38,155 bases of DNA from Candidatus Bathyarchaeia archaeon. GTDB lineage: Archaea > Thermoproteota > CALKCG01 > B24 > JAWCPE01. The translations under genes were made by a program, and so were the position numbers. Shown here in pieces: positions 1 to 38,155 of the stretch. The stretch spans positions 1 through 38,155 of the forward strand of contig JAWCPE010000002.1 in the NCBI GenBank assembly GCA_038870415.1. Direction: 5' to 3'. Each line of letters starts with the position of its first letter. Positions within the stretch are counted from its first letter, which is position 1. The notes below the pieces were generated by a model. The model searched no databases. It was not told the origin of the DNA and saw only the letters and a list, made by a program, of their open reading frames with translations.

Positions 1-160
1 GCAGGAGGGCGGCTAGGAGAAGCGGTGTCTTACCAAAGCCCGTGGCCGCGTCGACCACCACGTTTCGACGCTTAACCTCCCTCGCAACATAGGAGAGAAA
101 GTCGCCCTGATACTCCCTAAGCTTGTAGGGAAAATAGGCGAGGTGGGACCTCTTAGACAC
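1..160 (-). CDS. SF2 helicase, XPD/Rad3-like, N-terminal fragment (gene continues past window start)
   Basis: Minus-strand translation from GTG (158-160) gives VSKRSHLAYFPYKLREYQGDFLSYVAREVKRRNVVVDAATGFGKTPLLLAALL. The FPY..R.YQ lead-in followed by Walker A TGFGKT is the usual N-terminus of XPD/Rad3-type helicases. Too short to appear in the ORF track. Confidence 0.5.
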   Translation of the reverse strand, partial: MSKRSHLAYFPYKLREYQGDFLSYVAREVKRRNVVVDAATGFGKTPLLLAALL

Positions 161-311
161 ACCGGACCCTGCGAAACCCACTCCGTTACATCGCCTTCCT
201 ATGAGCTTTCAACCGTGTCAGGTTACGCCTAGGAGGCCGCCTTAGGCGTAGAAATGGGGTTCCTGAAGACCCGGGTCTCGCCACTTGCTAGTGCCTCTTA
301 AGAGGGTCTTT

Positions 312-725
312 TCAAGAAGTCGCCTCGACGCTGGCCTTCCGGACGTGTCCTTCTAGGAGTCTCTCTACGCGGATCAGGTAGTTAAGCCGCTCGGAGACGG
401 CGGCGTAGAGCTTGCGTCGGAGCTCCTCGGCTGAGAGCGGCTTCCGCGCGATGTCAGCAACCTCGGCTGCCAGTTTTCCGTCTCCTAGGAACCTGAACCA
501 GTTCTCGAAGTCGCCTCGACGCGTGTGAAACTCTATAGACCGGAGGTCTAAGGTCTGAAGCTTCTCAAGGAACTCCTCGGCGCTAGAAGCCGCTTCGCCC
601 GTGGGCTCCCCTATCGCGGTATAGAAGCGGAAAGCGTTCTCTACGGGCACCAGGTTGAGAAGCCTGAGCGCTTCCCTCTCGGCTACGGCCCTCCTCAGCC
701 TCTTCCTCCGCTTTAAACGCGCCAT
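312..725 (-). CDS. hypothetical protein (small alpha-helical; possibly DUF5752-like)
   Basis: 137-aa ORF with a basic N-terminus and no catalytic motif. The FHTRRGDFENWF segment resembles small archaeal DUF5752-type proteins from memory only. The overlapping ORF 583-780 is treated as a shadow. Confidence 0.55.
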   Translation of the reverse strand: MARLKRRKRLRRAVAEREALRLLNLVPVENAFRFYTAIGEPTGEAASSAEEFLEKLQTLDLRSIEFHTRRGDFENWFRFLGDGKLAAEVADIARKPLSAEELRRKLYAAVSERLNYLIRVERLLEGHVRKASVEATS

Positions 726-922
726 GAACCCCTCTCATGCCTTCGCGCGCGGCATAAACCTTGGCATCGACGCTGAGCAAGTTTCAGCATCACCGTGGGC
801 GTCTCCATGATGGAGCATCAAACAAGAGACGGCCAGATTAGATAAGGTTGACCGTAGGGTCGGCTGGAGACCAGAGGGGCCTTATCCTAGGAGGGGCGAG
901 ACGGTGTCAGGCATCTGGGGCT

Positions 923-2095
923 CTATGAGCTTAGGAAGGCTTCGACCTGGTCTAGGCCTTTCTCTATGTTTTCCATGGATGTTGCGTAGCTAAGCCTTAT
1001 GTGGCCTTCTAGGCCGAAGGCGGAGCCCGGTACCACCGCGACCTTCGCTTCCTGAAGCAGCTCCAAGGCCAGGGCTTCGCTCGTCTTCCAGGTCTTGCCT
1101 AGTAGCCCCTCCACGTTAGGGAAGGCGTAGAAGGCGCCTTCCGGCATGGGGCAGTTGAAGCCCTTGAATGTGTTGAGTCGTTCGACCATGTATCGTCTCC
1201 GGCGGTCGAACTCCTTCACCATCTCCACAACCCTCTCCTGAGGCCCTGTGAGGGCTTCTAGGGCGGCTCGTTGCGCGATGCTGTTCGGGTTCGAGGTGGT
1301 ATGGTCCTGTAGCTTCGAGCAGGCTTCCATAATCTCCTTAGGCCCGGCCATATAGCCTATACGCCAGCCGGTCATCGCGTAGGTCTTCGATGCCCCATTC
1401 ACCGTGATGACTAGGTCTTTGAGGCCTTCGTCGAGCGACGCGATGCTCCAGTGGCGGCCTTGGTAGACGAACTTCTCATAAACCTCGTCGGAGATGATGT
1501 AGAACCAACGCGAGAGGGCTAGGTCCGCGAGCTCCTTAAGCTCCTGCCGCGAGTAGACCTCGCCTGACGGGTTATTCGGACTGTTCAGTATCAGCATCTT
1601 CGTCCGCTCAGTAAGCTTCGCCTTCAGGTCGTCCGCCGTGACTTTGAGGCCGCCGCCCTTAACGAGCACGGGCGTAGCCCCGGCGAGCTTCACCTGCTCC
1701 ACGTAGCTGACCCAGTAGGGGACCGGTATCAGCACCTCGTCCCCAGGGCCGAGCATCGCCTGCATGATGTTAAAGAGGCAGTGCTTCGCCCCGCAGCTCA
1801 CCACTATCTCGTCCGGCTGGTACTCGATATCGTTCTCCCGCCGTAGTTTCTCGCAGATAGCTTTCTTCAACTCCGGTATGCCCGTGCCGGCGGTGTACTT
1901 GGTGAAGCCCTCCCGGAGCGCCCTCACGGCGGCCTCCTTCACGTTCTCCGGCGTATCGAAGTCCGGCTCCCCGGCGCCGAAGTCGACGACGTTCACGCCC
2001 TGAGCCTTCAACGCCTTCGCCCTCGTGCTGACAGCCATAGTCGCGCTAGGAGCGATGCTCTTAACGCGGTCGGAGAGAAGGGCTGGTCCTCGCAT
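923..2095 (-). CDS. aspC: aspartate/aromatic aminotransferase, PLP-dependent class I
   Basis: 390 aa with SPNNPSG, the PLP-lysine motif NGASKTYAMTGWRIGY, and a typical N-terminus LSDRVKSIAPSAT. Confidence 0.85.
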   Translation of the reverse strand: MRGPALLSDRVKSIAPSATMAVSTRAKALKAQGVNVVDFGAGEPDFDTPENVKEAAVRALREGFTKYTAGTGIPELKKAICEKLRRENDIEYQPDEIVVSCGAKHCLFNIMQAMLGPGDEVLIPVPYWVSYVEQVKLAGATPVLVKGGGLKVTADDLKAKLTERTKMLILNSPNNPSGEVYSRQELKELADLALSRWFYIISDEVYEKFVYQGRHWSIASLDEGLKDLVITVNGASKTYAMTGWRIGYMAGPKEIMEACSKLQDHTTSNPNSIAQRAALEALTGPQERVVEMVKEFDRRRRYMVERLNTFKGFNCPMPEGAFYAFPNVEGLLGKTWKTSEALALELLQEAKVAVVPGSAFGLEGHIRLSYATSMENIEKGLDQVEAFLSS

Positions 2096-2157
2096 AGACT
2101 CATTCGCCTAGGCAGTCTGCCCTCAGGAACACTCCTCGCCAGAGAACGTGAAGGCCA

Positions 2158-2217
2158 CCCCACGTAATGTAAGCCTTTCGGTTGAGGCCTCTTCCCACGT
2201 AATGTAAACCCGTTCGG
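2158..2217. repeat. direct repeat (two ~24-nt copies, 36-nt period) upstream of aspC
   Basis: CCCACGTAATGTAAGCCTTTCGG (2158-2181) and CCCACGTAATGTAAACCCGTTCGG (2194-2217). On the minus strand they read ..TTACATTACGTGGG, about 65 and 100 nt upstream of the aspC ATG. Confidence 0.6.
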
Positions 2218-2422
2218 CTATGTCCTGAAAGCCTACTCTGCCCCTACCCTGTCGGCTGCAGGTCGGCGAGCATCTACGCCTTCAGGGAGAGCTGCGAACC
2301 TTTAGGACAGAGCCCTTCGCGTTTCCTGCCGCGTCTTAGGGGCCTATCGATGGCGTTCTCTAATCCCCTCAAGCCAGTCGTGGAGAGTGGCAGGTCCGAA
2401 GGGGCAGTAGAGCCGACCAGCC

Positions 2423-3751
2423 CTAGGTTACTGAGCATTCTGTGTGGGGTATCCGTTTCTTCTCGGCTTCTAGGGGGCAGGCTGCTCCGCAGATCTTACG
2501 CCATTCACATTCACAGCATCTCTCTTCGAGTTCCAGCCATCCGCGTCTACGGATGTAGACGCAGAGCTCGTGGCTCCAGATCTTCTCCCAGGGGTCGGTG
2601 AGGATGTTGCCGACGCTCTTGAACCATGACTGGCAGGGCAGCACGGTGCCGTCGGGCTCAACCGCCATGTTCGTCCTGCACGCGGAGCAGAACTTGGCGC
2701 CTAGTCCCATCGTGACGGGGTTCAGCTCGCAGTAACGTGTGGGAGAGTACCAGTTGAACTCCATCCCCAGGAGGAAGGCTTCATGCTTCACTTCGTCTAG
2801 GGTCTTCCGAAGCCTATCCCTAGGGAGGAGAAAGTCCTTCTCCGCGACCTCGCCGCGGCCGCTATAGATGAGGCTGTTCATCGCGAAGTTCACGACGCCC
2901 AGCTTCTTCAGGAAACGGACCAGCTCCAGGGCGTGGTCCACGTTGTAAGGGCTGATAGTCGTGTTTGTCACCACGTAGAGGCCGAGGTTGAGACAGTTCC
3001 TTACCCCGTCAACAGTCTCCTTCCAGCTCCCCGGGGCTCTCGTCATCTTCTCGTGGACTTCAGGTCGATTCGACTCCAGGGTTATCTGGGCAAAGTCGAG
3101 GCCTGCCCGGTAGAGTTTCTCAGCGTACGCTTTATCGCTCAGCCTCCGCCCATTCGTGATAAGGCCGCTTACGAGGCCTATGCTCTGCGTCGCCGCGACG
3201 AGTTCGACGAGGTCATCGCGGAGCGTCGGCTCTCCCCCGGTGAAGCTCACCGCCGGGATCTGGGCCTCAAACAGTTTCTTCAGCACGAGCCGCCACTGCT
3301 CCGTTGTAAGCTCCTGGGTCTCATGAGGCCCCTTCGCGTAGCAGTGGAGGCAGTTGTTCTGGCATCGGTACGTTAAGGCGAGGTCCATCCTGAGGGGCGC
3401 CCGCAGCTCCTCCTCGAAGGGGGCTGTCTTCTCAACCCCCAGGTACATGAAGGGGTCGACTTCGCGGCTCTTGATGAGAACGTCGATCGCCGTCAAGACC
3501 TGGGCGTGGTATCTCCTGAGCTCCCCCCTCTTAGCCCGGTACCTCTTCGCCAGAGCCTTGACGGTTGCCTCGGGGCTGAAGCCTTCAAGGATGAGCCTGA
3601 CGTGGTCCGTCGCCGTCCTGTTCAGGTACAGGACCTTGTTCGCGTTGATGACGAGGATACCCCTACCGTCAGGTTCCTCGCGGAGGTGTAATTTCGCAAC
3701 CCCAGCTGGATGCCCCTGCTCGTCTCGGACGACGTACTGTGCTGCCTTCAA
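2423..3751 (-). CDS. radical SAM/SPASM domain protein with N-terminal PqqD-like (RRE-type) domain; putative peptide/protein-modifying maturase
   Basis: CX3CX2C CQNNCLHC (nt 3341-3364). SPASM signature CSACRTNMAVEPDGTVLPC (C-x12-G-x4-C) plus CCECEWRKICGAAC (CX2CX5CX3C). The first ~100 aa (GILVINANKVLYLNRTATDHVRLILEGFSPEATVKALAKRY..VLTAIDVLIKS) fit the PqqD/RRE pattern. The TTG start overlaps the stop of the upstream gene (TTGA). Confidence 0.85.
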   Translation of the reverse strand: MKAAQYVVRDEQGHPAGVAKLHLREEPDGRGILVINANKVLYLNRTATDHVRLILEGFSPEATVKALAKRYRAKRGELRRYHAQVLTAIDVLIKSREVDPFMYLGVEKTAPFEEELRAPLRMDLALTYRCQNNCLHCYAKGPHETQELTTEQWRLVLKKLFEAQIPAVSFTGGEPTLRDDLVELVAATQSIGLVSGLITNGRRLSDKAYAEKLYRAGLDFAQITLESNRPEVHEKMTRAPGSWKETVDGVRNCLNLGLYVVTNTTISPYNVDHALELVRFLKKLGVVNFAMNSLIYSGRGEVAEKDFLLPRDRLRKTLDEVKHEAFLLGMEFNWYSPTRYCELNPVTMGLGAKFCSACRTNMAVEPDGTVLPCQSWFKSVGNILTDPWEKIWSHELCVYIRRRGWLELEERCCECEWRKICGAACPLEAEKKRIPHTECSVT

Positions 3752-5640
3752 GCGATGGCCTCCTTTAACGAGCGAAGGGCTCGGGTCATCAGCTCATGCT
3801 CCTCAGGCGTTAACCCTTCCGTTTCAACGGAGTAACTCGTCGAGTTAGCCTGGCTCCAGAGGTTGATGGAGCCTCCTCTCTGCGAGGTAAGCTTGAACCC
3901 GTAACGCGGCGGCGCCGCTAGCGGGAAGATGAGGCTCTTCGGGTAGAAGTCCAGCGTGAAGCCTAGCTCTTCCGAGAGCTTTATCGCGGCAGCCTTCATG
4001 CCGCTCTTAAGCCTGAAGCAGAAGCCGCCTCCAGAAGCGCAGGCGCACGCGCAGCTTACACATGCGCAGACGCAGGCGCAGCTGACGCAGGCGCAGACGC
4101 AGTGGCAGCTTGCCCCGTCCTTGTTCCCGCTCGTCGTGTGCGACTGCGTCGAACTCTCAGCCCTCGTCGTGATGGCCTGCATCGCCTTCTCAACATCCTT
4201 CACGGCGTTGCTCGTCATCGTCTCCACGGAGGTGACGAAGCTATCGGCCAGCTTCTCGATGTCCGTGATGACTGGGACCTGCGATGAGGGCGGCCTCTGC
4301 TGAGGGGGCGTCGGCATGGGCGTGGGGCCGGGAACAGGCGTAGGACCTGGGGTGGGGATGCCGACCCTAGGCCTCTCCTGCAGGATTATGATCGGTGGAA
4401 GCCAACGGTAGTAGTAGAAGTCGTAGTCCTCACGCGGCAGCTGTATGGGTCCCTTCACGGTCTCCTTGGTTTTCTCCTTGAACTTGGGGTCTATCATCAA
4501 CCATAGCAGGTTCTCATTGTACTTGTCGAACTGAGCCTGAGGGATGCCGGCTGCCTGAACTTCCCTCCATCTCTCCTCAACCTTGGCCAAGTAGAAGTGG
4601 CGGGTCTCAAGTCGGCTGTAGTAGGCCATCTTATCGTCTACGTTCCGACGTAGTGCTCCGAGGACCGTCCTCAACCCCTCCTCGTCTAAGAAGCCGTCTG
4701 AGGCTACGGCTCGAACCATGTACCTCTCGTAGTATCGCAAGGTGGGGGGCCTGTCGAGAAGCTCCACCCTTATCCTAGGCGTAGCTTCGACAACCCTCAA
4801 CGCTTTCTTTCTAGCCATCGAGTAGAGGATCATCGCCACGATCCTGCCCGGGTGTAGAGGGATCAGTATTGAGGCCTCGACCGGGTCTAGGTCGTCGCGT
4901 ACCGAGGCGTTCCGTCCAAACTTGGCTTGATGAGCGGGCGTCGTGACAACCTCCATCGATAATCTCGGCGGCACGTAGGGCTCCCGTCTCCTACGGAGCA
5001 TGACCGCGCTGACAGCTATCACAGCGACCCCGGCCGAAACGAGCCCGAGCGGGATGAGGATAGCCGCCAGGCTCCCAAGGCTCAGCCCCTGCCCCTCGTA
5101 TCGGTCAACGTATCTCTCGGGGAAGGAGACGCCGACTGTGAACTTCTCGTTAGCAGGCCACGAGGGGCGTTCCCAGTAGACTCCCAGCCTATCGTCGACG
5201 GTGAACACGTTGTTCCATAGGATGGTTCCCGTCTTCACCTCGCTCTGTTGGACACCTGGAGGCAGAAGGATGAGGACCCTCAGGTTCATCCTGTCGCTGA
5301 AATCCCACCATGCGGGGATGAACTGGACACCCACGTTGCCGGGGTTCGTCTCATCCTTGAAGATGAACCTGTCAATCGTCGCGGAGGCCCAGACCCCCAC
5401 CGACTGCCCCGCGTAAACATCCTGATGGAAGAAGATCTTCAGCCGTTTGTTATCTTTCTCGACCTCCACCGTGAGCCTGTTACCAGCAGAATCGACGGCG
5501 GAGGCATCCGATATATGCTCGTTAGGCATGCCCAGGTAGATGCCCTGTTGGGGGTCACCTGTGACCACGACGGACACATTGTAGGAAAGCCGCGATGTCC
5601 CATCCTTGTTCAGTTGCAGCGTAGCCCATTCCCTCTCCAT
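3748..5640 (-). CDS. DUF2207-like membrane protein with Pro-rich linker and alternating-Cys repeat (likely extends 5' to ~5781)
   Basis: 630 aa. The N-terminal ~190-aa domain is followed by a TM segment LSLGSLAAILIPLGLVSAGVAVIAVSAVML and then RRRR. The post-TM segment PYVPPRL..LDPVEASILIPLHPGRIVAMILYSMARKKALRVVE resembles DUF2207. Further on are the linker PTPGPTPVPGPTPMPTPPQQRPP and the Cys run SCHCVCACVSCACVCACVSCACACASGGGFCF (aa ~512-541). The family name is from memory, not a search. Confidence 0.8.
   Translation of the reverse strand: MEREWATLQLNKDGTSRLSYNVSVVVTGDPQQGIYLGMPNEHISDASAVDSAGNRLTVEVEKDNKRLKIFFHQDVYAGQSVGVWASATIDRFIFKDETNPGNVGVQFIPAWWDFSDRMNLRVLILLPPGVQQSEVKTGTILWNNVFTVDDRLGVYWERPSWPANEKFTVGVSFPERYVDRYEGQGLSLGSLAAILIPLGLVSAGVAVIAVSAVMLRRRREPYVPPRLSMEVVTTPAHQAKFGRNASVRDDLDPVEASILIPLHPGRIVAMILYSMARKKALRVVEATPRIRVELLDRPPTLRYYERYMVRAVASDGFLDEEGLRTVLGALRRNVDDKMAYYSRLETRHFYLAKVEERWREVQAAGIPQAQFDKYNENLLWLMIDPKFKEKTKETVKGPIQLPREDYDFYYYRWLPPIIILQERPRVGIPTPGPTPVPGPTPMPTPPQQRPPSSQVPVITDIEKLADSFVTSVETMTSNAVKDVEKAMQAITTRAESSTQSHTTSGNKDGASCHCVCACVSCACVCACVSCACACASGGGFCFRLKSGMKAAAIKLSEELGFTLDFYPKSLIFPLAAPPRYGFKLTSQRGGSINLWSQANSTSYSVETEGLTPEEHELMTRALRSLKEAIA
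4015..4110 (-). repeat. in-frame tandem repeat encoding the alternating-Cys tract
   Basis: Minus strand: gtc tgc gcc tgc gtc agc tgc gcc tgc, then gtc tgc gca tgt gta agc tgc gcg tgc. Both 27-nt units encode VCACVSCAC. They are flanked by tgc cac tgc and by gcc tgc gct tct gga ggc ggc ttc tgc. Confidence 0.9.
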
Positions 5641-5842
5641 GTAGAAGGCGCTAGCCGGTGAAGCCCCACTCGGCGCCGGGATGAGGAAGAACGCTGGAAG
5701 AGTGAAACTGACTATCGCAAGAGTGATTACGACGCGTAAGCGTCGAAGACCCGAAGCGGAGCTGCGCTTTCCCTCCTTCAGCTCAGATGCCGCCCTCCGC
5801 CTGCTTAGTCAGACCCTTTCCCGAATTGTAGCCGAGCGTCTG

Positions 5843-5849
5843 CTTTAAG
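5843..5849 (-). promoter_or_regulatory. candidate TATA-like box (CTTAAAG) for the Cys-repeat protein / rSAM operon
   Basis: An A/T-rich heptamer on the minus strand about 62 nt upstream of the in-frame CTG at 5779-5781. A GGAGGG motif (5793-5798) lies between them. Confidence 0.25.
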
Positions 5850-5920
5850 CTATGAGCTTTCTCCCTCTATGCCAAGCGTTGAGCAGACGCGACTTTCCTA
5901 TCTGACTTTGTGGCCGCGGG

Positions 5921-7075
5921 CTATTCGATGTCAAGGAGGCGGGCAGACCGTGGGGCGAAGGCTCGCGTCATCACGTCCTCCACAACCCCGCGGTTCCTAT
6001 GCGGTTCGTACATGGCTTCGACGAATCGCCCATAGTCTAGCTCGTTGAGCCGCGCGCAGGCAGCCCGGATGGCGTTCATGTTGAGTACAAGGGCTCTGTC
6101 AACCGGCATCCTCTCCGGGTTGATGTCTATGCCGTGGTAGCCCTCGTAGCCGTACATCTTCATCACGAGGAGCGCCGCGTAGGTCTGGTCTAGGCCTAGC
6201 ACCCCGACGTTCAAGTCTTGGTCGTAGTTGCCTAGGGGCTGGCTGTTCCAATGTATGTGGGCGAGACGCCCCTCACGCATGATAGCGGCTAAAGCGTACG
6301 CGAGTTCCTCATGCCCCATCAGTACGTGCCCTACCTCCGGGTTGAGACAGACCAGACTGTGGCCTTCCTGCAGCAGCCTCTTATTCTCTTGAGAGGCGAG
6401 TAGCGCCTCCACGTTCCGAGCCATGAGGAGGCCGTTCGCCGTGTTCCTGTAGATGTTGTTGCCCCGGGGCTCGTAGGGCTTAGGCTCGATGGCCACCCTG
6501 ACGCCTGGAACCTGGTCCATAGCTTCGGCGAGCCCCCCCTCGAACCTGTCCCACATCCCGTAGAAGTCGACGCCGATCGGGTTCTCGTACCCGTCTATGC
6601 CAGGCCAGACGACCATGAACTCGGCTTCAAGCTCCCTGTTCAACTCTAGAGCTCTCACGGTTCTCCTCGCCGCCTCTTCTCGCGCTTCCGGGAGGGGGCT
6701 TGAGAGGGAGCCGAACTCGAAGATTCGGTCGTAGAAGAGGTTCGGTATCACCGTGATGAGCCGTATGCCCGTCTCCTTTACGAGGCTGCGGTAGGCGTCA
6801 AGGTTGGCCTCGTTAACCTCGTTTGGGTAGTGCGCCTCCAGCCGGAAGGACGAGTCGACCACTCCTCGGTCGAAGAGTCGCCTGACGATAGCTAAGGCCT
6901 CCTCGATGGAGCCGGGAGGGCCGTACCGTTCATGGAACCTCCCACCGCCGGGGAAGAAGTACCATACGCCCGCTGAGAAACGTGGCTCCAGCCTGAACGC
7001 TTCAAGCTGTTTAAGCATCGCTTCCTTATCTCGTACCGTCATCTGAGGCTTGAGGTCCCTCAAATGGAGGCTCAC
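5921..7075 (-). CDS. xylose isomerase-like TIM-barrel sugar isomerase family protein
   Basis: 384 aa with GTG start. It has an EPKPYEPRG motif (EPKP.EP is typical of xylose-isomerase-type enzymes) and conserved His/Asp/Glu stretches (HIHWNS, NPEVGH). Confidence 0.6.
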   Translation of the reverse strand: MSLHLRDLKPQMTVRDKEAMLKQLEAFRLEPRFSAGVWYFFPGGGRFHERYGPPGSIEEALAIVRRLFDRGVVDSSFRLEAHYPNEVNEANLDAYRSLVKETGIRLITVIPNLFYDRIFEFGSLSSPLPEAREEAARRTVRALELNRELEAEFMVVWPGIDGYENPIGVDFYGMWDRFEGGLAEAMDQVPGVRVAIEPKPYEPRGNNIYRNTANGLLMARNVEALLASQENKRLLQEGHSLVCLNPEVGHVLMGHEELAYALAAIMREGRLAHIHWNSQPLGNYDQDLNVGVLGLDQTYAALLVMKMYGYEGYHGIDINPERMPVDRALVLNMNAIRAACARLNELDYGRFVEAMYEPHRNRGVVEDVMTRAFAPRSARLLDIE

Positions 7076-7098
7076 CTTTCAAAACGGGCGGAGCCCTA

Positions 7099-7106
7099 GA
7101 ATATAA
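7099..7106 (-). promoter_or_regulatory. candidate TATA box (TTATATTC) for the isomerase-like gene
   Basis: Minus-strand TTATATTC is centred about 27 nt upstream of the GTG at 7075. This fits a leaderless or near-leaderless archaeal transcript. Confidence 0.35.
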
Positions 7107-7175
7107 GCCTACCCGGCCTCGTTTCCAGCTCATCCCTAAGGGTCTCTGAAGCCGATTCGCCTAGAAAGCTTGCGG

Positions 7176-7210
7176 CTCGACTCGACTCGACTCGGCTTGG
7201 CTTGGCTTGT
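7176..7210. repeat. pentanucleotide microsatellite (CTCGA)3 CTCGG (CTTGG)2 CTTGT
   Basis: Read directly: ctcga ctcga ctcga ctcgg cttgg cttgg cttgt, in the 340-nt spacer between the PadR gene and the isomerase-like gene. Confidence 0.9.
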
Positions 7211-7295
7211 CTGGCCACTTCGAGGAGCTCCGCCGCCTCGGCGGCGGCCGAGGGGTAATACTACTCCGTGAAAAACGTTGCAGCGGAGGGACCGT
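7211..7295 (+). repeat. conserved intergenic block, copy C
   Basis: Shares with copies A and B the ordered cores TGGCCAC .. GGTAATAC .. GAAAAAC .. GGAGGG. It contains an extra GC hairpin, CCTCGGC-ggcg-GCCGAGG. Confidence 0.45.
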
Positions 7296-7415
7296 TCAAT
7301 CAGACGGGAGCTAGGAGCGGTGTGCAGGGTGCGCAGGCGAGAGAACCGGCATCGGGGTCGGTCAACGCTGGAGGGCCCTCGAGGACGGATAGGAACCTTG
7401 GCGCTTAGAGAGGCG

Positions 7416-7751
7416 TTAAGCGAGCTTTCGAACCGCTCTTTCCAGCATTTCTATGCCTTTCGCAAGCGTCTCCTTTCCTCGTTCCGTAGCCTCGTAGTAC
7501 TTCCTGTCAGCCCTTCCAGGGGTGGGCGGCCTCAAGGTTTTCCTGATGAGGCCTTCAGCCGCCATCCTGTAGAGGACGAAGTAGACCGTGATCGTCGCAA
7601 CTGAGAAGCCGAAACGCTCCTTCAACGTCTTCCTTATCTCATAGGCGTACATGGGCCTGTCGATGACCATCCGTAGCACGTAGAGCCACAGGTTCTCCAC
7701 GGTGACCTTCTTTGCAAGCCTCTTAAGGGCCAACCCCCAACCTCCGGGCAT
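7416..7751 (-). CDS. PadR family transcriptional regulator
   Basis: 111 aa with a winged-helix pattern MYAYEIRKTLKERFGFSVATITVYFVLYRMAAEGLI..KYYEATERG, typical of PadR. Confidence 0.8.
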   Translation of the reverse strand: MPGGWGLALKRLAKKVTVENLWLYVLRMVIDRPMYAYEIRKTLKERFGFSVATITVYFVLYRMAAEGLIRKTLRPPTPGRADRKYYEATERGKETLAKGIEMLERAVRKLA

Positions 7752-7763
7752 TGGCCTACGAGT

Positions 7764-8054
7764 CTATCTCGTCGAGGTGGCGGTGGGTTTCCTCTCCGAC
7801 CGGGACCTGACCTTGACGACTCGATGATGGATCGCGCAGGAGATGCAGTAGTTCCGGACGACCTGCTGCCCTCCGAGATACGCGCCTTTGGCACGAAGCT
7901 CTCTCGCCAACTGGGGGTCCACGAAGGAGACGCGGCTGGTGATCCTCTTAACCTTGTCTCTCGGCACTAGGCTTCCACAGGCGCTGCACTGGACGAGTTC
8001 GCTTCTACCCTTGCCACCCTTGCCCCTACCCCTCGACCGTCTCTTCTTCGGCAT
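7764..8054 (-). CDS. rps26e: 30S ribosomal protein S26e
   Basis: 96 aa: MPKKRRSRGRGKGGKGR..VQCSACG..PRDK...NYCISCAIH. These are the characteristic S26e zinc-ribbon cysteines and basic N-terminus. Confidence 0.85.
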   Translation of the reverse strand: MPKKRRSRGRGKGGKGRSELVQCSACGSLVPRDKVKRITSRVSFVDPQLARELRAKGAYLGGQQVVRNYCISCAIHHRVVKVRSRSERKPTATSTR

Positions 8055-8220
8055 AAGCCCGACCCTAAGCCTTAGAGGCTCATCACAGCGTTCGCTATGT
8101 AAAAGGCTTGCTGCCTCCTCGGCCCCTACCGCCGAACGGCGAGGAGGCCCCGGCGCAGAAGGCTTATGTCGGCCTGAAGCCTCTCCGAACCCCAGCGTCG
8201 ACGCTATTAGCTAGCGAGGC

Positions 8221-9132
8221 TTGGGAAGGTTGGTCACCCTCCTCGTCGTCGGGCACTGTACGATAGACCACATCTACGTGGGGGGCTCGCCATGGAGACC
8301 GACGCTCGGAGGCCCCGCGACCTACACCTCCCTAGCGGCAAGGAGCCTCGGGGCGGATGTGAAGCTGATCTCGCTCGTCGGCGCCGATTTCCCAGATGAA
8401 TACGCGATCTGGCTGTCAAGCAAGGGCGTAGACATCTCAGGATTAAGGAGGCTAGACGGCGAGAGGACGACGAGCTTCATTCATCGGTACAGCGGCCACG
8501 AGAGGTCGATGTGGCTGAGAGCCAGATGCCGCCCGCTCTCGACCCAAGACATCCCTGAGAGCCTTGATGCCGACGCGGTCCACCTAGGCCCGGTAGCCAA
8601 CGATATCACCCCTGAGGCTTTCATGAAAGCGACGAGGAGTTCGACGCTCATCTCCTTAGACCCCCAGGGCTACCTGAGAGCCTTCGGTTCCGACGGCATA
8701 GTGTCGCAGTCTACGCCGCCCGATTTCATCCTTGACGGCGTCGATATCCTCAAAGCCTCAGGCGGGGAGCTTGTCTGGATGACGGGCATAGGGGACCTCC
8801 TAGCGGCCTGTCGCGAGGTGGTCCGCAGAGGGCCTATGATCGTGATCGCCACAAGGGGCGCGGAAGGCGTCGTTCTCGTCAGCCAGAAGGAGGCCTTCAT
8901 CGTACCGGCTTATACGCCTAGGAAGGTGGTTGACCCGACCGGTGCCGGTGACGCGTTCATAGGCGCGTTCCTAGCCGAGTACCTTACGAAACAAGACCTA
9001 GCCTGGTCAGCTGCGGTAGGGTCTGCCTCCGCCAGCTTCGTGGTTGAAGGCTACGGGCCTTCATCCTTCGGTGAACGAGACGAGGTCTACGCGAGAGCGC
9101 AGACCGTGACCCGCGGCGTGAAGAGGCTGTGA
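8221..9132 (+). CDS. PfkB-family carbohydrate/nucleoside kinase
   Basis: 303 aa with TTG start. It has the C-terminal signature DPTGAGDAFIGAF and an N-terminal GG-type motif (LGGPATY). Confidence 0.8.
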   Translation: MGRLVTLLVVGHCTIDHIYVGGSPWRPTLGGPATYTSLAARSLGADVKLISLVGADFPDEYAIWLSSKGVDISGLRRLDGERTTSFIHRYSGHERSMWLRARCRPLSTQDIPESLDADAVHLGPVANDITPEAFMKATRSSTLISLDPQGYLRAFGSDGIVSQSTPPDFILDGVDILKASGGELVWMTGIGDLLAACREVVRRGPMIVIATRGAEGVVLVSQKEAFIVPAYTPRKVVDPTGAGDAFIGAFLAEYLTKQDLAWSAAVGSASASFVVEGYGPSSFGERDEVYARAQTVTRGVKRL

Positions 9133-9211
9133 GTCGCCGAAAAACGTTACCAGAACGGTAGCGGGGACGAGTTGAAGCCGCGATCCGCAGCTTGACGATG
9201 TATAGGACGCC

Positions 9212-10741
9212 TCAGTACGCCTCCGCGACGTAGACGATATGCCTAGCCGTTCTCCCGCAGATGATGCATCGGCTGTCGGGGTTAGGCTTCTCCTCGTGGG
9301 GGAAGAGGACGCCCCTCACCTCGGCGCCTGTACGTTCACGGACCTTCTCCGCGCAGGCTGCGCCGTCCATCTCTATGGAGCAGAAGGGGGCCTTCACGAT
9401 ACCGTGCGATTCTCTAAGTTTCTCGACGAGCTCTTCGAGGCTCTGCGCCTCTCCCAGCTTGGATTTCAGCCGCTGCTCAGCCCTCTTCTTGAGCCCCTCC
9501 AGCATATCTACGCCCTCGGCTACTATGCGTTCCGCCAAGCCTTGAAGCTGAACTCGGCTACGATTTCTCGTGTCCCTTCTGAACAACGTCAGGTAGCCCC
9601 CCGTCGCCTCCTTTGCGCCTACCTCCAGTCTGAAGGGGACGCCCCTCATCTCCCAGAAGTAGTACTTGGCGCCAGGCGTCTCCTCTCTCAGGTCGAGTTC
9701 GATGCGGAACCCTGCCTGTCTCAGATGGTTCGCTGCGTCCTGAGCTAGTTGGAGGATGCGAGGGTTCTCATTCTGCCTCCCTTTTATCGGCACGATCACC
9801 ACCTGGACAGGTGCGACTGCAAGCGGGAAGACGAGGCCATCGTCATCACCGTGAACGGATATCAACGCGGCGAGAATGCGGGATATCCCAGGCCCATAGC
9901 AGGTCTGGCTGACGTACCTACGTTCGCCGCCGGTAGCCATGTACATGATCTCGAAGGCCTTCGCGAAGTTCTCGCCCAGCATATGCGTTGACGCGAACTG
10001 GTTGAGCTTCCCATCAGGCATCAGGCAGTCGGCGGCGTAGGTATCGACAGCCCCCTTGAACTTGTCCCATTGAGGCCTCCGGAAGAATAGGAAAGGCAGG
10101 CCTAGCTGCTGGTGGAGCACCTCCTCCGCTACCTCGCCGTCCTCTATGACCTGCTTGTAGGCCTCGTCCCATGTTGCGAAGGCGTCATGTGCCTCTATCC
10201 ACGGGAACTCCCTCCCTCGTAGGAGGGGCTTCGTCGCCTTCGTCTCGTGGCGGAAGACCGTGCAGGATTGGTAGAGTTTAAGCGGCAGGTCCGTGTAGCT
10301 TCGGATCCATAGAGCGTACATCTGGTAGAACGCGGTCTCTGAGGTCGGCCTCAGAGCTAGACGCTTCTCCAGCTCCTCGTCTGCGCCATGCGTCACCCAG
10401 AAGACCTCCGGCTTGAAGCCTTCCACATGCTCGGCTTCCCTCGTGAAGTTCTCCTCGGGGATGACCGTGGGGAACATCACGGGCAGATGGCCGCGTCTCT
10501 CAAGCGCCTCCTCGTAGGCGCGGTAGATCAGCTTGAGGCAGGTCGTCGCCCAAGGCCTGTAGACGATGAAGCCCTTCACGTTGTACCTGTCATCTATCAG
10601 CTCAGCTTCACGGATGATCCGGTTGTACCACTCGGAGAAATTCCCAGCTTTGTCGACGTGGAACGTCTCCCTCCTCTGTTTGCCTCCGGTAGCTTCCGAC
10701 AACGTACTCTCTCCGTGGTTGAGCAGCGGATGCTCAACCAA
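9212..10741 (-). CDS. proS: proline--tRNA ligase (archaeal/eukaryotic type)
   Basis: 509 aa: NFSEWYNRIIREAELIDDRYNVKGFIVYRP, class II motifs (FRHE, GPGISR), and a C-terminal Zn-binding tail ending in Y. The true start may be the downstream in-frame TTG. Confidence 0.9.
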   Translation of the reverse strand: MVEHPLLNHGESTLSEATGGKQRRETFHVDKAGNFSEWYNRIIREAELIDDRYNVKGFIVYRPWATTCLKLIYRAYEEALERRGHLPVMFPTVIPEENFTREAEHVEGFKPEVFWVTHGADEELEKRLALRPTSETAFYQMYALWIRSYTDLPLKLYQSCTVFRHETKATKPLLRGREFPWIEAHDAFATWDEAYKQVIEDGEVAEEVLHQQLGLPFLFFRRPQWDKFKGAVDTYAADCLMPDGKLNQFASTHMLGENFAKAFEIMYMATGGERRYVSQTCYGPGISRILAALISVHGDDDGLVFPLAVAPVQVVIVPIKGRQNENPRILQLAQDAANHLRQAGFRIELDLREETPGAKYYFWEMRGVPFRLEVGAKEATGGYLTLFRRDTRNRSRVQLQGLAERIVAEGVDMLEGLKKRAEQRLKSKLGEAQSLEELVEKLRESHGIVKAPFCSIEMDGAACAEKVRERTGAEVRGVLFPHEEKPNPDSRCIICGRTARHIVYVAEAY

Positions 10742-10857
10742 CGTCTAAAAGACGGTTATTAAACGTAACAGGTGTGTCCAACCGACCTGCCGGGTTTTCT
10801 CAACGAGCTAAGAAATCTCCGGCCTGCGAGGCTGGTTTAGACTCGTGTCTCAGCCCG

Positions 10858-11928
10858 CTATATGACGCCTGTCTCGGTAGCTAGCTTCTCAGCGTCAGCT
10901 TCGCTTAGCCTCTTCTCGGAGAGGATTGTGTACCGCTCCGGCCTGATTTCAGCTGCCAGAACGAGGGCTTTCACGATATTCCTCGGGTCGATGCCCAGTT
11001 GGCTCGCAGAGGTTGGGGCGTGGACCTGAACGAGTACCCGTCGAATTCTGCCCCAGTCTTCCCCGAAGAGTTTCGCCGCGAGGATAGCGCCCACGCCGCA
11101 CTGCTCGCCGTGTCGCGCAGCCCTGAAGCCCTCTTTGAGAGAGAGGAGGTCGAGCGCGTGGCTGAAGAGGTGCTCTGTGCCGCTCGCTGGGCGGCTGCTC
11201 CCAGCTATGCTCATGGAGACGCCGCTCCCGATAAGGGCCTTCACCACAATCCTCGTCGCCTCGCTTGTCCCCGCGGAGATAACGTTCGCATGTTCTTCCA
11301 CGAGTCTTGGGCCCATCAGAGCCATCGAGGCAGCATACTCGCTATAGCTTTCCCCGGTGACCTGAGCTGCAAGCTGCCAGTCCTTGACTGACGTTATCTT
11401 TGCCAATAGGTCGCCGCAGCCAGCCGCCAGCGTCCCCTCGGGGGCGTTCCCTATGATAGCTGTGTCAGCTATGATCGCGTTCGGCGAGTAGGCTTTCACG
11501 TAGGCTTCGCCAAGCTCGAGCTTCACGAATCGCCTCAAGAGGAAGTTCACGAAGGGTGAAGATATGCCATCGTGGGCCGCTGAGGTGGGCACGCTGATGA
11601 AGGGAAAACCCAGCCAGCTTGAGGCGAGCTTCGCGACGTCAATGACCCTGCCGCCGCCCACACCTACGATGAAGCTACAGGCCTCCTTCTTGGCTTCCTG
11701 GCTCACAAGCTTGACATCCTTAACGGCTATCGCACCGGAGTCTACGAAGGCTCTGCAAACCTTAAGTCCGGCCTCTTCCAGACAGCTGGAGAGCTCCTCG
11801 GCCACCTTACTAGTGTAGCTCATTCCCGAGACGACGCAGGCCTGAGCTCCTACCCCTAGACGCCTACAGATTCTCGGCGTCTCATGGATCGCGCTCGGCC
11901 CCATGACCACGTACCGCGGTATCTCCAT
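10858..11928 (-). CDS. egsA: sn-glycerol-1-phosphate dehydrogenase
   Basis: GGGRVIDVAK nucleotide-binding motif and VPTSAAHDGISSPF metal site, typical of archaeal G1PDH. ATG at 11928 gives MEIPRYVVMG. The track starts 5 codons earlier, at TTG 11943. Confidence 0.75.
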   Translation of the reverse strand: MEIPRYVVMGPSAIHETPRICRRLGVGAQACVVSGMSYTSKVAEELSSCLEEAGLKVCRAFVDSGAIAVKDVKLVSQEAKKEACSFIVGVGGGRVIDVAKLASSWLGFPFISVPTSAAHDGISSPFVNFLLRRFVKLELGEAYVKAYSPNAIIADTAIIGNAPEGTLAAGCGDLLAKITSVKDWQLAAQVTGESYSEYAASMALMGPRLVEEHANVISAGTSEATRIVVKALIGSGVSMSIAGSSRPASGTEHLFSHALDLLSLKEGFRAARHGEQCGVGAILAAKLFGEDWGRIRRVLVQVHAPTSASQLGIDPRNIVKALVLAAEIRPERYTILSEKRLSEADAEKLATETGVI

Positions 11929-11994
11929 GAAGTCCAGTTGCACGCCATAACCTTCGGCGGCTGTCCGCAGAGGGCTCTAATCTGCCGGTTACCG

Positions 11995-12001
11995 ATATAA
12001 A
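11995..12001 (-). promoter_or_regulatory. candidate TATA box (TTTATAT) upstream of egsA
   Basis: Minus-strand TTTATAT lies 50-70 nt upstream of the two candidate egsA starts. Confidence 0.3.
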
Positions 12002-12190
12002 GCAATACGGCGCCTGTTGGCGCTGGAAACCCTTCTAGGTTTATCCTGCCTCGCGAAGGCTTAGCCTCCTCTAGGGGACACTTGAACCCGCCTTCAGAGG
12101 ATCTTCTTGCGCTAGAATGTGGCGGTCCTTGCCAGAGGGGTATGCCGCCAGTCCGGCTGGAAGGGGTAAAGAAAAGAAGCGTCTCGGCGT

Positions 12191-12621
12191 TTGCTTAGCC
12201 GCTCAATGAGATGTATGAGGGCATTCTTGCCTCTGGACCCAGGGGATTTGGAGCTGATAGAGGCTGCTCGGAAGGTTCTACGGAGGAACTATCACCCGGC
12301 TCGGCACAAGGTAGGGGCTGCTATGCGACGCGGCTCAGGCCGCGTCTATAAGGGGATTAACGTGGAGGCGTATGGCTACGGTCCTTGCGTGGAACCGGCC
12401 GCGTTGGGCACGGCGTTCATCAACGGCAAGCCGGAGATAATCAGCGTTGTCGCGGTGTGCAAGCGCGGAGACGAGTACCCCTTTCTCCCCCCTGCGGCAG
12501 CTGCCGCCAACTCTTGACAGACTACGCGAAGTCTATGGTGATCTTCGTCGATGAAGGAAAGGTGTTCAAAATGGAGACGCGAAACCTTCTCCCCGGCGCG
12601 TATATCAGCGACTTCCAGTAG
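12191..12621 (+). pseudogene. cdd: cytidine deaminase interrupted by a frameshift in a C6 tract
   Basis: Frame 1 gives ..HKVGAAMRRGSGRVYKGINVEAYGYGPCVEPAALGTAF..EYPFLPP, then nonsense. The other frame gives PPCGSCRQLLTDYA..LLPGAYISDF. Together these are the C.E and PCG.CRQ zinc motifs of homotetrameric cytidine deaminases. The frames switch at cccccc (12487-12492). Confidence 0.75.
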
Positions 12622-12714
12622 CCTTCACCATCATTCCAGACCATGACCTACCCGTTCTGCATATATGAAAGTGGCCTAGGGAGATTCGGACTCCTGTCGG
12701 CGGGTTCTTCTCCA

Positions 12715-12720
12715 TTTTTT
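12715..12720 (+). terminator. T6 run, possible archaeal terminator downstream of cdd
   Basis: ccaTTTTTTgg lies about 95 nt after the cdd stop. Oligo-T tracts act as archaeal termination signals. Confidence 0.3.
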
Positions 12721-12955
12721 GGATCCAGAGCCCTATAGGAAACCATCCGGCCCAGGGAGGCTACCCGCTATGCTTGGCCGCTACAGTCGGCGGAGAGGAA
12801 CACCCTCTCCTCCGCTGCGCTGAGCGCCCATCCGGGCTACGAGCCCCTGAATGGCCGAGGGCCTCATTTAACTCTTCCCGCCCCCTGAAGGAGACTACCA
12901 ACCTAAGCTCTTCAGGAGCATCGCCGACTAATGACAGGCTAAGGTTGGAGACCTA

Positions 12956-13028
12956 GCCTATGGCCACGGACGAAGGCGGGGAGGGTAATGCCATCTCCCG
13001 GGAAAACTTCGCCAGGAGGGCTAAGAGC
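12956..13028 (+). repeat. conserved intergenic block, copy A
   Basis: GCCTATGGCCACGGACGAAGGCGGGGAGGGTAATGCCATCTCCCGGGAAAACTTCGCCAGGAGGGCTAAGAGC aligns with 26395-26475. By hand that is about 34/50 identities, then 14/14 over GGAGGGCTAAGAGC. The block abuts the stop codon of the minus-strand gene 13029-14174. Confidence 0.6.
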
Positions 13029-14174
13029 CTAAGCTACAACCCCACCTGAAGCTGGCTTCTGAAGGATGGCCCTCAGCCGTTCCGCTATCAGCTTCTCCTC
13101 CCCGTCTTGAAGCAGGTGCGGGTTCACGACAAGGCTGTTCCTCTCCAGCATCACGTAGATAGCCGGGTCTCCCTCCCTCAGCTGTTCCGCCACCTCGCGG
13201 GCCGTAACCCCGAGCGCCCCCTCGTCCAGCGTGACGGAGGCCCTCGGCCAGCACTGAGCGTGGTACTCCTTCGAAACGTCCGGGAAGACCCTCCTCACCG
13301 CAACGTGTGGAATCCCGCTCAGCAGCTGGATGAGCGACTGGACCTTCGCCTCCCAGGTCTCACGTTCCGCCCTGAAGTCCTTCGCCGTGAATAGCCTCAG
13401 CGCCGTCAGCAAGCCGATGACCTGTTCCTTGCTCACCTTCATCGGTCTCCCCACGCCTGCATGCGGCGAGGCCTGAGCTGCCGCGGCCTCGACGAGGTCC
13501 CTTCGACCGCAGAGGATGCCGGTATCGTTCGGTCCCTGGATCGCCTTCCCACCGCTGAAGATGACGAGGTCTGCCCCCGCCGCCACGATCCCCCTCAGGT
13601 TCTCCTCAGGCGGCAGCTCGGCAGCCGCGTCTACTATCACCGGGACGCGGCGGCGTCTCCCAACCCTGACGGCTCTCTCTAAGAGGGGATAGCCCCGCTC
13701 GGTGCCTGTGTAGAAGAGGAGCCCTATCGCCGCCGTCCTCTCGCCCACCGCCTCCTCTAGGTCCTGCTCAGTGCACGAGTCCTCGGTTCCAGCGAAGACA
13801 AGGCGTCCCCCGCCGAGCATGAAACACTGGTTGAAGCTTGAGCTGCACATCTTCGGTAGGACAACCTCGTTTCTCAAACCCTCACTGTTAGGGAGCATGG
13901 CGATCTTCTCTGGGTCTTTCCCGGCGATGCAGGCCGCCGTGGCGAGGACGATCCCGGCCGCCGCACCGGCGGTCACATGGCCTGCCTCTGCCCCCGTAGC
14001 CTCGGCGATAAGCTCGCTCGCCCTCCTTTGGAGCTCGTCCATGTTCACGTAGCCTCGCGCCGCCTCATCCATCGCTTCAAGGACCTCCTTAGGCGGGGCG
14101 GAGCCCCCGAGGAAGGTGACCGTCCCAACCGCGTTTATGACTCGTTTCACGCCGAACCTCCGATAGATATCCAC
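13029..14174 (-). CDS. SelA-like (COG1921-type) PLP-dependent enzyme, paralog 1
   Basis: 381 aa with FSGGKAIQGPNDTGIL (PLP-lysine region as in SelA/DgaE-type enzymes) and VINAVGTVTFLGGS at the N-terminus. Confidence 0.7.
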   Translation of the reverse strand: MDIYRRFGVKRVINAVGTVTFLGGSAPPKEVLEAMDEAARGYVNMDELQRRASELIAEATGAEAGHVTAGAAAGIVLATAACIAGKDPEKIAMLPNSEGLRNEVVLPKMCSSSFNQCFMLGGGRLVFAGTEDSCTEQDLEEAVGERTAAIGLLFYTGTERGYPLLERAVRVGRRRRVPVIVDAAAELPPEENLRGIVAAGADLVIFSGGKAIQGPNDTGILCGRRDLVEAAAAQASPHAGVGRPMKVSKEQVIGLLTALRLFTAKDFRAERETWEAKVQSLIQLLSGIPHVAVRRVFPDVSKEYHAQCWPRASVTLDEGALGVTAREVAEQLREGDPAIYVMLERNSLVVNPHLLQDGEEKLIAERLRAILQKPASGGVVA

Positions 14175-14225
14175 AGCCGCATAACCCCTTAACTTGTCAA
14201 GAGCAGCTATTTCTTGACTGTTCGT

Positions 14226-15155
14226 CTACCAGTAACGGGTCTCCGTCCTGACCTCGCTCGCCTCTCCTTTGCGGACGAGGTTCTCTAGGAGTTTGATCGC
14301 CGTGATGAGGCTTGGCCCTTTCAGCATCTCCGCGAGTTCCCTGGGGCTGAGAGGCCTCTGAGCGGCCTGGACGAGCTCCTTGGTCTTCCTCATCGCGGCC
14401 TGGACTGCCTCTGCGTGGCGTTGAATGAACTCCGTCACCTCAGAGCCCCTCAGAACCGCGTCCTTCGCCCCCCTGTACTGGTGAGCGGCCAACATCAGGT
14501 CTGCGTTCAGCTTCAACAACCGGCGGTCTGAGGCGAGGACCTGGTCTGGGTCCCCGTAGAAGTGCAGCATCTCTCCGCTTACGGCGTCGCCTGTGAATAC
14601 GAGTTGCTGCTCGGGCTGGTAAAGCCCAATCGAGCCGTCCGTATGCCCTGGGATCTCCAATACCTGGTACTCCTCCCCTGCGAGGTTCAGGAGATCGCCC
14701 TCCTTCAGGAGTAGGTCGGCCTTTGGGTAGGGGTCCGCCTTGACTGGCCTGAAGCAGTCCGGGTACCTTTCATGCAACGCCCTGAAGAGGATGGCGTCTA
14801 GGTCTTCCTCTATCAGCCACGCGTCGGCCCTGTGAACCGCCACCTTCGCGCCTGAAGCCCTCTTCACCGCCGGGAGGCCCTCGTAGTGGTCGCCGTGCCC
14901 ATGCGTCAAGACCACAAGCCCAATCTCGGAGGGGCTTCTCCCCAACCGTTCCAGGTAGGGGAAGATGTTCTCCTCAGGCGTCTTATGGAGGCCCGTATCG
15001 ATAAGGGCGATCTCTTTCCCGAGAAGCACGTAGACCCCCGTGAACATCTCTCCCAAGGGGGCTTTCACCAGATGGATCCGCTCCGTGATCTTCAAGCTTT
15101 CACGCTCCGAGATGAGGCACGTCTCTCGTCCATCACTCCTTTTAAGAGTTGCCAA
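14226..15155 (-). CDS. MBL-fold metallo-hydrolase
   Basis: 309 aa with the HxHxDH motif LTHGHGDHYEG and a later GHTDGS. A helical C-terminal extension follows. Confidence 0.8.
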   Translation of the reverse strand: MATLKRSDGRETCLISERESLKITERIHLVKAPLGEMFTGVYVLLGKEIALIDTGLHKTPEENIFPYLERLGRSPSEIGLVVLTHGHGDHYEGLPAVKRASGAKVAVHRADAWLIEEDLDAILFRALHERYPDCFRPVKADPYPKADLLLKEGDLLNLAGEEYQVLEIPGHTDGSIGLYQPEQQLVFTGDAVSGEMLHFYGDPDQVLASDRRLLKLNADLMLAAHQYRGAKDAVLRGSEVTEFIQRHAEAVQAAMRKTKELVQAAQRPLSPRELAEMLKGPSLITAIKLLENLVRKGEASEVRTETRYW

Positions 15156-15259
15156 CGTTCAGACGGGGAAACTGTTTTCACCACGTTTATAGTCGTAAAC
15201 GATAAATCCGTTCGAGCAGGTTCTCACCCGGTGTTCATGCGCGCATTAGAGGTAGGTCC

Positions 15260-16396
15260 ATGTACGACCTAGTCGTGAAGAATGGGCTTCTCATAGACCC
15301 TGCTCAGGGGATTCACGAACGGAAGGACGTCGCCCTTCTCGACGGAAAGGTGGCTGCGGTTGAGCCGCGGATCGACGAGTCGCAGGCTAGGCGTGTCGTC
15401 GACGCGGAAGGCCTGATAGTGACGCCGGGCCTCATCGACCTGCACGTCCATGTCTGCTACCGGATCGCGCCCCTAGCCGTAGACCCGGAGGCTGCCTGCC
15501 TGGCGAAGGGCTCCACGACCGTGCTGGACGTAGGCTCTTTGGGAAATCTCCTGTTCGAGGGCTTCCGCAGGTACATTATAGACCGTTCCCCGACGCGGAT
15601 ATACGCGTTGTTGAACGTCGGCTCCCTAGGCCTCATCGGGACAGCCCCAGGTGAGCATTGGCCTATGCTCTATAACGACACGTTCGCCACGTCGCTCTTC
15701 ATCAACCCTGACGAGACGACCCGCGTGATAGAGGCGAACCGCGACGTCATCCTTGGGATCAAGTGGCATAACACTTATGGGCGAAGGGCGCTCGCCGCCG
15801 CGAGAAGGGCTGCAGACGCCTCCGGCGGCATAATCATGGCTGAGAACCATTACCAGCCTGAGACGTTGTACTTCCTGAACCGCGGCGACATCCTGACGCA
15901 CATCTATCATCCGCATAGGACGCATGGAGTCCTAGACCCAGACGGGAAGGTCCCGTCGGAGTACTACACGGCGATGAAGCGCGGCGTCCTCTTCGATGTA
16001 GGCCACGGCGCAGGCAGCTTCGCATGGAACGTAGCCGAGAAAGCGATACCGCAGGGGATCAGGCCTGACACGATCAGCACGGACCTCCACACCGGCAGCA
16101 TAAACGGCCCAGCCTTCGACATGCCGACGACGATGGCCAAGTTCCTCCACCTCGGCTTCACGCTCGACGAGGTTGTGAAGGCCTCCACCGCGCGGCCCGC
16201 GGAGGCCCTCGGAAAACTTGGCGAGATTGGGACGTTGAAGCCTGGCGGAGCGGGCGACGTAGCGGTCTTCAAGCTGGAGGAGGGTAAGTTCCCCCTCGTC
16301 GATGTCCTAAAGCAGGAAAGAATGGGGTCGCAGCGACTCGTGCCTGTAACCGTCATCAAGGGCGGTGAAATCTACCGGGACGCTCGCCAGCGATAG
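15260..16396 (+). CDS. amidohydrolase-superfamily metallohydrolase (dihydroorotase/deacetylase-like)
   Basis: 378 aa: the N-terminal beta-sandwich lead VVKNGLLIDP..VTPGLIDLHVHV (HxH metal site), a later DVGHG, and a C-terminal GGAGDVAVF. Confidence 0.75.
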   Translation: MYDLVVKNGLLIDPAQGIHERKDVALLDGKVAAVEPRIDESQARRVVDAEGLIVTPGLIDLHVHVCYRIAPLAVDPEAACLAKGSTTVLDVGSLGNLLFEGFRRYIIDRSPTRIYALLNVGSLGLIGTAPGEHWPMLYNDTFATSLFINPDETTRVIEANRDVILGIKWHNTYGRRALAAARRAADASGGIIMAENHYQPETLYFLNRGDILTHIYHPHRTHGVLDPDGKVPSEYYTAMKRGVLFDVGHGAGSFAWNVAEKAIPQGIRPDTISTDLHTGSINGPAFDMPTTMAKFLHLGFTLDEVVKASTARPAEALGKLGEIGTLKPGGAGDVAVFKLEEGKFPLVDVLKQERMGSQRLVPVTVIKGGEIYRDARQR

Positions 16397-16472
16397 TTCG
16401 ATGCCTCGTCCCCGGTCAACTTGATGGTTATAAGCTGTAACAGCGGTTGCTTGCGGCTGGTGGCTTCAAGCC

Positions 16473-17612
16473 TTGAACGTGTACGAGAAGCTCGGCGTTA
16501 GGCCCGTCATCAACGCGTGGGGGACGCTCACCTACCTAGGCGGCTCGATCATGCCTCCTGAGGTGGTCGAAGCGATGGATGAGGCGGCGAAGAGCTTCGT
16601 GAATATGCACGAGCTATTGGAGAGGACGGGCCGAGTTGTGGCGGAGGCAACCGGCGCCGAGGCAGGCCTCATCACGGCTGGGGCCTCCGCGGCCTTGGTC
16701 CTAGCGACGGCTGCCTGCATCACGGGGAGAGACCCGGAGAAGATCAAGGCTATGCCCTACGCTCTCAGCTTCCAGCCTGAGGTTGTAATCCCTGAGATGC
16801 ATGTTACCCCTTACGCGATGGCCTTCGAGATCGCGGGCGCGAGGCTTCTCCGTGTCGGCACAAAGCAGGGCTGGACCGTTCAAGAGATGGAGAACGCGGT
16901 AACATCGAAGACCGTCGCGTTGACCTTCACGCTCTTCACGGGGCTGAAGGGCTGCAGCCTAGAGGACATTCCACCCGTCGTGAGCCTGGCGAAGCGGAGA
17001 GGCATCCCGCTCATCGTCGATGCCGCCGCGGAGCTGCCGCCTGAGGAGAACCTCCGGGCAGTCGTAGCCACCGGCGCAGACCTAGTCGCGTTCAGCGGCG
17101 GGAAGGAGATCCGCGGGCCGAACGATACAGGTCTCCTCCTAGGCCGCTGCGACCTAGTGGAGGCGGCGAGGATGCATCAGTGCCCTAACTACGGGGTCGG
17201 CCGTCCCATGAAGGTAAGCAAAGAACAGGTCGTGGGGCTCGTCACGGCTCTCAGGCTGTTCGTCGAGAGGGACTTTAAGGCTCAACGCGACGCTTGGGAG
17301 TCCATTGTCAAATACTGGGTGGAACAGTTCTCCGGGTATGAGGGCTTGAAGGCGGAACGTGTGATGCCTGACCCCGCGAAGCACGAGTACTACGCGCAGG
17401 GATGGCCGAAGGCTCGACTTACACTCGACGAGAAGGCTTTAGGCATCGCCGCTACACGAGCGACGGAGCTGCTCAGGTCTGGGGAGCCACCCATCTATGC
17501 GGCAAGCCACGAGGACACCATCACGCTCAGCCCCCAATGCATACAGCCAGGCGAGGAGAGGATCGTAGCCCAAAGACTGAAGGATATCCTCCGCCTCGGC
17601 CCAAGAACGTAA
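16473..17612 (+). CDS. SelA-like (COG1921-type) PLP-dependent enzyme, paralog 2
   Basis: 379 aa. 59 of the first 91 residues are identical to paralog 1 by manual count. Same FSGGKEIRGPNDTGLL lysine motif. Confidence 0.7.
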   Translation: MNVYEKLGVRPVINAWGTLTYLGGSIMPPEVVEAMDEAAKSFVNMHELLERTGRVVAEATGAEAGLITAGASAALVLATAACITGRDPEKIKAMPYALSFQPEVVIPEMHVTPYAMAFEIAGARLLRVGTKQGWTVQEMENAVTSKTVALTFTLFTGLKGCSLEDIPPVVSLAKRRGIPLIVDAAAELPPEENLRAVVATGADLVAFSGGKEIRGPNDTGLLLGRCDLVEAARMHQCPNYGVGRPMKVSKEQVVGLVTALRLFVERDFKAQRDAWESIVKYWVEQFSGYEGLKAERVMPDPAKHEYYAQGWPKARLTLDEKALGIAATRATELLRSGEPPIYAASHEDTITLSPQCIQPGEERIVAQRLKDILRLGPRT

Positions 17613-17646
17613 CGTCTAGACCCGGCAGGCCTAAGCGTACGTTGTG

Positions 17647-18666
17647 TCAGTCCTTCGCTAGGGCCATGTAGTGTTCGCGGCTGCTGCCTAGGAGCAACCG
17701 CACGTACTCCTCGCCCCTCTTGGGAATAACCCTCTCGGCTTTGCCTTGAGCTACCACTGTTTCTCCCTCCCAGGCTTGCTCGCAGAACCGGCCACGGTAC
17801 GACGTTATCTCCGAGATGCTGAGGCTTGACGGCCCCTCCAAGACCTCGATGGTTGAGACCTTGTAGACGCAGGGCGTCAGGGTCGCCTCTGTAGCGTCGG
17901 CTACCCGGGCCTTTATCCTAGCTAGGCCTAGGGGCTGGAATATCATATCGCCGTAGGCTTCTCGGAGTTCACCCCAGTCTTTCACGAACCTGAGGAAGTA
18001 GTCTCGGCCTTGGAACTTCCCCTGCATCACCTTCCGGCGTTCTGTCCTGACGAAGTCCTCGAACGAGACGGCGGTGTCCTTCGAGCGGAACTCATAGAGC
18101 CTTCGCAGGTCATCCCTATCGTAGGGCTCAAGCTTCGCTCCTGGTTTGACCTGTTCCTTCAAGGCGTGGTATGCGGCCTCCGCCGCTCTTCCACCGTACA
18201 CCATGAGGTCGAGGTCTGAACTGGGCACGTGGAGGTCCACGAGGACCGAGCCTGAGATGCCCATGTTACGGTAGGAGAGCCCAGCCGCCTCCTTAAGGGT
18301 GGCCGCCAGTTCCAGCGAAGCCTTGTGCACCTCGTCGAAGGGCCCGGTCTTACGGAGGCCGCGAAGCTTCACCCTCGGGTCGTAATGTACCGCGACATCC
18401 CCGACGGGAGGCCCTTGAAGCTGCTCGTTGAAGACGAGATCGTAGAAGATATAGCCGGGATGATTCTCTGCAAGGTAGGATTCCCGGTTTGGCAGCGAGT
18501 AGAGCTTCCTATATCTCCTGCCGAGCCTCACCCGGTCACCGCTCACGTCGGGAATATACCTGACGTAGGCGACGAGGCGGCCGGGCGGATGGGTTAACCC
18601 CTTCACGTCAAATATAAGCCCATCCCTTGTCTCCACGAAGTCCCCCTCCCGATAACGTTCCGGCAA
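17647..18666 (-). CDS. Pol-beta-superfamily nucleotidyltransferase domain protein (archaeal COG1665-like)
   Basis: 339 aa. The NTase signature is GISGSVLVDLHVPSSDLDLMVYG (G-S..D.D). The C-terminal half looks OB-fold-like. Function unknown. Confidence 0.55.
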   Translation of the reverse strand: MPERYREGDFVETRDGLIFDVKGLTHPPGRLVAYVRYIPDVSGDRVRLGRRYRKLYSLPNRESYLAENHPGYIFYDLVFNEQLQGPPVGDVAVHYDPRVKLRGLRKTGPFDEVHKASLELAATLKEAAGLSYRNMGISGSVLVDLHVPSSDLDLMVYGGRAAEAAYHALKEQVKPGAKLEPYDRDDLRRLYEFRSKDTAVSFEDFVRTERRKVMQGKFQGRDYFLRFVKDWGELREAYGDMIFQPLGLARIKARVADATEATLTPCVYKVSTIEVLEGPSSLSISEITSYRGRFCEQAWEGETVVAQGKAERVIPKRGEEYVRLLLGSSREHYMALAKD

Positions 18667-18958
18667 GAAGGCTCCCCTCCGGGAGGCTCTAGGCCCACCT
18701 GCTACTTGAAAAGATCACGGAAAGAGCGGATAAGCTTCTAGTTAGGGTAGTCACGGCGCCTTGACGCAAACCCTGAGGCTGCGCTCTACCATGTGCTCAC
18801 CACGCCCTTCTCAATGCTCTACCGTGGGTTTATCCGCCTCAAAGGAGCATGCGGCGAGCCCCGATTCAACCGGAACAGGTCGCGGAAGAGCCCTTCTCGA
18901 GAGCCTCTCTTTCCCAGCCTGGCCTGGCATAGGCGAGGGCTCAGAGCCGTAGTCTAGG

Positions 18959-20221
18959 CTAGGATGCTTCTACGGCTGCTGAGGCGTTGATGATGCCCCA
19001 TCCGTAGGCTATATCCGGCTTCGAGCAGCCGGGGGGCACCCATGAGGTCTGGGTTAGAGCCTGCTCCACGTACCATGTGGTGTACGGGCCGTAGTAGCCG
19101 GGCTTCTTCTTCACGATGAGGGATGGGCTCTGTTTCAGCATCAGCGCCACGGTGCCTGTAACGTGCGGAGCGGCCATCGAGGTGCCGCTGAGCTCCGCGT
19201 AGTTCCTTGAGTACCCGTAGGTGGTGGTGAGGGTGACATCGTAGGTCGGCATCGTGGAGTTGACCATGTAGCCCGGCGCGACAACTGTGACGTAGGGCCG
19301 GTCGGTAGTGTACCATTCTCTGGCGCTCCAAGAGGCGACGCTGTCGTTCTGGCAGATCGCACCTACGGAGAGGACCATATGTTCCTTCGAGAACTTCGCA
19401 GGGTAGAGGACGGCCCCGCCCGTGTTGCCCGCCGCCGCTACGAGGACGATCCCTGCCTGGTATGCTTTGAGGCATACGTCGTACATCGCTTGGCTCCGGT
19501 CTGGGCCCCCGAAGCTCATCGAGCCTACGTGCATCTTGTTCCTGATGGCCCACTCGATTCCGGCGATGATGTCGCTGTAGTAGCCCTGCCCCTGAGCGTT
19601 CAAGACCTTAACCGCGTAGAGGTAGACCCTCGGCGCGACACCTACCACGCCGATCGTATTATCGACGGCCGCGATCGTCCCTGCGACGTGGGTGCCGTGA
19701 CCGTTATCATCCTTATAGCTGCCGTACGCGACGCCCCAGCCGAGCGTGTACCGGACCCCTCCCTTGACGTTCGCCGCTAAGTCCGGATGGGTCGTATCGA
19801 TCCCTGTGTCGAGCACCGCCACCTTGATGCCGGCGCCTGTATCCCCATACGTTGACCAAACCTCGGGGGCCTCTATCTTCGATATCCCCCACGGGACAGT
19901 CTCAGAGTCCTGGGCCGAGGAGCCCCCTAGGCTGGGCTTCTCCACGATGTATGCGACGGCATCCTTCTCCACGTAGCTGACGCGTGGATGAGCGCGGAGC
20001 CGCTCCAAGGCAGGCTCAGGAAGCAGGGCGGCGACCGCGTCTATCTCCGTGTAGACGTACCGGACTTCGCCGCCGAGCCTCCTGACGGCGAGTTCATCAG
20101 GCCTACCGTGGAACCCGATGATGACCCTCACCTTCTGGGGCTGGCTCGACACAGAGACGGCTGAGAACACCGATAACATGATGAGCAAGGCTGAAAGCAC
20201 GAGTAGACCTAGGGCTCTCAA
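18959..20221 (-). CDS. secreted subtilisin-like serine protease (S8 family) with propeptide
   Basis: 420 aa with signal peptide MRALGLLVLSALLIMLSVFSAVS. The catalytic triad sits in VAVLDTGID, HGTHVAGTIAA and SGTSMAAPHVTG. Confidence 0.9.
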   Translation of the reverse strand: MRALGLLVLSALLIMLSVFSAVSVSSQPQKVRVIIGFHGRPDELAVRRLGGEVRYVYTEIDAVAALLPEPALERLRAHPRVSYVEKDAVAYIVEKPSLGGSSAQDSETVPWGISKIEAPEVWSTYGDTGAGIKVAVLDTGIDTTHPDLAANVKGGVRYTLGWGVAYGSYKDDNGHGTHVAGTIAAVDNTIGVVGVAPRVYLYAVKVLNAQGQGYYSDIIAGIEWAIRNKMHVGSMSFGGPDRSQAMYDVCLKAYQAGIVLVAAAGNTGGAVLYPAKFSKEHMVLSVGAICQNDSVASWSAREWYTTDRPYVTVVAPGYMVNSTMPTYDVTLTTTYGYSRNYAELSGTSMAAPHVTGTVALMLKQSPSLIVKKKPGYYGPYTTWYVEQALTQTSWVPPGCSKPDIAYGWGIINASAAVEAS

Positions 20222-20307
20222 GGCAAAGATGGGCCTCCTGAGAAACTGAGTTAGGCCAAACCAACATAGCTCTCATTCCTATTTCAGTTTTTTCCACCCG
20301 CTGGCGG

Positions 20308-21029
20308 TGCTGTAACCTTAGGCTTTTCGCTTCACATCCTTGACGAGGCTTAGCATGGTATCCGGCTCGGGGCCTAGGCCTCCGCACGGTGCCCTCCCTA
20401 GGCTCATGTGTGGTCTGGCATGGTTGTAGTAGGTCTTCCAAGGCTTCGAGCCACGTGGAGGCATGGTTGAGTGGCCTAGTGCGGCGGGAGGGGAAGTAAA
20501 GGAGGCACCTCAGCCGGCGCTTCACCTCTCCACTCGGCCTCTCCATGAGGTTGCCTACGTGAGGGTCTACCAGATGCCTCAAGCCCAGCATCTATCCGTG
20601 ATGATGACCCTGACGCCACGCCTCTCCCTGAGGCTTCTGAGGAAGCTGTAGGCTGCGGGGCTGCTCCTCGTCCAGCCCACCTTAAGGGCTAGGAGCCTCC
20701 CTGGAGCCCGGGTCTAGGGCCGTCCAGAGCTAGGCCTCTAAGCCCTTCACGTTCAGGAGACGCTCATCCACAACAGCCGTCCTGGCCAAGCCTGGGCTGA
20801 AGGCCTCCCCTAGGCCTCTGAAGCGGTGGAGCCGACGCCATATCGACTCTGGCTCCTAGCCGGGGAGAAGCCTACCGCCCTCGCATCCCTCCCTGAAGCT
20901 CAGCCCGGACAGGTATAAGCATAGGGCGTAGCCCACAACCCAGAGGGGAGCCCTGCCTCTCTCGAAGAGCTCGCCGCTCATAAGCCATCGAGGGAGATAG
21001 GGCTCCCACTAAACCTTAACGTTACAGCA
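20308..21029 (-). mobile_element. decayed small IS-like element (IS6-like size) with imperfect terminal inverted repeats
   Basis: Left end TGCTGTAACCTTAGG (20308-22). The reverse complement of the right end is TGCTGTAACGTTAAGG (21014-29). The ends enclose a 664-nt broken transposase reading frame. Confidence 0.5.
20318..20981 (-). pseudogene. DDE transposase pseudogene (multiple frameshifts and stops)
   Basis: Minus-strand pieces lie in three frames. They are MSGELFERGRAPLWVVGYALCLYLSGLSFREG (HTH), AVVDERLLNVKGLEA*LWTALDPGSRE (DDE D-region), ITDRC.., GNLMERPSGEVKRRLR (N..ER..KRR), and WKTYYNHARPHMSLG at the C-terminus. Confidence 0.6.
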
Positions 21030-21035
21030 GGGCCT

Positions 21036-21530
21036 GTGAGCGACGTAAACTTTATCATGGAGCTGAGGGCCAGAAGCCCGGCTGGAGGGTTCCTAGTGTC
21101 AACCTCATTGTATAAGGAGCTTGCGAAGGCTTGGCAGGACCCTGCCGAGTCGTACGTAGAGGGCTTAATGCGAGAGAGAGTCATCGCGTGGAGAAGGGGG
21201 CCCTCCGTGGTGCGTGTGGAGAAGCCGACGAAGCTGCATACGGCTCGGAGGCTCGGGTACAAGGCGAAGAAGGGCCTCATCATCGTCAGGGTGCGGGTGA
21301 GGCGCGGCTCCCTTGGGAGGCCCCGCCCTAGGGCAGGGAGGAGACCTAAGGCTATGGGCGCCAAGAGGATCAGGAGAGCTAAGAGCAAACGGTTGATCGC
21401 CTTGGAGCGAGCTGCACAGAAGTACCCGAACCTGAAGGCTGTGAACAGCTACGCAGTCTGGAGAGACGGTGTCCACGAATGGTTCGAGGTCATAATGGCT
21501 GACCCAACCATCGTGAAGGCCGCCGAGTGA
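21036..21530 (+). CDS. rpl15e: 50S ribosomal protein L15e
   Basis: SLYKELAKAWQDP...RVIAWRRGPSVVRVEKPTKLHTARRLGYKAKKGLIIVRVRVRRG is canonical L15e. Homologs usually start just before SLYKE, so GTG 21096 or ATG 21057 may be the true start. Confidence 0.9.
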   Translation: MSDVNFIMELRARSPAGGFLVSTSLYKELAKAWQDPAESYVEGLMRERVIAWRRGPSVVRVEKPTKLHTARRLGYKAKKGLIIVRVRVRRGSLGRPRPRAGRRPKAMGAKRIRRAKSKRLIALERAAQKYPNLKAVNSYAVWRDGVHEWFEVIMADPTIVKAAE

Positions 21531-21604
21531 ATCTACTAGACCCGAGCAGAGTAATGGCCTCATACGCTTCGCCTCTGAGCGCGCTGCCTCCGCGGCATCA
21601 GCAT

Positions 21605-21612
21605 CTTTAAGA
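21605..21612 (+). promoter_or_regulatory. candidate TATA box (CTTTAAGA) for the C/D-box sRNA candidate
   Basis: Centred about 27 nt upstream of the first base of the terminal stem at 21636. Confidence 0.35.
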
Positions 21613-21635
21613 GCCCTTACTGCACGAGTACAAGC

Positions 21636-21698
21636 GACAACTATGATGTGTCAAGAGTTACGGAGAGCGATGATCGGAAGGCATTATGCTGAGTTGTC
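21636..21698 (+). ncRNA. candidate C/D-box sRNA (63 nt)
   Basis: GACAAC-t-ATGATGT(C)-11 nt-CGGA(D')-ga-GCGATGA(C')-15 nt-CTGA(D)-GTTGTC. There is a perfect 6-bp terminal stem. The C/D pairing geometry is satisfied: GA/GA, U.U, G-C. It lies in the intergenic region downstream of rpl15e. Confidence 0.5.
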
Positions 21699-21756
21699 AT
21701 CCGAATCGAAAGACAATCTGTAAGAGCTCCCGCCCTAGGTAGGGAGCGGGACTCCT

Positions 21757-22226
21757 ATGGCACTGACGAGGAGCAGTTGCGGTTACTTCCCCAGGGGCGA
21801 GCCTTTCTACGTTCAGGTTCTCGGGCTGAACCCTGAGGGGACGAGCCGTTACAGGTCGGTTCAGAACTTGCTGAACAAGCTTAGGAGGCGGGGTTCACGG
21901 TCTTCAACACGCGCCTCCCTCTCTGCCTTACGCAGACTCGTGAAGGAGACGGGTCTTGACCCCGATGCTCTCGTGGCTTCGAGCCCTGAGGAGGCCGCTC
22001 GCCGAGTCCAGGGCTTCTGCGACGGCTTCAACGCCACGGGGAGATGTCGCTCCGGCGGGTGAAGGGCTCCAACGCCTGGGAGGCAGCCCTCAGGCTCAGC
22101 TCCCTCGAAGACCAGATAAACCCCGTAGAGGAGAGCCGGCAGCGGAGTCCTCCCCCTGACGAAGATAGGCTATCGCCTCTAAACACGCCGGGGAGAGGCC
22201 TCCCCTTTAAAGTAACAGAGAAGTAG
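21757..22226 (+). pseudogene. possible tyrosine-recombinase (integrase) N-terminal remnant, frameshifted and truncated
   Basis: Frame 1 gives STRASLSALRRLVKETGLDPDALVASSPEEAARRVQGFCDGFNATGR. The next frame gives SLRRVKGSNAWEAALRLSSLEDQINP. Together they resemble the SAM-like N-terminal domain of archaeal integrases. No catalytic domain follows. Weak call. Confidence 0.3.
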
Positions 22227-22332
22227 TTTTCCGCCAAGGGATTCATGGCGCGCCTGAGGTCAAAGCATGGGCTTATATCCAGACCCACCTACTCACCCCA
22301 TCTACGAGATAAGCTAAAGACGGGACCCTAAC

Positions 22333-22428
22333 GTAACAGTATCCTCTCCGAGGCTCTAGTGCGCACTACAACGCTTACAGGCCAGCGAACATCGCGTGAA
22401 GGGTTTCTACTGGGCCGGATACTGTTAC
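22333..22428. repeat. 12-bp perfect inverted repeat (GTAACAGTATCC / GGATACTGTTAC) spaced 72 nt, enclosing the palindrome TAGTGCGCACTA
   Basis: Arms at 22333-22344 and 22417-22428, with the 12-nt perfect palindrome at 22357-22368. It sits just upstream of a TTTAAAT box. Confidence 0.85.
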
Positions 22429-22438
22429 TGTCTCTAGG

Positions 22439-22445
22439 TTTAAAT
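22439..22445 (+). promoter_or_regulatory. candidate TATA box (TTTAAAT) for the VIT/DUF211 operon
   Basis: A consensus-like archaeal TATA element 155 nt upstream of the VIT start and about 48 nt upstream of a 37-codon upstream ORF. Confidence 0.35.
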
Positions 22446-22599
22446 GCAAAGCTGCGCCTCTTTAGGCTGCTCTACCCTCGCGGCGCCATATGGCTGGCCA
22501 AGTCTATCCAGCCGTTGGGGTCTCCCTGAGAGCAGCGAGTTGGCATGAAGGCTGGGCTCTGAGGACTCCGTTAGAGGGGTTTGGTCTGTCAGACGTTGG

Positions 22600-23175
22600 T
22601 TGAAGACGCTTCGCTACTACATTGAGTTAGCCGAAGCAGATGAGCTTGCCCGGCGGTACTTCGTTATGAACGCGTTCGACGGAGCCCTCACAGTTCTAGG
22701 CGTCATAATGGGAGCCTTCGTCAGCGGCGCCGCTGAGCCTAAGGTGATAATCACCGCCGGGGTAGGTGCAAGCTTCGCGATGGGGCTCTCAGGAGCCATA
22801 GGCGCCTATGAAGCCGAGCGGGCAGAGAGAATCCGAGTCCTGAAGGAGTTGGAGAGCCACATGTTCAGAAGCCTGCAGGACACGCTGATCGCAAGAGCCT
22901 CTCGGGCCGCCGCCTACTGGGTCGCGCTCGTCGATGGGATGTCTCCCGCCGTCGCGGCGTTGATCCCTCTCTTTCCACTCATTCTAGCCCAGCTTAACTT
23001 CGTCCCAACTGACTTGGCGTTTCCAGCTTCCATTCTTCTCAACCTTGCCACCCTCTTTGCCCTAGGCATCTTCCTAGGTAGGATTGCGAAGGAGAACGTC
23101 TGGATTCATGGTCTACTGACTCTCGGCGCTGGGGCTTTGACGGCCATCCTGCTGTTCCTCTTCTTTAAAGCTTAG
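22600..23175 (+). CDS. VIT1/CCC1-related membrane protein (TIGR00267-like)
   Basis: 191 aa with TTG start: NAFDGALTVLGVIMGAF, then further TM segments and a central amphipathic helix. The arrangement is typical of archaeal VIT-like proteins. Confidence 0.7.
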   Translation: MKTLRYYIELAEADELARRYFVMNAFDGALTVLGVIMGAFVSGAAEPKVIITAGVGASFAMGLSGAIGAYEAERAERIRVLKELESHMFRSLQDTLIARASRAAAYWVALVDGMSPAVAALIPLFPLILAQLNFVPTDLAFPASILLNLATLFALGIFLGRIAKENVWIHGLLTLGAGALTAILLFLFFKA

Positions 23176-23261
23176 CTCAGCATCCTACAAGGCCGCGTGC
23201 AAGAGCAGTCTACACCTTAAGGCTTATGAGGGCGCGCCCAGTTGTTTCTGCCGTGGATGCC

Positions 23262-23552
23262 ATGAGTTCAGTTTACATCAAGCGTTTGCTTATAGACGCC
23301 CTGAAGCCGCGCGAGACCCCCATCATAGACCTCTCGCAGACTATCTGCTCCGTTGAAGGCATAGAGGAATGCGACGTGACGGTGACGGAGGTAGACGCCA
23401 GGACGGAGACGGTGAAGCTCACAATCCGAGGGCCGAACATCGATTTCGACCGTGTCACGAAGGTCCTAGAAGAGAACGGCATGGCCATCCGCGGCGTAGA
23501 CGAGGTCAGCGTGGCAAGGACCAAGATTCCGCCAAAGCCCGTAGCGAAGTGA
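23262..23552 (+). CDS. DUF211 domain protein
   Basis: IKRLLIDALKPRETPIIDLSQTICSVEGIEECDVTVTEVDARTETVKLTIRGPNIDFDRVTKVLEENGMAIRGVDEV matches the DUF211 pattern. The family is commonly adjacent to VIT-like genes. The track starts at 23226; ATG 23262 gives the usual ~96-aa length. Confidence 0.7.
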   Translation: MSSVYIKRLLIDALKPRETPIIDLSQTICSVEGIEECDVTVTEVDARTETVKLTIRGPNIDFDRVTKVLEENGMAIRGVDEVSVARTKIPPKPVAK

Positions 23553-23659
23553 AGCCTGCCTCTTACCCCGCATGATGCCCTGGGTGGAACGGGACTCGAC
23601 TCGAAGAAACCGTTTTATGAGGGCTTCGGCTTGCGCAGTCGCTCTGGGGCAACGCTTGG

Positions 23660-24634
23660 TTGAGGCTTCGCAGCTGGCTTCTCTTCCTGACGATGGTCTT
23701 GCTTTGGGCCTTCAACTGGTCCGTCATGAAGCGTGGCTTAGCCCTCGCGCCGCCCTTCACCTTCGTCTTCCACAGGTTCCTGCTCTCGCGTGCCACACTC
23801 CTTGTCGTGCTTCTCATCCTCAGGCCTCCAACGATTAGGGGTCGAGCTACGCTTGGGAAGGTTGTCGTGGCCAGTTTGCTCAACGTGGCCAGCTTCGTCG
23901 CGACGAACATAGGGCTTTCCTCTCAAAGCTCCGGCGTAGGTGCGGTCCTGACTTATACGCAGCCGCTCATGGTCTTCGGCCTCGCAGCGGCCTTCCTGAA
24001 AGAGGAGGCCTCAAAGCTCCGTCTTGCAGGTACGGTCCTCGGCTTCGCAGGCGTCTCAGTTCTCTTCCTCGAGACGGGCTCCTCCTGGACGCTTTCCCTC
24101 CCCGTTCTGAGCCTCGTCCTGGGAGCGTTCTTCTGGGCCGCCAGCACCATCTACTACAAGCGGTTCCTCAATCACGCTAACCCCGTCTTCCTGAACGTGC
24201 TCGCGATGGCGATCGGGCTCCCGGTCCTCGGAGGCTTCAGCCTCGCCCTTGAGAACGCTACGGTCCCTCTCACGGCTACCTACGTGGCGATAATCCTGTA
24301 CGCAGGCATCGGCGCATCCACGATCGGCACAACTCTCTGGCTGGCCCTTCTCAAGGATGAGGATGCGACGACGCTGGCAAGCTCTACATTCATCGTGCCC
24401 ATAATGGCTCTCGGCTTCGGCTGGTGGCTTCTAGGCGAAAGTCTCGACGTAAGAACCCTCATCGGCGCCGCACTAATCCTCGTCGGAATCTACCTCGTCA
24501 ATCAGAGAACGAAACGTACGCCTTCTGAAGAGAACGAGAGAACTCGAACAGTCCGTCAACCCCAGCTTAACCTAGAACGTTTGAGCAGGGAACGCGGGCA
24601 GGGCAGCCGCGTCGGGTCGGTCTTCACGTCCTAA
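23660..24634 (+). CDS. EamA/DMT-superfamily transporter
   Basis: 324 aa with about 10 hydrophobic segments in two EamA-like halves (LLWAFNWSVMKRGL..; ..FWAASTIYYKRF..). Confidence 0.8.
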   Translation: MRLRSWLLFLTMVLLWAFNWSVMKRGLALAPPFTFVFHRFLLSRATLLVVLLILRPPTIRGRATLGKVVVASLLNVASFVATNIGLSSQSSGVGAVLTYTQPLMVFGLAAAFLKEEASKLRLAGTVLGFAGVSVLFLETGSSWTLSLPVLSLVLGAFFWAASTIYYKRFLNHANPVFLNVLAMAIGLPVLGGFSLALENATVPLTATYVAIILYAGIGASTIGTTLWLALLKDEDATTLASSTFIVPIMALGFGWWLLGESLDVRTLIGAALILVGIYLVNQRTKRTPSEENERTRTVRQPQLNLERLSRERGQGSRVGSVFTS

Positions 24635-24682
24635 AGGCTAGGGTTAAATCCTCTTCATGTTTGTTAAGGCGCGGGTGGTGCG

Positions 24683-26062
24683 ATGAGGGCAAGCGTCATC
24701 GCCGTGATAGGTATCCTGACCATACTGATGGTTGGAACGACCATCTACCTGGACAACGTTTTACGCGGGGTCTCCGTGACCCAGATAGCGGATGTGCTCG
24801 CCCGTCCAGCAGCCTTCAACAACAGCATCGTAGAGCTTCATGGAACCCTCCACCCGTACGGGTCTTTGCCGAGCCGCTACGCGGTGCTCAGGGACGCTTC
24901 AGGCGCCCTCATTCTTGCGTTTCCCGAAGAGGTGCCAGCAGAGTACCTCTACAGCGAGGCAGAGGTCAAAGGCAAGGTCCAGTTTGCTCCAAGGCTTGCG
25001 CCAGAGCTGTGGCTCTGCTTAGACGTAACCTCATACCGGGTGAGAGAGGTCACGTTGAAGGTTGCACTCCATAGGACCGGTGGGATAGCTGGGGCCGACG
25101 ACCTGCTCGTGATCGAGCCTGACGGCAGAGGCAGGTACACGAGCAGGTTCACAGGGGAGAAGACCTTCGCGTTGACCGTACGGGAGGTCTTCCAGCTTAG
25201 AGCCATCATCGTCGGGAACGACTTCCAGACGGTGATGCCTGAGACCTACGGTGCGAAACCGGACGCAGCAGACTACTTCAGCTACTCGCTGACGGTGACC
25301 TACTACCGCGAGGGCCGCGAGGCCGCTAACAAGACCGTAAGCTGGGTTGACCCCTGGGCGCTTCGCCAACCGCTGCCCAAGAACCTTGAACAGATACGAA
25401 GCGGGCTGGAAGCCTTCGTTGCCGAGCTGGTCCACGGCAGACCGTTGACGGACGAAGAGGCGGCGAGGCTAGCCGTCTCAGCGGTCAGGAGCTCCGCCAC
25501 GTTCAGGTTCGACGGCCTCGACGACAGCCTTGAGGTCACTAACGTAGGGAAGGTTGTGAACATGCCGCCGACGCCCGGCTACTTCTGGCTTGTCGAGGTC
25601 ACTTACTCCACGAGGCATCCAGGCCACGGGAACCGGTCCGGGCTCATCCTACTCCAAGTCATCACGAGGCATAGAGCCGTCGTCACCCTAGACGAGAGCG
25701 GCACCGTGACGGGAGCCACCTGCGACGATGTCTGGGACCTTCTAGCCGACGAGGAACTGGCCTCTCCGCCGACGAGACCGACGAGGTTCACCGTCGTAGA
25801 GGGGGAAAGGAAGCTCGATGTCTACGTGGATGTCGACGTGACCGACGGCGTCACCGGAGAGGAGGCGAGGCTGATCGTTGAAGCCACCTTCACCGCCATG
25901 ATGGGAGACACGGTCATCCGGAGGCTCGACAACCTGACGCGGGACGGCGACCTGTTGAAAGCCCACTTCACGTGGGGCTACAGCACCGAGGGGCTCGGCC
26001 ACTGGTTCGAGGCCACCGTCGACCTGAACGCTCGAAACATCGTCGTGACGCGATGCAGATAG
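24683..26062 (+). CDS. hypothetical membrane-anchored/secreted protein
   Basis: 459 aa with N-terminal anchor VIAVIGILTILMVGTTIYL. One segment, LHRTGGIAGADDLLVIEPDGRGRY..LTVREVFQLRAII, recalls emfourin-like GG[FI]AG domains (weak, from memory). No other recognisable motifs. Confidence 0.6.
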   Translation: MRASVIAVIGILTILMVGTTIYLDNVLRGVSVTQIADVLARPAAFNNSIVELHGTLHPYGSLPSRYAVLRDASGALILAFPEEVPAEYLYSEAEVKGKVQFAPRLAPELWLCLDVTSYRVREVTLKVALHRTGGIAGADDLLVIEPDGRGRYTSRFTGEKTFALTVREVFQLRAIIVGNDFQTVMPETYGAKPDAADYFSYSLTVTYYREGREAANKTVSWVDPWALRQPLPKNLEQIRSGLEAFVAELVHGRPLTDEEAARLAVSAVRSSATFRFDGLDDSLEVTNVGKVVNMPPTPGYFWLVEVTYSTRHPGHGNRSGLILLQVITRHRAVVTLDESGTVTGATCDDVWDLLADEELASPPTRPTRFTVVEGERKLDVYVDVDVTDGVTGEEARLIVEATFTAMMGDTVIRRLDNLTRDGDLLKAHFTWGYSTEGLGHWFEATVDLNARNIVVTRCR

Positions 26063-26277
26063 ACCCCCAGGTCACGTCCCCCCAGATCGGGCTGGCGAGA
26101 GCCTCGGTCTCCTCCTCGCCCCCGAGCTTATGGGCAGGACTAGCCTATTCTCCCTAAGCTGCCGATGCTCTAGTAGAGTGGGCGGCGTCTCGGCGAAGGC
26201 GGTCGTCCTAGGGACTTACTTATTCAACGGCAGGGCGTGTCCAACAGTTGCCCTATCGCCGAGAATACCTACGTCTT

Positions 26278-26296
26278 TCCATGCCTCGGGCATGGA
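26278..26296. repeat. hairpin TCCATGCC-tcg-GGCATGGA (shares CTTTCCATGCCTC with 26500-26523)
   Basis: Read directly. The 13-mer CTTTCCATGCCTC occurs at 26275-26287 and again at 26500-26512. Confidence 0.8.
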
Positions 26297-26394
26297 GGTG
26301 GAAGGCACTGGATGCCCGACAAACCCACCCTGATTTGCCCCCAAAGCCTCGGAAGCACCGCGGCGTGACGCTAGGTGTGGCTCGGCATCGCCGC

Positions 26395-26475
26395 GCCTTG
26401 GTCCACGGATAGAAGCAGAGACGGTAATACCATCCCATGGAGAAAACACGCCCATAGACAGGGAGGGCTAAGAGC
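26395..26475 (+). repeat. conserved intergenic block, copy B
   Basis: GCCTTGGTCCACGGATAGAAGCAGAGACGGTAATACCATCCCATGGAGAAAACACGCCCATAGACAGGGAGGGCTAAGAGC is homologous to 12956-13028. The preceding GCATCGCCG is also shared (26385 versus 12918). Confidence 0.6.
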
Positions 26476-26499
26476 AAATTGAGGCTCTCTAAGCCTTCG

Positions 26500-26523
26500 C
26501 TTTCCATGCCTCAGCATGGAAAG
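26500..26523. repeat. perfect hairpin CTTTCCATGC-ctca-GCATGGAAAG
   Basis: A 10-bp stem with a 4-nt loop, 24 nt downstream of the stop of the minus-strand glycosyltransferase gene. No adjacent T-run. Confidence 0.8.
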
Positions 26524-26546
26524 CCAGCACCTAAGACAGCGTAGAA

Positions 26547-27812
26547 CTAGGCCTTCTCGGCGGGGCCTGTCCTTGTGAGGGCGTTCTCGTATACCTGCAG
26601 CGTCTGTTGCGCGACCTTGTCCCAGGTGAAGTATTCGAGAACCCTCTTCCTGCCGTTTACGCCCCACTGCTTCGCCCTGACAGGGTCGGAGAGCACCCCC
26701 TTTATGCCCCAGGCTATGTCCACCGGGTCGCCACCATTGATGTGTATGCCGTTCTGGTCTGGGCCTGTAGGTACGACCTGCTCTCTGAAGCCAACGACGC
26801 CTCTTGCACCTACGACGAGCGGCTTCTCCATAGACATCGCCTCGAGGCTTACGATGCCGAAGGGCTCATAGAGCGATGGGAAGACGCAGACATCCGACGC
26901 CGCGTAGTGGAGGATCCGTTCCCTCTCCGGGATGAACTCGAACCTGAGCGAGACGTTCTTCTCCACGCCTAGCCGGGCGCAGAGCTCCTGCAGGTCCCGT
27001 TGCTCCTCTCCTCTCCCGAGGATGACGAGCTTCGTCTTCGGGAAATCCCTCAGTATAAGCGGCATAGCCTGGAGCAGGTACCTGACGCCCTTAACCCATG
27101 TCAGTCTTCCGATGAAGAAGACCATAGCCTCGTCGTCCTCCACGCCGTAACGGCGCCTCACCGCCTTCACCTCCTCCGGACTGCATCTAGCCGGGTCGTA
27201 GACCTCTGGGTCTACGCCGTTCCATACGACGCTGATCTTCGGCTCTGCCCAGCCGTGGTGGACAAGGTCCTCGCGCATCGCGTAGCTCACCGTGACGATG
27301 CGGTCCGCCTTCTCCGCGGCTTCGTGTTCAAGATGGGTTACAACCTGGGAGCCGGTGTTCCCACTTCGCCCCCACTCCGTGGAGTGGACGTGGAAGGCGA
27401 GGGGCATATTGATCTCGTTCTTCGCTATCAACCCGGCTATGCAGCTGAGCCAGTCGTGAATAGAGGCGAGGTCGAAGCTGTAATGCTCCTTACGTATCAG
27501 GTCGTTCACGAACTTCGTAGCCGAGAGGATGTTGTAGATGAAGAGGTCGTTGAAGAACTTGATGTTCGTCCCCCAACGCTTAAGGTCCTCGGCGACGAGC
27601 AGAGGGAAGATGTTGCTCGCGTTCGCTATCATCGGCCTATGGACCTCTACTCCACGGATGACCTCTCGCGTCGGCAACCCGCCAGGGTTCAAAGTGAAGA
27701 CCGTCACGTCGTGGTTCAGTTCCACGAACTTCCGAGTGATGTTCTCCGCGTAGGTGCCGAGCCCCCCGACCAGCATGGGAGGATACTCCCAGACGAAGAA
27801 GGCAAGCCTCAA
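26547..27812 (-). CDS. GT4-type glycosyltransferase / archaeal glycogen-synthase-like
   Basis: 421 aa. The N-terminus FFVWEYPPMLVGGLGTY is typical of glycogen(starch)-synthase-like GT-B enzymes. The C-terminal EPFGIVSLEAM matches the E-x7-E region. Confidence 0.75.
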   Translation of the reverse strand: MRLAFFVWEYPPMLVGGLGTYAENITRKFVELNHDVTVFTLNPGGLPTREVIRGVEVHRPMIANASNIFPLLVAEDLKRWGTNIKFFNDLFIYNILSATKFVNDLIRKEHYSFDLASIHDWLSCIAGLIAKNEINMPLAFHVHSTEWGRSGNTGSQVVTHLEHEAAEKADRIVTVSYAMREDLVHHGWAEPKISVVWNGVDPEVYDPARCSPEEVKAVRRRYGVEDDEAMVFFIGRLTWVKGVRYLLQAMPLILRDFPKTKLVILGRGEEQRDLQELCARLGVEKNVSLRFEFIPERERILHYAASDVCVFPSLYEPFGIVSLEAMSMEKPLVVGARGVVGFREQVVPTGPDQNGIHINGGDPVDIAWGIKGVLSDPVRAKQWGVNGRKRVLEYFTWDKVAQQTLQVYENALTRTGPAEKA

Positions 27813-27981
27813 CCCTCGTCACCGACCTCTTTCACGAGGCTGAACGGCGTCAAACCGCGAGAACCCTCCCAGGCTGTCTTGAACCGCCGCGCTACCGTAG
27901 CCCTCAGGTCTCGCGGTTCTCCTAGATAAGCGTCACCTCATCCGTATACGCCGAGTCACCTAGCTGAGGCTGATTCCGCCT

Positions 27982-29211
27982 TCACGGGACTCGCAGCTTC
28001 CGCGCAACCGTGAAGTAGAGAAGCGCGGCCGCCGCGACTAGGGAGGTGACGAGGCTGTACGTGAAGGCTGCCCGCCTACCCGCCGCGTCCCAGAGGAAGC
28101 CTACGATGAAGTTCGCAGCGAGGAACGATACGCCCACCGTCAGGTAGTAGACGCCGTAAGCCGTACCCCTGAGGCCCTCAGGCGCATACCGCGGTATGAC
28201 CGCCCTCTGAACCGTCTCCACGATTCCCATGTAAACACCGTAAGCCAAAGCCACCACGAACGCGTTGAACGGGTTCGCGTCCAAAACCACGAGCGCGAGA
28301 GAGGTGGCGGCGAAGGCGGAGTAGCCCAGAAGCAACGCCCGCTCGCGTCCGATTCGGTCAGCTGTGATGCCGGCAGGGATGCCTAACGCCGCATGTGCAA
28401 CGTTGAGCGCCAGGTAGACGCCTGGGATGAGGGCTTCCGGGACGCCCCAGTCCCTCGCCGCGAGAAGTACGAAGGAGAAGTCGAACGCTCCGATCGAGAA
28501 GAGGCTCACCACCGCGAGCAACAAGGGAAAACGCCCCTGAAGAACCTGCCCGACGTTCCCGAGGAGCTTCGCGCCTTGAGGCCGGCTCGCCCTCTCCTGA
28601 ACGAAGAAAACGAGGATCAGCAGCGCGAGTAAGCCGGGGATGAAGGAGGCTAGGAAGACACCTCGCGCTGTTATCAACGGGACGAGCAGAAGGGCTAGGA
28701 AGGGGCCGATGACGGCCCCGGATTGGTCTAGGGTTCTGTGAAGCCCGAAGGCTCGGCCTACGCGTCTCTCCGAGACTGAGGATGCTAGTAGGGCGTCTCT
28801 GGGCGCGGTTCTCACGCCTTTCCCAACCCTGTCGCTGAAACGGATCGCGAGCGCGTCGACCCACGTTGAGGCGAAGGCGAAGAGCGGCTTCACGACGTTC
28901 GAGAAGGCGTAGCCGGCGAAGACCACTGCTTTCCGCCTACCTATCCTGTCGGAGATGAGGCCTGAGAGCATCCTGAAGACGTAGCTCGCAGCCTCCGCGA
29001 CGCCCTCTATGAGGCCGATCAACGCCCGGGGTATCCTGAGCTGCTCGTAGAAGAACGTGGGCAGAATGCTGAACGTCATCTCGCTGGAGATATCTGTGAA
29101 GAGGCTTACGAGGCCTAACCATACCACGTTCTTCGAGGAACCTTCCCTCTCAGAGCCTCGCGAACCCATCGCAACGCCTCCGTCCAGACCCAACAAAGCC
29201 TCGCGACGCAA
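27982..29211 (-). CDS. MFS transporter
   Basis: About 12 TM segments and the MFS loop motif GLISDRIGRRK. ATG at 29169 (MGSRGSE..) is a plausible alternative start. Confidence 0.85.
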   Translation of the reverse strand: MRREALLGLDGGVAMGSRGSEREGSSKNVVWLGLVSLFTDISSEMTFSILPTFFYEQLRIPRALIGLIEGVAEAASYVFRMLSGLISDRIGRRKAVVFAGYAFSNVVKPLFAFASTWVDALAIRFSDRVGKGVRTAPRDALLASSVSERRVGRAFGLHRTLDQSGAVIGPFLALLLVPLITARGVFLASFIPGLLALLILVFFVQERASRPQGAKLLGNVGQVLQGRFPLLLAVVSLFSIGAFDFSFVLLAARDWGVPEALIPGVYLALNVAHAALGIPAGITADRIGRERALLLGYSAFAATSLALVVLDANPFNAFVVALAYGVYMGIVETVQRAVIPRYAPEGLRGTAYGVYYLTVGVSFLAANFIVGFLWDAAGRRAAFTYSLVTSLVAAAALLYFTVARKLRVP

Positions 29212-29947
29212 CCTGACCTGCTAATCCCAGGTGCGTAGTTCATCTACAAGACTCCACGAAGGAGATACGCTTGAGTTAAGAGTTTCCCTTACGTACATTC
29301 GAACAGAATCCGTCTAAACCGGAAGAAGAGCGTTCGACATCGGAAGCGGAGCCCGCAAGGTAGATATATCGATCGAGAAGGTGGGGGTAGGCGTCGCCGG
29401 CAAGGCCTCATTGGAATACCTCGAACGCCCATTCTCGAAGATGATACACTGCGCGCAGACCCCTTGTGGGGCTCGAGAGAAGCCTGGAGGCCGTTTACTA
29501 CCGGGTCACCGTGAGTGTCTACGGTGCAGGACCGAGCCCCAAAGCCGATGACATCTCCCAACCCTGCTGGGTGCCTTCCTCAGCAGGGTCTTAAATGCGC
29601 AGACGAAGCTGACCTGACCGCACGTCCATGCGATGCTCCGGTGTGGCTTCGAGGAGTTTCCAGTCGTCTTCCCCAGCAACCGCGTGGTAGCCGTCTACGG
29701 GAAACGACTCAGGGCGCTAACGGTACCTCTGTGAGACCGCAGGCATCGAACACATCATCCTTGGACGCGACCAGCAGAGTCACATCTCAACCATCTAGGA
29801 GGGAATCTGCGCCCAACCATCGCTGATACGGAGAAGCAGAGCGCCGAGCAGAGCCTAAATCTTCAGGTCCACGATCACCGCACTTGAGCATCGGAAGGCA
29901 ACGCTTAAGTCAACTCCTAGGCTCTGTGAGAGACTGGGTTCTGGCGA

Positions 29948-31408
29948 TTGCGTTCTCCAAGACGTGCAGTTCGCCTGCTCGCTGTGGCAGCCGTCCTCTC
30001 GGCGCTCTCTGCGACGGGCTGGCTGGCCTACCTGACGACCCCCCTCTTTGCGCGGGCGCAAGCGTTCCCATCCTTTGAGTTCTACGGCGTAGTGCCACCT
30101 ACGAGCTATACGGGCGGCGTAGACGCCCCCTACCCTGAGCTGGCCTGGCCTAACGGGACGAAGTATACGCCTTTCTGGCAGAACGGGACCGCCTACCTAG
30201 ACATCGTGGGGATAAATGACAGCACCTCAGTCAGAGTCTACGACGTATCGACGCCCGAGCCGAGGCTGCTAGACGAAGCCGTGGTTAAGAGACTGGAGTT
30301 GCACACGGTACTTGTCCATAGCGGCATCGTGTTCAAGGTTGTCTCTGACAGACTCGTCTCTGTAGCCCTGAGCGGCGGGCAGACCTACCTCGAGGGTGGG
30401 CATCTCTTCTACCCGAGCACGGACGGCGGCTTCGCAGGGACCGAGTTCATCTTCATGGCCTTACCGTCGAGCGAGGCGAGCCACCACGGCGGTCTCCCCG
30501 GCGTGAAGGCGGGGGACCGCCACGCGGTCTACGCGGTCGACGATGCGAAGGTTTCGCTCTACGACGCTGCAGGTAAGCTGCTTAAGGAGTATGAGCTCCA
30601 GGCGAATAAGAGCGCGAAGCTCGACTTGAGCTACCGGTCCGTCTTCCGCATCCAGTCTACAGGCCGCATCATGGTAGGCACCTGGGACTGGTCCGGCTAC
30701 ACCGCCCTGCCGTCCGCCTTCGGGGGTTTCCGCGGCACGCGTTTCTACGCGACGCCCGACGCCTCCGTCGAGGGGACTGTTGCGCTCGTCGTAACCGCCC
30801 AGGAGCAGCCGGTCACGGTCGCCGTCTACGACCTGGACAGCGGCTCGAAGATGGTTGAGAAGAGCCTTGCCGCCTATGAGCTTTGGAACATAAACAAGGG
30901 AGTGAGGGACCTCGCCGCGAAGCGCATCCTCGTCGAGGCGACCGGTCAGGTCATGGTCTTCGCTGCTCAAGCTGGAGCTACCGGCCTCCTCACCGATATA
31001 GGCGATGACATCACGTTCTTCGGGCTTAAGCCCGGGGTGACCTCGACGTTCTACGTGGTCTCGAAGGGGTACGTCTTCGCCCCTGAAGCTGACACGGAGG
31101 TGAGAGTGGGGGCTGTGAGGCTTGTCGCGAAGAAGGGCTCCTACGTGGAGATACCTTCCGGCCTGATACGCGTCACGACGAACGCGACAGCCATCGTGGA
31201 GCTCCTCGCCCTAGCTGACTTCGGCTACTGGGGCGAGGGGTTGAACGACTGGGCGACCTACCTGGTCTCAACCCCAGCGGTGACGATGACCTATCCACCA
31301 GCTAAGGGCGGTGGCGGGGGTCTGCCGCTCACCGAGATAGCGGTCGTGGCCGTCGTCGTAGTGATCGTCATAATCGCCGTCCGAAGACCCCGGGCGAAGA
31401 AAGGCTAA
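29948..31408 (+). CDS. secreted cell-surface protein with C-terminal membrane anchor (hypothetical)
   Basis: 486 aa with signal-like N-terminus RRAVRLLAVAAVLSALSATG. Recurring strands are SVRVYDVSTPEPRLLDE, KVSLYDAAGKLLKEY and TVAVYDLDSGSKMVEK. There are five N-x-S/T sequons. The C-terminal end is GGGGGLPLTEIAVVAVVVVIVIIAVRRPRAKKG. Confidence 0.7.
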   Translation: MRSPRRAVRLLAVAAVLSALSATGWLAYLTTPLFARAQAFPSFEFYGVVPPTSYTGGVDAPYPELAWPNGTKYTPFWQNGTAYLDIVGINDSTSVRVYDVSTPEPRLLDEAVVKRLELHTVLVHSGIVFKVVSDRLVSVALSGGQTYLEGGHLFYPSTDGGFAGTEFIFMALPSSEASHHGGLPGVKAGDRHAVYAVDDAKVSLYDAAGKLLKEYELQANKSAKLDLSYRSVFRIQSTGRIMVGTWDWSGYTALPSAFGGFRGTRFYATPDASVEGTVALVVTAQEQPVTVAVYDLDSGSKMVEKSLAAYELWNINKGVRDLAAKRILVEATGQVMVFAAQAGATGLLTDIGDDITFFGLKPGVTSTFYVVSKGYVFAPEADTEVRVGAVRLVAKKGSYVEIPSGLIRVTTNATAIVELLALADFGYWGEGLNDWATYLVSTPAVTMTYPPAKGGGGGLPLTEIAVVAVVVVIVIIAVRRPRAKKG

Positions 31409-31463
31409 CCTACGTCTCTGGGACGGGTCTTTGAGCGCCCCGGCAGATTGAGGGCCCGGCCAT

Positions 31464-31889
31464 ATGGTTCGATTCTTCAGGTTCGAGGATGTGCCCAGGT
31501 CGACTTCGCCGGACGGGCTTAGGTCTGACCGTATGCTCATCTCCGAGGAGAGCGTCGGCTCCAAGTACCTGCGATGTAGCCTAACCGAGGTTAAGGCTTC
31601 TAGGGACGGGAAGGTTCAACCCGTCACGGGCTACCATTACCATACGAAGCGTGAACTCTTCATCATAGGCCTATCCGGCAGGACAGCTCTTCTCGTCGAG
31701 GGCAAGAAGTACATCGTGGAGCCCGGCACAGTGCTCTACGTAGCCCCCGGCGAAGCCCATAGAACCGTCGATGTGGGAAGGTACGACGGCACTGTTCTAG
31801 AGGTCTGGCATGACCCGCCCGGGGAGGAGACGGTCTCCGTCCCTGTCCCAGAGAAGGCCGAGGAGGCCCCCACAGGCCGGAAGCCCTGA
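31464..31889 (+). CDS. cupin domain protein
   Basis: 141 aa: GYHYHTKRELFIIGLSGRTALLVEGKKYIVEPGTVLYVAPGEAHR matches the two cupin motifs. Confidence 0.7.
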   Translation: MVRFFRFEDVPRSTSPDGLRSDRMLISEESVGSKYLRCSLTEVKASRDGKVQPVTGYHYHTKRELFIIGLSGRTALLVEGKKYIVEPGTVLYVAPGEAHRTVDVGRYDGTVLEVWHDPPGEETVSVPVPEKAEEAPTGRKP

Positions 31890-31997
31890 ATCTTCTCTGC
31901 TTAACTGGGTGAGACCGGTCTTTCCCCTTTTCCGCGTAAGGCGGATAGTCGCGTAGCCTTAGAGAGTTCCCCCGCCTGGGGTTCAGCTGAGCCGGTC

Positions 31998-33032
31998 TCA
32001 TGCCTTCAGGGGTTCAAGGCTGTCCATTAACGTGAAGAGCGGGTGCTTCGACACTTGGAGTGGAAGCTTTACAACGGCTCTTCTTCGGGCGGATTCGAAG
32101 ATGGCGAAGATGACTTCCTGCGTCGCTCTTGCCTGTCGCGCCGTGGTGACGGGCTCCTTGCCTGTCTCGATCCAGTCTAGTAGGGCTTTAACCTCGGCGA
32201 TGAAGGGGTCTTCCTCCCTGAAGGTTACTGGGACGGTCTCCCATCTCGTCGCGTTCTTCAAGCGGGCTCTAAGCCACGGCCCCTTAGGGTCGTGAAGCCC
32301 CAGCGGGTTGACCTCTATCTGGCCCTCTGTGCCGTTGATCAGGACGCGGTGGTTTCCAAGGTCGGTGATCTCTCCGCATTCAAGGAATCCTCTCGTGCCG
32401 TCTCTGAAACGCAGATACCCTATCGCGGAGTCCTCTACCGCGTGGCCGTACCCTGTTCTCCTACGTGTGGCGTCGACTTGGCCGAATACCCAGTCAACCG
32501 GCGTATCGCCTGCGAAGAACCGCATGAGGTCCGCCGTGTGTATGGCATTTGTGAGGAGGTCGCCGCCCGTCCGCATCCCGTGTATGGAGAAGAGGCCGCC
32601 TATCTGGCCCTCGTCTATGAGCTGCTTCGCTCTGACGGCTTGAACCGTGTACCTGAGCTGGTGGCCTACTTGCAGTTTGACGCCTGCCAGCTCGCAGGTA
32701 CGGATCATATCGTCGGCCTCGTCGAGGCTTAAAGCCATAGGCTTCTCGCAGAGTATGGCTTTCACCCCTTGCCTGCAGGCTTCTACGGTCATCTCATGAT
32801 GAAGCTGAGGCCAAGTGCAGATGCTGACGATGTCTAGGCTTTCCCTCCTCAGCATCTCCGCGTAATCCGTGTAGCAGCTGCTCACCCCGTATTCAGCGGC
32901 GTACCTGCCCAGCCGCTCCTCTGAGAGGTCGCAGGCCGCGACGACCTGCGTTGCGGCAACCCCTTTGTAGCCTTGAGAATGCCACTGAGCTATGCTCCCT
33001 ACGCCTATGACGCCTACCCTGTAGCGCTTCAC
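31998..33032 (-). CDS. Gfo/Idh/MocA family oxidoreductase
   Basis: 344 aa with an N-terminal Rossmann motif YRVGVIGVGSIAQWH and the EKP motif ILCEKPMA. Confidence 0.85.
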   Translation of the reverse strand: MKRYRVGVIGVGSIAQWHSQGYKGVAATQVVAACDLSEERLGRYAAEYGVSSCYTDYAEMLRRESLDIVSICTWPQLHHEMTVEACRQGVKAILCEKPMALSLDEADDMIRTCELAGVKLQVGHQLRYTVQAVRAKQLIDEGQIGGLFSIHGMRTGGDLLTNAIHTADLMRFFAGDTPVDWVFGQVDATRRRTGYGHAVEDSAIGYLRFRDGTRGFLECGEITDLGNHRVLINGTEGQIEVNPLGLHDPKGPWLRARLKNATRWETVPVTFREEDPFIAEVKALLDWIETGKEPVTTARQARATQEVIFAIFESARRRAVVKLPLQVSKHPLFTLMDSLEPLKA

Positions 33033-33238
33033 AGGAACCTCACCCTGTCAGGCCTAGGTGCCCACAGAAACTGGCAGGAGGGCTGAACGTCGTATTTAGC
33101 GTATCCCCGCTAGGGGCTCTGTAGAAACCCTTCCCGGCATAGCTTCACTCCTGCCAATATGGGCGACCGCAGGTAGGCAGCATACCTAGAGGCTTGGCAC
33201 GTCAACTGATGCCGCCAGAGGGCTTCTGCAGAGCCCCA

Positions 33239-33451
33239 CTAGAGGGCCCCTTCAGGGAGGCTTAGCCTGTAGAGAGCGCCCCACTCCGTCTGGCGCTCCT
33301 TGACTAGGCCTTCATCTACCAGGTGTTTCAGGTGGGACCGTACAGCCCTCGAAGAGAGCTTAGACTGAACCGAGAGTCTCTCGACGGTCCAAGCGGCTCG
33401 CTCCTCGTCCTTAAGGAGGACCATGAGAATCCTGACGCATTTGCCGTCCAA
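33239..33451 (-). CDS. small winged-helix DNA-binding protein
   Basis: 70 aa: VRILMVLLKDEERAAWTVERLSVQSKLSSRAVRSHLKHLVDEGLVKE is a classic wHTH layout. TTG start. A TATA-like CATATAG lies about 45 nt upstream on the minus strand. Confidence 0.6.
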   Translation of the reverse strand: MDGKCVRILMVLLKDEERAAWTVERLSVQSKLSSRAVRSHLKHLVDEGLVKERQTEWGALYRLSLPEGAL

Positions 33452-33595
33452 ACCCGAGGGGCCCCCAGCCCGGCTTGAGGACGCGCCCCTGGCCTATATG
33501 AGCAAGACGGACATGAGGATGCTCGCGAGAGGGACGCGCAAGAGGAGAGAGTGAGTCGGGTGAAAGTTGATATCATCTCTTCCTCGTCTGCCGTG

Positions 33596-34717
33596 TTAGC
33601 TTGGCTTGTAGACTCTCCCATGCTGGTACATGGCGAAGATGTTCTCCGCGGGCACGTCGGGGCCTACGGTGCTCGTCGGCGCTAGGACGTAGCCTCCCCC
33701 GGCGGCTGCGAGGTCTATGCATCTCTCCACGTCCCTCTTCACGTCTTCCACCGTGCCGAAGGGAAGCGTCGTCGTCACGGATATGCTGCCGAAGAGGAGG
33801 AGCTTCCTCCCCGACCTCGCCTTCATCTCGGCGAGCTTTGCGAAGTCTACTCCGGACTCTTCCTGGAACCCTTGGAGGCCGTCTATGCCTACGTCTATCA
33901 GCCTTTCAAGGATGGGGGTTATATTCCCGTCGCAATGCCATATGGTCTTGACGCCGGCGTTCCTGAGGGGCTGTATCGCCCTTTCCAAGTAGGGAAAATA
34001 GATCTCGTCTAGGAGCCTCGGCGAGAGCATGGGGCCGTGGTCGTAGCAGATGTCTTGGCCGCCGTAGACGAAGGGGGGCAGACCCTCCTCTCTTACAGCC
34101 TTCGCGATGACCTCGTTCTGAAGCCTCCCTTGCTCCGCGGAGTACTCGAACAGCCGCTTCATCTCGTTCCTGTACCGTACACAGGCGAGCAGGTAGGGCC
34201 GGTAGCCGAAGAGACTGTACCACATGAAGACGCATTGGCCGTACCCCTGCAGCCAGAGGAGGTCTTCGCCGCACTCCTCCTGAGCCTGCTTCATGCCGGT
34301 AACGTACCGGTCGTACTCCTCGTCGAAGCTGAAGTCCGCCCTCAGGTCTTCGAGCCTCGGCAGGTCGCGGACATACTCGACCACGTCGTCCGGGGTCTTG
34401 AAGCGGAGCGGGTCTACGTCCCGCGCCGCGGAGAGGCTGAACTCCGTCGCCCCGCCAAGGGTGCCCTTCGTGGTCTGCTCACGCGGCTTCGGCAAGACCA
34501 TCTGGATGATGATATCGGCGCCCACGTTCCGGTACGCTTGAAGGGCGGCCCTCATAGGGTTCTCCCACGTGTTCATGGTGAAACCGTACTTCAGCCTCAC
34601 CCCGCTCGCTTGGGCTAGAAACCCCGGGTGCGCGCACCAGCCGCCCTCCATGGGGACCCTATCGGTCTCCTCGAACATCAACGCCCTGAGAGCCCTCTCC
34701 CTACCCGTTAGGTTCAA
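33596..34717 (-). CDS. uroporphyrinogen decarboxylase (URO-D) family protein
   Basis: 373 aa. The N-terminus LTGRERALRALMFEETDRVPM and overall TIM-barrel-like length are typical of URO-D/MtaA-like family members. Substrate unknown. Confidence 0.65.
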   Translation of the reverse strand: MNLTGRERALRALMFEETDRVPMEGGWCAHPGFLAQASGVRLKYGFTMNTWENPMRAALQAYRNVGADIIIQMVLPKPREQTTKGTLGGATEFSLSAARDVDPLRFKTPDDVVEYVRDLPRLEDLRADFSFDEEYDRYVTGMKQAQEECGEDLLWLQGYGQCVFMWYSLFGYRPYLLACVRYRNEMKRLFEYSAEQGRLQNEVIAKAVREEGLPPFVYGGQDICYDHGPMLSPRLLDEIYFPYLERAIQPLRNAGVKTIWHCDGNITPILERLIDVGIDGLQGFQEESGVDFAKLAEMKARSGRKLLLFGSISVTTTLPFGTVEDVKRDVERCIDLAAAGGGYVLAPTSTVGPDVPAENIFAMYQHGRVYKPS

Positions 34718-34734
34718 GCGGCTTCCCTCCGCCG

Positions 34735-35835
34735 TCAGAGTTCGCGGAAATCCGGGACAGGCAGAGGCTTTCCGCCTTGCTTGATAGACTCCTCTGATAC
34801 CAGGCCCGGCGCGGTGAAGTTCAACGCGTCGTAGATGTCGATCGGCGGCTTTGTATCGTTCAGGATACTGTCTAGGAAGTCTCTGGCTACGAAGTAGTCG
34901 CCTCCCCAGTGGCCGGCCTTCAACGCTTCCTCCGGTGGCTTACGCCATATGTCCGGTAGGTATTGTTCTTCGAGGTCAGAGAGGGGCCGCCACTTGTTCG
35001 GGTCCCCGCTGAAGCCCGCGAGCCAGACCTTATGGTCGTCGCCGAGGCCTCGGGGCGCCTCGTAGCAGCCCCTCGTCCCCTGCAGGCTGTAATAGGCCAT
35101 GTTATGCGGCCGGTTCGAGAGCATGTCAAGCCTTATCTTTATAAGGGCGCCGCTCTCGGTCTTGCAGAGCATAAGCACGGTGTCGTCCATCAAGTGTTCA
35201 GGGTCGGTGTGTCTCCCGGAGCCGAGGCAGGAGACTGTTACGACGCGCTCGTCGAACCATTGCAGGACGGGGCCGAGGCTGTGGGTTCCATACGTGCAGC
35301 CGTTTCGTCCGACCTGCCAGTAGTACCGCCAGGTGGGCTTCCCCCTCTCGTCATGGTGGAGGCTCTTCACGTCGTGGACGTACTCGCCCTCCGCGAAGTA
35401 GACCTCGCCGAAGAGCCCCTGCCGGACCATGTTCCTGACAAGGACGTTCGACTTGGTGTAGCAGTAGTTCTCCGCCATCATGTATTTCGCCCTGCTCGCC
35501 CTAGCCGCCTGAAGGAGAAGGTGACACTCGTCCAGCGAGATGGCGGCCGTCACCTCGCTCAACACGTGGATGTTAGACTTAAGGGCTGAGATTGCCTGCG
35601 GCGCATGGAACTGCATAGGCGTAGCGACCACCGCGACCTCGACGCCGCTCGCGAGCATATCCTCGTAGTCCAGATAACGGCCCTTGATGCCGAGAGAGCC
35701 CCCTACCTTGTTCAGGGTGTCCTGGTTGACATCGCAGATAGCGGTGACCTCCGTCTCCTTGAACGTGGTAAAGGTTCGGATGAACGATGGACCCCTGTGG
35801 AGACCGGCAACACCGACCCTGAGCCTGTCTACCAT
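34735..35835 (-). CDS. Gfo/Idh/MocA family oxidoreductase
   Basis: 366 aa: LRVGVAGLHRG..VTAICD Rossmann lead, then LSEVTAA in place of the canonical EKP motif. Confidence 0.8.
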   Translation of the reverse strand: MVDRLRVGVAGLHRGPSFIRTFTTFKETEVTAICDVNQDTLNKVGGSLGIKGRYLDYEDMLASGVEVAVVATPMQFHAPQAISALKSNIHVLSEVTAAISLDECHLLLQAARASRAKYMMAENYCYTKSNVLVRNMVRQGLFGEVYFAEGEYVHDVKSLHHDERGKPTWRYYWQVGRNGCTYGTHSLGPVLQWFDERVVTVSCLGSGRHTDPEHLMDDTVLMLCKTESGALIKIRLDMLSNRPHNMAYYSLQGTRGCYEAPRGLGDDHKVWLAGFSGDPNKWRPLSDLEEQYLPDIWRKPPEEALKAGHWGGDYFVARDFLDSILNDTKPPIDIYDALNFTAPGLVSEESIKQGGKPLPVPDFREL

Positions 35836-36092
35836 ATAACCTCGCCTAAAGCTCAGGCCTAGGTATGCCTCACAGGATAGTTAACATCTTTGATCGAAGC
35901 TTCTCAGCCCAGTGCCTGAACCCCGCCACCAGCGTCCTAGGAAGAACCCGTAAGGTACCTTCAAAGGGCGTCCCTGATCATCTGAAAAGTAAGCTAGCGG
36001 CTTTCAGAAGCTTGGGAAACAGCAACGCAGAGAGCGCCGCCGATCGGTAGCTGATCGGACGTGATAGGATAGGCCTTCGGCCGAGCGTCGTC

Positions 36093-36923
36093 TCAATACG
36101 CGTAGAGGTTTCCGTAAGGCCTCGTAGAGACGGGTATGAGTTTCTGGAACTCGCCTTCGAGCGCTTCGTTAAGGCTCACGTTGAAGAAGCGGCAGTAATC
36201 CTCGGCTAGGCTCTTAACGAGCTTATGGTCTTCCTGGGTCATCTCTTTGACGCCTACCTCCTTGCCTAAATGGGCGACGCTTCCCTTGATGTAGATTGCG
36301 CCGCCGTGCATCCCCGTGCCCACGTAGCTCGCCTTATGTCCACCGCCGCTTGGAAGCGTCAGGCCTAAGACGAGTAGGACGCCGCCTGCCATGTACTCGC
36401 CTAGGAAGTCTTGGACGGTCCCGCCGACGACGAGGATGGGCTTCTTCTCCGCGTACTCCTTCATGTGGATGCCGACGCGGTAACCGGCGTCGTCACGGAT
36501 GAAGATGCGGCCGCCCCTCATCCCGTAGCCGGTTATATCCCCAGCTCTGCCGTGGACGATGATCTCCCCGTTATCCATCGTGTTGCCGCAGGCGTCCTGA
36601 ACGTTCCCATGCACGATTATCCTCGGCCCGTTCATGAAGGCCCCGAGGTCGTTCCCCGGCGTTCCGTAGATGTGAAGCTCTAAATCCGAGTGGAGGCTCG
36701 TCCCCACGTACCTTTGCCCATAGACGTTCCGCAACTCGACCCGTTTCACGCGGCCGCCGCCCAGGGTTCTCAGCAGAGCGTTAAGGTCGCGGTAGTGGAG
36801 GCCCTCCGCGTCTACCTCCGCGACGCCGTCGCGGAGCCTGACCGGCTCAGCGTTCATGTAGAACGAGGCGGAGCCGAGAAGGTTGTTCAGCTCTTCTTCT
36901 CTCGTTGCGTTTATGTCTGCCAT
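36093..36923 (-). CDS. glutamate synthase domain-3-like protein (GXGXG motif)
   Basis: 276 aa with a right-handed beta-helix repeat pattern: IYGTPGNDLGAFMNGPRIIVHGNVQDACGNTMDNGEIIVHGRAGDITGYGMRGGRIFI. Confidence 0.8.
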   Translation of the reverse strand: MADINATREEELNNLLGSASFYMNAEPVRLRDGVAEVDAEGLHYRDLNALLRTLGGGRVKRVELRNVYGQRYVGTSLHSDLELHIYGTPGNDLGAFMNGPRIIVHGNVQDACGNTMDNGEIIVHGRAGDITGYGMRGGRIFIRDDAGYRVGIHMKEYAEKKPILVVGGTVQDFLGEYMAGGVLLVLGLTLPSGGGHKASYVGTGMHGGAIYIKGSVAHLGKEVGVKEMTQEDHKLVKSLAEDYCRFFNVSLNEALEGEFQKLIPVSTRPYGNLYAY

Positions 36924-36929
36924 CTTGAA

Positions 36930-38141
36930 TCAGTCTCCTGCCATCTTGACTCCTAGAATGCGAAGCTCCGTGTCGGTCAAGCCTACGCCTCGTAGGTGCA
37001 GCCTGTTCCCTCGGAGGCTCTCGATGGCGTTGATGCCCATGCCTCCCATCATCTCCTTGATCTCTAAGCTCCAGCCCTTGAGCAGGTTGACGAGCCGCCG
37101 CGTCGCGATGTCCGGGTTGACACGCTTCCCAATCCAGGGGTCTGAGGTCGCGATCCCCCAGGCGCACTTGCCGGTGTGGCATTTCTGACAGAGCGTGCAG
37201 CCTATCGCGACGAGCGCCGCCGTTCCGATATAGACGGCGTCCGCGCCTAGGGCGATCGCCTTCACCACGTCCGCGCTGCTCTTGATGCCTCCCGCCGCCA
37301 CGATCGAGGCCCTGTTCCTGATGCCCTCGTCTCGAAGCCTCTGGTCCACCGCTGCAAGGGCTAACTCGATGGGGATGCCCACGTTGTCACGGATAACCCT
37401 CGGGGCGGCTCCGGTAGCGCCGCGGACCCCATCGATCGCTACGACATCGGCGCCGGCCCTCACGATGCCGCTCGCGATGGCCGCCGAGTTATGCACGGCC
37501 GCGATCTTGACCGAGACGGGCTTCGCGTAGTCGGTCGCCTCCTTCAACGCGTAGATGAGCTGCCGTAGGTCCTCTATGGAGTAGATGTCATGCTGCGGCG
37601 CCGGCGAGAGGGCGTCCGTGCCGGCAGGGATCATCCTCGTCCGGGATATCTCAGGGCCGACCTTCTCGCCGGGCAGGTGGCCGCCTATCCCGGGCTTCGC
37701 TCCTTGGCCGATCTTGATCTCGAGCATAGCGCCTACGTTCAGGTACTCTGGGTAGACGCCGAAGCGGCCTGAGGCGACCTGCACGATCGTGTGGTCCCCA
37801 TACTTGAAGAGTCTCCTGTCGAGGCCTCCTTCGCCGGTGTTGAAGAGCGTCCCATACTCCGCGGCGGCGCGGGCTAGGGCCTCGTGGACGTTGAGGCTGA
37901 TCGCCCCATAGGAGAGCGCCGAGAAGATGATGGGCGTCTCCAAGGTGACCTGCGGCGCAAGCTTCGTCTCGAGCATCACGTCTCCGTCGACGAACTCCAT
38001 CCGGAGGCTGTCAGGCTTCGCGCCTAGGAAGGTCCGTAGCTCCATCGGCTCCCTTAACGGGTCTATCGAGGGGTTCGTCACCTGGCTCGCGTTGAGCAGA
38101 AGACTATCCCAGTAGGTGTAGTAGGGCTTATCGCAGCCCAT
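36930..38141 (-). CDS. gltB: glutamate synthase FMN-binding domain-2 protein (archaeal split GltB)
   Basis: 403 aa: LEIKIGQGAKPGIGGHLPGEKV, GEGG, and the Fe-S cysteines CTLCQKCHTGKC. The stop of a preceding minus-strand gene appears at 38144-38146. Confidence 0.85.
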   Translation of the reverse strand: MGCDKPYYTYWDSLLLNASQVTNPSIDPLREPMELRTFLGAKPDSLRMEFVDGDVMLETKLAPQVTLETPIIFSALSYGAISLNVHEALARAAAEYGTLFNTGEGGLDRRLFKYGDHTIVQVASGRFGVYPEYLNVGAMLEIKIGQGAKPGIGGHLPGEKVGPEISRTRMIPAGTDALSPAPQHDIYSIEDLRQLIYALKEATDYAKPVSVKIAAVHNSAAIASGIVRAGADVVAIDGVRGATGAAPRVIRDNVGIPIELALAAVDQRLRDEGIRNRASIVAAGGIKSSADVVKAIALGADAVYIGTAALVAIGCTLCQKCHTGKCAWGIATSDPWIGKRVNPDIATRRLVNLLKGWSLEIKEMMGGMGINAIESLRGNRLHLRGVGLTDTELRILGVKMAGD

Positions 38142-38155
38142 CCCCGTCAGGATGA

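Follow-up and report, generated by a model that had tools for sequence, protein, structure and literature searches.

A radical SAM/SPASM enzyme paired with a Cys-Ala-tailed membrane protein suggests RiPP-like maturation of a whole membrane protein in archaea and bacteria

A two-gene locus from a Bathyarchaeia archaeon, encoding a radical SAM (rSAM)/SPASM enzyme and a large membrane protein with an alternating Cys tract, points to a form of chemical maturation, not described before, that acts on a whole membrane protein. We consider it somewhat probable (roughly 55%) that the pair constitutes a RiPP-like maturation system, the substrate of which is the C-terminal region of the membrane protein. 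Its conservation reaches from archaea (Asgard and Bathyarchaeia) into the bacterial Chloroflexi, and the linkage of the two genes is near-obligate. An enzyme combining a RiPP recognition element (RRE) with rSAM and SPASM domains is a known maturase architecture; our results suggest that its pairing with a Cys-Ala-tailed membrane protein is new.

Organization of the gene pair

The stretch of DNA analysed here (the window; 38,155 nucleotides) spans positions 1–38,155 of the forward strand of contig JAWCPE010000002.1, from Candidatus Bathyarchaeia archaeon assembly GCA_038870415.1 (GTDB lineage Archaea; Thermoproteota; CALKCG01; B24; JAWCPE01). Both genes lie on the minus strand, the membrane-protein ORF directly upstream of the rSAM ORF:

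2423..3751 (-), RRE-radical SAM-SPASM enzyme gene, 442 aa, TTG start (Pfam, AlphaFold)
3748..3751 (-), TTGA overlap of the rSAM TTG start with the membrane-protein TGA stop
3748..5640 (-), single-pass membrane protein gene, 630 aa from its ATG

The initial annotation of this DNA had read the TTGA overlap as the mark of a coupled pair. This was confirmed, together with a Shine-Dalgarno sequence (AAGGAGG) 7 nt 5' of the rSAM TTG, within the membrane-protein gene. The rSAM start residue is common to homologs, in which its codon is ATG, GTG or TTG, and the identical 4-nt overlap of start and stop occurs in two relatives (loci L081 and L082). As read from these sequences, translational coupling is kept in relatives. 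The pair is isolated by spacers of 280 nt upstream and 327 nt downstream, in agreement with the earlier figures of ~280 and ~330 nt. A small precursor ORF was looked for at the locus, and none was present.

Radical SAM/SPASM enzyme and its recognition element

The following features were located in the enzyme:

3467..3751 (-), PqqD-like RRE, aa 1–95 (PF05402 in the family, profile search, AlphaFold)
3341..3364 (-), radical SAM cluster motif CX3CX2C (CQNNCLHC), aa 130–137, invariant in the homolog alignment
2435..2689 (-), SPASM domain with seven conserved Cys (C355, C373, C412, C415, C421, C425 and C439)

The enzyme belongs to the radical SAM superfamily and the SPASM subfamily (PF13186/TIGR04085). 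Pfam matches comprised PF04055 (Radical_SAM; 5.2e-26, 92 bits versus a cut-off of 29.5) and PF13186 (SPASM; 1.4e-07, 32.1 bits versus 21.5), and both the CX3CX2C motif and the seven-Cys SPASM signature first noted in this ORF were found in place. The signature (CX9–15GX4C ... CX2CX5CX3C ... C, two auxiliary 4Fe-4S clusters) is represented by CSACRTNMAVEPDGTVLPC at aa 355–373, CCECEWRKICGAAC at aa 412–425 and a last Cys at 439; C355, G368, C373, C412, C415, C421 and C425 are invariant among homologs, and C439 is present. An additional Cys (C341) lies upstream of the SPASM span, and auxiliary cluster I appears to be fully Cys-ligated (C341, C355, C373 and C425), unlike that of CteB, which has an open coordination site; this difference counts against the mechanism proposed below. 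The barrel is visible in the AlphaFold model (pLDDT 80.6), for which the best full-length structural matches were SkfB (1e-17), SuiB (including its peptide-bound form) and CteB. The structural matches also included anSME, with no QhpD model among them. SkfB and PqqE were the first matches of the enzyme's sequence profile, and NCBIfam and profile searches showed weak similarity to the lipid-modifying enzymes Tes/GDGT-MAS.

An RRE was defined as a winged helix of ~90 aa, with three beta strands then three helices and similarity to PqqD or known RREs. AlphaFold modelled the N-terminal domain as four beta strands then three helices (among them strands E15–25, E31–35 and E39–43, then helices H45–55, H60–71 and H75–94), and its profile matches the lasso-peptide RREs TfuB1 (1.1e-6) and TbiB1 (7e-3). 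The window copy scores below the PF05402 cut-off (18.2 versus 23.4 bits), although 24 of 26 diverse family members match this model (best 1.5e-7), and the PqqD-like extension proposed earlier is upheld at the level of the family. By predicted fold and sequence similarity, the domain is a PqqD-like RRE.

No family with a known substrate accommodates the enzyme. The cofactor SPASM group (NirJ, NirJ2, AhbC, AhbD, PqqE and MoaA) was defined by scores above the equivalog cut-off and no RRE; the enzyme carries an RRE, and its scores were 137 bits for NirJ2, its best NCBIfam match (cut-off 500), 121 for AhbC (650), 117 for PqqE (381) and 107 for MoaA (325). Scores were likewise below cut-off for the sactipeptide/ranthipeptide equivalogs SkfB (78 versus 300 bits) and StsB (73 versus 625), for HxsC (70 versus 268) and for the ACGX-repeat system (TIGR04340, 62 versus 400), the partner repeat here being Cys-Ala in a 630-aa protein. 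The Heimdall homolog was rejected as AlbA (81 versus 850 bits) or PapB (72 versus 340). PADLOC gave no specific anti-phage defence match, showing only generic viperin-core similarity for the enzyme and none for the membrane protein. The pair had been suspected not to be a described system, and searches of Pfam, NCBIfam and the literature returned no family or paper describing an rSAM enzyme with a Cys-Ala-tailed membrane protein.

Membrane protein and its Cys-Ala tract

From the N-terminus, the membrane protein is laid out as follows:

5641..5808 (-), in-frame open extension, signal-peptide/TM-like, homologous to relatives' N-termini
5116..5640 (-), outside beta-sandwich domain, aa 1–175 (AlphaFold, pLDDT about 90)
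4984..5085 (-), TM helix, aa 186–215, then RRRR, aa 216–219
4402..4938 (-), folded cytoplasmic domain, aa 235–413, weakly DUF2207-like (AlphaFold)
4273..4374 (-), Pro-rich disordered linker, aa 423–456
4159..4272 (-), conserved leader-like segment, aa 457–494, consensus PG.dFA.niV..iE..a.niV.n.e.F
4036..4107 (-), alternating Cys tract CHCVCACVSCACVCACVSCACACA, aa 512–535
4015..4035 (-), SGGGFCF directly after the tract
3751..4014 (-), clade-specific alpha/beta tail domain, 88 aa, aa 543–630 (AlphaFold, alpha-beta4-alpha)

Most of the layout given in the initial annotation stood (outside domain, TM helix, RRRR, Pro-rich linker, tract and tail), whereas its "DUF2207-like" label proved sub-threshold. 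The window protein had no DUF2207 match in Pfam even at E ≤1, and sub-threshold matches were found in 3 of 17 homologs for PF09972 (best 1.1e-4) and in 1 of 17 for PF20990 (DUF2207_C; 0.035); the Heimdall homolog reached 0.066 against PF20990 (13 bits versus 33). The beta-sandwich domain matches ribophorin I and the N-domain of M1 aminopeptidases (Foldseek). Homologs comprised P0002–P0049, with 1,536 representative clusters, and the large N-terminal part of the protein is itself well conserved among homologs. No ATG, GTG or TTG occurs in the 168-nt in-frame extension upstream of the ATG at 5640, where the codon aligned with the ATG of L081 is GTC; the window copy is without a canonical start codon for the signal peptide. 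No second TM helix was found in the 630-aa protein beyond aa 186–215. The tract, C-terminal of this sole helix, is therefore predicted to be cytoplasmic and within reach of the rSAM enzyme, as had been argued.

All 12 Cys of the membrane protein fall within aa 512–541 (chance estimate about 1e-13). The identical tract peptide was encoded by 31 DNA versions, which differ at third positions (~0.50) and not at first or second positions (0.0), a sign of extreme selection acting on the peptide. Across tract homologs Ala varies no more than Cys, consistent with a role for Ala as reaction partner. Homologs differ in Cys number (6, 7, 10), and none of these counts is divisible by four. The repeat had been singled out for sitting inside a large membrane protein rather than a short peptide; this arrangement recurs in homologs, usually at the C-terminus, the tract ending ≤6 residues from it in 132 of 136 homologs (usual ending …CACACAGGGR). 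A folded tail after the tract is found only in the P0001–P0004 clade, and searches of Pfam and the PDB gave no match for this domain. Judging from the homologous sequences, the tract is normally terminal and the ~90-aa tail of the window protein is a clade-specific exception.

AlphaFold predicts the tract, which is hydrophobic and tethered beside the membrane, to be disordered without ligand, with disordered linkers on its flanks. The leader-like segment is common to archaeal and bacterial homologs, lies 15–25 residues upstream of the tract and is separated from it by a variable spacer. It is modelled as a short strand and helices (pLDDT about 71–84) and could pack onto the cytoplasmic domain rather than being free, which also counts against the proposed mechanism.

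Linkage across genomes

A neighbourhood survey of 80 rSAM homolog loci from GTDB genomes showed a homologous tract-ending membrane protein directly upstream on the same strand in 75, so that the recurrence of a Cys-repeat partner, put forward earlier as a check, was borne out. Of the other five loci, one has a divergent partner, one lies at a contig edge and three (L029, L048 and L077) are without an adjacent tract partner. The surveyed lineages include Bathyarchaeia, Heimdallarchaeota, Thermoplasmatota, Anaerolineae, Acidobacteriota and Aminicenantes (at least six phyla). In the reverse test, starting from the membrane protein, an rSAM gene lay downstream in 7/7 evaluable loci. The pairing holds across archaea and bacteria while the remaining neighbours differ; each locus has a single copy, and the distribution tracks major lineages.

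The two genes alone make up the smallest form of a cassette that some other lineages enlarge with a cluster-less rSAM paralog (pseudo-rSAM) and a methyltransferase. A class-I methyltransferase, found in 32 loci, accompanies the tract protein even where rSAM is missing. In L093, for example, tandem tract proteins and a methyltransferase are encoded with no rSAM within 3 kb; hence, a tract-protein gene need not have an rSAM neighbour. Neither a conserved protease nor an exporter was found near the pair across the 80 loci, nearby ABC ATPases being unrelated transporters, and the cassette contains no conserved lipid-related gene.

Proposed maturation and alternative explanations

We propose that the membrane protein, which begins with a signal peptide, a beta-sandwich domain and one TM helix, is exported N-terminus-out and that its C-terminal half would remain cytoplasmic. 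At the end of this half, a flexible Pro-rich linker and a leader-like segment of ~35 aa lead through a short polar spacer into the (Cys-Ala/Val)n tract. The rSAM enzyme would bind the leader-like segment via its N-terminal RRE, and the tract would be threaded into the active site, where 5'-deoxyadenosyl radical chemistry and the two SPASM auxiliary clusters may modify it covalently. The likeliest chemistry would be the formation of intramolecular thioethers that join a Cys sulfur to an invariant Ala/Val at its alpha or beta carbon, along the lines of sactionine or ranthionine formation, by which a floppy tail would become a rigid crosslinked module still attached to the membrane protein. The sequences and models show the domain architecture, the topology, the near-obligate linkage and the selection on the peptide; the RRE-leader contact, the tract as substrate and the type of bond are all inferred here.

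On the sequence evidence, we slightly favour modification of the Cys-Ala tract by the enzyme because of the near-obligate linkage, the conserved translational coupling, the combination of RRE, rSAM and full SPASM domains, the matches to SkfB, SuiB and CteB, the leader-spacer-tract layout, the peptide-level selection, the shared compartment, and the absence of a conserved protease or exporter nearby and of a small precursor ORF. Thioether chemistry specifically on the tract, suggested by analogy, is a more tentative proposition that we judge less likely than not. Counted against tract modification are the internal tract and following folded domain of the window clade, unusual for a core peptide, together with the loci in which either gene lacks its adjacent partner (L029, L048, L077 and L093) and the Cys-x-Cys runs, which are classic metal ligands. 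These runs, the disorder predicted without ligand, L093 and the weak Tes/GDGT-MAS similarity also fit a tract that is an unmodified metal- or Fe-S-binding tail (a membrane-tethered metallothionein-like or cluster carrier), on which the enzyme would dock via its RRE for localisation, clusters or electrons, its true substrate being elsewhere, e.g., a lipid or small molecule. We regard this as quite unlikely, given that inter-Cys residues are variable in metallothioneins and invariantly Ala here, that Cys counts are not multiples of four, and that, where the function of an RRE-bearing SPASM enzyme is known, the bound peptide is also the substrate, as for all the structural neighbours.

If the tract is the substrate, its chemistry could also be other than thioether crosslinking: conversion of Cys to formylglycine (anSME-like), epimerisation or C-methylation of Ala/Val, or a Cys thioether to a membrane lipid carbon yielding a multiply lipid-anchored tail, with the methyltransferase of other lineages acting afterwards. 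The anSME structural match, the methyltransferase that tracks the tract protein, the hydrophobic tract beside the membrane and the Tes/GDGT-MAS similarity point in this direction. Nonetheless, it is unlikely, as anSME has no RRE and its motif (C/SxPxR) is absent here, the closest relatives (SkfB, CteB, PqqE and SuiB) form crosslinks, and a conserved lipid gene is missing from the cassette. Very unlikely, in our view, is a conventional RiPP made from an uncommonly large precursor, in which the leader-core region would be cut from its membrane anchor and set free as a small peptide carrying the modification. The position of leader, spacer and core at the extreme C-terminus of most members and a linker accessible to protease would suit release; the lack of a conserved protease or exporter, the well-conserved N-terminal part, the folded domain after the tract in the window clade, and the single copies and lineage-following distribution, which differ from typical antibiotic RiPP clusters, argue against it. 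It is barely credible that the genes are not functionally coupled, with the tract a low-complexity or DNA-level repeat (TGCGCA is palindromic), the enzyme of the NirJ/Ahb/PqqE cofactor type and adjacency mere synteny. Its best NCBIfam scores do go to NirJ2, AhbC and PqqE, but these are 3- to 5-fold under the family cut-offs, and the RRE points to a peptide ligand; cross-phylum adjacency amid differing neighbours, and saturated synonymous sites under an invariant peptide, effectively refute this reading.

Comparison with known systems

SkfB, CteB/SCIFF, AlbA and PapB, the best sequence or structural matches, share the N-terminal RRE, radical SAM core and SPASM domain. Sactipeptide and ranthipeptide maturases likewise act on a Cys-rich substrate after a leader and join Cys sulfur to an unactivated carbon. 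However, their substrates are free peptides of about 40–60 aa with scattered Cys, usually cleaved and exported, whereas here leader and core form the C-terminus of a membrane protein of 520–690 aa, with (Cys-Ala)n repeated strictly through the core and no protease or exporter present. As in the candidate system, anSME (on sulfatases) and QhpD (on QhpC) are SPASM enzymes acting on a protein that stays functional afterwards, and QhpD installs Cys thioethers. In contrast, anSME lacks an RRE, and its reaction is the oxidation of one Cys or Ser within a defined motif. QhpC, for its part, is a small soluble subunit, and a membrane protein bearing a repeat tract is the target of neither enzyme. The ACGX-repeat (TIGR04340/04341) and His-Xaa-Ser (HxsC) systems also combine an rSAM/SPASM enzyme with a short-period Cys or His repeat, but in small peptide substrates; the window repeat is Cys-Ala, with period 2. 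Metallothionein-type clusters share a dense Cys-x-Cys run in a disordered segment and differ from the tract in its invariant Ala between Cys, membrane-protein tether and genetic coupling to a radical enzyme.

It is possible, if rather doubtful, that the enzyme turns the (Cys-Ala)n tail into a crosslinked thioether/thiolate module, a cofactor tethered to the membrane that would bind metal or be redox-active in a DUF2207-like envelope protein. If true, RiPP-type machinery acting on a whole membrane protein would yield a protein-derived cofactor of a new class, conserved between Asgard archaea and Chloroflexi. DUF2207 proteins (PF09972/PF20990) resemble the window protein in their signal peptide, outside beta-rich domain, TM helix, conserved cytoplasmic segment after a basic cluster and low-complexity Gly-rich C-terminus. 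Canonical members have extra C-terminal TM helices and Gly-rich tails, and no Cys-Ala tails; we know of no link between DUF2207 proteins and an rSAM enzyme. Stress tolerance and biofilm formation are both impaired in a DUF2207 mutant of Streptococcus mutans (PMC10457818).

Organization and recurrence of the gene pair

The two overlapping genes of the initial annotation are both present, on the reverse strand, and the features relevant to their analysis are listed here.

2423-3751 (-): radical-SAM/SPASM enzyme (rSAM), 442 aa, with an N-terminal PqqD-like RiPP recognition element (RRE)
3748-5640 (-): membrane protein, 630 aa, directly upstream of the rSAM gene, with a leader-like segment (aa 457-494) and a Cys-Ala tract (aa 512-535)
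5641-5808 (-): open continuation of the membrane-protein frame, 5' of its first ATG
7416-8054 and 8221-9132: genes upstream of the pair, within a stretch syntenic with positions 1505-4806 of the closest relative, L081

As described previously, the TTG start of the rSAM gene overlaps the TGA stop of the membrane-protein gene (TTGA). An AAGGAGG Shine-Dalgarno motif lies 7 nt 5' of this start. The 4-nt overlap is retained in the closest relatives, and homologs of the enzyme start at the identical residue with ATG, GTG or TTG. Spacers of 327 nt and 280 nt flank the pair, in line with the earlier estimates of ~330 and ~280 nt, and no conserved or Cys-rich ORF that might represent a hidden small precursor was found in them. 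Scans for sigma-70 promoters and terminators returned background levels and were uninformative for this archaeal host. Upstream genes (xylose-isomerase-like TIM barrel, PadR, ribosomal protein S26e and PfkB kinase) are syntenic between the window and L081, but the downstream genes differ (an aminotransferase and a DUF5752-like ORF in the window), which points to a rearrangement right after the rSAM gene.

When one genome per GTDB species was searched with the rSAM alignment, 80 loci were recovered with full-length identities of 42-52%; they belong to Bathyarchaeia, Heimdallarchaeota, Thermoplasmatota, Methanomassiliicoccales, Anaerolineae, Acidobacteriota and Aminicenantes. In 75 of these, the gene directly upstream on the same strand encodes a tract-bearing protein of about 520-700 aa, bearing out the suggested pairing of the enzyme with a Cys-repeat partner. 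The exceptions comprised one divergently oriented locus (L031), one contig edge (L013) and three loci without an adjacent tract-bearing gene (L029, L048 and L077). In the reverse test, in which metagenome contigs were retrieved with the membrane-protein alignment, rSAM was found downstream in all seven evaluable loci; in one, the bacterial locus L092, a PAS/GAF histidine kinase gene (716-2689) separates it from the tract protein.

Architecture of the membrane protein

The membrane protein matched no Pfam or NCBIfam model. Homologs fell into 48 clusters in a word search, and an exhaustive HMM search extended this to 1,536 representative clusters at E ≤1e-3 (372 at E ≤1e-30). They share a layout of signal peptide, ~200-aa outside domain, single TM helix and basic cluster. 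No TM helix follows the basic cluster in homologs, and the C-terminal half is therefore predicted to be cytoplasmic, in agreement with the location first proposed for the Cys tract. The AlphaFold model (pLDDT 75) begins with a beta-sandwich (aa 1-175) similar to ribophorin I and to M1 aminopeptidase N-domains, followed by a TM helix (aa 195-216) and a folded domain on the cytoplasmic side (aa 235-413). A disordered linker then leads to a strand and helices modelled with confidence (aa 457-490); the Cys tract behind them is disordered (pLDDT about 30), and an alpha/beta tail (aa 548-629) completes the model. The proposed likeness to DUF2207 survives only as sub-threshold similarity, with the N-domain model matching 3 of 17 homologs (best 1.1e-4) and the C-domain model scoring 0.035-0.066. 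A DUF2207 protein of Streptococcus mutans is reported to have a stress-tolerance and biofilm phenotype (PMC10457818); beyond this, our literature search yielded no functional information on DUF2207 proteins. Five longer homologs (P0171, P0177, P0182, P0191 and P0192; 766-838 aa) carry an extra ~240-aa N-terminal region, seen as a second matched stretch, that may be a duplicated outside domain.

The frame remains open for 56 codons beyond the ATG at 5640, to position 5808. The segment encoded there (…RRLRVVITLAIVSFTLPAFFLIPAPSGASPASAFY) is signal-peptide/TM-like and homologous to the N-termini of relatives. No in-frame ATG, GTG or TTG occurs in this extension, and where L081 has its ATG, the aligned codon of the window is GTC. 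The missing start could reflect a non-canonical start (CTG 5781 or ATA 5715), start-codon loss or a sequencing error.

Conservation of the Cys-Ala tract

All 12 Cys of the 630-aa product lie at aa 512-541, a clustering with a chance probability of ~1e-13. The tract was found in 47 of 48 homologs from the word search. Among the 150 best representatives, 136 carry it; of the remaining 14, 13 stop within the protein body and resemble C-terminal fragments, and one ends in a short CACACAGGGR. It lies ≤6 residues from the C-terminus in 132 of 136 cases, most commonly ending in CAGGGR (98 cases). The window's clade (P0001-P0004) is atypical, as it alone has a ~90-aa domain after the tract; this tail had no match in Pfam or the PDB and was not a separate gene in any locus examined.

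Variants of the Cys-Ala tract (lineage; tract; number of Cys)
Bathyarchaeia; CVCACxxCACACACVSCACACAGGGVG; 10
Bacteria; CACACACAGCACACAGGGR; 7
Heimdallarchaeota and Thermoplasmatota; CACACACACACAGGGR; 6

Ala positions in the tract are as invariant as Cys positions. Across 95 tracts, Cys is encoded by TGC and TGT at 436:351 and Ala by all four codons. The peptide CACACACAGCACACA occurs in 31 distinct DNA versions that differ by 0.50 at third positions and by 0.0 at first and second positions, which indicates selection at the peptide level. A DNA-level repeat or palindrome was rejected as the source of conservation, as window codons are mixed and synonymous sites are saturated over the 95 tracts with the peptide unchanged. 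Tracts of the Bathyarchaeia type are hydrophobic on the Kyte-Doolittle scale; a C-terminal TM segment or tail anchor was nonetheless rejected, given the 12-17-residue core amid polar Gly/Ser/Arg in bacteria and Heimdallarchaeota and the disorder in AlphaFold.

A conserved ~35-aa segment (PG.dFA.niV..iE..a.niV.n.e.F), common to archaeal and bacterial members, precedes the tract by about 15-25 residues and has low-complexity linkers on both sides. In their arrangement, this segment and the tract correspond to a leader and the core behind it.

The radical-SAM/SPASM enzyme

The cysteine motifs reported for the enzyme are in place (CQNNCLHC, aa 130-137; CSACRTNMAVEPDGTVLPC, aa 355-373; CCECEWRKICGAAC, aa 412-425), and Pfam supports both domains (Radical_SAM, 5.2e-26; SPASM, 1.4e-07). 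The three rSAM Cys and SPASM C355, C373, C412, C415, C421 and C425 are invariant in the alignment. No NCBIfam equivalog was reached by the enzyme (NirJ2, 137 bits against a cut-off of 500; PqqE, 117 against 381; SkfB, 78 against 300; ACGX, 62 against 400), nor by its bacterial and Heimdallarchaeota homologs. PADLOC gave generic viperin-core similarity only, and a defence system was rejected.

Against solved structures, the family profile matched SkfB (5.8e-30), PqqE, SuiB and CteB from residue ~115 onward only. For the N-terminal region, the predicted PqqD-like domain was recovered at the family level: PF05402 matched 24 of 26 diverse members (best 1.5e-7), with the window's own domain under the cut-off at 18.2 bits. 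The N-domain profile also matched the lasso-peptide RREs TfuB1 (1.1e-6) and TbiB1, and the AlphaFold model (pLDDT 80.6) places beta strands at 15-25, 31-35 and 39-43 before helices at 45-55, 60-71 and 75-94. Whole-model Foldseek alignments were best with RRE-bearing RiPP maturases: SkfB (1e-17), SuiB, whose peptide-bound form was also matched, and CteB. P0052, which has 334 aa and shares 100% identity with the enzyme, was considered as an RRE-less alternative start and rejected as a contig-truncated fragment. Just upstream of the rSAM start in L003, L010, L014, L020, L054 and other loci, the +1 frame over the tract DNA reads (Cys-Leu/Met)n (e.g., MCLCLRLCLCLC) and runs open into the rSAM frame; hence, naive longest-ORF calls over-extend the rSAM N-terminus at many loci.

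Proposed maturation of the tract and its alternatives

The evidence best supports a reading in which the RRE of the enzyme binds the leader-like segment and the enzyme modifies the Cys/Ala tract of the membrane protein in the cytoplasm. The RRE would dock on the segment, the enzyme would then alter the tract on the cytoplasmic side, and the modified tract would remain attached to the membrane protein. Coincidental adjacency of the two genes is effectively excluded by their linkage across loci and by the peptide-level conservation of the tract. We also considered that the tract might bind metals or clusters while staying unmodified, with the enzyme using it only as a docking site, or that it is modified by other chemistry, including formylglycine formation or lipid thioethers. 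By inference, we favour thioether crosslinks that would join Cys sulfur to either the C-alpha or the C-beta of Ala/Val, since the nearest relatives of the enzyme crosslink and the Ala invariance is hard to explain if Ala is a mere spacer. Cleavage and release of a tract peptide was likewise considered. All-against-all clustering of neighbouring ORFs revealed no conserved protease or exporter near the pair, and this lack of a release or export gene in the cassette, together with the folded domain after the tract in the window's clade, suggests that the product stays on the protein.

To our knowledge, nearly all known RRE-dependent radical-SAM/SPASM enzymes produce small peptide natural products that are secreted. 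In the present family, which spans Bathyarchaeia, Heimdallarchaeota, Thermoplasmatota, Anaerolineae, Acidobacteriota and Aminicenantes, this recognition-plus-radical machinery is linked to the cytoplasmic tail of a membrane protein that is both large and conserved. Neither Pfam nor NCBIfam has a model for the partner or one that names the enzyme. The impression that the architecture had not been described held in our literature search, and the cassette is absent from the available text of two surveys (PMC12144867 and PMC12710340). We regard it as a putative RRE-dependent rSAM/SPASM maturation system in which the substrate, a membrane protein bearing a strict Cys-Ala repeat, would be of a new kind. 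If correct, this would widen RiPP logic to membrane proteins that are matured in place, add the strict Cys-Ala repeat as a substrate class, possibly introduce new crosslink chemistry (e.g., radical-made lanthionine-type S-C-beta bonds to Ala) and offer a first experimental handle on a DUF2207-like family of mostly uncultured anaerobes. The two-gene system is small and directly testable.

Accessory genes and cassette variants

A class-I methyltransferase (Methyltransf_11, no equivalog) was present in 32 loci (e.g., L039, 7262-8029; L063, 8435-9196; L029, 7291-8037). It occurs in cassettes of bacteria, Heimdallarchaeota and Thermoplasmatota, not in those of Bathyarchaeia, and co-occurs with the …GGGR tract ending in the sampled loci. 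In Anaerolineae, rSAM is followed by a ~385-aa paralog (L063, 7267-8442; also L066, L050 and L038) that keeps the RRE (PqqD at 30 bits) and barrel core but has lost CX3CX2C and all SPASM Cys; this pseudo-rSAM may be a non-catalytic, substrate-presenting subunit. No homolog of the pseudo-rSAM, the methyltransferase or PspA was found in the window. A conserved transporter partner was rejected, as the ABC-ATPase cluster (12 loci) comprises unrelated proteins (PstB, DrrA-like and others) joined by a generic fold.

A variant cassette (L093, 1-3086; L094) contains two tract-bearing membrane proteins in tandem, which have several adjacent TM helices and a permuted tract motif (CACACAGCACACACAGGGR). 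The methyltransferase gene comes directly after them, and rSAM is absent within 3 kb. Among tail-bearing homologs, the closest relatives have a PspA/IM30-like gene directly downstream of rSAM (L081, 8612-9325; L082, 4183-4890; L083, 8462-9169), with a Pfam match in L083 and 26% identity between the L081 and L083 proteins. This neighbour hints at a link to membrane stress.
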